Shown: positions 1 through 64,000 of the stretch, piece by piece
How the letters are laid out: the number at the start of each line of letters is the position of its first letter
Position numbering within the stretch: the first letter of the stretch is position 1
Origin: Octopus vulgaris
Taxonomy: Eukaryota
NCBI GenBank assembly: GCA_951406725.2
Contig: OX597816.1
Location: 54,312,001-54,376,000 of the forward strand
DNA: 64,000 bases
Direction of reading: 5' to 3'
Notes under the pieces: model-generated
Told to the model about the DNA's origin: nothing
The model's database searches: none
Seen by the model: only the letters and a program-made list of their open reading frames with translations
Made by a program: the position numbers and the translations under genes

Positions 1-1036
1 AACAATAACAAATCACCAAAGAGTTCAAGTGGTGTCTTCTCCGGTGACTCAAAGAGACAATACTCTCCTTAGAATGCGAGCTGTGTCCAACAATGCTGTC
101 TTCTGGATCACTTCGAGCCTGACATCTTCTCCAATATTCTTAATATGTTTTTCAAAGCCATTGGTAACTGCTCCTAATGCTCCAGTTACCACCGGTATCA
201 CCATTACTTTCTTTATGCCCCATAGCTTTCCTATCTCGTCCCACTACATGGCCTTGCTTTTTGCTTTTTGAGCCAAAAAATTAACTAACTAACTAACTAA
301 CTAACTATGGCTGGTATTTGTCACTCTTTTCTGTTTCCTTGCCTTAAATCCACGAGTCACCTGGTATTGCAGCATCTATTATCTTTGCTTCTTTTTCATC
401 TTTATGGATGGTCACAATATCTGGATGCCTCGCCTCTATGACTTGGTCGCACTGTATTTTGAAATCCCAGAGTATTTTGTAGTGTTCATTTTCCATTATT
501 CCCTCTGGCTTGTGTTCATACCACTGTTCGGCTCTCTCGAGGTTTGCTTTACCTCACAACAGCCACTGGACATATCTGGCCACATTGTCGTGTCTTTTTT
601 TATATTCACGTTGTGAGAGCTTACAGCACTCACTAACAATATGGTTTATACTTTCTCCATTCACAGAGAACATCCTACACTGTGGCGTGTCAGTGCTTTT
701 ATCAATGTAATATTTGGAGTAGTTTGTTCTGACAGCTTGTTCTTGAGCGCTGCACACTAATGCCTCAGTGGGCCCTTTTAAGTCTCCTCTCTGCGGCCTT
801 TGGCAGGTTCTATTCCAATCAGTCTCATGTCTATTCTTCAAGAACTGACTATAAATTTTCTTGTCCTGCCAATTCTTCTTCATCTGCTCTCGCTGGTCTT
901 TCTTAAATTGTGTTTCATCTACAGCTTCGTTTACTTTTAAGGTTCCCTGCATTTTCACTGTTTCAATCATTTCTTCTTTACTACTCATAATATACCAAGC
1001 CAGGCTATTCTCCCCTTCCCTTACACATATACCCAC

Positions 1037-1131
1037 GGGCATATGACGTAGTGGTTAAAAGCGCGGGCTACTAACCCCAAGATTCCGAGTTCGATTCCAA
1101 GCAATGACCAGAATAATAATAATAATGATGC

Positions 1132-1188
<57 letters not shown>

Positions 1189-1196
1189 TAATAATG

Positions 1197-1254
<58 letters not shown>

Positions 1255-1398
1255 CATCGAAAAATAGGAATGAGAAGCCAGGTTCGAAATTTCCCCAAGA
1301 CCCCTGATGAAGGCTGGAGGGTATATCACCGAAATGTCGTGTTAACGACAAACATGATGAGGACAAATGTCCATCAAATGTAAATAATGTAAATAACG
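1037..1398 (+). mobile_element. tRNA-headed SINE with internal (AAT)n and a hammerhead-like 3' module, inserted into the R4 LINE
   Basis: A-box-like TGACGTAGTGG (1044-1054), B-box GTTCGATTCC (1089-1098), (AAT)n at 1112-1250, a unique 3' part with CTGATGA...GAAA, and a (TGTAAATAA)2 tail. LINE sequence continues on both sides. Confidence 0.75.
1299..1343 (+). ncRNA. Minimal type-I hammerhead ribozyme motif, probably decayed
   Basis: GACCC-CUGAUGA-A-GGCUG(GAGGGUAUAU)CACC-GAAA-UG-UC|GUGUU. Stem I has 4 of 5 pairs and stem II has one bulge. Confidence 0.55.
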
Positions 1399-1469
1399 TA
1401 CACCAATCTCTGTCCTCCTTTCCTCTTTACATGCAGTTTTGACACATCACTCTTGGGGTGTAGTTCCTT

Positions 1470-1470
<1 letters not shown>

Positions 1471-1545
<75 letters not shown>

Positions 1546-1585
1546 CATTATTATTATCATCATTATTATTATTATTATTATTATT
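1471..1585. repeat. (TTA)n microsatellite
   Basis: Seen directly. It borders the 5' truncation of the R4 LINE. Confidence 0.95.
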
Positions 1586-2963
1586 GTTGTTGACACTGTT
1601 ATCATTATTTCTATGTCTGTAAGAAGCCGGGTTATACGTCTTAATTCTTTAGTTCAGGGCTTAAACTTGCAATTAGTTCCATGAGAATGTACGATCTAGA
1701 ATTTTTAAAGGGGAGATGGTCACCCTGCCTCCGTTGCCCTCTTTTCAGGGCCTCCAAAACTGCGATGAAGTGAACCTCAGACTGAGGCACCATTAATCTT
1801 CAGAGAGCCCCTTTCTTTCCGGTCCTCCTTCTCCCCTCTCCCTTCTCTTCCACATCTATCCCCTCTTCTATCTGTTCATACTTTATATACTCTAAATATT
1901 AGTTCCACGATATGATTACACGTATCATTTCGTCATTCTGTGCGTTCCAAACATATTCTGTTGTTCTCAGAATTAACAGATACATAGACGGTTCATTGTT
2001 TGCTTAAGTTGTCCCCTCTTCTATCTGTGCTCTCTCAACGTGATTTTATGATACTGAGGTCATTATCCATTCCTGACGCAATGAATGTTAGAAATCTTAT
2101 TAACTTTATTTAGTTAATTAGAACTATTTCTTATAATTTCCAGATATTTCTACTGTATTTCATATACGTCTGCCAATTATCCCATTCCAGCAAGCTCTGG
2201 TGGGCCTGTTTGTTCAATAACATTAAGTATTTGTTAGTTCACCTTTACTTATACTTGTATATCTTATTTTCGTTCAGCTCGATATTCATCGATTTCTTCT
2301 GGAAATTACAAGTTTTGTATTAATTTCTTGCAACTGGACGACATAAAAGAGAATCATTGAAAGCAACCAAATTGATGTATGTCAAATACAGGAGTCGATT
2401 CCTAGAGTTGTAGTTTTCCATAGTAATCGTGAAAAAGGTAGGGAAAATATTGAAAGTTTGCTGAAAGGAAATGGGGTTATAAAGGTGCCTTGAATCTACT
2501 CGAAGGAAAATATATATAACCTGTTTTCTTAGGGATACTTGACGAAACTAATGTTCGTCATACATTTAGATTTTTTTCTTCTGCTAGTTGATATATTTTG
2601 CGTGATTATTCTTGGTGTTGCTCTATTTATTGGTTTTTGCTTATCGATATCCAGAAATATGCCTCCTGTCAATATCTCTAAGTAATTAATTGGTGCCGTA
2701 CAGCTTGTTGCTACAAACAAATATTTACACCAATCTGCTGAATCTGCTGAATCCTGTGATTCTGTTGTGTGTGATTTTTAAAAAAAATCCTGGATGAATA
2801 GAGACAACAAACGCATTTCTCTTCGGTTTCCGAACTTCCACACTTCTGGCGAGTAACAGTCAGTCCCATATCGTATCATTTCACTTCACTAATCGAGCTT
2901 CTGCTATTCATTTCTCTGCTCTCAACCTATCGCTCTCTTTCTCTCTCTCTCTCTCCTTCAATA

Positions 2964-3050
<87 letters not shown>

Positions 3051-3320
3051 TACAGACACACACACACACACAAACAAACACATACACACAAACACCAATG
3101 ATAATTTTACAAACGCACGCGCACACAGGCATACATATTCACATACACTCACTCGCACGCATACGTGTGCACGTAAATATATATTATTGGTTGCTCGTTG
3201 ACAGATAATGGTGTTTCGATCCTACTTGATCATTCTCACGGATAAGTTGTAAATAATATCACTCGACTAACACACTTTACTTAGAAAATGCATCCATCGC
3301 TGATATGTACGTACATACAA

Positions 3321-3419
<99 letters not shown>

Positions 3420-3474
3420 TTATCACTCTCCATCTCTCTTTCCCACCTGTTTCTCTATCTTCATCCCGTTTCTC

Positions 3475-3537
<63 letters not shown>

Positions 3538-3538
<1 letters not shown>

Positions 3539-4008
3539 CCTTTCCAGCGTCATAAAACATGGTAAAGTGAAAATATTTGCTGATGACTCTAAGCTCCAGA
3601 AAATTTTCAGTGAAGGAGACAGAACTCAACTGCAGTCTGATCCATATGCGGTGAGTCAATGGGCCGACAAAAATAAAATGCAACTAAACGAAGGATAATT
3701 TGAGCTGATGCTCTTTGGAAGAAAGAGTATCCTGAAACAGCCATACTCCTTTCCTTCAGGGGAGCCACTCACAGCATCTAATAATACCAGAAACCTTGTA
3801 GTAATTGTTGATAAAATTTTTAGCTGGAGTGGCCACATCAACAATGTAGCTCGTAGGATGAGCTCCTGGATCCAAAGGGTACCCGGATCCAGAGAACAAG
3901 GTGTCATCATTCCTCTTTTCTCCTTTGTACGACTACACCTCGAATATTGCGGCTCCCTGTGGTCTCCCTATACAAAATAAAACATTTCGAAAATTGAATC
4001 ACCCAAGA
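3538..4008 (+). pseudogene. Degraded CR1/L2-type LINE reverse-transcriptase fragment
   Basis: [20 protein letters not shown]...[12 protein letters not shown] and VRLHLEYCGSLWSPY, with stops and frameshifts. Clearly homologous to the 4514-5566 ORF. Confidence 0.9.
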
Positions 4009-4009
4009 G

Positions 4010-5566
<1,557 letters not shown>

Positions 5567-5574
5567 TATATATG

Positions 5575-5688
<114 letters not shown>

Positions 5689-5718
5689 AATATATATGTA
5701 TATATGTATACATATGCA

Positions 5719-6104
5719 CTAGTTGCAATACCCGGCGTTGCCCGAGTTAATGTTTCAGAGAACAGTTACATCGCAAAGGTCTTTATTTAACTTATAGTAA
5801 ATCTTTTCGAAAAAATACTCAGCGAAAGTTTGGACTAAGAACACTTTGTATACCTTTTTCTTTTTCTTTTACGAATATATTTTTGTTGGATAACCAAATT
5901 CCAAGCATATGCAAGTTCAACACCTTAAATGTTTGTACACAAATTCTAATCTTTTGAATCTCTTTTCAGTTTCTGCTTAAACATAATCCTTACCCTAACT
6001 CGAAATTGAAATCCTAAGTGGTAACACGAAAGCCTATCGTCGAATGCTAGCCCTCAGCGGAGCGAGAAAGAGCGTGATATGAAAGGCGTGTGTGTTTGGA
6101 GAGA

Positions 6105-6141
<37 letters not shown>

Positions 6142-6500
6142 AGGAGAGAGAAAGAGAGAGGAAGAGAGACAGAGAAAGAGAGAGAGAAGGAGAGAGAGAA
6201 GGAGAGAGAAAGAGAGAGAGAGAGGAGAGTGAGGAACGAGAAAAAGAATGAGTTTGGTTTAATAATGTCATAAGTGTATGTGTGTTCATGTTAATAGAGG
6301 AAGCCGTTGATATAAATCATTTACTTTTCGTAAAGGTGACTGCGTGTGACACATACACACACACACATACACCGTTTTCATTTGCTATCATCTGTCTGCT
6401 ACGATTTACCTTTGTAGGGCGATTGAAAGCTCGCGTGTGTATCCATGAACACCAGCTGTATTAACGTTTTCATCCCACTTCCACTCTACACAATTCTGTT
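5719..6500 (-). mobile_element. Non-autonomous Helitron-like element (3' end defined, 5' limit approximate)
   Basis: The minus strand reads CTCGGGCAACGCCGGG-TATTGCAA-CTAG|T, a GC-rich hairpin just before a CTAG terminus. Confidence 0.6.
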
Positions 6501-6673
6501 CCCCCTTCCCTAGTATCTTCCTACAGTATCTTCCTATACCACCTCATTTCCTTCACACCAACACCCTTACACCCTTCTCTTTTTATCCCAAAATAACCCA
6601 CCCTACCATTACAATATTTATAAGTTATAGGATACGTATATATAATATAATATACATATTTACATCTATCTAT

Positions 6674-6735
<62 letters not shown>

Positions 6736-7496
6736 CGCAAGTGTGCACACGTACATATCTATATTTGTGTATGTATATGTTTGTCTGTGCAATTATATTC
6801 ACTCAATATTTCGCTTGAACATTTCCTCCTTTATATATTTCAGAATCTATTCTGTTTCTGTTTATTTTTAATTCTTCCCATACTATTTCAGTAAATATTT
6901 TTGTTGAAATTTAGAAATATATTTTCCAGTTTTTCTCTGTCTAATTTTAAACTTTATTCTGCTTCATTTCATTTGTCCATATGTTTCTTTAGAACATTTT
7001 GATATGTTTATAGCTTTTTCGTGCCATTTCAAAATATTTTTTTTCTCGTTCTTCATAGAAACTACCTTTAGTCTGTAAAACTTTCTGTTTCTTTGCAGAA
7101 GCATAGCATTGTTTGCTTTCCATTCTTTAAATCCTTTCTTTATATTCTTTTGTATTATTTCAAATTCCTTCGTCTCCATTCCTCTTTTTTTCTTTCAGTA
7201 TCTACGTTGCCACAGACTGAGAACAATAATATATTTCCCCTTTATCTTATTCAATTATCTTCCCCTGTCATATCCTTTAGTTTGCAAGAATAATATTCTA
7301 ATTTGTTGCACTTATTCACCACAACGAATTAAATAGAGCAATTACTTACTGATTAGGTTAATTAATCAAATTATTAACATTTAGGGAAAACATTTGCTTG
7401 AGAACATCAATTGCCAACATTTATCAATTTTATTTTGTTTCTGCGAGTCTTATATTGTTGCACATAAATTATTTTAAAACACAACTATGTTTTTAA

Positions 7497-7543
<47 letters not shown>

Positions 7544-9624
7544 GGGGAGTATGGGTGTATGTGTGTATATATATATGTACACACACACATATATGAGTGT
7601 ATGAGAGTGTGACGTGTATGTGTGCATATATATTTTGGGCATGTGTGTATGTATGAGTGTGTTTCATTGGCGGTGCCAGAATTTTATCCTAGGCTGGGCA
7701 GGCAAAGTTCGGCCAGAAAATTATCAAAGAGACAAGATCTTTACACAAATGATAATAATAATACGACTTCTTATCAAATAAATCAAAAGTTATTGGTCAA
7801 AGTTAAAAGATACAAAAGGACAACTGAAAAATGGCAACGTCTGTTAGAAGGTCGAGGAGCATAAACTACGCTACAGAAAGCTTCCGTGTCGGTGCTTTTG
7901 CTGCAAAACGAAGGACGGTGTCTTCAAGATCCCCGGATTCATAACATCGTTTATTTATGGCAATTATATCTAAATTGTTCAGTCTTAGGATTGCGCGGAT
8001 AATTCTTAATCCTCTTGGTAAAACTATATTTTTACATCCGGTCGTAATGTTACAGGTAATGTTACAGTTAGAACAGTTCATTTCCTTGCAGAGATCTAAA
8101 AACTCGGGCAGTGAATTCAAAATGGGAAACGAGAAACTTCTACTTGACGACACGTTTTGCGTTGTGATATTCTCTCTCCAGGTTGTCTTGGATCAGTCGA
8201 TAAGTCTTTGTTAAGAATCTGAGGCTATCAATGTTAACAAATGAGTCTCTATTCGGATTAAAATGTAAAGACCATCGTATTACCATTTTCTGTTGAAAAG
8301 ACGAGTCAGGGTTTTGGGCAAATCCGATGCAAAACGGGAACGAAAGTCTCATGGCGAAAATTGTTGAACAGATCTACGCACCTTGCCAGCCGACACTCAA
8401 CGACCTTACTGATTTCCGAGTCCTCTAAATTCTGTGGCAAGTCGCTTTGCTCATTTAGTTTTTCTGAAAGTAGCTGCTTCTGTTCTTTGATCTTACACCG
8501 CATACCTTCATCATGCAACCTGTTTGCTTAGATTTCACAATCGCAAGTGTATTTCGATGTCTGTTCACCTGTAGTATTCATATCCAGTGAAAAAGATTAA
8601 AGCATCTTTGCTGCAGACTTCTCTATGATACAGCTAACGCTACTTGATCAATAACAGAACATGTTCAAAGAACTCAGGCAGGAGAAAACAAACAATCGTA
8701 AACATAAAGTGACAAATTATCTTAATTTGTCTCTCCGATGACTTGGTTTCTTTACTGAAACGTGAGAGCGGCTCTAAAAAATATGGAAACAGATTCAATA
8801 CCACCTAGCATAGTGCATGCTGACAGATCCAACGTGAATTGGACAAGTTTTTCACGCTTCATAGGCTATTCCTGTATTTTGTCTTGTAGCTTGGTGAGGT
8901 ACTGACACACATTGGACCAAAAAATGAATAGAAAAAATTGGTGAAGACGGTGAGAAACTTAGTGTCTGCATGTCTTTCAGTGTCAACCAGCCCTGCGTTG
9001 AATTGATGGACATTGCAGTGGACATCGGCTTCAAATAGAACAATAACTTCTATTTAAATACTCGTGATTTTTCTGTTGATGACCACAGTACCATCTTAGA
9101 CCAGATAACACCTAACAGGATGTCAACATCAACGATATTTAGTATTGGCCATATACAGTGCAATTGGAACTCGGTGTTATGCCCAGAACCTGCATCGATA
9201 TGCGATAAATATTTCATCGACATAAAGGTCCATAATTTATCACCGAAAAAGTGAGAGTTGGTCCGTTTACGAAATGTTTTTTGTTCTATCTAGAAGAATT
9301 ATTAAGAATTATCGGCGCAAAAACCTGAATTAAATAATTGTTAACATGATAGAAAGAAATATGGTGACTCGGCAACCTGAGACCTTTTTATTATTCACTC
9401 CCTAACAATAGGATCGAACTCGGGCTCATTGTATCTAGTTCATTGTCTTACAACTGTTTACCACGGTCATATTTTCTTTCAGAAATGTATTATAATGGTG
9501 ATCTTCTCTCTAGAATCCATTAATACCTGTTAGGTACTGGAGATTATTCAGTCAAATGCTCGTGTCTACTAAGTTGTGGCTGTGTATCAGTGTGGAAAAA
9601 TCTAACCCCACCACGTCTAGTGAT

Positions 9625-9760
9625 GAAGAGTGCGATCAAGTGTGACGAAGTGTGACCAAGAGTGAGTAAGAGTGATCGAGTGTGGCCAAGTGTGACGAAG
9701 TATCAGAAGCATTAAGTGTAACCAAGTGCAGTGATGTGAATCGAAGTATCACGAAGTTCA
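9625..9760. repeat. Degenerate 10-bp-period minisatellite (AAGTGTGACC-like)
   Basis: Successive AAGTGTGACG, AAGTGTGACC, AAGAGTGAGT, GAGTGTGGCC units. Confidence 0.75.
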
Positions 9761-10796
9761 TATTAGATGGATGTCAAGGGATTCCAAGTCTGAGTCCAAC
9801 TTGCAATCTAAACAGAATCATGTTGTCTTCACAGTTGCATGACCATCCCGTCCGAAATTAGTAATTACTTTAAAGGAATGGCACCTTGTTTCTTTTTCCT
9901 CTCTCAAATGAAAACAAGAAACAAGTCTGTCTTCAATGCAAAATTTGAAGTCTGTTACAGATTCTCATCGATAGATCAATAACAGAAATCACAAGGACAA
10001 TCGATCAAAGAGACAATATCTTCGCTTTGATTCACTCGACTCCACTTTATTATCTGATTTATATCTTTTTCCTCTTCGCTTCCCTCGCCTCCTGACCATC
10101 ACGGTCACCACCACCACGACACCGAAGACGACGCCGACCATAACCACCACCACCACCACCACCACCACCACCACCACCACCATGATCATGATCATGATGA
10201 TCGTTATCATCCTTGTGTTTTTAACAGCTTCACAAATGTTTCTCCATCTTCGCCGCTACCAAGGTGCACAACCTGCCAATTCCTGAATTCAGTGCGCCAT
10301 TGTCGTCCGGGAATGTAGAATTGTGTTATTAAGAGCTCCGTCGGTTTTCTGGCGTTGTGATGTTTCTCGCATGTTTTTAATGTTTCGTCGGTTGTGATGA
10401 CGATTTAAACTGGGTGTTGCAATAGTTTGTTGGTTGCTGTTTGTGGTTCGCTGTGTTGTTGTGCGATTGGTGTTGTGTGTCTTATTGACTCTCCATTGAG
10501 GAAGAGTGTGAATATATCGTAACAGACAATGAGGTTGGAGAGTCACAGTTGGAATTATAAAATACGATGTACAAGAACAGTCGGAAAAACCTATAGATAT
10601 TCAAGAGATGAACCTTGAATAAATTTGCATTAATTAATAACCAGTCGAATGTAACTGGATGCAAATGCAATTGTTAGATGTCTGCGCAGCAGAAACGTGC
10701 ATCGGACAAATTTCAACCAAATATGCCGTATATTGACTATAGAAGTAAAAATGATGCAAATGTACTAATCTCCTTATTCACTGTAATTATATATAT

Positions 10797-10996
10797 AAGG
10801 TAGGAAGAGTTTACGAAAAAAACAAAAGACGAAGATAGGTGGTGTACAAAACAAACAGATGTATTAGTATAACGCTCAGGAATAGAAAACGTCTTTTACT
10901 TTTCGAGCCTACGCTCTTCTACAGAAAGGGGCACAGTAAAAACAAGGAGAGAAACAAGGAGAGAAGACAATTTGTGTAGTGGCTAACGATCTATGA
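10797..10996 (-). mobile_element. Short (TA)n-associated repeat (PLE-terminus-like) with HHR-like motif; copy 1
   Basis: Near-identical to 19188-19355. Minus strand 10893-10928 reads CUUU-CUGUAGA-A-GAGC(GUAG)GCUC-GAAA-AG-UA|AAAG. Confidence 0.65.
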
Positions 10997-12884
10997 TATA
11001 AAACCTGCAGCTAACTTAGTACTACTCAAGTTGATTTGTTTGATACTGGAATCTACTATTTTGACCTAGAGAGTGGCAAAGTGTTGTACAAACGTTTGTC
11101 ACTGAAATCCCATGAAGTGCAGATATTAGGATTGCTGCACATTCAGTTCAAAACACACTGTTTTCTTTGTCACCCTAACATCGTCTAAGTAGATGTTGGG
11201 GAAGTTGTCGGGTAGGATGGACAAAGAAATTAGGGGTGATTGTTTGGTAATTTAATGGAATTTACTATTTCTCTGCTCTGATTACTGGGCTGAGGTAATC
11301 AGCTTTAAGGCGGACTGTCATTGTCAACGCGGCTGCTTTTCTGCGCCTTGCATTATGCTCGTTTTTTTTTCCTGAACTATGGGTGTTATGTGTTCAGAGG
11401 TGTTTGTAGAAATTAATGACGTGCTATAACGAGAATATTTCTTTGGCTTTCTTTTGCCAGACTCAACTAAAAATAGGATTCTCTTGGTCTGGGAACGAAT
11501 GACGTCTGAAGTCCCTGTGATTGTGATTGTACTGTCAGATGTGATGGTCACGAGAGTTTCTTTTGTAACCTCTGAAGGTGCTGTTATTTCCTGACCTGGT
11601 TGAAGGAAACAAACCGGCATTGTTGTAGCGAAGAGTTATGTTAGTGAAGTAACACAAAATCTCGTGCGGTCAGGGGAGAAAAGAGAGAGAAAGAGAAAAA
11701 GATAGAAGGTGAGGGAGAGAAAGAGCAGGGTTGGCAAAGCTGATTACGTTAGGAAGCAATTATAAAGTCGAATCCTTCTTGTAATCATCATCTTTGGAGA
11801 AAAGTTATATAAATGTAAGTACAGTGGTATTGGTTAGTGATGTGTTTGTTAATTGTGCGTCAGGCCCTGGAAGGTGGATAAAGGAACAGCCACGTTGGAA
11901 GCAGAGTAGGGAATAGAGACAAATTACGGAACAGCACTTTATTCGTATGGAACGAGTGTGGGACATCCTACCCACACGACTTCAAAACAATACGTAATGT
12001 TGCTGAGATTAAATGGCAACGCGAAACTCGGAGTAAACAACAATAACTATCCCAAACAGAAACATACACGCTATATGTGTGTGTGTGAGTGTGCGTGTGT
12101 GTGTGTGAGTGTGCGTGTATGTTCGTGAGCGTGTACATGTGTATGTGCAAACGTGCGCGCGCGAGAAATGGTATATTATCTCAAGTCCTTATCTTCTGAT
12201 AATAATTCAACAGAGCAATACACAAGAGGATATTGTGTATGTGGCTATACATATATTTGATAAATCTAAAACTATTCAAAATTTCCTTTCCTCGTTTCTT
12301 CCTACATTTCATTGGCAGCCATATTCAGAAATAAATTCTATGTTGGCTTTCAAGTGATGGGAAGCATATTGTAGTGGAGAGCTTTATCGGTCCAGCATTT
12401 ATTGACATATCAAAGAAATATATACACAAAGACGTTAGGTCTGTTGTTTGACTAACTTATCTAGACCAACCGAAACCCAATCCCAGATCTATCAAACATC
12501 GATCCTTTGTAAATATCAATTGATGCTCTGACCATCAATTGCATCGATATTCGGAATAGAATCGCCATTCTTCCCGTTACCATCTCTTTCTAAACGTGAA
12601 ATCGGAAGCCAACTTACTTCCTGTAGCCATCCAAATTAATGTATTATTCTATTAGATAGCTTTGTAAAATTGTCACTTGTTAAACACGGGATATTTATCG
12701 TAGGTAATAATAATGTCTTTAAGTGAGTACACATTGTGATAAGCATTGTTTTCTGATTAAATATCATTGGGAAGTTTTGAGCAGAGGAATTGTAAGTATA
12801 TAACAACTAGTATACAACAGAACTCTGCAACAGGTCTCTCTTCATCGCTCTTCTTTCCTTCATTCATTCTCCCCACCCTCTCTG

Positions 12885-13034
<150 letters not shown>

Positions 13035-13385
13035 AATCTGTCTGTCTGTCTGCCTGTCTGCCTGCCTGTCTATCTACCTACGTTTATCCAGATTCTCCTT
13101 TAAGCATTTATTAACAAAATCTAGTGCCCCAATTATGAATATGAATTCATAGTCTGGATATAGAAGCTGGAGGTTTCAAAGCAGTTGTCCAAAGCTTTTT
13201 CTTTGGTTTTCAAAGAGACATTTATATCTGCAGGGCAGCTGGCCTCTATGATGGTACATATCTTGTATGTATGTATGTATGTATGTATGTATGTATGTAT
13301 GTATGTATGTATGTATGTATGTATGTATGTATGTTTATTTGTATGTATGTATGTATGTATGTATATCTGTATGTATGTATGAATA

Positions 13386-13476
<91 letters not shown>

Positions 13477-13703
13477 ATGTATGTATATATCTATGCATAC
13501 ACATACACACGTGTGTGTGTGTATGACTGTGTATCAATAATTAACTGCTACGATACAATTTAATCAATATTAAATATTAAAAATTAAACTATGATTTAAA
13601 CAACATGAAATATTTAATTTAATATTAAACGCAAACAACAGTTTGAGAGCGATTATTCTAAACAATCGATAATATTAATCTGTAGGGGATTTAGGGTGTT
13701 GTA

Positions 13704-13745
<42 letters not shown>

Positions 13746-13810
13746 CGTGCATGTTTACACGCGTGTATGTATGTATGCATGTGTATATGCATATATACAT
13801 ACATTCAATT

Positions 13811-14700
13811 ACTTCCCGGTTACTTTTGGGCGACCGGAAACGTTCCCTGTGACACAAGCACGTTGTAGTTCGGACCTCCGTCGCAAGAAGCCACTTAATG
13901 CAACCCTCAGGCACCGGTCTGCCGACCGGTGTTGTCGCGTGATGGCGTACTGTCACGTGATGCATATTTGCTTTGTAGTGCTTCTCCCTTATTCTTCCAC
14001 TTTTGCGATGGCTGAAACGAAGGGATAGCGTACTTTCGTGAAATTCTGTTTTTCTGCTTGGGAAAACGGCGGCTGAAACAGTTGTTATGCTTCAAACAGC
14101 TTACAAGGACGCTGCCATAAGCAAAACACAAGTTTACGAGTGGTTTTTACGCTTTAGGAGTGGTCACTTGTCGCTTGAAGACCAATCTCGTTCAGGACGA
14201 CCGTCGACCTCCCGAACGAATGAAGATATAAAAACTCATGAACGGATCTTGGAGGGTTGTCACTGAACTATTTGATATGACTGGTGTGTTAAGTAGCTCC
14301 TGCCAACGAATTTTGAGCGAAGAATTGCGAATGAAAAGAATTGCACCAAAATTTACGCTTCGCTTGCTCGCGGAAGGTCAAAAGCAGTCACGACTGAATG
14401 CGTATCGTGAACTGAAAGAACAGTTGGAAGTTGAGCTGGACCTTTTCTGGAAGGTCATCACTGGTGATGAAAGCTGGTTCTACGGAATTTAGAAATGTGG
14501 AAGAGGTGAAGAAGAAAACGACGGAGGCCTTAAAAGCATAATTTCGTAAGTGTTGCAGCACTGCTTCGAAAAGTGGAAAACGCTCCTGGACCGATGTGCT
14601 GCTTCAAATGGAGAATACTTTCAAGGCTATAAAAGTGTAAACATGGAAAACTAAGTAAATAAAATAATATTGCAAAATACCAGGTTCTTTTGGGTAGCAT
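13811..14700 (+). mobile_element. Internally deleted, degraded mariner transposon
   Basis: VKFCFLLGKTAAETVVMLQTAYKDAAISKTQVYEWF..FRSG..SLEDQSRSGRPSTS (HTH region) and KVITGDESWFYG (first catalytic D). The sequence then jumps to C-terminal FEKWK..LDRC..SNGEYF. Confidence 0.88.
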
Positions 14701-15198
14701 ACCAGTCTTATATTTTTCTCTTCTTTCAGTCATCAGACAGCGGCCATGCTGGTGCACCACTTTGAAGGATCTTAGTCGAACGACTCGACTCCCAGAAGTA
14801 ATTTTATCTGGAAGCCTGCTTATTCTCTCCGTCTCTCCTCATTTATGGACATACACAAACAAGCACAAACTTCTATTCTCAATCATTGCGCACATATATT
14901 CCTCCCCCGTCTCTTCAGCTTGTTGTTGTAGTTGTTGATCTTTTCCTCCTTCTCCTCTTCCTCCTCCTCCTCCTCCTCCTCCTCCTCCTCCTCCTCCTCC
15001 TCCTCCTTCTCCTATTCTTTTTCTTCTCATGATCGAGTTTATTATTACTTTTCTACTCTTAAACTCTTGGTTATCGTGTGATATATAAATATATATATAT
15101 ATATATATATGTATAAGGGTGGAAAGGAACACACGAGTTGATATATATGAAAAAACAAGTCAAAAATAGAAAATGCTAAGATAATTTTATAGTGAATC

Positions 15199-15242
15199 TT
15201 TCAGTACCGGTTTCGGTCATTTTGAGACCTTTTCAACTGTAA
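15199..15242 (-). ncRNA. Type-I hammerhead, U3-A8 core variant (left arm)
   Basis: Reverse complement of 15453-15496. Confidence 0.7.
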
Positions 15243-15452
15243 CGATTAAATAATTAAATTTAGAAAAATTAGAAGAAAAGTTTTTTTAAAAGAATATTCC
15301 TGTAGTAGTGTTCAGATATAAGTAGCATTCTGCCTTTCTCTGACTCCCTTGTTTGCACTGGCAGAATGCTACTTATATCTGAACACTACTACAGAAATAT
15401 TCTTTTAAAAAAAACTTTTCTTCTAATTTTTCTAAATTTAATTATTTAATCG

Positions 15453-15496
15453 TTACAGTTGAAAAGGTCTCAAAATGACCGAAACCGGTACTGAAA
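15453..15496 (+). ncRNA. Type-I hammerhead, U3-A8 core variant (right arm)
   Basis: CAG-UUGAAAA-GGUC(UCAAAAU)GACC-GAAA-CCGG-UA|CUG, with palindromic stem III ACCGGU. Confidence 0.7.
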
Positions 15497-15543
15497 GATT
15501 CACTATAAAATTATCTTAGCATTTTCTATTTTTGACTTGTTTT

Positions 15544-15592
<49 letters not shown>

Positions 15593-15639
15593 CATATATA
15601 TATACACACATATATATATATATACACATATATACATAC

Positions 15640-15708
<69 letters not shown>

Positions 15709-15729
15709 TATATATACATATATATATAT

Positions 15730-16135
15730 GATAGGAGATGAGAATTTTATGGGACAGTATCACATAGAAAATCAACAGATTGTTAAAGATGGAGAAGAGA
15801 TGTTAAAAGTTAAAATTTTTTTTTTAATACATGCCTACGATCGTTTCGAGCATTAATATTAACATGTAAATAACATGGTATAATAATTAGAAATTAATTA
15901 AATTAAATTTGATTAATTAATTACATATTACTGTTCTCCTCAGTGCAGAAAAAAGAACGCATCAAAAAATTACTATTATTGTTACAGAAGGCTTGATGGA
16001 GGGAATAACAAGTAACATATTCGGATATACATATTTTATCTTTATGGAAGATCGTAAGCATAGTCAAACAAATTGTTGTTGAGTCTAGTTGTTGAAGAAC
16101 TAAAACTGAAGCGGCTAACACCTCTTTGGAACCCC
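15730..16135 (-). mobile_element. Degraded PLE 3' end (GIY-YIG C-terminal remnant plus terminus)
   Basis: ICLTMLTIFHKDKICISE loosely resembles CLLEKMHILFKDNNSLNQRSE of the 30-kb PLE. It is followed on the same strand by an HHR motif and then (TA)n. Confidence 0.5.
15832..15947 (-). ncRNA. Type-I hammerhead motif with long AU-rich stem-II insert
   Basis: UGCA-CUGAGGA-GAACA...(~80 nt)...UGCUC-GAAA-CGAUCG-UA|GGCA, with palindromic stem III ACGAUCGU. Confidence 0.6.
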
Positions 16136-17085
16136 CCTAAGTAAAGGATAAACTGAACTTTACGTTTTCAACACACACACACACACATACATGCACACAT
16201 ACACACACATATGCATGTATATTTATAGCGGGAAAGAAGTGTAACTTGATAACACGTACCATGCTTTCAGCAATTACTGTAGAGGCTTGTGTGATCACTA
16301 GCTGACATGGACATCGTTTCAACTCTCCTACACTTGAAGCCAATCGAACATCGAAGATGTGCTTACGAGGCTGGGGATGAGGGATCGTGTGAGACGCCTG
16401 TAACTGGTTTGTACTCTTCTTTCAACTGTGTAAAGTTGAGTAACGGGTAATGAAGAACCTTGCTCAAGGACACAAAGGGTTGTCCGGTCCACGGCTACTT
16501 TCACTATTATGTTACCCTCCCACACATTCTGCGTTGCTCAATAGAATGCCCATTGCTAATTGTTTCGGTTCATTGAGGTTTGAGTTCAAATCCCAGCAAA
16601 GTTAATGTCACCTTTTATCCTTTCGGGGTGGATAAATGAAGTATGAGTCGAGGGCGGCGGATTGGTGAAGTCTTGGCCAATCAGACGGGGTCACATTGAC
16701 AGACGCACAGACAGATCTATACACTAATCGAGGTCTCTCTTTGCTCTCTCTCTCTCTCTCCATACACATACACCCACGCGCAAACACACACGCACACACA
16801 CGCGCAAACATGTATCATCTACACACGCACACATATGTGTATGCGTGCATGTATGTATATAAATGCACACACACACACACACACACAGATGCACATACAC
16901 AGCAATGTGTAAGTAATTGTTATAATACGAAGAATACATAAATTAAAGAAGTCTGTTGAGGATTCAAATATTGAATATCCGCGGCTATCCAGGCAGGCAG
17001 TTGTCCGCATTTCCGTTACTCTGGGTCAAAGGTCGTTGACCTTGCATACTCATCACCATCGTCAACGCCGTCGTCACCGTCACCG

Positions 17086-17117
<32 letters not shown>

Positions 17118-17434
17118 GTCGCCGTCGTCGAAGTCGTCATTGTCGTCATCATCATCATCATCATCATTGTCGTCGTCATCGTCGTCGTCATAATCATCAT
17201 CATCATCATCATCATCATCAACTATATATATTTATGTGTGTGCATGTGTGCACATGTGTGTGTATGTGTGCGTGTGTGCTTTTTAACAGTTATATATATG
17301 TGTGTGTGTATATGTACGTATACATACATATATTATATATGTATATATATATTATATATACATACATATATATATATATATCAGCACAAACGCACATTTC
17401 ACATATTAACGTTTTTATGTACATATATGTATAT

Positions 17435-17475
<41 letters not shown>

Positions 17476-17586
17476 TATGACTACAAATGCACCCGTACAT
17501 ATACCAGAACCATGTGTGTATACGTATATAGATATCTAAAATATAAATACACACATGCGCACGCACGCGCACACGAACTCACACAC

Positions 17587-17638
<52 letters not shown>

Positions 17639-17658
17639 GTATATACATCTATACCCCC

Positions 17659-17701
<43 letters not shown>

Positions 17702-18151
17702 AATATTTATATTTATATACACATAAGTATATGCAGGCATACATATATATGCCGACTCGAGAACTGGCATACTCCCATATGTATTTGTGTGTGTGTGCGT
17801 GTGTGCGTGTGTGTGTGTGCGAGTGTACATGCTTAAATTACGTGTCGGAGGCGTCGTTTGCTATGAAGCGATAGATTGAACAGTGCAGAGAATGAAAAAG
17901 CAGTCACAGTGCGTATGTAGTGACTACTGTTCATCTATTGATCGTATCCCATCGTGTGTAGTAGTTTGTGCTGTTACTGTTAAGAGATATACCACAGCAT
18001 ACATCCACTACTAGCCCTCATCTCAGTCTTGTCTCGATATCACACATACGACAGAATTAAACCATCATATGCACACCAATTTCTATTCGAAAATGAGAAC
18101 ACTATTTCTGTTCCCAGAGGGTGTGTGTGCGTGCTTACAAATACATGCTTG

Positions 18152-18271
<120 letters not shown>

Positions 18272-18291
18272 CATATAATAGATAGATGTAA

Positions 18292-18345
<54 letters not shown>

Positions 18346-18354
18346 GTACATATA

Positions 18355-18405
<51 letters not shown>

Positions 18406-18608
18406 GCGCACACACAAACACGCACATAAACGTACATACATATGTGAAAGCACTTGTCTTAGTGCTTAGGGTAATCGGCTCACGATGCAAGTTCAAAATT
18501 TCGATTCTTGGTAGCTCGTTGTGTCCGTGAGCATGATTGGATTAACTGGAACACTCGATATCTTAACCGATGAAGCACCAGTTACACACACACACACACA
18601 CACACACG

Positions 18609-18674
<66 letters not shown>

Positions 18675-18910
18675 GTGCATTGATGAGATCCAAATGTTCT
18701 CCGTATAGAATACGCTTAGTAGTACTCAAGATATTTAAACTTGAGCAGGTATAAAAGTAGATGTAGGGGTAATCAAGATAGACAGGTGAATACATAAAGT
18801 ATAATAAATATATGAAACCCCTTAATAATGTATAAATACTTATAAAATCGTCCGATTTACCCAATATAAATGATATAGAGAATTAAAGGTGTTGAGGATC
18901 TGTGTTACAA

Positions 18911-19002
18911 ATCCAACAGCTGTTTCTGGGGTCTCAGTGGTCTATGATAATGTTTGCAGATTGATACCATCATAGGAAGAGACGAGCTTCTTCTTCAGGG
19001 AA
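18911..19002 (-). ncRNA. Type-I hammerhead motif with extended stem II
   Basis: UCC-CUGAAGA-...GUCUC..CUAUGAU....AUCAUAG..GAGAC..-GAAA-CAGCUG-UU|GGA, with palindromic stem III AACAGCUGUU. Confidence 0.6.
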
Positions 19003-19187
19003 GAGATCTTACATTTGAGATGTTAAAGGAAAGAAGTTTAAAGATGGAATGATCAAATGTGGAGAGCTAAGTGCATTCAAGGGGAGAATTTAAGAGGTAT
19101 TCAGATAGGGAGTAGTGAGAGGAGAAAATATAGTTCAGGACCATTGTTCTTAACATGTTTCTTAAATATATATGTATATATATATAT

Positions 19188-19355
19188 AGGGAGAGTTTAC
19201 GAAAAAAACAAAAGACGAAGACAGGTGGTGTACAAAACAAACAGATGTATTAGTATAACGCTCAGGAATAGAAAAAGTCTTTTACGTTTCGAGCCTACGC
19301 TCTTCTACAGAAAGGGAAACAGAAAAAACAAGGAGAGAAAAAAAGGAGAGTAAAA
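19188..19355 (-). mobile_element. Short (TA)n-associated repeat with HHR-like motif; copy 2
   Basis: Minus strand 19279-19314 reads CUUU-CUGUAGA-A-GAGC(GUAG)GCUC-GAAA-CG-UA|AAAG. Confidence 0.65.
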
Positions 19356-19507
19356 AATTTATGTAATATAAACATGGAAAAAAACAGGATCTAACTGAAA
19401 ATTACATGTGTTTCTGCGCCTGATACCAGCGTTCATTTGCTGAGTTTTCATTCATAAGCATACATTATGAGATTATTAACCAGACTGTATTGAACACACA
19501 CACACAC

Positions 19508-19555
<48 letters not shown>

Positions 19556-21624
19556 ACATACACACATACACACACACTGTCGATCGAACCACATCTCAGC
19601 CTTTTCCCAATTCTTGCATCCATCTATCCGATGTCTGGCCAATCCCATACTGACAAGTAAATTGAGACATAAATATGGCCACTGGACCATGTGCTGTGTA
19701 TATGATTTTTGTCTCAACTAGCGAGGTGTCTAACAATATTTAAACCCACACAGACACACTACCACCCACTAAAACAAAACAAAAAGCAATATTTAATTTG
19801 ATAACTAAAATCTTGCAATACCTCACAGAAGTCACATGACGGGATGTTAACAGGAAATACTGGATACGGTTGTGCTTTTAACTTTCATGTATAAATCGTT
19901 TACAACTAATATTAATCGCCATGAAATGTAACTATGAAATGGTGATTTGTTCTTATTGGAAGTAGATGTGATTGTACACTTCCTTTAGATATTGAGATAT
20001 GATATTAATTGATGTAGCTTTTATTCCTTAAAAGAAACTATTTAACACCGAGCCAATTGGGGGAAGCCTCGCTCTGATCACGGTTGCTAGAAATATCAAA
20101 CAAATCTCTCTCAAATCATGCTCTAATGTCGCACAAAAGAAACCGCACTTTAGATAACACGGACCTAGATGGCCCACGTCTGATGGAATGGTCATGGATA
20201 GAACTCATGATTTTAGGTTTACTAGATCAGTGTGACCAGTGGCTACACTACAACAACTGTTTAATATCTTATCGATTACAGCTATTCTGCCACTGAATGC
20301 CAATTTATTTTTATTATCAGACGGAGGCAATTATTGGTTAAAAAAAATATTTTCTTTCCTCGATGAAAACCTAATCCTTCTCCAGGCATTCAACGTTTCC
20401 AAACCTATTTACACTTCCATCAATTTTATTTGAGGTGGTTTAAACAAGATTTTATATAAAATTATTTTATTGCTTCAACTGAAACACAACTTTTACTTGA
20501 TTAGTTCATCCATGATAAATTTTAACCCCATTCTCATATCATTTTCTCTTGTAAACATCATCTGACAGAGAATCCGATAACAGTCAACCATTATCGACTC
20601 ATTTCTAAGGCCCTGGTGACTCGATCCTTTATAGGAATATCCTGATTCGATCATCCTCCTTGTCTGTCACCGTAGCAAGATTTTCTACACACACGGTCTG
20701 TTTCTTTATAGGCGTTAAGGACTTACTAGACGCAGGCCAATATTCCACCCACCAGCCCTTACAAAGTTTTTCTTTAACGATTTAAAGGTCTGTCAAAGTT
20801 TTAATTCCAGCCGTGACCCAAACTCAATATCTTTTAAAGTCTTCCTTACAACATTCTCTCCTTTAACTACGTCGCACTCACATTTAAGAAGTCCTTTTTA
20901 GAAAAGTGATGAAGTTCACTTTATTCATTGCTTGAAGAAATGTTTCAGTAGACCTAATTCAATACAGTGATGTGATAGAAATGTTTTACTGAGATCAAAT
21001 GACAAAGCAGATGGTATATTGCTCTTTCCTAGGGCGTTTATTGACTTTAATGGTGAGTCACGCTTGATAGATCGATTCATGACAACACGACTGTTCCACA
21101 AGGATAAAAAAAATACCCCAGCAGTTTACTTGCAGGTCCATTGATGATCGTGATATTGAGTGGCAACCACGTTGATCTCTAAAACGATGTGAAAGAGAAA
21201 ATAACCAAGGAGGCTGCATGTCATTACATTTACATTATGCGGTAGAACTATTTCTAAGAGTCTTATGAATGGGTGTAGAGGCGCCAGTCAAGGGTAACAC
21301 GAGTCTGAGACAAATGTCTATAACCATGGATGATGATCACATTATTATAATCTGTGAAAATGGTCACTTCGCTGTCTGAAAAGTCCGATGAAATAAACAA
21401 CTTTGTACCACCAAATTTTTAAAGAGCAATCGGAAGTGCATTGCGGTGGCACAAAATTTGTGTCGCGTCAACTGTCAGATAAAGAAAACAGAAGTGAGTC
21501 AGAAAATATTTAGGAAGTATTTGGTAGCAAAAACACGCTCAGAAAAATCTAGATGCACGATAGAGATGTCGGCGTGAAAGTACAGAAGCCATAGTAAAAA
21601 AGAAGGTCATAGTCCTATATATAT

Positions 21625-21781
21625 AGGCGCAGGAATGGCTTGCTAACCAGCCACATGGTTCCGGGTTCAGTCCCACTGCGTGGCATATTGGGCAAGTGTC
21701 TTCTGCTATAGCCCCGGGCCGACCAATGCCTTGTGAGTGGATTTGGTAGACGGTAACTGAAAGAAGCCTGTCGTATATATG

Positions 21782-21842
<61 letters not shown>

Positions 21843-22061
21843 ATGTGTGTGTGTGTGTGTATGTGTTTTTGTTTGTCCCCCTAGCATTGGTTGACAACCG
21901 ATGCTGGTGTGTTTATGTCCCCGTCACTTAGCGGTTCGGCAAAAGAGACCGATAGAATAAGTACTGGGCTTACAAAGAATAAGTCCCGGGGTCGATTTGC
22001 TCGACTAAAGGCGGTGCTCCAGCATGGCCGCAGTTAAATGACTGAAACAAGTAAAAGAGAA
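21625..22061 (+). mobile_element. tRNA-derived SINE, family A (internal (TA)n/(TG)n, tail GACTGAAACAAGTAAAAGAG)
   Basis: Near-identical to 45270-45680, with a small deletion in the head. Confidence 0.88.
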
Positions 22062-23344
22062 TATACACTCACACGCACACCCACACATATATATATATTT
22101 GTGTGTTCGTATGCATGACCAAGATAAGTATACTTGCCCCAAACTGTTTAAATATCTAGGTTATTAGGTACAGTTGGTGTTGAATGATATGGAGAGTGAG
22201 GTCTTGTTGTTAAGTTGTTGAGTTGTTGAACTTACAATAATACGGTCGTGAATTCGATTTCTAAACTGAGTGGCTTATTGAGTTCTTGACTTAGTCCCTC
22301 ATTTCATTCAGCTTATCCTATTCAGGCAGTTCTCTCTCACTTTAGCTATCACATCTCGGTTGTTCCTCTGGATGAAAGATGTGAAGGTGGTGAGTCTATG
22401 TCTGCTCGCGACTACATAGGCACTCGAAGCAGTTAGCGAAAAGATGGTGTATGTTACGGAATCAAACTGGTTCACCAGACTGGCTACGTCAGAAGAGGAG
22501 AAATGGCTGCCTTAATAGCCCATCAAGAATGGAAAAGATGAAGTTACTCTCGAACTGGAAACCTGGTCCTTACGCTTTGCGAGATAATGGACTATGCTAC
22601 AGGCCTCCAAGGTGCTGCTAGTTGTGTTCAACTTAGCAATAGATTAAATCCAGCCCCGCTAACACCTATAGTTGTCCATTGGTTAGGTTTCCACATGTCT
22701 CCATTTATCCAAGCAAGACTCTAGTCAACCTCAGGTCAAGGTATAGCACTGTTGGCCCAGCGTACAGTACAACCTGAGGCCATGATAAATGACCCTTACT
22801 CTTATAACAGGATAATTGCATCGAATGCTAGAGAGTTCTTTAAAGGCACCGACGTGTTTGTATACCATCAATATCTACTGTTTATTAATAAATTGTACAT
22901 GTTGATTTATCAACAGTGAGAATTGTTTCCCTGTCAGTGTTCGTTTGTCAATGTTGCCTATTGCTTATCCTATGTACCGCTTGTTTATTTTCACCTGATA
23001 TTAACTGTCTTTTTTTTAATCATTGGAACCTATTATTTGTTTATCTAGAATATTTATCTTTTCTTTTCCAATGTTGCCCATTGTTTATTGGTGATCTCTT
23101 GCTTACTTATTAGCGATATCTATTCTATGTTTAAACACTCCTATTTTTTTGTTCACCAATTTTATCTCTTCATAATTTACTAGTAGTGCCTTTAAATTAT
23201 TTAATGCTAATATTCAGTGTTTATTTATCCGTGGTATCTATTGTTTACTTTTTAACGGTGACTGTTGGGTCTATTAATTTTTATATCATTGTTTATATCA
23301 TTTGTGCCGCTTGTTGGATGCTTATCACTTGATTAACCTCTTCA

Positions 23345-23630
23345 CTATTACACGACTGCAATGAGGAAGACGCATATCCGACATTCAAAAACACGCAAAA
23401 ACTGTTAACTTCACTTAAATAGTTGTTATTTGATGTCAAAATTTCCGGCGCACCAACCACGACCTCTTCACGGACAAGATGACTCTGCAATGCAATCTTG
23501 TCAGTGACCAGTCGCAGTAGGTGCGATGAAAATTTTCACACATCAAATAACAGACATTTAAGTGACGTCAACAGTCTTTGTGAGTTTATGAATGGCTGAT
23601 ATGTGACTAGCTTGCTACAATCGTTTTACT
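23345..23630. repeat. Old imperfect inverted repeat, about 280 bp
   Basis: GACAAGAT/ATCTTGTC, CGCACC/GGTGCG, GTTATTTGATGT/ACATCAAATAAC, TCACTTAAAT/ATTTAAGTGA and ACTGTT/AACAGT pair symmetrically about ~23487. Confidence 0.7.
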
Positions 23631-24732
23631 TGCATCATAAGTTCTCAGATCGAATCACTTGCCTGAAATTTTCTTTATAAATTGTCCAGCTTGTTCGTTT
23701 TCTATCAATTAACCATTATATTGTTTGTACATCAAATGCCTATCCTATTTCTCTGGAAATATATGTTTTACTTGTTTGTCTGATGAAAGCTAATCTAGCT
23801 GAGTTCGTCCTTACTCCCAAACTCTCTCTCCTCATAAACATAACTTATTAACTTTTCACTTAAACATCGAATTTTTTTATTTTCAGTAAAAGAAATTAAA
23901 AACCAACAAACTTCTTTATTACTAAACATATATTATTATCGTTTGAACTCAGTAGGCATCCAAGTTTAACACACGAAAATGATATTCTTTGTTTCGTTCT
24001 TCTTTTTCATATTTATTTATCTTTAAAGTAATGTTGACGAAAAAATAAAATTAAAAGTTGTGAGGAACGAACTAGAAATAGACTTCCAGTTAAAAGTTAT
24101 TTCTAATAGTTCTTGTAAAAGTTTTATGTTTTAGTTTTACGAAGAATTGCTTGAAATAGCCGAATAAAGTTTCTAAAAGTTGGCCGAGAAGAACTTCCTG
24201 GTTGAGTGCAAACTAAGAATTACAAGTGAAAGAAAAAAGAACAGCAACAGCAAAAGACAACATTGGTAATGTAAGAGAGTAACAAAGTAGAATTAAAAGA
24301 TTTATTAAATGGATATTATAAAAGAGGGAGAAGTAAGCAGATGGATTGCGATGCCGCATTTTGGTACAAAATTATAGAATTGCAGAAGAGAATGAGGTTG
24401 TGTGATGTTGATGCCTTTCTGAAAAACTTTGTGCCATAAGTGAGATTAAATGGTTTTATCCAGTCATCTAACTCAAGCAAAAGCCTCTTTGTGTTCAGAT
24501 TTCTTCTGGAAGAAGCATCCAGAAAAGCAACGGCAACATTTGACTTTAATTTCAACTTCATCCGGAAGGATTCAAGAATGGTTAACCTTGGAGTCAGTTC
24601 ACTGATAATTAAATATAGAATGAAGAAATAGACAAGATTTTCTTCTGAGTTTACAGGGGATAATCTGATAAAAAAAATGTAGGTGTTGAAGGTTGTATCA
24701 TCTGTATTGGAGTGAGTACCATTAGAGAAGGG

Positions 24733-24789
<57 letters not shown>

Positions 24790-27700
24790 GCAGAGAGGGA
24801 GACCATTAAGTGCAGACTAAGCACAGCTTGACAGAAAATTGCCATTCAAGAGATGAAAGATGAATAAAACTTGTAGCTCAGCTAGGGTACCCTGATATCA
24901 GACATGCTTAAATGCTTAAAATATATCAAGTTCAACGACGATGCTTTTGCAAAATCCTTCAATTCTAGAGTGCAGGAACCAGGACCCAGTAAATCTATCT
25001 CTGCCGAAACTACGAAAGGAATGATTTTTTTTGTAGGTGTTGTCGGCCGAGTTGATGCGAGGATATTCTAGACCTTTGGAGTTTTGGTTGTTTGATGGAT
25101 GTGAAACGATATGTCTAAAAGGGTAGATTCGTTCCTTTAGATTTTACCTCCAATGGGTCGGGATGAAACAGTACATTTATTCGGGGTATTTGGCTTTAAA
25201 AGGTTGTTGGACCTTATACAGTTGTGTGAAAACGTTAAAGATGTACGCGACGAAGAAATAATTGCAGAAAATACGATAATATCAGGATTTCTAAATGGCC
25301 TTCCCAATATATATTCCAAGAAAGCAAATCGCCACCAAGCTGTTCTATCAAGGCTGAAGAACAGTGCCATAAACACGAGAGACACCCAAGGAAAACAATA
25401 AATGGAAAATAAAAACATAGAATATTCGGTGATTCAAGTAACAGAATGTCTACAAGAGTAAAACCAAGAGAAAAACACTTTGTGTCATCGATTTAAATAA
25501 CCCAATACTTTATTTACTTTCCTTATAAACTAAACTTATAGATTTACAGAAACAACATTTTGATGCTCTTAAAATTTCTCTTTAATACTTCTCACTTGTT
25601 TTCTAGGCCTCTATTCAGATGTTATTATTTTTTAAGCAATTTTCTAAGATCACTAAGTACACCTGTCAAACATTTTAAAATGTTGACCTTACAACGCTGC
25701 AACTCTTCCTTTATCTCCTCAACATAGCATTATATATTCCCTGGTTTTTAATTTTCGATATTACTGTTTTTTTTTTATTTTCAATAATACTTTGGAGTTT
25801 TGTAAAGATCAGTAGAGCAAAATTTCAATTCCTGGTAAAAGAAAATTCGGAAATGGATTCCACTCCTTAATGGTTGTGTAAAAACACTTCATAATTTCGC
25901 ATTTCAAAGAAGAATACGAATTTTTCTGAAAAAAAAAAGAAAAAATGTAAAGTTCAAAACCGACTTACGTTACGTTTTAAAAGATGCCAAGCAAAATTTT
26001 TCCTGGCGACTCATCAATAAACTTAATCTTCAGCTGTTTCCTCCTTTTCTTTCCTCTGTTGCTACTACATCATTGTCTTTCAATTGCCAAATAGACCAGC
26101 TAGACACTCCTCACGAAATCTTTTGAATGTTTACTCCACATCTCAATACCCTGTCCTATCTAAACCCCAAACCACATAGTTTCTCAACTATTCAATCTTA
26201 CAACTACAACAATAACTACACAAATCTCACATGTGAAGGATGGGGAAATTTACGGGCATCGGATAGGCACATCACTTCTCACCCTCGGTCGAAACTGTAA
26301 ACTTAATTATAAACAGAATTGTTGGAGCAAAATCTCAAATACAATTGTCTCCCCCTCGCCTCCCATTCACGTCACATTACATTCTTGGTTTTGAAATTTT
26401 ATGTTTGTTCAATTCAATGAATAATTCTGAAAGTTGTGATGTTCATTATTGTTCTTCGAACCATTTTGGCACTTGTAAAATGGCAATATTTTCTTTAGAG
26501 AGAATAGAAAATGTTGCGTTGATGAGTTTTTGCATCTCAGGGTTTGTAAGCTATGGTGGAAGAGGGGAATAAATTCGAATCCCTAGTTGCTTCAGTAAGG
26601 GCGAAGAATGGCATTCAGCTATGTTGGAGGTTTATCATAAGACTAAAGACATTGGTATTAAGGCTAGGGTAGGCTAACCCCTCTTGACTAAATACAACAA
26701 AGTACCAGGTGAAGATAACAGGGTAGGCCAGGGCAAGTCAAGTTACATCCCTCACTGCTGTTTAGAACAATATTTATTTTTGAGTGAAAAGAATATGGCC
26801 ATGTTATAGGTCATGGAAAATGAGGAGGGAGTGGCTAAGGCTTGTCTGAAAAACATAAAAGCGGTGGGTGGGGTAGGAGGGTATGGTTAGGGGTGTGAAG
26901 TGGAATTGATTTCATTTGAAAGTGAAACAGTTTGAAGGTAACAACTGGTGTCAAAACTTAAATTTATTCTATGACAGACACACCATGATTAAATATATAA
27001 ATTATGTTAATTTATTCATTGGTCCATGGATCCATTATAAAAACATTCAGATCGTTAATCATAATGTGATCATTATAATAACATCAGGAAATGACGTCTC
27101 CTCTCCCGCCGCCGACCCATGGCCTCTCTGCTTCTTTCCTTTCTCCACCGACCACTCATTTCATGTCTAGCCGACATTATCTCACTCACTGATCGTCATC
27201 ATTAGAATTAATATCACCATTAATTTCATTGTTTGTCTTTCTTCACATCAACAACAATTACTGCATGTATAATGCTAATACAATATATACACTGGCCTAA
27301 ACACGAGTTATTCTCTCATTCTCTGTCTCTTCATATACAGACACCCACACACGCACACACACACACACGCGCACACAGGCACACACAGACACACATACAC
27401 ACATACATACACACTACTCCCACACAGCAAGAGATTGTATACTGATACAGTTATCAGCAAACTCGATATGTAACTGCATCTTCCAATATTCAAGATTTCC
27501 ATTGTGCTCCTGTATCAATTATAGAATTTATATTCCACAATGGTATAATATTTCATGCTCCCTCACCATATGTGTGTATGTGTGTGTGTGTGTATGTGTG
27601 TGTGTGCGCGTATGCATACAACCACTCTTACCTTAGAGTTTTCTCCTCTCCATAAAACATTTTATCGATTCCACTCTTCAAGGGTCTGGCAATTTCTCCT

Positions 27701-27867
27701 TTATAGTACCCTCCTTTTTGAGATGTTAGCTCTTTCATTCAGATTTTTAGATGGTCCTTTGTTCTGAAATTTAAGGGCTAAACTCGCAGTTATTCCTTCA
27801 TAACACCTTTGCAAATATAAGCTATTTCTTTATGTTTTTGACAATTCCTACGCTGGTGGAGGGGAAC

Positions 27868-28028
27868 TCTTTTACTCTTTTACTTGTTTCAGTCATTTGA
27901 CTGCGGCCATGCTGGAAAACCGCCTTTAATCGAGCAACTCGACCCCGGGACTTATTCTTTTTGTAAGCCCAGTACTTATTCTATCGGTCTCTTTTGCCGA
28001 ACCGCTAAGTAACGGGGACATAAACACA
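27868..28028 (-). mobile_element. Family A SINE, 3' part (host of the PLE insertion)
   Basis: Reverse complement of the family A tail. The rest of this SINE lies at 32143-32410. Confidence 0.85.
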
Positions 28029-28042
28029 TAAAGAAGCTCGTC

Positions 28043-28074
<32 letters not shown>

Positions 28075-28101
28075 TTTATTTTAAGCAGCAGAAAATTCAA
28101 C

Positions 28102-28149
28102 AAAATCTGTTACTCTGAGTTTCTCGTTGCCGTTCATCAGACAGTTTTT
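28102..28149 (-). ncRNA. Type-I hammerhead motif in PLE terminus (left arm)
   Basis: Reverse complement of 31939-31986. Confidence 0.7.
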
Positions 28150-29152
28150 GCTAGAATGGAACATATATATTAATTCAATCTATACTCTTACAAACGCTAC
28201 ACCTTTAAAAAGAAATGGACTTGTTTGATTGGCCCTTTAGAAAAAACGGTCAATCTTCGAGCGATAAACAAAAAGGTCAAAAATATATGTATATATATAT
28301 AAAAAACTTATAAAAATTATAAAATCCGAGGAAAAAACCGAGGAAAAAACCTATTGCCGTTAATGAAGACAGTACAAATTAATGCATAGAAATTAAACCT
28401 GTTATAAATACTGCAATACATATTTATATTAAAATCCACATATATATATCAACATACACAAAAGGATGCGCGTAAACGCCATACATACATATACAGACGT
28501 ATGAATATGAATCTAAATTATACACATAAAAGCATGTGTACATATATTCACGCAAACCGTCTCGCACGCAAGCTAAAATTCATCTATGTAGCAATTCTCA
28601 TATACTGAGCAAGGAGGGGGAACGAAAGAAAGGGAAAGAGAGAAAAAAGAAATGAAGGAGGGGTGGGGAAAACTTGTAGCGATATTATTGGCATTTATAG
28701 AGGCCAGTATACATACACAAGTTTGAATTGATACATATACATACCGTCGTGTGTATGCGTGCTTACGCACAAGCATACTTTCACTTACACATACACAGAT
28801 ACGCATGCTTACAAATATATATGCTTTGCTATATACAAACTTATATAAACATTCTAAATTTGACAACATTGCTTTTTTTAAAAAAAACATTGCTTTTAAA
28901 AAATGGGTGCATTAATAAAAATATATACGAAAGACATATAAAATAAAATATAACATCCTATTTTGGGTCATTTATAAATAATCAAGGTAATATAAATAAT
29001 CAAGGTAATCTTATGCAATACAATAACATGAAAACAAAGTTTGTAGGTTTTTCCTAATATATATGTAGAAACAATAAGACTTTGCTATATGTCCGTCGTA
29101 TCGCTCAAGAGTCAAAATCAAAATCAAAAAATCAAAATACAAAATATATACT

Positions 29153-29935
29153 CTATCCATATGGTATATTTATATTCGACATTTTAAATTTAGCCTTGTG
29201 CCTACATAAGTTCATTAATTCACTTCTTTGATTCAAAGAATTATTGTCTTTGAATAATATGTGCATTTTTTCTAATAAGCAGAGCCTGCACTTGAAATTA
29301 TATTTGTAAGCTCCATGCCTGTATGGTGCCGCCCTGTCCAGAATGCTCCATGTCACGTTGAAAGGTGGGGCTTCCTTTTCTTTTAGTTCCCAGACATATT
29401 TTGCTAGGCTGGTTTTCTTTCTGTTCTCTGGGTATTTAAAAGAATTCTTATGAGAATAAAATCTTGTTTTAAATGAATTTTCTGAAGCCCCTGTGTATGT
29501 CTTGTATTCCGATGAGCCTTCCACTTGCACCTTGGCTCTATAAACTACTCCTTTCACTAGACATTTCCCTTCTAACGGACAGGAGCTTTCGTTTTTGAAA
29601 TTACATTTCTTAATGGGCTCGGCACCATGTCTAATCTCAATTAGCTTCCTATTATGTTGGCTAATGTAAGAGGCGAAATTTCTGCAACAAGAATAGCTAA
29701 CCTTCAGGGTTCTTCTATTAAATATTCTGTAGAATTTATGACCCTGCCTAAAATGCTTAGAGACTAATCTCAAAAATTCTTTACCTATATTAGTCTTTAC
29801 GGCCAAATTGAAAGCCGGGTTGAACCACAAAACTTTCCTGGTCCTAGTTCTTCGTGCAGCATTATTATTAGCATTAAGCTGGTTGAACTGGATCTTCTCC
29901 GAGAATCCACTATTCTTTAATGCGCTATCGTAATA
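29153..29935 (-). CDS. PLE linker plus GIY-YIG endonuclease (inverted, more truncated copy)
   Basis: Same protein as 30154-30936 except CNC becomes CNF. Confidence 0.9.
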   Translation of the reverse strand, partial: YYDSALKNSGFSEKIQFNQLNANNNAARRTRTRKVLWFNPAFNLAVKTNIGKEFLRLVSKHFRQGHKFYRIFNRRTLKVSYSCCRNFASYISQHNRKLIEIRHGAEPIKKCNFKNESSCPLEGKCLVKGVVYRAKVQVEGSSEYKTYTGASENSFKTRFYSHKNSFKYPENRKKTSLAKYVWELKEKEAPPFNVTWSILDRAAPYRHGAYKYNFKCRLCLLEKMHILFKDNNSLNQRSELMNLCRHKAKFKMSNINIPYG

Positions 29936-29937
29936 AG

Positions 29938-30936
29938 ATAGATACTAACCTGAATAGTGTAGATTTTTTAGACGTAAATTTTAATGTAAGATCGGATAGA
30001 TTTAAACCTTTCCGTAAGCCCAATGAAAAGCTATCGTATATTAGCAAAGATTCGAACCATCCACCAGTTATCCTTAGCAACTTAGTCAGCAATGTAGGTA
30101 GAAGAATATCTTCAATTTCTTCGGACGAGGCAGCATTCCATAATGCTGCACCTTATTACGATAGCGCATTAAAGAATAGTGGATTCTCGGAGAAGATCCA
30201 GTTCAACCAGCTTAATGCTAATAATAATGCTGCACGAAGAACTAGGACCAGGAAAGTTTTGTGGTTCAACCCGGCTTTCAATTTGGCCGTAAAGACTAAT
30301 ATAGGTAAAGAATTTTTGAGATTAGTCTCTAAGCATTTTAGGCAGGGTCATAAATTCTACAGAATATTTAATAGAAGAACCCTGAAGGTTAGCTATTCTT
30401 GTTGCAGAAATTTCGCCTCTTACATTAGCCAACATAATAGGAAGCTAATTGAGATTAGACATGGTGCCGAGCCCATTAAGAAATGTAATTGCAAAAACGA
30501 AAGCTCCTGTCCGTTAGAAGGGAAATGTCTAGTGAAAGGAGTAGTTTATAGAGCCAAGGTGCAAGTGGAAGGCTCATCGGAATACAAGACATACACAGGG
30601 GCTTCAGAAAATTCATTTAAAACAAGATTTTATTCTCATAAGAATTCTTTTAAATACCCAGAGAACAGAAAGAAAACCAGCCTAGCAAAATATGTCTGGG
30701 AACTAAAAGAAAAGGAAGCCCCACCTTTCAACGTGACATGGAGCATTCTGGACAGGGCGGCACCATACAGGCATGGAGCTTACAAATATAATTTCAAGTG
30801 CAGGCTCTGCTTATTAGAAAAAATGCACATATTATTCAAAGACAATAATTCTTTGAATCAAAGAAGTGAATTAATGAACTTATGTAGGCACAAGGCTAAA
30901 TTTAAAATGTCGAATATAAATATACCATATGGATAG
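29938..30936 (+). CDS. PLE polyprotein C-terminus: end of RT/thumb, Cys-rich linker, GIY-YIG endonuclease (5'-truncated, no native start)
   Basis: VDFLDV and FRKPNEKLSYISKDSNHPP (PLE RT end), WFNPAFN, CNC-x5-CPLEGKC, GVVY...YTG...FKTRFYSH (GIY-YIG equivalent), and CRLCLLEK...NQRSE...CRHK. Confidence 0.92.
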   Translation: MDTNLNSVDFLDVNFNVRSDRFKPFRKPNEKLSYISKDSNHPPVILSNLVSNVGRRISSISSDEAAFHNAAPYYDSALKNSGFSEKIQFNQLNANNNAARRTRTRKVLWFNPAFNLAVKTNIGKEFLRLVSKHFRQGHKFYRIFNRRTLKVSYSCCRNFASYISQHNRKLIEIRHGAEPIKKCNCKNESSCPLEGKCLVKGVVYRAKVQVEGSSEYKTYTGASENSFKTRFYSHKNSFKYPENRKKTSLAKYVWELKEKEAPPFNVTWSILDRAAPYRHGAYKYNFKCRLCLLEKMHILFKDNNSLNQRSELMNLCRHKAKFKMSNINIPYG

Positions 30937-31938
30937 AGTATATATTTTGTATTTTGATTTTTTGATTTTGATTTTGACTCTTGAGCGATACGACGGACAT
31001 ATAGCAAAGTCTTATTGTTTCTACATATATATTAGGAAAAACCTACAAACTTTGTTTTCATGTTATTGTATTGCATAAGATTACCTTGATTATTTATATT
31101 ACCTTGATTATTTATAAATGACCCAAAATAGGATGTTATATTTTATTTTATATGTCTTTCGTATATATTTTTATTAATGCACCCATTTTTTAAAAGCAAT
31201 GTTTTTTTTAAAAAAAGCAATGTTGTCAAATTTAGAATGTTTATATAAGTTTGTATATAGCAAAGCATATATATTTGTAAGCATGCGTATCTGTGTATGT
31301 GTAAGTGAAAGTATGCTTGTGCGTAAGCACGCATACACACGACGGTATGTATATGTATCAATTCAAACTTGTGTATGTATACTGGCCTCTATAAATGCCA
31401 ATAATATCGCTACAAGTTTTCCCCACCCCTCCTTCATTTCTTTTTCTCTCTTTCCCTTTCTTTCGTTCCCCCTCCTTGCTCAGTATATGAGAATTGCTAC
31501 ATAGATGAATTTTAGCTTGCGTGCGAGACGGTTTGCGTGAATATATGTACACATGCTTTTATGTGTATAATTTAGATTCATATTCATACGTCTGTATATG
31601 TATGTATGGCGTTTACGCGCATCCTTTTGTGTATGTTGATATATATATGTGGATTTTAATATAAATATGTATTGCAGTATTTATAACAGGTTTAATTTCT
31701 ATGCATTAATTTGTACTGTCTTCATTAACGGCAATAGGTTTTTTCCTCGGTTTTTTCCTCGGATTTTATAATTTTTATAAGTTTTTTATATATATATACA
31801 TATATTTTTGACCTTTTTGTTTATCGCTCGAAGATTGACCGTTTTTTCTAAAGGGCCAATCAAACAAGTCCATTTCTTTTTAAAGGTGTAGCGTTTGTAA
31901 GAGTATAGATTGAATTAATATATATGTTCCATTCTAGC

Positions 31939-31986
31939 AAAAACTGTCTGATGAACGGCAACGAGAAACTCAGAGTAACAGATTTT
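31939..31986 (+). ncRNA. Type-I hammerhead motif in PLE terminus (right arm)
   Basis: AAAACUGU-CUGAUGA-ACG(GCAA)CGA-GAA-ACUC(A)GAGU-A|ACAGAUUUU. The 1-nt stem-III loop implies dimeric folding. Confidence 0.7.
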
Positions 31987-32083
31987 GTTGAATTTTCTGC
32001 TGCTTAAAATAAAGCATATTACTCTACCACTGGTATTTGAGTACTCTTTTTTCCACCTTGTTTCACATTTATGTGTTTACTCC

Positions 32084-32140
<57 letters not shown>

Positions 32141-32142
32141 CT

Positions 32143-32249
32143 ATATATGCGTGCATGTGTTTGTGTGTCTGTGTTTGTCCCCCTAGCATTGCTTGACAAC
32201 CGATGCTGGTGTGTTTATGTCCCCGTTACTTAGCGGTTCGGCAAAAGAG

Positions 32250-32289
<40 letters not shown>

Positions 32290-32410
32290 GACGAGCTTCT
32301 TTTCAGTTTCCGTCTACCAAATCCACTCATAGGCTTTGGTCGGCCCGAGGCTATAGTAGAAGACACTTGCCCAGTGGTTGGTAAACAAGCTACTTACCAC
32401 ACAGCCACTC
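32143..32410. mobile_element. Family A SINE remainder: inverted middle (32143-32255, +) and 5' head (32289-32410, -)
   Basis: Segments match family A in opposite orientations and are separated by (TA)n. Confidence 0.8.
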
Positions 32411-32806
32411 AACTATGGTGACGATTCTGTCACAAGCGCACAATTATTGTCTTTTGTCTTACACATTTTCTGAAATTACATAAAAATTGTCATATAGACA
32501 AAAATTACTGAACGACTAAGTGTAATAGTAGGCCTAACACATCATCAAACACTTTAACACCGCAGCTTGGCCTGGGTGGTGGAGTAAATTCTGTTGTACT
32601 CCAATCGACCAGGAGTACGGCTTTTGCCAGATTGCTACATTTCACCTGCATATAAAAGGTGTTTTTTTTTCTAATTTATATATATATATGTATATATGTA
32701 TATATATATATAGTCAATTCAAAGAACCAACAATTAAAAAACGAAAATAAAAAACGAACGTACATACATATATATATATACATATATTATGTATATATAT
32801 ACATAC

Positions 32807-32852
<46 letters not shown>

Positions 32853-32867
32853 TAATATTACGAAAAT

Positions 32868-32918
<51 letters not shown>

Positions 32919-33024
32919 TTTATATATATATGAACATATACATATATATGTGTGTGTGTGTGTGTGTGTATGTGTGTTAATATTACGTACATACATATGT
33001 GTCTACGTACACATAACTTTACCT

Positions 33025-33390
33025 TTTACCTGTTTTAGTCATTAGACTGTGGCCATGCTAGAGCACTGACTTTTAGTCGAATGATTCAACCCAAGTACAT
33101 TTTTTTGGCTTGTACTTATTTAATAGGCTTCTTTTACCGGAACCAGTAAAATTACGGGGACGTAAACAAGCCAACACCGGTTGTCAAGCAGTGGCGGTGT
33201 GTGTGTTTTAAACAGCTACAAAGAAACACACACATATGACGGGCTTCTTACAGTTTCCGTCTACCAAATATCCATTCACAAGGCTCTGGTCGGCTCGAGG
33301 CTATAGTAGAAGGTACTTTGCTCAAGGTATCACGCAATGTGATTGAACCCGGAACCTTGTGATAGGGAAGGAGACTTCTTACCCCAAAGC
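33025..33390 (-). mobile_element. Diverged family A SINE
   Basis: TTTAGTCATTAGACTGTGGCCATGCT ... CAGTTTCCGTCTACCAAAT ... GAACCCGGAACC. Confidence 0.75.
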
Positions 33391-33486
33391 CAGGCTTGTC
33401 GCTATATGTGTGTGTGTGCGTGTGTGTGCACATAAATATCCAGCCAGCCAGCCATCCAGCCAGCCATACATACATACATACATACA

Positions 33487-33520
<34 letters not shown>

Positions 33521-33729
33521 ATGGTGTTGTCAACATCGGACGTGCAGGTGTAGAAGACCGTTTAAAAAGCCCGTTTTGAACGCCTTCCTCTTGAAATATG
33601 CCGACTTCTCCAGCCTAAATCGGTAACTGGTTTATTTCTCCAATAATTAATAAGAGAAACACTTTTTACTCGCCATCGTAGCGTTATCCTGAACAGATTT
33701 TAAAATAGACATCTACACCACTAGGAATC

Positions 33730-34716
33730 TTGCTAACACGATTATGGCTGAAACCAACATCACCACATATGAAATACCTTCACAGCGAAACAGCTCCGAC
33801 AACAAGCATCTTTTGTAAAAAAAGAAAAAAAAATCAACTGGACCTCGATTCTCCCAAAACACTGAAAAAGAGCGGCGTAAAAAATAATGGAAACAAACCA
33901 CAGCTCCCGCCATCGCTAAATTCAAGTGTGTCCCCAAATTTAGCTGACTCAGTAGCGAAGACTGTGGAATACATCCAACTCAAAAACATTTTAAAATTAC
34001 AATTCGCAAAAAATTTTGCTACTTTCTTGAAGCTTTCGTTGAGCAACAGACCATTCCCAACAGGAGTGAGAAAAAATCCGACCGATCTAAAGTTTAAGGC
34101 TATCAACAATGTTGCTGGAGAGCACATGGAATCATGTGATGTTAATTACTGGGATATTAATGCTCTTATATACACAGCCGCTATTACTTTTAAAGAAAGC
34201 CTAGGAGAAATCTATAGTGAACAAAGTAACGAAATTACTAAACGGAAACGGCCTAGATGGAAAACAACACTTGAAGAAAACATCAACAACGTGCGCCGCT
34301 ATATTGGATGGTTAACTACAACAAGAAAATGTAAGGAGAAAATTGAGTTTACACTTCACTAACTCTACCTTAAACAAAAAGTTAGCGAAACTATATGGCA
34401 AATCTTCATACCGGGCTCTTGAGGGAAAGATAATCACTTTAAAACTCATGACGATGAGCGAGAAACCCCGCTATCGCATGTGAATTTTTAGGCGAGCCAA
34501 TACCGATCACAAGTTTGCTTCCAACCCACAAGCATTATACAAAGAGATGAGGAATGAAAAGATTAGTATTACGAAAGCTTCCTCCCAAGAAGGTCTACAG
34601 TCATTTTGGTCAAAAATTTGGAACGAAAAGAGGGATTTCAACCTGAATGCATCATGGTTAAATACAATTGAGAGAGAATACTGTACCAACACTAACAGTA
34701 AAACATACAAAATTCT
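33730..34716 (+). pseudogene. Pre-RT N-terminal region of an R4/Dong-type LINE ORF, degraded
   Basis: YWDINALIYTAAIT, PRWKTTLEENINNVRRYIGWL, then KFASNPQALYKEMR..EGLQSFWSKIW..NASWLNTIE. These resemble motifs typically upstream of R4-clade RT. Confidence 0.65.
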
Positions 34717-34722
34717 GTGAGA

Positions 34723-35040
34723 AAGCGCGTGGCTTTGTGGTTAGGGCATTCGGCGCACAATTGTAAAGTCGTGTGTTCAATACAAGGCGGCACGTTGTGT
34801 CCTTGAGCAAGACACTTTATTTCATGTTGTTCTAGTTCACTCAGCTGGACTGGAGTTGCTCTTATAATTCAAAGAGACAGTCTTGTCACTGTCTGTATCA
34901 TACAGAATCTCCCCGAGAACTACGTTAAGTTTATGCGTGCCTGTGGAGTACTCAGCCACTTGCACGTTAATCTCACGAGCAGGCTGTTTCAGCGATCGGA
35001 TCAACTGGGACATTCCTCGTCGTAACCGACGGAATGTCAG
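34723..35040 (+). mobile_element. tRNA-derived SINE, family B (TTGAGCAAGACA...CACTCAGCTG core)
   Basis: A/B-box-like head and a core shared with 37958, 38213, 40520 and 57680. Confidence 0.75.
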
Positions 35041-35689
35041 TACCAAAAGCACAGAAAAAACTAGGAAGTATCCATGCCTTCAAAGATACAGAATGCTGAG
35101 GAAACATTGCGTTAAGAAGAGTAACCCTGAATAAGCACAAAAGATTAGATTACAAGCAATGGAAGATGGCTAAGATGCCTTGCTCTGTTTTAGATATCAT
35201 CAACTCAGCAGATGTAAACATCTCATTAGAAATTGAGGAAAATGTAAACGTCTGTGGATAACTGACGAAAGACTTGCAGCTCTTATAGCCAAGCTGCTGG
35301 CTTTCAAATGTTTCTCTTATAGTTGCTATGGACTACGTAATAAAAAGCAGGACATTCTGGGGTTCTCTAAAAAATAATACAGTTAGCCGAATCGCATTTT
35401 CCAGATCAAAACGATGCGAGGTACAATAGAATTTATAGAACATTCCACGGATTCTCCATATGAATTTACTTGAATAAACACATTCACACAGTCATACACG
35501 TATATGAAATAAAACTTGAAAACGTACACATACACACAGGTATGCAAATATATATGAACAAATTCACATATCCTGAACGAAACAAAAAGATACTATTGTT
35601 TTGTTAGTATCTGGCTTGAATTACATATGGATACGTGCATGCATACATACATGCACATATATATGTAAAGAAGGTGGAATAAGCAACCT

Positions 35690-35880
35690 CCCGATAGAAT
35701 GGAAAATTATTGCTAAAGCCAAAAAAAAATACAGAGGACTGGATACCTAATGTGAACTCTGTATTACTGAAAAATTAAACATTATTCAATCAACAAATAA
35801 CATTCTAAATATAAGGGATGAAATCTTCTCTCCCTGCATACGCAAGCAATATTTTACACTTAAATATTTCAAAGAAGAGC
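35690..35880 (+). pseudogene. PLE GIY-YIG C-terminal remnant (second family)
   Basis: PIEWKIIAKAKKKYRGLDT*CELCITEKLNIIQSTNNILNIRDEIFSPCIRK aligns to VTWSILDRA..CRLCLLEK..LNQRSELMNLCRHK. Confidence 0.75.
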
Positions 35881-36438
35881 CACTATCCGCTACAGTATTC
35901 CCATCAGGACAGCCTCTTTCCTAAACGTGAAGTCTGAACACACATAGCACAGAAACTCCACACACAGAAGAAATATGCCCCAAATGACAAATTACCTCAG
36001 CACAAACGCATAAGAATATCATGCCCAAAACAAAAACAAAATAATGCAAACAAATTGACCACACAACAATTTGCCCAAACAGACAAATCCAAAGGAGACA
36101 AACATCAAAAAAATGCCACCCATGAGTAACGTCCCTTGATTGATTCATTCATTGTTTTATTCACGTTAATTTACGAGAACCTCTGCGAACTAAACGAGGC
36201 CGTGATTTCCAGTATGGAGGCGAACGCCTCTCTCCATGTCACCGGCTTAAAAAAATTAAGACACTAGGATATCTTCATACTTTTCTTAACATGAAACCAA
36301 TGGTAGCCTTAATTCACAAATAAAGAAGTTATATCCACCGATGAGGTGTTGAGTATTCATTTTCATCGTTCGACATTTGCGTGTATATATGTATATATAT
36401 ATATGTATGCATGTATGTATATGTATATATATATATAT

Positions 36439-36489
<51 letters not shown>

Positions 36490-37060
36490 AGTGAGTGTAT
36501 ATATATATATGTGTGTGTGTATGTATATATATATACACACATGCCTATGTACACCCCATATATATGTAGATACATATAGTCATCTCCAACATACATATGT
36601 ATACACATATCAGAGAACCTCCTCAAACTAGATATCAATATCTGAGCGTTATCTAAGTTTAATAAGAAGAAAAACAAGCAATATGAATCTGAGTAATCTG
36701 AGTAATCTCCAGGAACCCTGAATCCACAAACACTTTCCACTTTACTACAACGAAAGATCGCTCATAATAACGAGTGTAAGATATAAAACATTCAAAAACA
36801 ACCATAGCAAATATGTATTCTCATCATCAGCTGCCAAACAGATATCATTATGGTTTCGACACCTGGACAGAACCATTCAATATAATGTAAAAAATGTAAA
36901 TAAAAAATGTGTGCGTTTATCTTTTATTCGTTCGTGTATAAGTCAGTCCCTGTTGGATTTTTTCCTCTTTGTAGATTTTGTATGTATGAAAACATCGATC
37001 CTAGCTCGAAGAGACATTCCGGTTCCACTTCAAGTAACAAACTCGATATCGGCCACTGAG

Positions 37061-37380
37061 GAGGCACATAGCCTAGTGGGTAGAGTGGAGGCATATGGCC
37101 TAGTGGTTAGAGCAGCGGACTCGCGGTCGAGGGATCGCGAGTTCGGATCTCAGACCGGGTGATGTGTGTGTTTATGAGCGAAACACCTAAGCTCCACGCG
37201 GCTCCGGCAGAAGGTAATGGCGAACTTCTGCTGACTCTTTTGCCACCACTTTCTCTCACTCTTTCCTCCTGCATCTGCGACGGACCGGTGTCCGGTCCAG
37301 GTGGGGAACCTATACGCCAAGGAAACCGGGTAACCGGCCCTTATGAGCCAGGCATGGCTCGAGAAGGAACAAATAAAACA
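37061..37380 (+). mobile_element. tRNA-derived SINE with partially duplicated head
   Basis: GAGGCACATAGCCTAGTGGGTAGAG is followed by GAGGCATATGGCCTAGTGGTTAGAGCAGCGGACTCGCGG...GAGTTCGGATCTC. ACTGAGGAGG at 37055 and 37381 is a possible TSD. Confidence 0.75.
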
Positions 37381-37716
37381 ACTGAGGAGGGAGGCAAAAA
37401 TTTCATTGAAACTCCGTGCCTGTGGGTTCTATAGAAGTACCTGGTAATCGACTCATGTTTTTTACGTTCAAAGTCTACAAAACGAAAATTTTCTCCTATA
37501 CGAACTCCCGAGAGTTAAAAGTATTGATAAAAAATAACGAAGCGAAATAGAGCCAGTGCGTGTGTTTAATGTCGGCATAATGAACTTCCCGAGATGCTGC
37601 AATTATATTTTAAAACAAGAGTTCACATCAAGAATCTTGCAAACCAAATACAAAAGTGATATATATGTGTGTGAGTATGTTTGTGTGTGTTGGTATGCAT
37701 ACCTATATTTGTTAAG

Positions 37717-37945
37717 GTGGCGAGCTGGCAGAAACGTTAGCGCTCCGGGCGAAATGCTTGGCTGTATTTCGTCTGTCGTTACGCTCTGAGTTCAAATTCC
37801 GTCGAGGTTGACTTTGCCTTTCATCCTTTCGGGGTCGATAAATAAAGTACCCGTTTCGCACTGGGGTCGATGTAATCAACTTAATCCCTTTGTCTGTCCT
37901 TGTTTGTCCCCTCTATGTTTCGCCCCTTGTGGGTAGTAAAGAAAT
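37717..37945 (+). mobile_element. tRNA-derived SINE, family C
   Basis: GGCGAGCTGGCAGAAACGTTAG...GAGTTCAAATTCC...GCCTTTCATCCTTTCGGGGTCGATAAA. Matches 55150-55562. Confidence 0.85.
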
Positions 37946-37957
37946 ATATATATGTGG

Positions 37958-38542
37958 AGGTGCGTGGCTTAATATTTAGGGCTTTGGAATTATGATCGTG
38001 ATATTGTGGTTTCAATTTCTGGACCGGACGACGCATTGTATTCTTGAGCAAGATACTTCATTTCACGTTTCTCCAGTCCACTCAGCTGGCAAAAATGAGT
38101 AATCCTACGACAGACCGGTGTCTCGTCCAGCGGGATGAATAGATACATCACGGAAACCTTGACTCGGCAAGGATCTTCATCCTGTAACCGATACCTATCA
38201 ACACCTATATGAAGGCGCATGGCTCAGTGGTTAGAGCGTCGAGCTTACGATCGTGAGGTTGTGAACTCGAATCCCGGATCGGGCTGCGTGTTGTGTTCTT
38301 GAGCAAGACATTTTATTTCACGTTGCTCTCGTTCACTCAGCTGTAGAAATGAGTTATGCCAAGCTGTACCGACCGGCTTCTTTGCCTTTCCCTTGGATAA
38401 CACTGGTGGCGTGGAGAGGGGAGGCCGGTATGCATAGGCGACTGCTGGCCTTCCATAATACAACCTTGCCCGGACTTGTGCCTGGGAGGGTAACTTTCTA
38501 GGTGCAATCTAATGGTCTGTGTCGTGACAGAAGGGGGTCTCA

Positions 38543-38545
<3 letters not shown>
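37958..38545 (+). mobile_element. Two adjacent family B SINEs (37958-38190 and 38213-38545)
   Basis: Both have tRNA-like heads (e.g. GGCGCATGGCTCAGTGGTTAGAGCG) and the TTGAGCAAGA..TTTCACGTT..CACTCAGCTG core. Confidence 0.8.
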
Positions 38546-38579
<34 letters not shown>

Positions 38580-38582
<3 letters not shown>

Positions 38583-39267
38583 TATAAAATCCGTTGTCTG
38601 TCTGTATGTGTGTGTGTGTGTCTTCTAGGATCTCGGGCATCCTCCATCCAATTGCGCTCAAATTTGATTTGTAGATACCGACGGTATCAGGGCGTATATA
38701 CGTATTGAAAAAAATTACAAAAATCAATTCCAGGTGAGAATGCGATCGATAAAGCCGTGAGAACGTGCATTTGCACGCGCAAGTACATCAGCTGTTGCGA
38801 TCGATACTACGCGTACGCATGAAAAATGCACGTGCAGTTTGCACAAAAAGCCGGCTGGCTTGAAATAATGCCACAAAATGCAGTAAACTTAAGAGACCAA
38901 AAAAGTAAGATGCAAAAGAGATATTTTCTTCAAACTTGACTTGAAGGAAGGAAAGACTATTTGGTTTCTCAAAAAGACTATTTTGCCATAACTTCGTTTA
39001 ACAAAACCAAAAATTTTATTGAAATAAAGGCATGCTTAATTATTTTTTAATGAAAAGAACTGTTTAAACCACGTTTGTGTTCTCCCAGTCAACAGCCTTA
39101 TAATTTCTGGTACTTTAAACTCTTCGGCTGCATATTTGTGTGAATAAAATCGTTTTTCTTTGGAATAGAGGAGGCCTATGGGAGGGTCGGACAAGTTGTT
39201 TTAAGAACATTTGGTTTAAATGTTTGACAACTCAGCACCGTCCATTGGATGGAGTGCGTTTTGCTCG
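38580..39267 (+). mobile_element. Non-autonomous Helitron-like element
   Basis: 5' TC after A (TCATATAAAATCCG..TGTCTGTCTG). 3' hairpin GCACCGTCCA/TGGATGGAGTGC then CTCG|T. Confidence 0.6.
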
Positions 39268-39269
39268 TA

Positions 39270-39352
<83 letters not shown>

Positions 39353-39849
39353 ATCCTATATATCTATCCTCCGCCTATCAATAGCGTAAATTGATGTTGC
39401 TGAAGGAATAATAGGAATGTCAGAAATCGGTTTAAACAGTCTCCATTGTTGAATAATTTGAATAATTTGATTTAGTCGTTTCGTTAATCGACAGAATACA
39501 AAAGTGAAAACAGGTTTAATTCAAGTATTATCGCAGGGAAGGCATATTTAATCCAAGGATTATTACAAGGCAAACAGGATTTGCTTGCAACGAAAAATAT
39601 CTTTAATAAAAGTAGAATGAAACACAAAATTCAAGTCACGTTTTTCCTCTCCAGTCTGTAGTTTTTGATATGATGTATATGACGCACCGGCCATCAGCCC
39701 ATGGATGTGCATATGCATTCAAGCGTACATAACAGCTGAATGTATTCTTGTACACACACATTTATACACCCACACACACTTATATTATACATATGCATTC
39801 ATACATATAAACACGTACAAATAGGTGCATATATATATATGTCTCGAAT

Positions 39850-39909
<60 letters not shown>

Positions 39910-39924
39910 AGATGCATACAAGAT

Positions 39925-39971
<47 letters not shown>

Positions 39972-39974
<3 letters not shown>

Positions 39975-40270
39975 GTATATTTGCTACTTACATGTGGCTA
40001 GCCACTAAGGGTGGATGCTACTGTAGCTTGTAGTCCCAGGAGAACATCTTCTCCAGCTGGCTATTGACACACTTTCTGTGCCCTATCAGTATTTGCAAAG
40101 GGAAACTATCTTTCCCATCGTCGACCTTTTTCGAGATCAGTGACTTTTCGTCACTGGAAAAAGGATATATGTGTTTGCATTGGGACCCTTTCGCATTGAA
40201 GACCGGTGATTATCGTGCGCTGACGACGGGTAAATACCCAGAAACCCAGGCGGGTCCGTGCGTATCACGT
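39972..40270 (+). mobile_element. Retrozyme-like structured non-coding element, 3'-truncated by a SINE fragment
   Basis: Follows (TA)n and contains hairpins CCTTTTTC/GAAAAAGG and CAGTGAC/GTCACTG. Its body is homologous to the 53-kb unit and it holds a canonical HHR. Confidence 0.65.
40215..40261 (+). ncRNA. Type-I hammerhead ribozyme with complete core and monomeric stem III
   Basis: GUGCG-CUGACGA-C-GGGUA(AA)UACCC-A-GAA-ACCC(AGGC)GGGU-C|CGUGC. Predicted cut after 40256. Confidence 0.85.
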
Positions 40271-40519
40271 CAGGTTTCGATTCCCAAACCGGGCGTTGTG
40301 AGTGTCTATTGAGTGAAAACGCCTAAAGGTCCCCGAGAACTACGTGAATGATACGCGTGTCTGTGGCGTGCTCAGCCACTTAGACGTTAATTTTACGAGC
40401 AGGCTGTTCCGTTGATCGGATCAACTGGAACCCTTGCAGTGCCACGATATATATATATATATGTATTTATATTTATATCTGTGTATATCTATCTGTCAGG
40501 CATAATATACGCACATACA

Positions 40520-40870
40520 GTGTAAAACCCCTTCGGCCATGAGTGGCCATGAGTGGCCATGAGTGGCCATGAGATTGCACCTAGACGTTACCCTCCGAGG
40601 CACAAGTCTGGACAAAGTTGTTTATTGAAGACCAACAGCCGCCCACGCGTACAGGCCTCCTCTCTCCACGACACCGATGTTATTCAAAGCAAAAGCCGAT
40701 ACAGCTTGGCACCTGTGACGTCGCAACTAATTTCTACGGCTGAGTGAACTGGAGCAACGTGAAATAATGTCTTGCTCAAGAACACAACTCAGAGCCCGGT
40801 TGGAAAATCGAACTCACTACCACATGATTGTGAGCCCGACGCTCTAATCACTAAGCCATGTGCTTTCACA
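40520..40870 (-). mobile_element. Family B SINE
   Basis: Reverse complement of the 38213-38545 type. Confidence 0.78.
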
Positions 40871-42019
40871 AGAATTAAGATTTCTCTCAGTTATCTTCCA
40901 AAGTACTTCTGACTCACTCATTTGAATATCTTTCAGGATATTTACATTAAGCACATTTATCAGATGTAGAACTTGACCAATTGTAAATGGGTTGAGTAAA
41001 GGTGATAGCAGTAAGACCGGAAGTTGTCCAGCAGATATAAGCAGGTTTCTTGATCAGTAAATATTGACTCTGCAGGTCAGAGACATGGCACAAAATATTG
41101 ATTGTGTGTAATGTTGGAGAAAGAACTTTCCTGTTGCTCTAGCCGTCAACTACGGAGTTGGTGGACTTGGCAAAAAGCTAGCCGAGAGGAGACTCAGCAC
41201 TATAATTTCTCTGTTAAAATCTGGTCTGGGTAGATATCACTTTTACCACCAAGGGTATGGTAAAAAACAAAACAAAACAAATAAATCTCCATTGATTGCA
41301 TCAATAATCGCCACTACTACTAACTTTGCATTTGTGTCTAATTAAATGATCTAATTAACAAAGTGATTAGTGAACACAATATATTGGCCAAGCTTTTCAA
41401 ACAAAATTCTTCGTTGCGATTAATATATTGTTTTTGATAAAAAAAAGAAAAACTTTTTTTAAAAAATTAAAACAAAATGAACAATATTTGATTTGACGAC
41501 CTTTCTGTAGATTGGCAGACTTCTGAGGGTGACTATCGATTTGTTATGTATAAAATATTCTTCGGATTTATGGGTAAGGGAGTGGCGCCCATGCCTTTCT
41601 CAATAACAATAATAATACAAACATAATAGAATATAGATTTTAATTCACTAAAATCTAATTCAAAGTTGCAAAGGCACCGCACGATAATGTAGATGTTTGG
41701 TTTCTGTTTATTATTAAATCATGAAAATAAATTTGCAGAGAATTTAGACCGGGAAAGCTTGAGAAAAAAACAATAAATATATTAGTCTGGAATATAAGGG
41801 CACTTTGGTGCGGAGAGCATCATGGGAAGGGGAGTGTTGTGTAACAGCCATCCATGACATTCCCTGCAGACAGCAAAGTATCATGGGAAGGAGAATATTG
41901 TGTAACAGTCATCCGTGACAATCTCTGGGGATTTACAGATGTAAGTGATAATAAATACCAGCATCGGTGATCTGGGGGGGTGGAGGTGGCGTTGGTGGAT
42001 ATAAATGTTATAAAGTCAA

Positions 42020-42665
42020 GACATAAACCACCACCGCCACCGCCACCACCACCGCCACCGCCACCACCACCACCACCACCACCACTACCAACACCACCAC
42101 CACCACCACCACAACTACAGCATCAGTGGTAGCAACGACAACAGTATGGCGAGAAATAGCAGCGGCAGCAGCAGTAGCAACGGTAGCAGTAACAGCAGCA
42201 TGAAGCAGTAAGAACATTAGTAATAACAACAACAACAACAACAGCAACAACAGCAGCAGCAGCAGGAGTTGTAGCATCATCATTAGCAGCTGCAGCAGCA
42301 GGAAGAAGAAGAACAACAACAACAACGACAACATTATAACCACCACGACGACCACCACCACAAGAACCACCCCTCCCCCTCCCCTCCACCACCATCTCTC
42401 GTCTTCTCCCCCAAAACGCTGCTACCGTTATTGATTTTTCTTCTGTCATTCTTCTACTTTCTCTTCTTCGCTTCATCCCTTCCTCCTACCCTCTTTCTCC
42501 GCCCCTTCCTCTTACTCCTCCACCCCTTTTTTCTTCTTCTACAAACATCGTTGATGACGGCAGGAACAATAGACTTAGTATTACTACCGCTGCTGCTGTT
42601 GCTGCTGCTGTTACTACAACTACTACTACTACTACAACAACAACAACTACTACTACTACTACTGC

Positions 42666-42722
<57 letters not shown>

Positions 42723-42821
42723 CATCACTACTCCTCCTCCTCCTCCTCCTCCTCCTCCTACTACTACTACTACTACTACTACTGCTACTACTACTATTGC
42801 TACTACCACCACCATCATCAC

Positions 42822-42853
<32 letters not shown>

Positions 42854-42914
42854 TCACTACTACTACTACTATTACTATTACTACTACTACCACCATCACT
42901 ACTACTACCACCAT

Positions 42915-42967
<53 letters not shown>

Positions 42968-43000
42968 ATACTACTACTACTACTACTAACACCATCACTA

Positions 43001-43031
<31 letters not shown>

Positions 43032-43040
43032 AGCAGACTT
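42020..43040. repeat. Compound trinucleotide microsatellite block (CCA, CAG, CAA, CTA, CTC)
   Basis: Seen directly. It produces the poly-L/V/T ORFs. Confidence 0.95.
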
Positions 43041-43517
43041 GAATGCAAGGAATATTTTTACGGGAAAATATTTTAGATTTCCATATTAATGTCTCTTAGA
43101 GATTGTCACTGTTAACTTGATACCTCAATGATGGCGTCGGCGGCGGTGGTCGCGCTTGTAATGGCGATGATGTTGATCGTGATGAGGTGACTACCACCAC
43201 TAAACAAACAAGAACACCAACACAGGGCGTGGATGAGAAACTTTTCACTCTCCGCTTTTATAGTATTTGATCTTTGTGTCGTTTGTGCGTCGACATAATG
43301 GACAGACACACTCACTCACTCTTTATCTCTCTCTCTTTCTCTCTTTCTCACACACACACAAAACACACGCATACATATCTATACACATTCGTAGACATGC
43401 ACACACATGCAAACACTCACACTTACATATACACATACATACATGCACACGCACACATAGACACTCGTGCTCACACATACACATCACTCACTTAAAAATA
43501 TGCACAGACACACGTAA

Positions 43518-43579
<62 letters not shown>

Positions 43580-44912
43580 CATATGTATGTAAACACACAT
43601 TTTCCTTATCTTTACAACTCTACACCCACACATACTAATAGATGCACTTTCTGCCTGCCTGTCTGTCTGTCTGTGTGTCCTCTGTCTCTCACACGCATAG
43701 ACTTATCCAATCATGTACAATTACTCTTGCATACTCATACACACAAACACACGCACACATATACACTTCCCTCTCTCTCTCTCAACCCTCTACCACACCG
43801 TCTCGTCTTTTTTGCTACCATAAACCCCCACTGCCCCCCCACCCTTTATTAGATGATCTCAGCATTACTCACCTGTCTTCGATATAATCTACCCACAAAC
43901 AGGAAGCCATTTACCTAACGCCCATTATTTTCCTACTGTTAACCCAGCCTGCACTCCATCCAATTCACCATCCTCACCTACCCCCTGAATATGACCAATT
44001 ATGGATTCCCCTGCTCTCACAGTTAACCCCTATATTAACCCCCCACCTTTACTACCATTCCATATTTTTAGACATTCACCCCTCCCCCACTTCACTAACT
44101 TCCACCCCTGTCTATTAGTCTGTCTTCCATTAACTCCCTCCACCCTTTAATTCTACCCTTTTCCCACCCGTCAAACACAAACGAGAAATGCCACGACATG
44201 GTCATTAGACGCAACAGTCAAATAACCCTCAAATAACGAATTATCCGTTAAAAGAAGGAAGGGCACAGTCTTGCTACAAGATGGTCATGACGCGGTCTTT
44301 GATCATAGCTCAGCAGGATCAGGGCTGATCTGGGGCTAAACAGCCAGAATCTTCTTTTATCTCTCTGTCATGATAACGGTTTCCTACTCGACGGGGTGGC
44401 CGCCATACAGCAACAGACTTGTTTTGTAAAACATGAAGGCCACGTGATTCCAAACGACGTTGTCGTCGTCTTTGTCATCATCATCAGCATCATCGTCGTC
44501 GTCACCACCACCACCACCACCATTACCACCACCATCTTCATCATTATCATCGTCTGTAGTAGTAACAATAGCACCAACAGTGACAACTACACAACACTGT
44601 AAATACACATTCGGCAGATGTGAAAGCTATCAACTCTGGTAAGATGAGACAGAATGGAGGCGACATGACATCAAACTAGATTCGAATGACGTTTCAAATC
44701 AAGACTAACAATTCTAAAACACATCAAACAACTCTATGACACTGAGAGAGGAAACTACATCAAGCATTTGTACGGCGCACTGTGTTTCAAGCCAGACAGC
44801 ACCCCACAAATCTCCAGTCTTTTGCAAGGGAGTAAATTCATCAAAACTAGTTCTAACGTTAATGACTACCATGTTAAGACTTGCAAAATAACAAATCTTC
44901 ACAACATATATC

Positions 44913-44988
<76 letters not shown>

Positions 44989-45269
44989 AGACACACTCAC
45001 ACATATCTATTGTTGGCGAGTGATTAATGTGATTCTTGCTTCTGTTATCTTCTGCTCAGTGTCATATACATACTGGCAAATAAAAAAAAAATGACCTACA
45101 CACAAAGTTTTGTGTATATCTATGAGCGTATGTGAGTACATATGAATATAAATATGCACATATCTATCATAACTATACGTATATATATGTATATATACAT
45201 TCATATATATATATATATATATACATGCATAGAGACATATATGTAAATATATATATATATATATATATA

Positions 45270-45678
45270 GGCGCAGGAGTGGCTGTGTGGTAAGTAGCTT
45301 GCTAACCAACCACATGGTTCCGGGTTCAGTCCCACTGTGTGGCACCTTGGGCAAGTGTCTTCTGCTATAGCCCCGGGCGGACCAAAGCCTTGTGAGTGGA
45401 TTTGGTAGACGGAAACTGAAAGAAGCCTGTCGTATATATGTATATATATATATATATGTATGTTTGTGTGTCTGTGTTTGTCTCCCTAGCATTGCTTGAC
45501 AACCGATGCTGGTGTGTTTACGTCCCCGTCATTTAGCGGTTCGGCAAAAGAGACCGATAGAATAAGTACTGGACTTACAAAGAATAAGTCCCGGGGTCGA
45601 TTTCCTCGACTAAAGGCGGTGCTCCAGCATGGCCGCAGTCAAATGACTGAAACAAGTAAAAGAGTAAAAGAGTAAAGA

Positions 45679-45680
<2 letters not shown>
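45270..45680 (+). mobile_element. Full-length family A SINE between (TA)n tracts
   Basis: Head GGCGCAGGAGTGGCTGTGTGGTAAG..GGTTCAGTCCC, internal (TA)n, and tail (GTAAAAGA)n. Confidence 0.9.
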
Positions 45681-45728
<48 letters not shown>

Positions 45729-46102
45729 GTGTATCTATACATATGTGTGTGTGAGTGTGTGTGTGTGTAGCATTATAATGTACAGCCATATCCTTGTCTA
45801 ATGTTTTTGTTAGAAAATATTATCTTCCTCTTTCGTATTTTCTTTGTCTCATACATATCCAATGTCGAGTTGTCTATTTAACAAACAGACAGTTTCCCCT
45901 CACGTATTCACCGAGGAATTACTTCGATTCTGTAAAACCACACGAAATCTGTCCTCCACCGTTGAAACAGCGGAAGTATATTGCACAGTATACTCTTGCT
46001 TACTATATTCCAGCCAAAATTGGCTTTGTCATGGATGGAGTGCAATTGCTACTTATCTGTTTCCCTGTTCACTTGGCAATGGTATACATATATTGCATGT
46101 GC

Positions 46103-46184
<82 letters not shown>

Positions 46185-46352
46185 ATGTATATATATACAC
46201 ATACATATATATACATTTAAAAAAACCCCACCTTTTATCAATTCAAAATGAACAGTTAAATTACACCATCTAGAACATTTAGTATTTAGTATTTGATTTA
46301 GTATTTCTAAATTGAATTTTTCCCTGTAAGTTAGGAATGATATTCCCTCAAA

Positions 46353-46430
<78 letters not shown>

Positions 46431-47099
46431 AACTTATATTTAGATAAACAAGTATATGTATGTATATATAGTATATATTCAGTTCAGGATGTAGAAGCGC
46501 ACAGTATAAATCTCGTCTAGACTCGCATAGCCACGAAAGACAGAAGGGATATGGTCGAAGCCAAAAATTTGAGTTTACGGCACACAGAAGCAATATTTAT
46601 TTAGCACCTGATGAAACACAAGATCTCACAATGCAGGGAAAAGGTTACATAACCAAATACCTGCAAACCTGGAGAACTAAGTTACATGCAAACAACTGAA
46701 ATGATTACAAATGAATACTCGTCTGTACTCCTTCATGTTGACTCCAACTTATATCCAATAATATATACATATGTATTCGGGCACATTCAAACATATGTAT
46801 GTATGTATGTAAGAAAGTGCATCGATTGATACACGCATATACATGTATCATATATAAGTGACAAACTTAGAGACACATGATAACGATACACTATCTGTCC
46901 TCAAGTCAAGCATAGTGTCTCTTTCTCACCGCCCATAGGAGAAAGCATCCCCTGGAGAAAGATATTGCTTTCTACGCCCGAAGAATGATATTGAGTAAAG
47001 ACAGAAATTTCACGAAAATATTCGTAGACATAATTTATTGAATTATATTATACTGCACAATACATACATACATACATACATACATACATGCATACCTAC

Positions 47100-47325
47100 G
47101 CTGAACTATTGAAGAATCTGCAGTTACTCTATCCAGATTAAAAGTTCAGGTTTATACCTGTAATTATTGAAGACCTGGGATATGTAACACACTGCATAAA
47201 TACTAATCTTCAGAAATTAGGCTTCTGAAGACTAGAAAGGAGAAAGCTAATTCGAAGACTACAGATCGAATCCATCACTGGAACTGTAATAATGTGTAAA
47301 ACTTTCTAGAATTTTATCATTTAAA
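47100..47325 (+). pseudogene. Extreme 3' fragment of an RLE (R4-like) LINE
   Basis: [22 protein letters not shown] ... KLIRRLQIESITGTVIMCKTFL. Confidence 0.65.
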
Positions 47326-47551
47326 TATATATGAGCATGTCTAGACATTCAAATATATGCATGAGAATACATACATAATGCAAAACATAGAAATATGCAC
47401 ACATAAATACATACACTCATATATACAAACGAAAATACCCTGTTGTTGATGTTGAAAACGCAATGAAGGAGCCTTGGATCTAAGTTAGAAACCGGCTCTT
47501 TCTCTACTGGCAAGAACTCTTGAAATAAAACTGAGCAATGACGTGCATACA

Positions 47552-47586
<35 letters not shown>

Positions 47587-47655
47587 TAGGCAAAAATAGT
47601 TAACAAAGCCAAGGCTGTGAGGAGTTTTCAGGACACTTATAAGGAAAGAGATGTA

Positions 47656-47703
47656 GTCTTACAGCTGTGTCTGGTATATTATGGATATCCCTTCATCAGA
47701 GAC
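47656..47703 (-). ncRNA. Type-I hammerhead motif, one core mutation (GAAA to GACA)
   Basis: GUCU-CUGAUGA-A-GGGAUAU(CCAUA)AUAUACC-A-GACA-CAGCUG-UA|AGAC. Confidence 0.7.
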
Positions 47704-47961
47704 GATGTGAGAGAAGTAAATGTTTAAGTCCGAATTATTATGGAAAAGGAGGAGATAGGGAAAGTAGAGGGAAATAAGAGAATGAAAGTAGGAATAACAT
47801 GAAATATTGTTGTTGCAGTTCCATTATTAGAGGAAAATGGTGTATAGAAGTGGTAAAAAAGTTTCTTGTACATAGTACGTAAGTTCCTATAGTAGTTCGT
47901 TTTTAGTCATTTTAAAATATGGAGCCGTGGATTCTTTGTTGCTAATTCGAAGGGGTTTTAT

Positions 47962-48023
<62 letters not shown>

Positions 48024-48031
<8 letters not shown>

Positions 48032-48358
48032 TAAATTAGAGATAAAACCACTATTAGGCAAATCATACAATGAAAAACTTAAGCCAATACATAAGATTAA
48101 TTAATTTATATTATTTCAAATATATATCAAAATTATTAAAAAAGATAATTACTAATTATCTTTTTTTAATAATTTTGATATATATTTAAAATAATATAAA
48201 TTAATTAATCTTATGTATTGGCTTAAGTTTTTCATTATATGATTTGCCTAATAGTGGTTTTATCTCTAATTTAATATAATATAATATTTTACTATAAAAT
48301 TGGATTCAATCCTAAAACTGATTTTTCCCTGTAAGTTTGGATTTATTCCCTAGTATTT

Positions 48359-48362
<4 letters not shown>
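48024..48362. mobile_element. Near-perfect AT-rich palindrome (arms ~128 bp, 1-nt loop at 48152) with a unique tail, in (TA)n
   Basis: 48024-48151 pairs with 48153-48281. The tail TTTTTCCCTGTAAGTT..ATTCCCT recurs at ~46315-46350, also before (TA)n. Confidence 0.8.
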
Positions 48363-48420
<58 letters not shown>

Positions 48421-48421
<1 letters not shown>

Positions 48422-48971
48422 TAAATAAGCAACGATGATGTACAGATGTCAATTCATTACGGCCGTTTCAAATGACTCCTTGAATTGATTAATGAAAACA
48501 TTACATCATTTGAAATAAACCGTTCTCGTAGGATGACCGCATAGACTTCAAACAAAAAGGATAAAACCACTGCTTTAACATATTCACATCAATACTGGAA
48601 CTCAAAATATTTACATCATTTCTGTTGTCATACCTCTGGCAGAATGAGCCTCTGGCAGAATGAGCCTCTGGCAGAATGAGCCTCTGGCAGAATGAGCCTC
48701 TGGCAGAAGCCTCTGGCAGAATGAGCCTCTGGCAGAGTGAGACTCATTCTGCCAGAGGTATGAAAACAGAAATTATGTAAATATTTTGAGTTCCAGTATT
48801 GATGTGAATATGTTAATGACAGTGGTTTTATCCTTTTTGTTTGAAGTCTATGCGGTCATCTGACAAGAACGGTTTCTTCCACACGGTGTAATGTTTGTAT
48901 TAATCAATTAACGAAGTCGCTTGAAACGGCCGTAATGTATTGACACCTATACATCTTCGTTACTCATTTAT
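48421..48971. mobile_element. Older fold-back element with a central 16-bp tandem array and a decayed HHR in each arm
   Basis: Arms 48421-48648 and 48743-48971, with seven CCTCTGGCAGAATGAG units at 48633-48741. At 48857-48937: CAU-CUGACAA-GAACGGUUUC...GAAGUCGCUU-GAAA-CGGCCG-UA|AUG. Confidence 0.8.
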
Positions 48972-49228
48972 ATTTTACTCACCTACATAGGAATCTGCAC
49001 TTCGGAGATACTGTAGACAGTATCTTTATATAAGTATGTGTCTGAACTACCGAGAGCTGATCTCTTCACTCAGCTGGGTTGCGTTGTCTGCACACATGAC
49101 AGGGATATCAAGTGCAAACACTTCTTCACAGAGTTTTGATATTCAATATTCAATAAATATTGTTCGGGTGTGCGGATTATACCGACCTAACAAAGTGCCT
49201 AAATTTAAATACTTCATTCAACGGAATC

Positions 49229-49296
<68 letters not shown>

Positions 49297-49299
49297 TAT

Positions 49300-49456
49300 A
49301 CTCTTTACTCTTTTACTCTTTTACTTGTTACAGTCATTTGACTGCGGCCATGCTGGATCACCGCCTTTAGTCGAGCAAATCGACCCCGGGACTTATTCTT
49401 TGTAAGCCCAGTACTTATTCTATCGGTCACTTTTTGCCGAACCGCTAAGTAACGGT
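49300..49456 (-). mobile_element. Family A SINE, 3' fragment
   Basis: Matches the family A tail in reverse complement. Confidence 0.85.
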
Positions 49457-49459
49457 TAT

Positions 49460-49925
49460 TTCAGCGTTAGACTACATGGTCAAGCTGGGGCACTGCCAGT
49501 ATCATCACGCTTTTAATGGTCATTCTTATATAGCTGGCTTTTGGTGAATATGAGAATTTCACATTTCTAGCCTGCTTTGAGTTTCTTGCCGTTATGCTTG
49601 TTCATGTTCGATCTTAGACAGCATGAGGTAAAATTGTTTCTTGAAAGCATCCGCCCCACAACCAATGTAAATTTCGCAGATCTTTTGGCAAGTCATTAAA
49701 GAGAGCCGTATGTCTTTGAATCCTCAAGCTGTTGCAGCATCTTGTGCTCATTCTAGATGCTATGGATGGAATCTTTGGAACAGTGATGTGACGTCCAGTG
49801 TAGAGGCTGGTATGACTCTCGATGCCAAAGTTTGGTACCAACGCACTAGTGATCTTCTATGTGCCTATTACTGCTTATCTCTCCCGTCTTTTCTCCAGGG
49901 TTTACTGCTAATCGGCCGTTGAGTC
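49460..49925 (-). pseudogene. Degraded CR1/L2-type LINE 3' fragment
   Basis: LEKRRER, VPNFGI..TGRH..VPKIP and LFNDLPKDLRN resemble the LINE ORF2 C-terminus. Confidence 0.65.
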
Positions 49926-51177
49926 ACTTTGTAAATTCTACCGATTATTCATAAAATGTATGTATACACACACACACATAAATTCCATTTCCCTATTTGC
50001 GTCACTAAACTTACATACATACAAACGCACACAAGCCACACATTAACACACATATACACATACACCACACATACACATACACACACACTCATACACACAC
50101 ATATATATTCTTCAAGACTCTTAATAAAAGCCGTTAAAGGGTCATAACATCTGATTTAATGAGTAGTAAGAGGCTATAAATCCTGTTGCAATTCATGCAC
50201 TGAACAATCAATTTATAAAACGGACAATTATCCTGTCTATACAAAATAACCCTCCCCTCATCCCTTCGATTCGTGACTCTGATTTGTTTCCATTATCCAA
50301 ATGGCTTCGTGTCGACTTGCCCAACTTACTGCAAATATTTTCAGAAGGTTCCACGTTCAATGAGCATATTATTTTTTACGCAATTCTGAAGAATCTTTTT
50401 CAACATGTGTTATGTAGAAAACCCTGAATAGCGCAAGAAGATCAATAAATGATTCCAGAAATTATTGCATAATGATGAGCGATTTATTAAATCGAACATG
50501 ACGAAACGATTGTAAATTTAGGTAATAAAATGATTTTCTCATTCTATTTGGTTACATACGCACACACATATGTACATGTCTGTCTATCTATATGTTTATA
50601 TTTATGTATTATATCAAAACTTGGAACTCCGTTCTGAGTTTCGCCAACATGTGAGCAATTTACGACTGTTATGGAATAGCCAATCCAAGAGTGAAACTTA
50701 GTTTACGTTATAATAAAATTTTGATCAATTAAATAGGCCATGTCATCGACCAAACTATCAGATGTTGGTGCACATCACTGGTCACAATGCGCTTTGCATC
50801 GTTTTAGCCTTCGAAAGTCACCATCTAGTTGGCTAGGCGAGCAGACCGATATCCGCTCCCCAGATTGAAAAGGAGGACTGGAGTAGCATGAAATAACGTG
50901 TTTTGCTCAAAACCACAACGCACTGCCCGATCTGAGAATCAAACCCACTACCTAATAACTGGGAGTGTAGCACCCTAACGACTAGGCCACACGCCTTCAC
51001 ATTTATTCTGACGCTATAGACATATCTGTACTGTCCACTCCAGCCGCTCTATTGTGCTCGATGGCAGGTAATGCTTGCACTGATTTTATATACCTTATAG
51101 CTTTCGGATTATGATATATCTATCTACATTCATATAATGTATATACATACTTATCTCTCTCTCTCTCTCTTTCTATC

Positions 51178-51394
<217 letters not shown>

Positions 51395-51752
51395 TGCATC
51401 TGTGCCTGTATATGTATATATATATATATATTTATATATACACACACAAACACACACATGCACAACACATGTATATACACACACACATATATACATACAT
51501 ACAAATATATACACTCATTCACTCAAAAATGTGTTTGTGTGTGTGTACATACATACACAGTCGGTCATATATGATCATGTATGTATGTATCTTTCCTAAG
51601 AAATTTATTGAGAGATTGTTTTTCTCAACTCAAACAGCACATATATACACCCACACATGTGCAACTATAACCACAAATTAAGGTGAATTAGACTCTTCAA
51701 TGGAAGAGAGAGGAGAGAGGGAGAGAGAGAGAAGAGAAGAGAGAGGGAAAAT

Positions 51753-51832
<80 letters not shown>

Positions 51833-52323
51833 AAGAGAGACAGAAAATGTCCGAAGCGATTTCTATTATTGCTCAGAAAGATTTCTAATTCTGTTAAGGA
51901 TGTTTAATTCTAATGTTTACCCGAATGAATATTTCTGAAGCCAGACATTTCGTTGTAAAGACTCGTCTCAGTCATCTCCTCCCTGCCCCCCCCCCCGAGT
52001 CTTACACCAAACGGCCTTGAGATGTTACACATAAATAAGATTCACTATACTTGCACAATTCAGAGATGACCACATAAAGATATTCAATGTTGCAACAATG
52101 TAAGACATTGTAGGTTATTCATTTAGCAAGAGATTTTGATCTGCGACCGTTCATCGGGAGTAAAACCAGTGGTAAGAAGTTTGATTCCCATCCACATGGT
52201 TCCAGGTTCAGTCCTACTGCGTGGCACCTTGGGCAAGTATTTTCTTCTAAAGCTTGTGAGTGGATTAGGTAGACGGAAACTGAAAATCTCTCAAAGCTTT
52301 TGACTCAACCTCGTACATATATA

Positions 52324-52745
52324 GAAGTAATGTTTATCGCCATATCAATATCGCTAATCCGTACGGATCAACATTACTACCGCATTTAACCCCAAGAGGA
52401 TTATCGACGTAATCTGCACCCGATATATATTGCAATCAGGGGAGCAAACTCTTATCATCATCCAGCAGTCGACGGAATTACCAGACCGTACTGTTTCGGG
52501 ATATTTGTGCCCATCTTCAGTGGTGAGCACACCCGTCCGTTAGAGATAGCAGTGATTCACTCCCTTATTTGCAATATACAGTATACCGGGTTCAGATTAC
52601 ATCTATAAGCAGCTGGAGGAGGCTCCTCCCGCGGTTAAAAACAGTAGCAACGTCGACTCCAATGGAACAGCCATATTGATGTTGCGATAAACGCCCCTTC
52701 TCAGCAGAGTTCCTATTTTCCTCTCTTATAGAGATTTTCGAACTG
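52324..52745 (-). mobile_element. Rod-shaped retrozyme/viroid-like non-coding unit with an apical hammerhead
   Basis: Nested pairings GTTTATCGC/GCGATAAAC, ATATCAATAT/ATATTGATGT, TTTAACC/GGTTAAA, GTAATCTG.ACCCG/CGGGT.CAGATTAC and TATATTGCAA/TTGCAATATA enclose the HHR. Confidence 0.75.
52480..52524 (-). ncRNA. Type-I hammerhead ribozyme
   Basis: ACCA-CUGAAGA-U-GGGCAC(AAAU)AUCCC-GAAA-CAGUACGG-UC|UGGU, with near-palindromic stem III. Confidence 0.8.
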
Positions 52746-52971
52746 TATATACATACGAATGTAAACATTATAAAAATTATGAAATAATTAAGGTGGTTAG
52801 GTGCATTTTAATCCAAAAAAGAAATAATTTTCCGTAACTAAAAATGATCAAGGGTGCAGAGAGCACCAGCGTTGCTAGAAATAAGTGTCACAGGCTCTTC
52901 AGCCACAAGAAGCCATATGCTTATCTGAACTGACAAGGGAGACAACATTCCCACCCCCTCAACCGAGGTGC

Positions 52972-53029
<58 letters not shown>

Positions 53030-53167
53030 GGGGAAGAGCAGTTAAAGCCAAACACCATCGTGTTGAACGGCAGTTGTTTTTGACATTAAAAATAATTTCC
53101 GTTTATTTTATTTCATTTTTATTCAACACGATGGAGTTCTTTCCCCCTGCCTCTCTCTCTCGCTCTC

Positions 53168-53249
<82 letters not shown>

Positions 53250-53465
53250 GCAATAATAATTCTCTAAATGAGATATAGACAGTAACTGCTCCATAACATA
53301 AGGGACTAAAGCCATCTGAATATGGCTAGGGACAGGGCAGGGTGGTGGGGGTGTTACTGTTGCATTTAGCCCCAGGCGAACATCGACGTCGCCAGATAGG
53401 CTTGACACCATCACGGTGTCCTTTAACCTGCAAAGGGAGATAATTCACCGATGAAGCGGAAACCA

Positions 53466-53511
53466 CACACGGACCATGGTTTCAAGGTGTATTGCCTATC
53501 ATCAACGTGTG
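53466..53511 (-). ncRNA. Type-I hammerhead (inverted unit)
   Basis: Exact reverse complement of 53592-53637. Confidence 0.82.
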
Positions 53512-53591
53512 GTAGGCCCCCGCTTCCTCGACGAAAATCTATATATGAATATCCTGCAGAGTGAGATTTCGTCGAGGAAGCGGGGGCCTAC

Positions 53592-53637
53592 CACACGTTG
53601 ATGATAGGCAATACACCTTGAAACCATGGTCCGTGTG
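53592..53637 (+). ncRNA. Type-I hammerhead (unit 1), U3 variant
   Basis: CACACG-UUGAUGA-U-AGG(CAAUACA)CCU-U-GAAA-CCAUGG-UC|CGUGUG. Predicted cut after 53631. Confidence 0.85.
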
Positions 53638-53952
53638 TGGTTTCCGCTTCATCGGGGAATTATCTCCGTTTGCAGGTTAAAGGACACCGTGATGGTGTCA
53701 AGCCTATCTGGCGACGTCGTGTTCGCCTGGGGCTAAATGCAACAGTAACACCCCCACCACCCTGCCCTGTCCCTAGCCATATTCAAATGGCTTTAGTCCC
53801 TTATGTTATGGAGCAGTTACTGTCTATATCTCATTTAGAGAATTATTATTGCTGTCGAACAGATTTTCGAAATCAGCAAATGTATTTTGCTTGAAAAATC
53901 TATATATGAATATCCTGCAGAGTGAGATTTCGTCGAGGAAGCGGGGGCCTAC

Positions 53953-53998
53953 CACACGTTGATGATAGGCAATACACCTTGAAACCATGGTCCGTGTG
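53953..53998 (+). ncRNA. Type-I hammerhead (unit 2)
   Basis: Identical to unit 1. Predicted cut after 53992, which is 361 nt from the first. Confidence 0.85.
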
Positions 53999-54187
53999 TG
54001 GTTTCCGCTTCATCGGTGAATTATCTCCCTTTGCAGGTTAAAGGACACCGTGATGGTGTCAAGCCTATCTGGCGACGTCGATGTTCGCCTGGGGCTAAAT
54101 GCAACAGTAACACCCCCACCACCCTGCCCTGTCCCTAGCCATATTCAGATGGCTTTAGTCCCTTATGTTATATATATATAATTTGAT

Positions 54188-54665
54188 AGGTTTCGGCCAG
54201 TATTGGCACAGGCCAGTCATTCAAATCAGGAATCGGTCAACATGGCCCAATCAAGTAGACAGTTTAGTTTACGGAGACATATCCGGGTGTAGAAGGTTTT
54301 TCCGGGATTTTCTGAAGGAATTTGTTCAAGACTTCTTGAACTTTATGGGGTCTGTTTCAGCTTTAATTGTGTTTTGATGTAATTTTAAACAAAGCGGAGT
54401 CAATTGTGCCATATTGTTGTAAAGTGATACGAGTATGATTTTTGTTGTGGGCGGGTTGCACGGGGCCCAAGTCTTGGGTGTATCGTAAAGGCGATGCCAA
54501 CATCAATTAGGCAATGCCGATGGAATATTTTCCACATGATGCAGATGATGTAGCGCTCACAGCTATGTTCGAGGGAATAAAGCTAGAGCTTTTCTAGTTG
54601 ATCCCAATAGTCAAGGCCTGTCATGCCATCTATACTTTTTGTAATTGACCTTTGAGGTGCTTCAG
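54188..54665 (-). pseudogene. Degraded CR1/L2-type LINE 3' end, related to 4418-5566
   Basis: LDYWDQLEKL*LYSLE, ERYIICIMWKIF, PRLGPRA and DPIKFKKS. Confidence 0.85.
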
Positions 54666-54715
54666 TTTTCATTATACTTTGTTTCGTGTGGGGAGAAACA
54701 AAATATCATACACAC

Positions 54716-54766
<51 letters not shown>

Positions 54767-55149
54767 TTTGCGTATATAGATGTATGGATGTGCACTTACA
54801 TACGTACGTACATACATACATACATACATACATACATACATACATACATACATACATACAAACATACATGTATACATGTATACATACATGCATGAGTATG
54901 TCTAGATGTGCAAGTATATGCATGAAAATACATATATAAGCAAATTTTCTCGTATACATACCCCGTTGATGTTGAAATTCCAATGAGGGAGACTTGGATG
55001 TAGGTTAGAAACCGGCTCTTTCACCATTCGCATGAAAACAAACTAAGACTGACTAATGACATACATACATGCATGTGTGTGTATGAAGGAATATATTTAT
55101 TAACGGAGAGAGGTACACAATCATAAGCACGCAAATACACATAGAGATA

Positions 55150-55562
55150 TATTTCTTTACTACCCACAAGGGGCTAAACATAGAGGGGACAAACAAGGAC
55201 AAACAAGGGGATTAAGTCGAATACATCGACCCAGTGCGAAACTGGTACTTTATTTATCGACCCCGTGAGGATGAAAGGCAAAGTCGACCTCGGCGGAATT
55301 TGAACTCAGAACGTAAGGACAGACGAAATACCTATTTCTTTACTACCCACAAGGGGCTAAACACATAGAGGACAAACAAGGACAGACAAACGGATTAAGT
55401 CGATTATATTGACCCCAGTGCGTAACAGGTACTTACTTAATCGACCCCGAAAGGATGAAAGGCAAAGTCGACCTCGGCGGAATTTGAACTCAGAACGTAT
55501 CTCAGACGAAATACGGCTACGCATTTCGCCCGGCGTGCTAACGTTTCTGCCAGCTCGCCGCC
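55150..55562 (-). mobile_element. Family C SINE with tandemly duplicated 3' part
   Basis: TATTTCTTTACTACCCACAAGGGGCTAAACA at ~55150 and ~55333. Head at ~55520-55562. Confidence 0.85.
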
Positions 55563-56824
55563 TGCAAATACACATAGATATAAGCAAGCACACACGCTCA
55601 CACATACACCTGGTCACACAGGAAGGCTGCAATGAATTCTCTTTATTATCTTTGTCCTGGTCAGAAGCGGTGCATTAAACCACAATAAATGTTTAGACAG
55701 GGTTTAATGATCTTTATAAATTGAGATCACTTCAAAAAAGAAGGGCTCATAGCGTGTTCCTGTTTCCAACAATACTAACTTAAAAGTACCATCCCATTAT
55801 TAACCCCTGGCAAGTGAGTCTCCCGCCAACCCCTGTCGGTCTGATGAGGAGATCCACATCAAGAGGTTTCATCCGTATCAATTTGTTTAACCTAGGTAAG
55901 ATCTTAATGGCATCTTTCATTCCTAATTTCATAATGACCAGGGAATAATTCTTTAGTAAGAAGATGAGAGTTAAACTATCTCCTGGATAGGTGACTAAAC
56001 TCTTACAGTCACCATTTCCAATTGTTGTATTGTCGACGGATTCCTGGCAGATGCCCTGTGAGATCGAAGGGCTATGTTCAAGATAGATCGGCTGTAAAAG
56101 CTACGGAGAGTAGGGATGGTCTGTTGTGGGTAGGCAGTTTATAGGAATAGGTGAAACAATAGAATATATGTTTATGACGTGAAAAAGAAAAGATTAAATG
56201 AACAGGAGTGAGAGAGAGAGAGGGGGGAAAGAGAGAGAGGGGGAAGAGAGAGAGGGGGAAAGAGAGAGAGGGGGAAGAGACACGGTGAGAGAGAGGAGTG
56301 AGTTGTTTACAAGTATTGCTAGATAAAAGCCTTCTCTTATGTTCACCACTGTTCAAGCTGGCCAATTAACTCCATAAAATATTAATAAAGCCAGAGACGT
56401 GACATAAAACATTGGAGTAAACAAGCGCTGATTAGTGAGACACGATTTGAACAGCTGATAAGGGGGAGATAATTGAACAGAAAGGCGTCATGTTATCACA
56501 CAGGATGTTAGGGATGATGCCGATGGTGGAGACGGTGGTGACGAAGATGATGGTGCCGGCGGTGGTGGTGGTGAGGATGCTGGTGATAATGGTGTTGGCG
56601 TGGGTGGTGCTGATAATGATGGTGATGATGATGGAGGTGATCGTAGTGGTAGTGGTAGTGGTGGTGGCATAGTCATTGTAGTAGTTACGTTGATGGTCTA
56701 AAGTGAAGAGCTAGTGTTGATTTCAAGAAGTACATTCTTCATCTCGTATCTCTCTCTCTCTCCCTCTCTCACAGACACAAATGCGTGCGCACACACAGAC
56801 ACATATGAACACACATGAATATGA

Positions 56825-56898
<74 letters not shown>

Positions 56899-57001
56899 GC
56901 CTGCCTGTCTGTCTGTCTGTCTATCTGTGTATGTATGTATGTAGGTATGAATCTACCTACCTACCTACCTACCTACCTACCTACCTACCTACCTACCTAC
57001 C

Positions 57002-57044
<43 letters not shown>

Positions 57045-57226
57045 TTATCTATCCGAGTGTCTACATGTCTGTCGTAATATCTTTCCATTTGTAAATATAT
57101 CTGTGCGTGTGTCAGTGTGTGTATAAATATGTATATATAAAGTCATACGTACATACATACATTCATGTATGTATATATGTATGTAAGCATGTATATATAT
57201 ATATATGTGTGTGTGTGTGTGCATGC

Positions 57227-57259
<33 letters not shown>

Positions 57260-57273
57260 TGTATGTATGTATG

Positions 57274-57304
<31 letters not shown>

Positions 57305-57679
57305 GTATGTACATCAACGGTTTGTTCTATATCATTGGTTCTCAGCCCTTTTTATGTCCCTCACCCGTAAAAGCTTTTCATGTTCTCGCACCCCTTAAAA
57401 TAATAATTTATATAAGAAGAAAGGTACTCGGGTCGATTGTCTTCTTTGACCCCCTATAAATCCGGCCCTGGCCGCACCCCCTGGGATGCTATCTCGCACC
57501 CATGTTTGCGAAACCCTGTTCTATATCAACGGCTTGTCTCTAATGATGAAAGCTACAAATACCTGGGAGTCGATGAGGATGTTGCATACACACGCACGCA
57601 CACACACACAGACACAGACACACACACACAGAGGTACATACACACACAGGTACACACACACACATCTTGCACTCCGTTG

Positions 57680-57960
57680 TTTACGACGATGAGGATTTTA
57701 GTTAATCAGATCAACGGAACAATTCGCTCGGGAAATTTATGTGCAAGTGGTTGAGCATCCTAGAGACACGTGAGCCCTTAACGTAGCTCTCAGGGAGATT
57801 CAGCATGACATAGAATGGGACAAGGCTGGCCCTTTGAAATTCAGGCACTACTCAATTTTGCCAGCTGAGTGGACTGGAGCAACGTGAAGTAAAATGTCTT
57901 GCTCAAGGACAGAACGTGCTGACAGCAATCGACCTCTCAACCCTACGATCGTCAGCCGAA
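57680..57960 (-). mobile_element. Family B SINE
   Basis: CAGCTGAGTGGACTGGAGCAACGTGAA..TGTCTTGCTCAAGGAC core. Confidence 0.75.
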
Positions 57961-57964
57961 TACT

Positions 57965-58480
57965 TTTGTAGGGTTTTCCCTGTTGCTGTCTCATATTGTG
58001 AAGTTTTAAGATCACATCAAAATTTTCAAATTTGGTAAATTGAAAGAATTTTCCATGTTAAATATGATTTTATTATTTATTTATTCCAGAAAAAATGCAG
58101 AACAATGTTACTGAGGTTTAAAGTTTAATCAATTTTACCTAATCAGAAAACAGGATTTGGAAGCTGGTAATTTTCTCCATGATAGCTGTCTAAATGAAAG
58201 CAAAATCACTACGAGGAGGAATTTCCATTAAACAAAGGAAAGCAAAGCATTACAACGACCAAATTTGTAAGAACTTCTGAAAGTCATAGGAAACGGTCGA
58301 ACAGGCATGTAAATAATTTGAAAAAGAAAAAGAAATTCTCAACGATGATTTTTTGGGCGAAAAATCTGACAAATCTGTACTGATTTGTCGGGGAAGGTAT
58401 GGTCTGACATGGAATAAACAAAAATTTATAGAAATCATTCTATTGTGAAAATTGCCCGGCAACGACGGGCTATTCAGCTA

Positions 58481-58481
<1 letters not shown>
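57965..58481 (+). mobile_element. Helitron-like 3' end (5' limit approximate)
   Basis: GCCCG-GCAACGA-CGGGC hairpin (58454-58470), then TATTCAG-CTAG|T. Confidence 0.65.
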
Positions 58482-58524
<43 letters not shown>

Positions 58525-59019
58525 GTGTGTGTGTTTATATATATATATATATATGAAAATATATATGTTGCATATATATATGCATATATACATACACACA
58601 CACACATATATATGTATGAATATATATATATATATATACGTGCAAATATATATATATATGTGCAAAATGACACACACACCGACGCACACGCATACACACA
58701 CACACACACACACACACATAGAGTCGTATATAATTTTAATTGTCCAATTCAGAATTAATTAATATGTTAATTCAATATCTACATTTTTCCTTCTTTGATT
58801 TCGGTTGGTGACAAACGAAATCACATTTACAATATCATAATGGAAAGAAATCAATATGGAAATAGTTTTACTTCAAGTTTAAATGAAATTATTTCATAAG
58901 CTTTAAGTGAATAAATATTTTAAGCGTTTGTGTTTCTCGAAACAATAACTGATGGATATTAAATTATATGACGAAGGAGAATTTACGCAAACACACACAC
59001 ACACACGCCTCTCTGAGTG

Positions 59020-59053
<34 letters not shown>

Positions 59054-59364
59054 CATATATAAACAGGTAAATGCTGCCAGTAAAAGAATTGTATCTATGG
59101 AGAAATTAATGACAATTTCTCAATGAGTGATCGAATATGATTTCTTCTTGTTTTTGCTTTCGCAGCCTAGACCACGCTGGAGCAACGTATCTTATGAAAG
59201 ATATATAAAAAAAACCATTAACCGATGAGATGAATTTAAAAGAGAAATTCAACTTGATTATAGTTTGCTAATTGAGACCATAGAAAGAATCTGTAATTGA
59301 TGAAAACATTACGAATAACATTGTTTAAAAGGGAAATGACAATTGCTCTACGCTTAAATGCATA

Positions 59365-59483
<119 letters not shown>

Positions 59484-59493
59484 TAATAATAAT

Positions 59494-61756
59494 GAAAGAA
59501 GAAACATGGCAAAATATTTAGTAAACGAAGAAGACTTCCTATAGTATGCTGCTAGAGCAGAAGGGGTTAGCGAAAATGGACTTGAGAGTGCTCATTAATT
59601 CCGAATAAGAACAGCCAACAAGAGAGAAGAAACCCTCTTCCGTATGGAATTACATGGCCAATTTACACCGCGAAACCAAGTTAAAAGACCAGGGTGCATC
59701 ATGGAGGTTGCTCTAGAAGGGTGACCTTAAAAAAGAATACAGAAAGCCTAATACGCGCAGCCCAGGCCCAGGTATTGAATACCAACTCAGTGAAAAAGAA
59801 TATATCCCACACAAGTGCATCTCTGCAGAATGTGTGGGAAGAGGGTCGAATGTGTGACTCACATTGTTAGTGCTTGTGAAAGTCGTGATCAGAATGAGTA
59901 CAAGCGTAGACACGACAAGGTAGCCCAACACCTCCACTGGCTACTTTGCCGTAAGTATGGATATCAGGTTACGGATGTTTGGTACCAACTTACACCGGAG
60001 AAGGCAATGGACGAAAAGGGAAAGCAAAAATCCTCTGGGACTTTGAATTCCAGACAGTTAAGGAGTTAGAGAACCGAAGGCCGGTTATATCAGGTCATCC
60101 CATAAGTTCTGTCTGAATTTTGAATAAAGAAAACAAGTGATCAAATGTTATATTTAATTGAGATTTAATCATCAATGTACTTTCCCTGATTATCTATGAC
60201 TTCCTTCCATCTATTTACAAGTTTTTTAATCCCATCAATGTAAAACTCTTTTGGTTTAAAAACTCTGAAATGTTAGTTTCGACCTCCTCCTGGCTTGCGG
60301 AAGTTATGTTCCCCCAATGATTCTGTAAACTACGAAACAAATGATAGTCTGAAAGAGCAAGGTCGAGAGAATAAGGTGGATGAAGAATTTTTTCCCAACC
60401 AAGCTCTTCGATCTTCTGTGATGTGATATTTGCAGTGTGGGGTCGCGCATTGTCCTGATGAAACATCACTCCTTTTCGACTCACTAATCTTTTTTCTTCA
60501 AAGCTTGGTTCAAACGCTCTAATTGCTGATAATTGACTTGAGCATTGATTGTTGCATTAGGTGGTAACAATTCAAAGTGAATTACAGATAGAGAGAAGAA
60601 CCTTTTCCCCATGAAGTTCCCTTCTCGTTTGTGGTTGAGCTTTTCCCCTTCTATGAAGCCACTGTTTACGACGTTTAACATTTCGATAGACGATCCATTT
60701 TTCGTCACCAGTCCCAATTCTATCCACAAAGGGTGAAATTAGTTCGCGAGAATGGAGAGAAGAGCAAATGTCAACTTGGGATTTGCGGTTGCTTTCGGAC
60801 AATTCCCGAGGCACCCATTTTCCAAGTTTAGGAACCTTTCCAAGTTGTTGAAGATGACGATGAACAGTTGAACTGAGCTTTATTGCCAATTCTTCAATTG
60901 ATAATGCAGGATTTTCTTCAAGTAATGCCTCAAGGAGCTTATCATCAAACTCAACTGGACGTCCAGTTCAATCTTCGTCTTCAAGGCTGAAATCTTCATT
61001 TCTGAGTTTTGCAAACCATCTTCTGCAATTATTTCGTTCAAGCATTCTTTCCCATAAACTGAGTGTATGTTTCGTTTCGCTTCGGCAGCAGAGTTTCCTT
61101 TTTTGTACTCATAAAGCATTATGTGCCTTAAATGCTCTTTGGATACTTCCATGTTACAAAAGGTTTTAATCAAAAAAATTTTAATTCTATTATTCTGTAA
61201 AATAATATTTAATTAGCTTAAATGTACACAAATGCATAAAAATAATTTTAAATACCATTAGACATTCTAAAATACTATTAAATTTCATTTAATTTTAAAA
61301 ATGTTAAAATCGGACAGAACTCATGGGATGACCTGATAGTAACCTCTAGGAGGGACAAACAAGAGTGCCTAATAATTGATGTGGCAGAGCCAGGAGATCA
61401 ACATATTATCATGAAAGAAAGAGAAAAGTTTGATAAATATGGAGATCTGAGAATTGAGATCGCTAAGATGTGGCAGCTACGAGAGTCAAACATAAAGATT
61501 ATCCTTATTGTCATCGGAGCATTGGGTTCAATACCACCCAATCTGAAAGAAAACTGAAACATCTGAAAACCTTAGAAATACCCTACAATCTAGGTATATT
61601 GCAAAGGCCGTCATTAGTTGCGACTGCACGCATATTGTGTAAAGTACTGTCTGTCTGAGGTCCTTGTTGCGCCTTGACAATCAGTATAAAAACCCCCGGT
61701 TGACACAATATCTTCAATCAACAACCGCACGACATTGTATATTGTGCGACGTCTAT
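59494..61756 (+). mobile_element. 5'-truncated R4/Dong-type LINE inside an (AAT)n tract, split by a mariner
   Basis: LCRMCGKRVECVTHIVSAC..EYKRRHDKVAQHLHWLLC, ILWDFEFQT..RRPVI|V..CLIIDVAEPGD..KEREKFDKYGDL and IPIVIGALG. (AAT)n at 59366-59493 and from ~61757. Confidence 0.9.
60090..61336 (-). mobile_element. Full-length mariner (DD34D) transposon with frameshifted transposase
   Basis: TIRs TCAGGTCATCCCATAAGTTCTGTC and GACAGAACTCATGGGATGACCTGA, with TA TSD at 60088-89 and 61337-38. Motifs: HLRHIMLYEY, WVPREL, TGDEKW, HQDNARPH, HPPYSLDLALSDYHLF. Confidence 0.95.
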
Positions 61757-61760
61757 AATG

Positions 61761-61815
<55 letters not shown>

Positions 61816-61821
61816 TGGTGG

Positions 61822-61897
<76 letters not shown>

Positions 61898-63614
61898 AAT
61901 AATAATAACAATAATAATAATAATAATGATAATAATATTAATAAAAGAGGTTTTGGCAGATAGAGAAAAAGAAGTATCGAATGATAAAGAGAGTTATTGG
62001 CAAATAGAGAGAGAGAGAGGAACGCAAACAGTGAAAGCTACATTGCATTTTCGAAACTGCCTGCCCTTCGAGCGTATTTTTAACGGGATGAGAAATGAGG
62101 TCACAACGTTTTCAATAATGAAAGTAATGCCATATCTTTATTGCAACTGCATTTCCCTAAGGTCTTCTCTTAAACAAATTAAACTTGTTACAGTTTTCAA
62201 AGAATCTGACCCCTTTTCAATGTAATGAATAACTGTTTTTAATTGTTTTACGGCATGTAGTACATGTCTTGCATAACTTGACGACTCGTCATTTTTAAAC
62301 ACACACGTTCATACACACACACTCACGCCCACCCACACATACTCACTCCCACACACACACTTACTCACACACACACACACACTCTCTCTCAAACACACAC
62401 ACACTCTCTCTCTCTCAAACACACACACACACACCAAAGACTACTGTCAAAATATGGCTGACAATATTTATCTGCCGTATTATCACAGGTGTTTGTTTAT
62501 GTTGTCCCTATTTGTGTAGCAACATTTTTCTGACCGTATTGCAGTCTGTTCGTCAGAACTGAAGCCCCAAAATCCCTTTATATTTACTTTTTCTTTATGT
62601 TTCTGGAAAATTTATTGCTAAATTAATTAACGCTTCAACTCTTGTGTCGAACGCAAGGGGTGTAATTAGTTACATTTGAATTGAAAGGAGAGAAGGGAAT
62701 CTGAAATTTAATCGAAATCGTTAAAGGAAATATTGAAAGTTACAACAAAAACCTGATAATATAAAATGAACAAATGACTAAATACTTTTGGAAATAAACT
62801 AAATCATCCAATTTCTGGGGTTTTCTGGAGATCTATACTGAGCAGGGCTCTACTATGTGCGATTACCATACTGAGAGTTAAAAATATGTCTTGGTCTGAA
62901 TTTTGATTTCTACGTCCATGATGAATAAACAGTTTGTGTGAAGTCAACAAGAAAAGTAAATACATCATCGTATTACACGATCTCTGATCAAACATCACAC
63001 CTTAACGGTTATTTTAACCACATCTTACATTTTCAATAGTTTGTAGCTTTTACCATGACCAGTTCTTTATTGATGTTTTCTCACGTATATTTGTAAGTGA
63101 ATTGAATTAATGTTCAAGAGCAGTGAGTTTCTCGGTGGATAATGGATGAAAAGAACCATTCCACAAAATACCAGACGAAGTGAACAACTTCACACAATAA
63201 TAGATAGAATTAGTAAATATTCATTTCTGTTTCTTTAATTGAATAGTTTTCTTCAAACGCTTAGACTCTTAGCTGCATAAAAGACAGAAGTTTGAATTTC
63301 TTTAGCGATAGTTTAACTTTTTCACACATACAATTGTTAATCATCGACAATGTTCCTAGCAAGATATAATTAGTAATTCCAAGACTGCTGATTAAAGTCT
63401 CAAGTAAATATAATTTTACTATCGGTCTCCAAACCTAGATTGTTTAAAGTAATATGCAGTCTGTATTTTGATGTTTCTGCCAGAATACTTTATACAACAA
63501 TTTGAACAATGAAACATAAATTAAATACTTAAATGTGCTAAATACTAAAACAAAAAATTGGGAAAAAACTCACCTAGACGCTACAAAAGTCTCTTATAAT
63601 ATATTGTGTATGAC

Positions 63615-63616
<2 letters not shown>

Positions 63617-63677
<61 letters not shown>

Positions 63678-63710
63678 TAACAATAATAATCTCATAAAAT
63701 ATAGTATATG

Positions 63711-63778
<68 letters not shown>

Positions 63779-63947
63779 AACAACAACAACTAAGAAGAAG
63801 AAGAAAAGAAGAAGAAGAAGAAAAAGAAGAAGAAGAAGAAGAAGAAGAAGAAGAAGAAGAAGAAGAAGAAGAAGAAGAAGAAGAAGAAGAAGAAGAAGAA
63901 GAAGAAGAAGAAGAAGAAGAAGAAGAAGAAGAAGAAGAAGAAGAAGA
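63617..63947. repeat. (AAT)n, (CTA)n and (AAG)n microsatellites
   Basis: Seen directly. Confidence 0.95.
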
Positions 63948-64000
63948 ATTACGAATTACGAAAGAATGGACTACACACTCAATTCCATGTAGCCAGAACG

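What the first reader, a model, noticed from the sequence alone, without database searches (positions are those of the whole stretch)
52324..52745. Second family: ~370-420-nt rod-like RNA with a hammerhead at its apex
Seen: five nested complementary blocks (52332-40/52684-92, 52342-51/52673-82, ~52385-91/52633-39, 52409-22/52587-600, 52426-35/52569-78) form a largely unbranched rod. It encloses a minus-strand HHR with an intact CUGAAGA/GAAA/GUC core. The mismatches and bulges look like an RNA fold rather than a fresh DNA inverted duplication. It shares short motifs with the 53-kb unit (ATTACTACCGCATTTAACCCCAAG..ATCGACGT versus GTTACTGTTGCATTTAGCCCCAGG..ATCGACGT) but is otherwise different. Inference: a genomic copy of a viroid-like rod circRNA from a diversified group.
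Basis: partly seen in the sequence, partly recalled or inferred. Interest (0 to 1): 0.85.

Follow-up and report, generated by a model that had tools for sequence, protein, structure and literature searches.

The report
Inverted double copy of ribozyme repeat
This hairpin-shaped stretch is an old insertion of a common ~360-base mobile repeat carrying a self-cutting RNA, and the long rod comes from two copies joined head to head, so it is most likely a by-product of jumping rather than a captured viroid.

Summary
The rod and the type I hammerhead (minus strand, core 52520-52484) are real, but the viroid-like reading is not supported. The stretch is one old copy of an abundant ~360-nt non-coding repeat (at least 47 distinct loci examined, 75-84% alike). 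The normal unit has one hammerhead on a ~50-bp native stem and folds as a branched circle. Copies sit as solos, partial tandems or head-to-head inversions. The outer half of this rod is two copies of the same downstream segment. They are 72% alike, no closer than unrelated copies, with no G-U excess once inverted loci are pooled. One end carries a 43-nt tail that the other lacks, the signature of Penelope-like elements (PLEs). The 53-kb unit is a young colinear sister family that shows the same rule in 15 of 16 inverted loci, mostly within (TA)n. The hammerhead shows two compensatory pairs between subfamilies. Best reading: a non-autonomous PLE-mobilised retrozyme, inserted by priming both target strands, with the two cDNAs joined within the native stem. 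The partner PLE, cleavage and circular RNA are not shown.

The parts
52324..52745 (.). Whole insertion: one 5'-truncated unit on the minus strand plus a shorter 5'-truncated unit head to head on the plus strand
   Evidence: Profile hits of the family model: positions 25-304 on the hammerhead strand and 124-343 inverted; flanks ACATATATA and TATATACAT
52324..52423 (-). Downstream segment of the unit, ending at the family's short 3' end (model position ~299), followed by ATATAT-like flank; it carries a 15-nt deletion
   Evidence: The end was read by eye: the automatic end call of 337 ran into the neighbouring repeat
52424..52483 (-). 3' strand of the native extended stem I
   Evidence: Pairs with the upstream strand in natural monomers: about 51 bp in the family majority, 46 outer pairs of which 6 are G-U; this part alone folds at z -4.1
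52484..52520 (-). Type I hammerhead core: CUGAAGA, one extra U before a 3-bp stem II, GAAA, short near-palindromic helix III, GUC cut site
   Evidence: The helix III palindrome is weakened in this copy (duplex -4.4 versus -16.4 kcal/mol for the family majority)
52521..52562 (-). Native 5' strand of stem I
   Evidence: Matches the upstream strand of ordinary copies
52559..52581 (.). Inversion junction, in register with the native stem; best placed 39-43 nt upstream of the core (52559-52563), alternatively 61 nt (52581)
   Evidence: Split-alignment scan. A 468-nt contig of run X19 spans it with 1 difference; that run may be the source of the assembly
52563..52701 (+). Inverted second copy of the downstream segment; forms the outer left arm of the rod
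   Evidence: 85% to the family majority, 72/100 to the other arm, same subfamily letters at both diagnostic sites of this segment
52702..52744 (+). 43-nt 'tail' present at this end only; it stops about 13-16 nt short of the commonest long end of the family
   Evidence: unpaired with the rod
53249..54171 (.). Young sister element (361-nt period): inverted copy with 44-nt tail (53249-53536) plus partial tandem (53534-54171), three hammerheads, (TA)n on both sides

Best explanation
An old genomic copy of a non-autonomous, hammerhead-bearing ~360-nt repeat (metazoan non-LTR retrozyme type) moved in trans by a Penelope-like RT/GIY-YIG protein. (1) Shown: the unit is a ~360-nt monomer with one type I hammerhead on a ~50-bp stem I, in solos, partial tandems and inversions. 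(2) Inferred from known retrozymes: tandem copies are transcribed, and the hammerhead, alone or as a dimer through its palindromic helix III, cuts out monomers that can circularise. (3) Inferred from the two fixed 3' ends and published PLE biochemistry: a PLE protein nicks both strands of a TA-rich target and starts reverse transcription at two internal sites that bound the tail, one per strand. (4) Inferred: the two inward-growing cDNAs are joined at complementary sequence. Here they met inside the native stem, whose strands make the cDNA ends complementary, giving a seamless hairpin with the ribozyme at its tip. (5) Shown: since then the two arms have changed independently, each by ~15%. The rod is an insertion product, not the replicating unit, and this copy is probably inert.
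For: Family size: 833 and 1905 first-look candidates, 40 scored each. Of 47 distinct loci, about 19 are partial tandems and 14 carry an inverted copy. Arm-to-arm identity is 72%, versus 78 +/- 6% between unrelated loci (2323 pairs). Only 2 of 100 positions share a non-majority letter; one is a subfamily marker. G-U:A-C is 91:87 over 14 inverted loci and 49:41 over 6 rod-type loci (p 0.46). Five rods with the hammerhead at the tip have junctions 39-43, 16, 13-15, 10-11 and 12-14 nt upstream of the core, from both subfamilies, with the tail on either side; two similar hairpins lack an intact hammerhead. Left arms of different rods are no closer to each other (74%) than to right arms (75%). Sister family: 16 of 24 loci are inverted; 15 of these 16 have one end at 238-243 and the other at 283-287; 31 of 40 3' ends run into ATAT; most junctions overlap by 1-23 nt. 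The extra nucleotide before stem II and the palindromic helix III are PLE-hammerhead traits (PMC4209133). Partial tandems, inverted 5'-truncated copies and a one-sided tail are PLE traits (PMC8557442). A PLE protein nicks and extends both strands and starts at two sites that bound the tail (PMC11167929). The genome holds intact PLE frames, including a 781-aa Neptune-like family ending in (TA)n with an optional 38-nt tail.
Against: No autonomous partner with a homologous terminal repeat was found: neither PLE family examined aligns to the units above shuffle level (z -1.4 to 1.5; no homologous terminal repeat in 34 PLE loci, the one profile hit being an antisense old-family copy in a flank). 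In the old family the one-short/one-long rule holds in only 10 of 14 inverted loci, where about 7 are expected by chance, and the usual tail is ~55-60 nt, longer than the 30-40 nt in print. Taken alone, this copy has a G-U excess on the hammerhead strand (13:4). In-register joins were not found in the young family (0 matches, against 78 for the native arrangement), so step 4 is not general. Cleavage, transcription and circular RNA were not tested.
Confidence: 0.82

Rival explanations
1. Genomic copy of a viroid-like rod circular RNA that replicates as a rod.
For: Very stable rod, stronger on the hammerhead strand; intact core; 13:4 G-U excess in this copy; five rod copies with the ribozyme at the tip were found.
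Against: Most copies have no second arm; the natural monomer circle is branched; the arms are two copies of one segment and decayed independently; junctions and tail sides differ between rods; two hairpins lack an intact ribozyme; no ribozyme on the other strand; a 43-nt unpaired tail sits at one end.
Confidence: 0.04
2. Same element and helper, but the inversion arose by snap-back of a single cDNA (its 3' end folding onto its own copy of the native stem) or by later DNA recombination between two copies, not by priming of both target strands.
For: Junction in register with the native stem; both arms carry the same subfamily letters; non-majority letters are shared somewhat more within inverted loci (2.8 per 100 nt) than between loci (1.6).
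Against: A snap-back copy cannot be longer than its template, yet here the inverted arm runs 43 nt past the end of the direct arm; in the sister family the two ends differ by the tail in 15 of 16 inverted loci.
Confidence: 0.08
3. The units are solo terminal repeats (pLTRs) left by truncated insertions of an autonomous PLE, not an independent non-coding element.
For: Most old loci are solos or short partial tandems; the hammerhead has the PLE-type extra nucleotide; only 40 candidates per search were scored, so a coding parent may have been missed.
Against: In tandems the unit is followed directly by the next unit with a ~361-nt period and no coding sequence between; the sister family forms arrays of up to about ten monomers; no shared sequence outside the unit was seen in the alignments and loci inspected.
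Confidence: 0.04
4. A MITE or foldback DNA transposon whose terminal inverted repeats happen to enclose a hammerhead-like motif.
For: Long inverted arms and TA-rich flanks at this locus.
Against: 33 of 47 loci lack inverted arms; copies are 5'-truncated with preferred 3' ends; tandems are common; ends are unequal by a tail; the hammerhead covaries.
Confidence: 0.02

Closest known systems
Metazoan non-LTR retrozymes (PMC7229834, e.g. the 350-390-bp mussel repeats; bioRxiv 10.64898/2026.07.22.740005)
   Same: Non-coding 150-450-bp unit, one type I hammerhead per unit, short palindromic helix III, tandem and solo copies, GC below 50%, self-paired branched circle, co-occurrence with PLEs.
   Different: This locus is a head-to-head inversion, not a tandem. 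The hammerhead has the PLE-type extra nucleotide, a 3-bp stem II and a ~50-bp stem I extension. Two fixed 3' ends and a tail are evident; 'inverted' does not occur in the main text of PMC7229834, and I saw no such description in the three parts of the preprint read. Expression and circles are not shown here.
Penelope-like elements with pLTR hammerheads (PMC4209133; PMC8557442; PMC11167929), Neptune clade nearest by target
   Same: Extra nucleotide between core positions 9 and 10.1, palindromic loop 3, 5' truncation, partial tandems, inverted 5'-truncated copy, tail at one end, (TA)n targets, ~10-nt target duplications at two non-microsatellite sites of the sister family.
   Different: No RT/GIY-YIG frame; tail 43-60 nt rather than 30-40; no sequence link to the two PLE families examined.
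Viroids and viroid-like rod circular RNAs with hammerheads (recalled; search listing only)
   Same: Size ~370 nt, rod fold, hammerhead at one end.
   Different: One polarity only has a ribozyme; the rod's outer half is a DNA-level duplicate; hundreds to thousands of retro-inserted copies mostly without the second arm.

Membership tests
Metazoan non-LTR retrozyme | Type I hammerhead in each unit | tested here: met
   Core intact here and in 19 of 44 copies; cells with a change on both sides 57 versus 32.7 +/- 6.5 in shuffles, driven by two subfamily pairs
Metazoan non-LTR retrozyme | 150-450-bp non-coding unit in tandem and solo copies | tested here: met
   ~361-nt period; about 19 of 47 loci are partial tandems; this locus itself is an inversion; no open frame of 110 aa or more overlaps it
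Metazoan non-LTR retrozyme | No LTR, primer-binding site or polypurine tract of plant LTR retrozymes; type I not type III ribozyme | tested here: inconclusive
   Ribozyme is type I and no LTR-internal-LTR layout was seen; primer-binding site and polypurine tract were not searched for
Metazoan non-LTR retrozyme | Self-cleavage and accumulation as monomer linear/circular RNA | not testable with these tools
   No run on record as RNA; only assembled contigs available
Penelope-like (PLE-mobilised, non-autonomous) | 5' truncation, partial tandems, inverted 5'-truncated copy | tested here: met
Penelope-like (PLE-mobilised, non-autonomous) | Optional tail, usually at one end only | tested here: met
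   This locus; 15 of 16 inverted loci of the sister family; weaker, 10 of 14, in the old family
Penelope-like (PLE-mobilised, non-autonomous) | Sequence shared with the terminal repeat of an autonomous PLE in the same genome | tested here: inconclusive
   None found in 34 PLE loci; the search covered only the best-scoring families
Autonomous PLE | RT plus GIY-YIG reading frame | tested here: not met
   No such frame in or beside the element
Viroid-like rod circular RNA | The replicating unit itself is a rod kept by compensatory change | tested here: not met
   Monomer circle has 6-9 hairpins; outer arms show no compensation or pooled G-U bias
Viroid-like rod circular RNA | Ribozymes in both polarities (typical, recalled) | tested here: not met
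   Plus strand has no hammerhead by my scan and no Rfam ribozyme at E up to 10
Viroid-like rod circular RNA | RNA-to-RNA replication, both-strand RNA | not testable with these tools
   Contigs give no strand
MITE | Fixed terminal inverted repeats and constant short target duplication in all copies | tested here: not met
   33 of 47 loci have no inverted arm; ends are unequal

The most novel reading that the evidence does not exclude
The long native stem under the hammerhead steers how the two cDNAs of a two-ended PLE insertion are joined, so retrozyme insertions repeatedly and independently create seamless ~370-nt rods capped by an intact ribozyme (five found; four junctions 10-16 nt from the core). 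This would be a concrete genomic route from a branched retrozyme to a viroid-shaped RNA. The two fixed ends would also be direct footprint evidence that animal retrozymes use PLE machinery.
Probability: 0.25. Interest if true: 0.6.

Novelty: new member of a known kind. Interest (0 to 1): 0.33.

Why it matters
The rod alone matters little: it is a decayed insertion. The family matters modestly. The papers read argue the retrozyme-PLE link from shared ribozyme type, co-occurrence and terminal-repeat phylogeny. Here two related ~360-nt families carry the PLE insertion footprint itself: two fixed 3' ends, a one-sided tail, head-to-head inversion and TA targets. The young sister family gives exact predicted start sites for an in vitro test. 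It also warns that screens for 'rod plus hammerhead' in genomes or transcriptomes will pick up such inversions as false viroid-like RNAs. My searches found no report of this family, but repeat libraries and supplements were not seen.

Tried and rejected
Rfam: nothing at gathering level in the window; at E up to 10 around the locus, only microsatellite-driven miRNA/snoRNA noise and no ribozyme. Expression: no RNA holder listed for the young unit; contigs from three runs guessed to be RNA touch both units, but none covers 52518-52584; this is no evidence either way. Partner search: a recalled Pfam accession was not in the library. The 727-aa PLE family of the window had no Pfam or PDB match and an unrelated terminal repeat. 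The 781-aa Neptune-like family shares the target and two-end behaviour but no sequence. The old-family hit beside the GIY-YIG frame in L138 is antisense and unique to that locus, so I treated it as a chance neighbour. In-register rods in the young family: 0 found with an exact two-motif pattern, control 78. RNA editing as the source of this copy's G-U excess: 8 A>G changes on the hammerhead strand among 33, but no pooled excess across loci, so not pursued. 5' ends at the ribozyme cut site: no clustering seen by eye. A propagating rod subfamily: rejected, as junctions, subfamilies and tail sides differ. Earlier findings of the scan: none by place, words or sequence.

Full report
Observation. 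The five complementary blocks are present as stated (9/9, 9/10, 7/7, 13/14, 10/10). The 422-nt stretch folds as a rod on both strands, better on the minus strand (-173.9 kcal/mol, z -11.7; plus -140.6, z -8.4). The minus strand holds a type I hammerhead: CUGAAGA at 52520-52514, one extra U, a 3-bp stem II, GAAA at 52497-52494, a short near-palindromic helix III and the GUC cut site ending at 52484. The plus strand has none. The last ~45 nt do not pair into the rod.

The family. The window lies in a 2.8-Gb animal genome; its repeats look octopus-like to me, which is recalled and comes from no call. Searches with the rod and with an ordinary copy gave 833 and 1905 first-look candidates, of which 40 were scored each time, so counts are lower bounds and favour copies like the query. 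Sixty loci reduced to 47 distinct ones. The unit is about 361 nt: an upstream strand, the hammerhead, a complementary downstream strand, a further segment, and a tail that runs on into the next unit. About 19 of 47 loci are partial tandems and 14 of 47 carry an inverted copy (two profile hits caused by the native stem were dropped). Six natural monomers (five old, one young) folded as circles gave 6-9 hairpins and 60-68% pairing on the hammerhead strand, z -1.5 to -4.5. Only the ~50-bp stem under the ribozyme is rod-like.

The hammerhead is real. Its 12 core letters are intact in 19 of 44 copies, and non-CpG core positions match the majority in 94% of cases against 88% elsewhere. On 43 copies, cells with a change on both sides number 57, against 32.7 +/- 6.5 in shuffles and 11-26 with slid partners. 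Most of this comes from two pairs, one in stem I (18 versus 18) and one in stem II (18 versus 13), that separate two subfamilies. That is two events, not 57, and the shuffle ignores relatedness. The young sister family keeps the same long stem with 45-50% identity. In this copy the helix III palindrome is weakened (duplex -4.4 versus -16.4 kcal/mol) and there is no second hammerhead in tandem, so it is probably a poor cutter (inference).

What the rod is. The outer left arm (52563-52701) is the reverse complement of the same downstream segment that forms the outer right arm. The two are identical at 72 of 100 positions; each is 84-85% like the family majority; unrelated loci average 78 +/- 6%. 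Two of 100 positions share a non-majority letter, one a subfamily marker. If the rod were kept as RNA, transitions should favour G-U on one strand. This copy shows 13 G-U to 4 A-C, which on its own is borderline. Pooled over 14 inverted loci the ratio is 91:87 (101:103 with the spurious fifteenth), and over six rod-type loci 49:41. The bulges are therefore what two copies give after decaying apart.

The junction. It lies in register with the native stem, 39-43 nt upstream of the core (alternatively 61 nt). A contig of run X19 spans it with one difference; that run may be the assembly's source, so it speaks only against an assembly error. Three of the first 47 loci are such rods. A search with a junction stretch added two among 21 new loci, plus two hairpins without an intact hammerhead. 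The five junctions lie 39-43, 16, 13-15, 10-11 and 12-14 nt from the core, in both subfamilies, with the tail on either side. Left arms of different rods are not more alike than left versus right arms (74% versus 75%). They arose independently. Whether they exceed chance is open: both searches favoured rods, and the young family gave 0 in-register matches against 78 native ones.

The ends. In the old family 16 of 61 3' ends fall at model positions 291-306 and 28 of 61 at 349-366; 18 of 61 are followed by TATA/ATAT, against 10% background. This locus has a short end at 52324 and a long end at 52744, 43 nt further. One short plus one long end holds in 10 of 14 inverted old loci (about 7 expected). 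In the young family, 16 of 24 loci are inverted, 15 of the 16 have ends at 238-243 and 283-287, 31 of 40 3' ends run into ATAT, two non-microsatellite sites show 10-nt target duplications, and most junctions overlap by 1-23 nt.

Mechanism. Craig et al. (PMC8557442; passages seen) describe PLE insertions as 5'-truncated partial tandems, often with an inverted copy and a 30-40-bp tail at one end, with microsatellite bias. Cervera and de la Pena (PMC4209133; parts 1-2 of 4) report the extra nucleotide before stem II and the palindromic loop 3 as traits of PLE hammerheads. PMC11167929 (passages) shows a PLE protein nicking and extending both target strands, starting at two internal sites that bound the tail, and not needing ribozyme cleavage. 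PMC7229834 (passages and parts 2-3 of 6) shows 350-390-bp mussel repeats expressed as circles. The 2026 preprint (10.64898/2026.07.22.740005; parts 1-3 of 5) ties animal retrozymes to PLEs. From these I infer priming of both strands at the two start sites and joining of the two cDNAs at complementary sequence, here the native stem. A single snap-back cannot make the copy longer than its template.

The helper. The genome has a very young 727-aa RT/GIY-YIG family, one inverted copy of which is in the window, and a 781-aa family with a CxxC-type linker, Neptune-like by my reading, that ends in (TA)n with an optional 38-nt tail. Neither shares detectable sequence with the units. The second is the better candidate by target and tail only.

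Novelty. This is a new member of a known kind. Searches for hammerhead/retrozyme/Penelope, hammerhead with octopus, and PLE inversion terms showed no description of this family or of stem-guided in-register inversions. Supplements and repeat libraries were not seen and may list it. Interest 0.33: the viroid claim falls, while the clean PLE footprint on a retrozyme family and the recurrent ribozyme-tipped rods are of moderate specialist value.

Noticed in passing
window 53249-54171: Young sister family (at least 1252 first-look candidates, 93-99% alike, arrays up to about ten monomers). Its hammerhead has U at core position 3 and an unpaired U on both sides of stem II. It is the best material for cleavage and insertion tests.
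   Followed up: yes
window 29153-30936 and flanks: Head-to-head inverted, truncated copy of a very young 727-aa RT plus GIY-YIG element (28,522 first-look candidates, many identical copies); no Pfam or PDB match; its terminal repeat has a minimal hammerhead-like motif.
   Followed up: partly
L150-L155: 781-aa Neptune-like PLE preceded by an overlapping or adjacent 330-480-aa upstream frame; 3' end in (TA)n with an optional 38-nt tail; a hammerhead-like motif with a U3-A8-type core about 100 nt before the end.
   Followed up: partly
L120-L147: Several other diverged GIY-YIG families of PLE type exist in the genome; any could be the helper of the old family.
   Followed up: no
window 48419-48973 and 48022-48283: Two further inverted repeats: 154-nt arms (86%) around a 16-nt minisatellite, and a near-perfect AT-rich 122-nt palindrome.
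   Followed up: no
window 55150-55499: Two head-to-tail ~183-nt SINE-like units; other SINE remnants at 45270-45680 and just left of the finding (about 52150-52290). The SINE label is recalled, not tested.
   Followed up: no
window 4514-5746 and 60215-61212: A LINE-type reverse transcriptase fragment and mariner-like transposase fragments, named from the translations by recall.
   Followed up: no
L162:1288-1704 (flipped) and L172:1294-1701: Hairpin insertions of the same family whose junction removes most of the hammerhead: rods without a ribozyme.
   Followed up: partly

Follow-up and report, generated by a model that had tools for sequence, protein, structure and literature searches.

Animal non-LTR retrozymes, in the accessible parts of two reports (PMC7229834; 10.64898/2026.07.22.740005), are non-coding tandem repeats with units of 150-450 bp, a type I hammerhead with a short palindromic stem III, a self-paired fold, a GC content below 50%, target site duplications (TSDs) longer than 4 bp and co-occurrence with Penelope-like elements (PLEs). 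The same parts of these reports give units of 350-390 bp for mussel retrozymes and describe an axolotl hammerhead, HHR_Amex2, with a U·U at the base of stem II and better cleavage as a dimer; the axolotl U·U retrozyme showed 22% monomer cleavage in an hour. The preprint (10.64898/2026.07.22.740005), in its accessible sections, derives vertebrate retrozymes from PLEs and reports that only one of nine predicted frog retrozyme dimers cleaved.

The other systems to be compared are the PLEs themselves and their dependents. Insertions of EN+ PLEs (Neptune/Nematis-like), according to the available portion of PMC8557442, combine a partial tandem with an inverted, 5'-truncated arm and bear a tail at one end only; a (TA)n target and a hammerhead upstream of the 3' end are described in the available portions of PMC8557442 and PMC4209133, the latter of which proposed in 2014 that PLEs are copied from a circular template and lists U3-A8 cores in Schistosoma PLE hammerheads. 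The Chlamys non-autonomous elements of green algae, such as MRC1, are PLE-mobilised, have pLTRs and form multicopy head-to-tail insertions, in the part of PMC8557442 that deals with them.

We analysed a locus comparable with these systems in a window of 64,000 nt of Octopus vulgaris DNA, the term window being used here for the whole stretch (Table 1). A preliminary description, made from the sequence, had claimed a 361-nt unit repeated head to tail, two identical direct hammerheads, an inverted partial copy and a setting in (TA)n. The period of 361 nt stands, but copy 2 stops at unit position 276, so that the direct arm holds 1.76 units. The two direct hammerhead motifs are indeed identical, with a 6-bp stem I, the palindrome ACCAUGGU, the GUC and the predicted cuts at the positions claimed, and (TA)n is found on both flanks. 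The inverted partial copy exists as well (0.8 unit), but it carries a full hammerhead on the minus strand, so the count of motifs is three and not two. Copy 1, the source of most of the predicted monomer, has the family-majority allele at one of the four sites at which it differs from the other copies. On the monomer rolled into a circle the longest ATG open reading frame spans 36 aa in sense and 54 aa in antisense, leaving the unit without coding capacity, and a search of the unit for a tRNA gene found none.

Table 1. Coordinates of the features of the octopus locus and of the neighbouring Penelope-like element (positions in the window; a dot denotes no strand).
Feature	Position	Strand	Remarks
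Separate 5'-truncated two-armed Penelope-like element	28074..32086	.	71-nt tail; minimal canonical-core hammerhead at ~31944-31981
Left (TA)n target tract	53230..53249	.	Preceded by (CT)n at 53151-53229
Inverted arm, unit positions 34-320	53249..53536	-	3' 'tail' end (position 320) abuts (TA)n
Third hammerhead motif, in inverted arm	53466..53511	-	U3·G8 core; reverse-complement GAAACCATGGTC at 53472; limits via alignment to copy 1
Head-to-head junction of the two arms	53530..53540	.	~6 nt of microhomology, read from the sequence
Unit copy 1	53534..53894	+	361 nt; 4 differences from copy 2 and inverted arm
Hammerhead 1	53592..53637	+	Stem I CACACG/CGUGUG, core UUGAUGA, U·U plus 3-bp stem II, GAAA, palindromic stem III; predicted cut after 53631
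Predicted cut-to-cut monomer	53632..53992	+	361 nt
44-47-nt 'tail' segment	53807..53853	+	Between the fixed 3' ends, unit 273-276 and 320
Unit copy 2, positions 1-276	53895..54171	+	3' 'core' end abuts (TA)n
Hammerhead 2	53953..53998	+	Identical to hammerhead 1; predicted cut after 53992
Right (TA)n target tract	54168..54182	.	

The 361-nt tandem unit, the type I hammerhead, the lack of an ORF, the self-paired fold and the dispersed copies uphold the assignment to a non-LTR retrozyme-type element; on architecture the octopus repeat belongs with the animal non-LTR retrozymes, a known kind, and it shares with them unit size, hammerhead type, short palindrome, GC content, TSD length and the company of PLEs. 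Elsewhere in the window, minus-strand ORF fragments at 4514-5746, 60572-60967 and 554-1054 bear what we take to be a resemblance to a CR1/L2-type reverse transcriptase, a mariner transposase and an R2/CRE-type C-terminus, respectively. Two tandem 183-bp copies of another repeat, SINE-like by appearance, lie at 55150-55514 with an 88% match, and Rfam miRNA matches in the window were set aside as due to microsatellites and the inverted repeat.

The genome searched (2.8 Gb, 227 contigs) yielded 1,337 first-look candidates for the unit, 40 of which were scored, and 1,475 copies of the exact motif pattern with a free core; extrapolation from the first 100 motifs, which correspond to 41 loci, suggests a family of ~600 loci. 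The locus is not special within this retrozyme family. A sister lineage, reached via a public contig carrying a related unit, has 640 motif matches and a ~354-nt unit that is ~70% identical, with intermediates at 84-87%. The length of the unit varies from 336 to 364 nt across relatives, with up to 10.8 units per arm, and the sister lineages (L061-L080, L127, L142-L159) have units of ~352-358 nt, stem II closed by G·U or U·U and a CUAUAG or CCUGGG palindrome. One sister-family record (L126:1-6001) consists of at least four tandem ~1,380-bp repeats, each made of a monomer, (TA)/(TG)/(CA) tracts and a LINE-like reverse-transcriptase fragment, which may reflect either DNA-level amplification or a larger hammerhead-bounded unit. 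Four runs whose RNA status is guessed gave contigs with both UU and CC forms of the core, which do not show strand, ends or circularity; contig depth in the runs guessed to be RNA was ~7-175 for the unit and ~13-94 for the PLE ORF, values that cannot rank expression. A 406-nt contig 'going back 362' was discarded as evidence of a circle, as it ends in (TA)n.

The ends of the insertions had been thought to be circularly permuted and to lie away from the cut site. The latter is borne out, with 3' ends at ~276 and ~320, and the former is not: the ends are fixed across the family. We analysed ends, alleles and breakpoints in 66 loci (40 unselected ones from chromosome 1 plus 26 best hits, the degraded L123 being excluded), and random permutation was rejected, since 93 of 118 arm 3' ends fall exactly at unit 276 or 320 and seven more at 316. 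In 48 of the 51 two-armed loci one arm ends at ~276 (core) and the other at ~320 (tail), a footprint that supports the proposed Penelope-type mobilisation; one core and one tail end are likewise found in 30 of the 32 unselected two-armed loci of chromosome 1, and the two fixed ends recur in sister lineages 70-87% identical. There is a target bias for microsatellite (TA)n, with 102 of 117 3' ends running into at least 8 nt of TA, and target duplications of 8-13 nt are seen at several non-TA sites (L012, L016, L056, L115), so that the family has both TSDs longer than 4 bp and dispersed mobile copies. The (TA)n target together with the tandem, inverted and tailed structure matches the PLE structure in the available portion of PMC8557442, and also the genome's own young PLE. 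Fixed core and tail ends and two-armed concatemers do not figure in the accessible parts of PMC7229834 and 10.64898/2026.07.22.740005. The octopus unit differs from the EN+ PLE insertions, as the available text of PMC8557442 presents them, in having no ORF, many units per arm and a full-size instead of a minimal hammerhead, and its tail of 44-47 nt compares with 30-40 nt in those PLEs and 71 nt in the neighbouring one.

That neighbour, at 28-32 kb of the window, had been put forward as a candidate helper. Its proteins comprise what we take, from motifs read by eye, to be an RT C-terminus, a Cys linker and a GIY-YIG-like EN; a Pfam search of the PLE proteins gave no match. The family is young, with 28,518 first-look candidates, many intact 727-aa frames and a ~3,360-nt unit, and the one-core-one-tail rule holds in four of four clearly two-armed examples. 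As the specific helper it finds no support: no sequence match between the unit and this PLE is detectable, and the tails differ in length. Comparison with this one PLE family found no helper with a matching tail or sequence, and by analogy the neighbouring PLE may represent the type of candidate helper, unproven as such. In this lack of a link the octopus unit differs from the 24 of 57 frog families connected to a PLE pLTR in the accessible part of 10.64898/2026.07.22.740005, and also from the Chlamys elements, most of which lack hammerheads and which have 3' sequence in common with an autonomous partner, as the available part of PMC8557442 has it. The last ~150 nt of the PLE (window 31930-32080) reach a summed contig depth in the thousands, versus tens for the ORF, in the four runs, which points to either a great number of short copies of the 3' end or a short non-autonomous derivative. 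At L119:1876-1903 there is a tiny palindromic remnant of the PLE 3' end. Both the unit and the PLE have a short hairpin 10-12 nt ahead of the tail end, a resemblance judged too weak to claim.

The hammerhead itself, which the preliminary description had called intact, has the type I architecture, with covarying stems I-III and with GAAA and GUC present, but it is not the canonical ribozyme: its core reads UUGAUGA (U3·G8) in place of CUGANGA, and positions 10.1/11.1 form a U·U. The search with hammerhead models that had been proposed as a check gave no Rfam hammerhead match at E<=10 in either the window or the locus. We read the unit's departure from the CUGANGA descriptor as a variant and not as an exclusion from the retrozymes, because variant cores are known in other hammerheads. 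U3-A8 and U10.1·U11.1 have precedents (PMC3088659), U4C in a viroid is reduced in vitro and viable in vivo, and a U3/G8 saltern hammerhead variant is in print (PMC3088659; PMC7151607), all in the available portions of these papers. In that material such variants are rare, isolated single cases; here they make up 2,152 of the 2,161 motifs counted in one clade and replace one another along its tree. A whole-genome census in one pattern frame found 1,244 CCGANGA, 566 UUGANGA, 342 UUGANAA and nine canonical CUGANGA cores, and the non-canonical core (U3·G8, U3-A8 or C3-G8 with U4C) is thus a family trait, one that separates the octopus clade from other animal non-LTR retrozymes.

Position 3 always pairs with position 8 among the counted cores (U·G, U-A or C-G), and the stem III palindrome varies as CCAUGG, CCUAGG, CCUGGG and CUAUAG among relatives. 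Decay of the present copy by a C3U change was rejected, given the 566 motifs across lineages with U3 (UUGANGA), as was a canonical master subfamily for this stem II context, in which no canonical core occurs in the exact family context. The nine canonical cores of the wider pattern comprise four inversion-junction chimeras and five lone copies, a count near the mutational expectation at rough rates (~3 from CC cores and 0.3 from UU cores). A tree of 61 representatives from 370 extracted stretches, built with the core positions masked and with a bootstrap not fully settled, gives the CC core a single origin within the U3·G8 lineage (support 100/98), and is without a root for the order of U3-A8 and U3·G8. 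The neighbouring PLE retains a canonical CUGAUGA core, which indicates that the host does not forbid it. Single changes in CUGA lead to low activity in the available part of PMC9901934, and by analogy the U3·G8 core with a U·U in stem II should lower activity.

The circular monomer is predicted to fold at -114.5 kcal/mol with 60% of its bases paired (z -4.5 against 100 dinucleotide shuffles; z -4.1 for the minus-strand monomer). The helices previously listed appear in this predicted circular fold, with one difference: where UCGGUGAA was cited, the cut-to-cut monomer has UCGGGGAA. Across 14 units, 96.7% of cells are paired and 11 of 77 pairs have changed on both sides, versus 35-48% paired in slid controls, with the structure derived from the same alignment and related rows, and with related sequences able to beat covariation shuffles without structure. 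Covariation among relatives, down to ~70% identity, extends to stem I, the long rod and the palindromic stem III, and the covarying palindrome agrees with the dimer-type stem III that had been proposed. In the direct arm, a double-hammerhead fold is predicted to be 5.8 kcal/mol better than two single hammerheads, yet it lies 7 kcal/mol above the predicted minimum, has a probability of 0-5%, and the minimum-energy fold keeps the core in inactive pairing. When the full insertion is folded as one transcript, copy 1 is predicted to pair with the inverted arm, at the expense of stem I of hammerhead 1. With hammerhead 1 masked in this way, the locus would be a poor source of circles, and it is doubtful that it releases any, even should the family as such produce them; a monomer could come only from transcripts that begin between about 53540 and 53590. 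Neither reads across GUC|CGUG nor divergent RT-PCR, both suggested as checks, can diagnose a circle, because tandem genomic copies carry the same junction.

The composition of the arms bears on the template. Three of 118 5' breakpoints lie within 5 nt of the cut site versus 3.6 expected, without any pile-up, and 21 of 72 chromosome-1 arms cross at least two cut sites; in all, arms cross up to nine. A cleaved linear monomer was rejected as template on the grounds that no ends lie at the cut and that arms cross it. Long arrays are near-clonal across both arms (L094, L108, L093), the first of these holding 12 full units over two arms with two singleton differences. Among locus-private alleles over the 66 loci, 10 are fixed, 214 singleton and three partial. 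Changes of A>G on the sense strand, with polarity set by the family-majority allele, account for 10 of 29 locus-fixed rare changes versus 12 of 185 singletons (Fisher p=1e-4), and for 9 of 24 in a hand count that drops repeats shared by sister loci; the fixed rare T>C changes number four. An edited sense RNA serving as template would be expected to leave such an excess. Arms crossing many cut sites and near-clonal arrays favour a circular template without proving it. Divergence within a locus (median 0.60%) is below that to the nearest other locus in only 33 of 61 loci, so that clonality by itself would also be compatible with a linear copy of an array already clonal. A site with both alleles occurring elsewhere is present in 25 of 66 loci, one unit of L105 carries a block of another subfamily's alleles (positions 144-167) and L125 has A/G variants common to subsets of its 12 units; the mixing in these last two loci may stem from template switching, gene conversion or mixed templates, and the present locus is mixed as well. 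The divergence figures and the mixed loci count against a clean circle model.

In the reading that we hold to be probable, a young, multi-copy repeat that codes for no protein and bears a non-canonical hammerhead was inserted here in two arms. The reverse transcriptase and endonuclease of a Penelope-like element would have placed it in a TA microsatellite, using a single RNA, probably circular, as template. A multi-unit transcript would be cut slowly by paired (double) hammerheads and the ~360-nt monomer would be closed by a host ligase; a Penelope endonuclease would nick both strands of the (TA)n target ~8-12 bp apart, the two DNA ends would prime reverse transcription of the same RNA, each from a fixed position of its own (unit ~276 or ~320), each run would go round the template for 0.2-11 units, and the two cDNAs would be joined head to head at a short microhomology. 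Alternatively, a non-autonomous, Penelope-dependent repeat could be copied from a multi-unit transcript that stays linear and uncleaved, with template jumping as an optional step, its hammerhead being slow or vestigial and no circle being needed. The scarcity of canonical cores (9 of 2,161), the lack of 5' breakpoints at the cut site and the inactive pairing of the core in the minimum-energy fold fit this account, two contigs from possible RNA runs enter (TA)n at the tail end as read-through forms would, and Chlamys non-autonomous elements without hammerheads also form head-to-tail insertions, in the available part of PMC8557442. We nevertheless think it rather unlikely: a dead motif is not expected to keep its 3-8 pair and covarying stems I and III, arms of 6-11 near-identical units flanking one junction would erode under 5' truncation unless regenerated, and private alleles are fixed or singleton, rarely partial.

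Growth of the array at the DNA level after insertion of a monomer, by slippage, unequal crossing-over or gene conversion, could produce variants such as those common to unit subsets in L125 and the L126 tandem of monomer, LINE and microsatellite DNA, and local amplification is proposed in the accessible part of 10.64898/2026.07.22.740005; as the main process it is very improbable, since it leaves unexplained the one-core-one-tail rule (48/51), the identity across inverted arms, including four private alleles fixed in both arms, and the A>G excess, and it is likely to be a secondary process only. The (TA)n target, the tail, the inversion and the fixed ends are each typical of PLEs, and fixed ends adjoining a PLE ORF had been named beforehand as the mark of ordinary pseudo-LTRs, left behind when 5' truncation removes the ORF of an autonomous Penelope element. 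Fixed ends are indeed seen, but no PLE ORF adjoins them: tblastn with the 727-aa PLE protein found no adjoining RT-GIY-YIG ORF in 117 locus records, three of which matched this query from one PLE family at two distinct places (L071/L072, L035), away from the unit. With units that abut directly for up to 11 copies without an ORF and bear no detectable similarity to the window's PLE, such an origin is scarcely credible. The term viroid-like, used in the preliminary description, is one we would drop. An RNA replicon copied RNA-to-RNA and occasionally integrated would agree with the size, the predicted branched rod fold and the absence of an ORF; by inspection the unit has no hammerhead core on its opposite strand, fixed changes favour A>G (10) over T>C (4), no observation suggests RNA-to-RNA copying, and the genome supplies sources enough in hundreds of copies with retrotransposon footprints, which makes a replicon extremely improbable.

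The mobilisation of retrozymes and the origin of the tandem, inverted and tailed Penelope insertions are both stated to be open in the available parts of the papers cited above. The octopus family makes exact predictions here: the template should be 360 nt long, priming should occur at two sites separated by 44-47 nt, each serving one target strand, and the target should be (TA)n. It offers a small substrate for an in vitro Penelope assay. The literature, covered by title and abstract and outside subscription journals, Repbase/Dfam and retrozyme supplements, returned no cephalopod retrozyme, clade-wide non-canonical core or paired PLE priming; the ~2,000 motifs found here would escape canonical descriptors and Rfam. 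We also advance tentatively, as a proposal that is somewhat unlikely to hold, that selection may keep the clade de-tuned: a slow, dimer-only ribozyme would spare the RNA circle as a Penelope template with two fixed priming sites, canonical mutants would arise and never spread, the core would move among U3-A8, U3·G8 and C3-G8 with U4C, and A-to-I edits of the circle would be passed on to the genome. PMC7229834, in its accessible part, asks how circles that carry a competent hammerhead escape renewed self-cutting, and a core weakened across a whole clade would be one testable answer to it.
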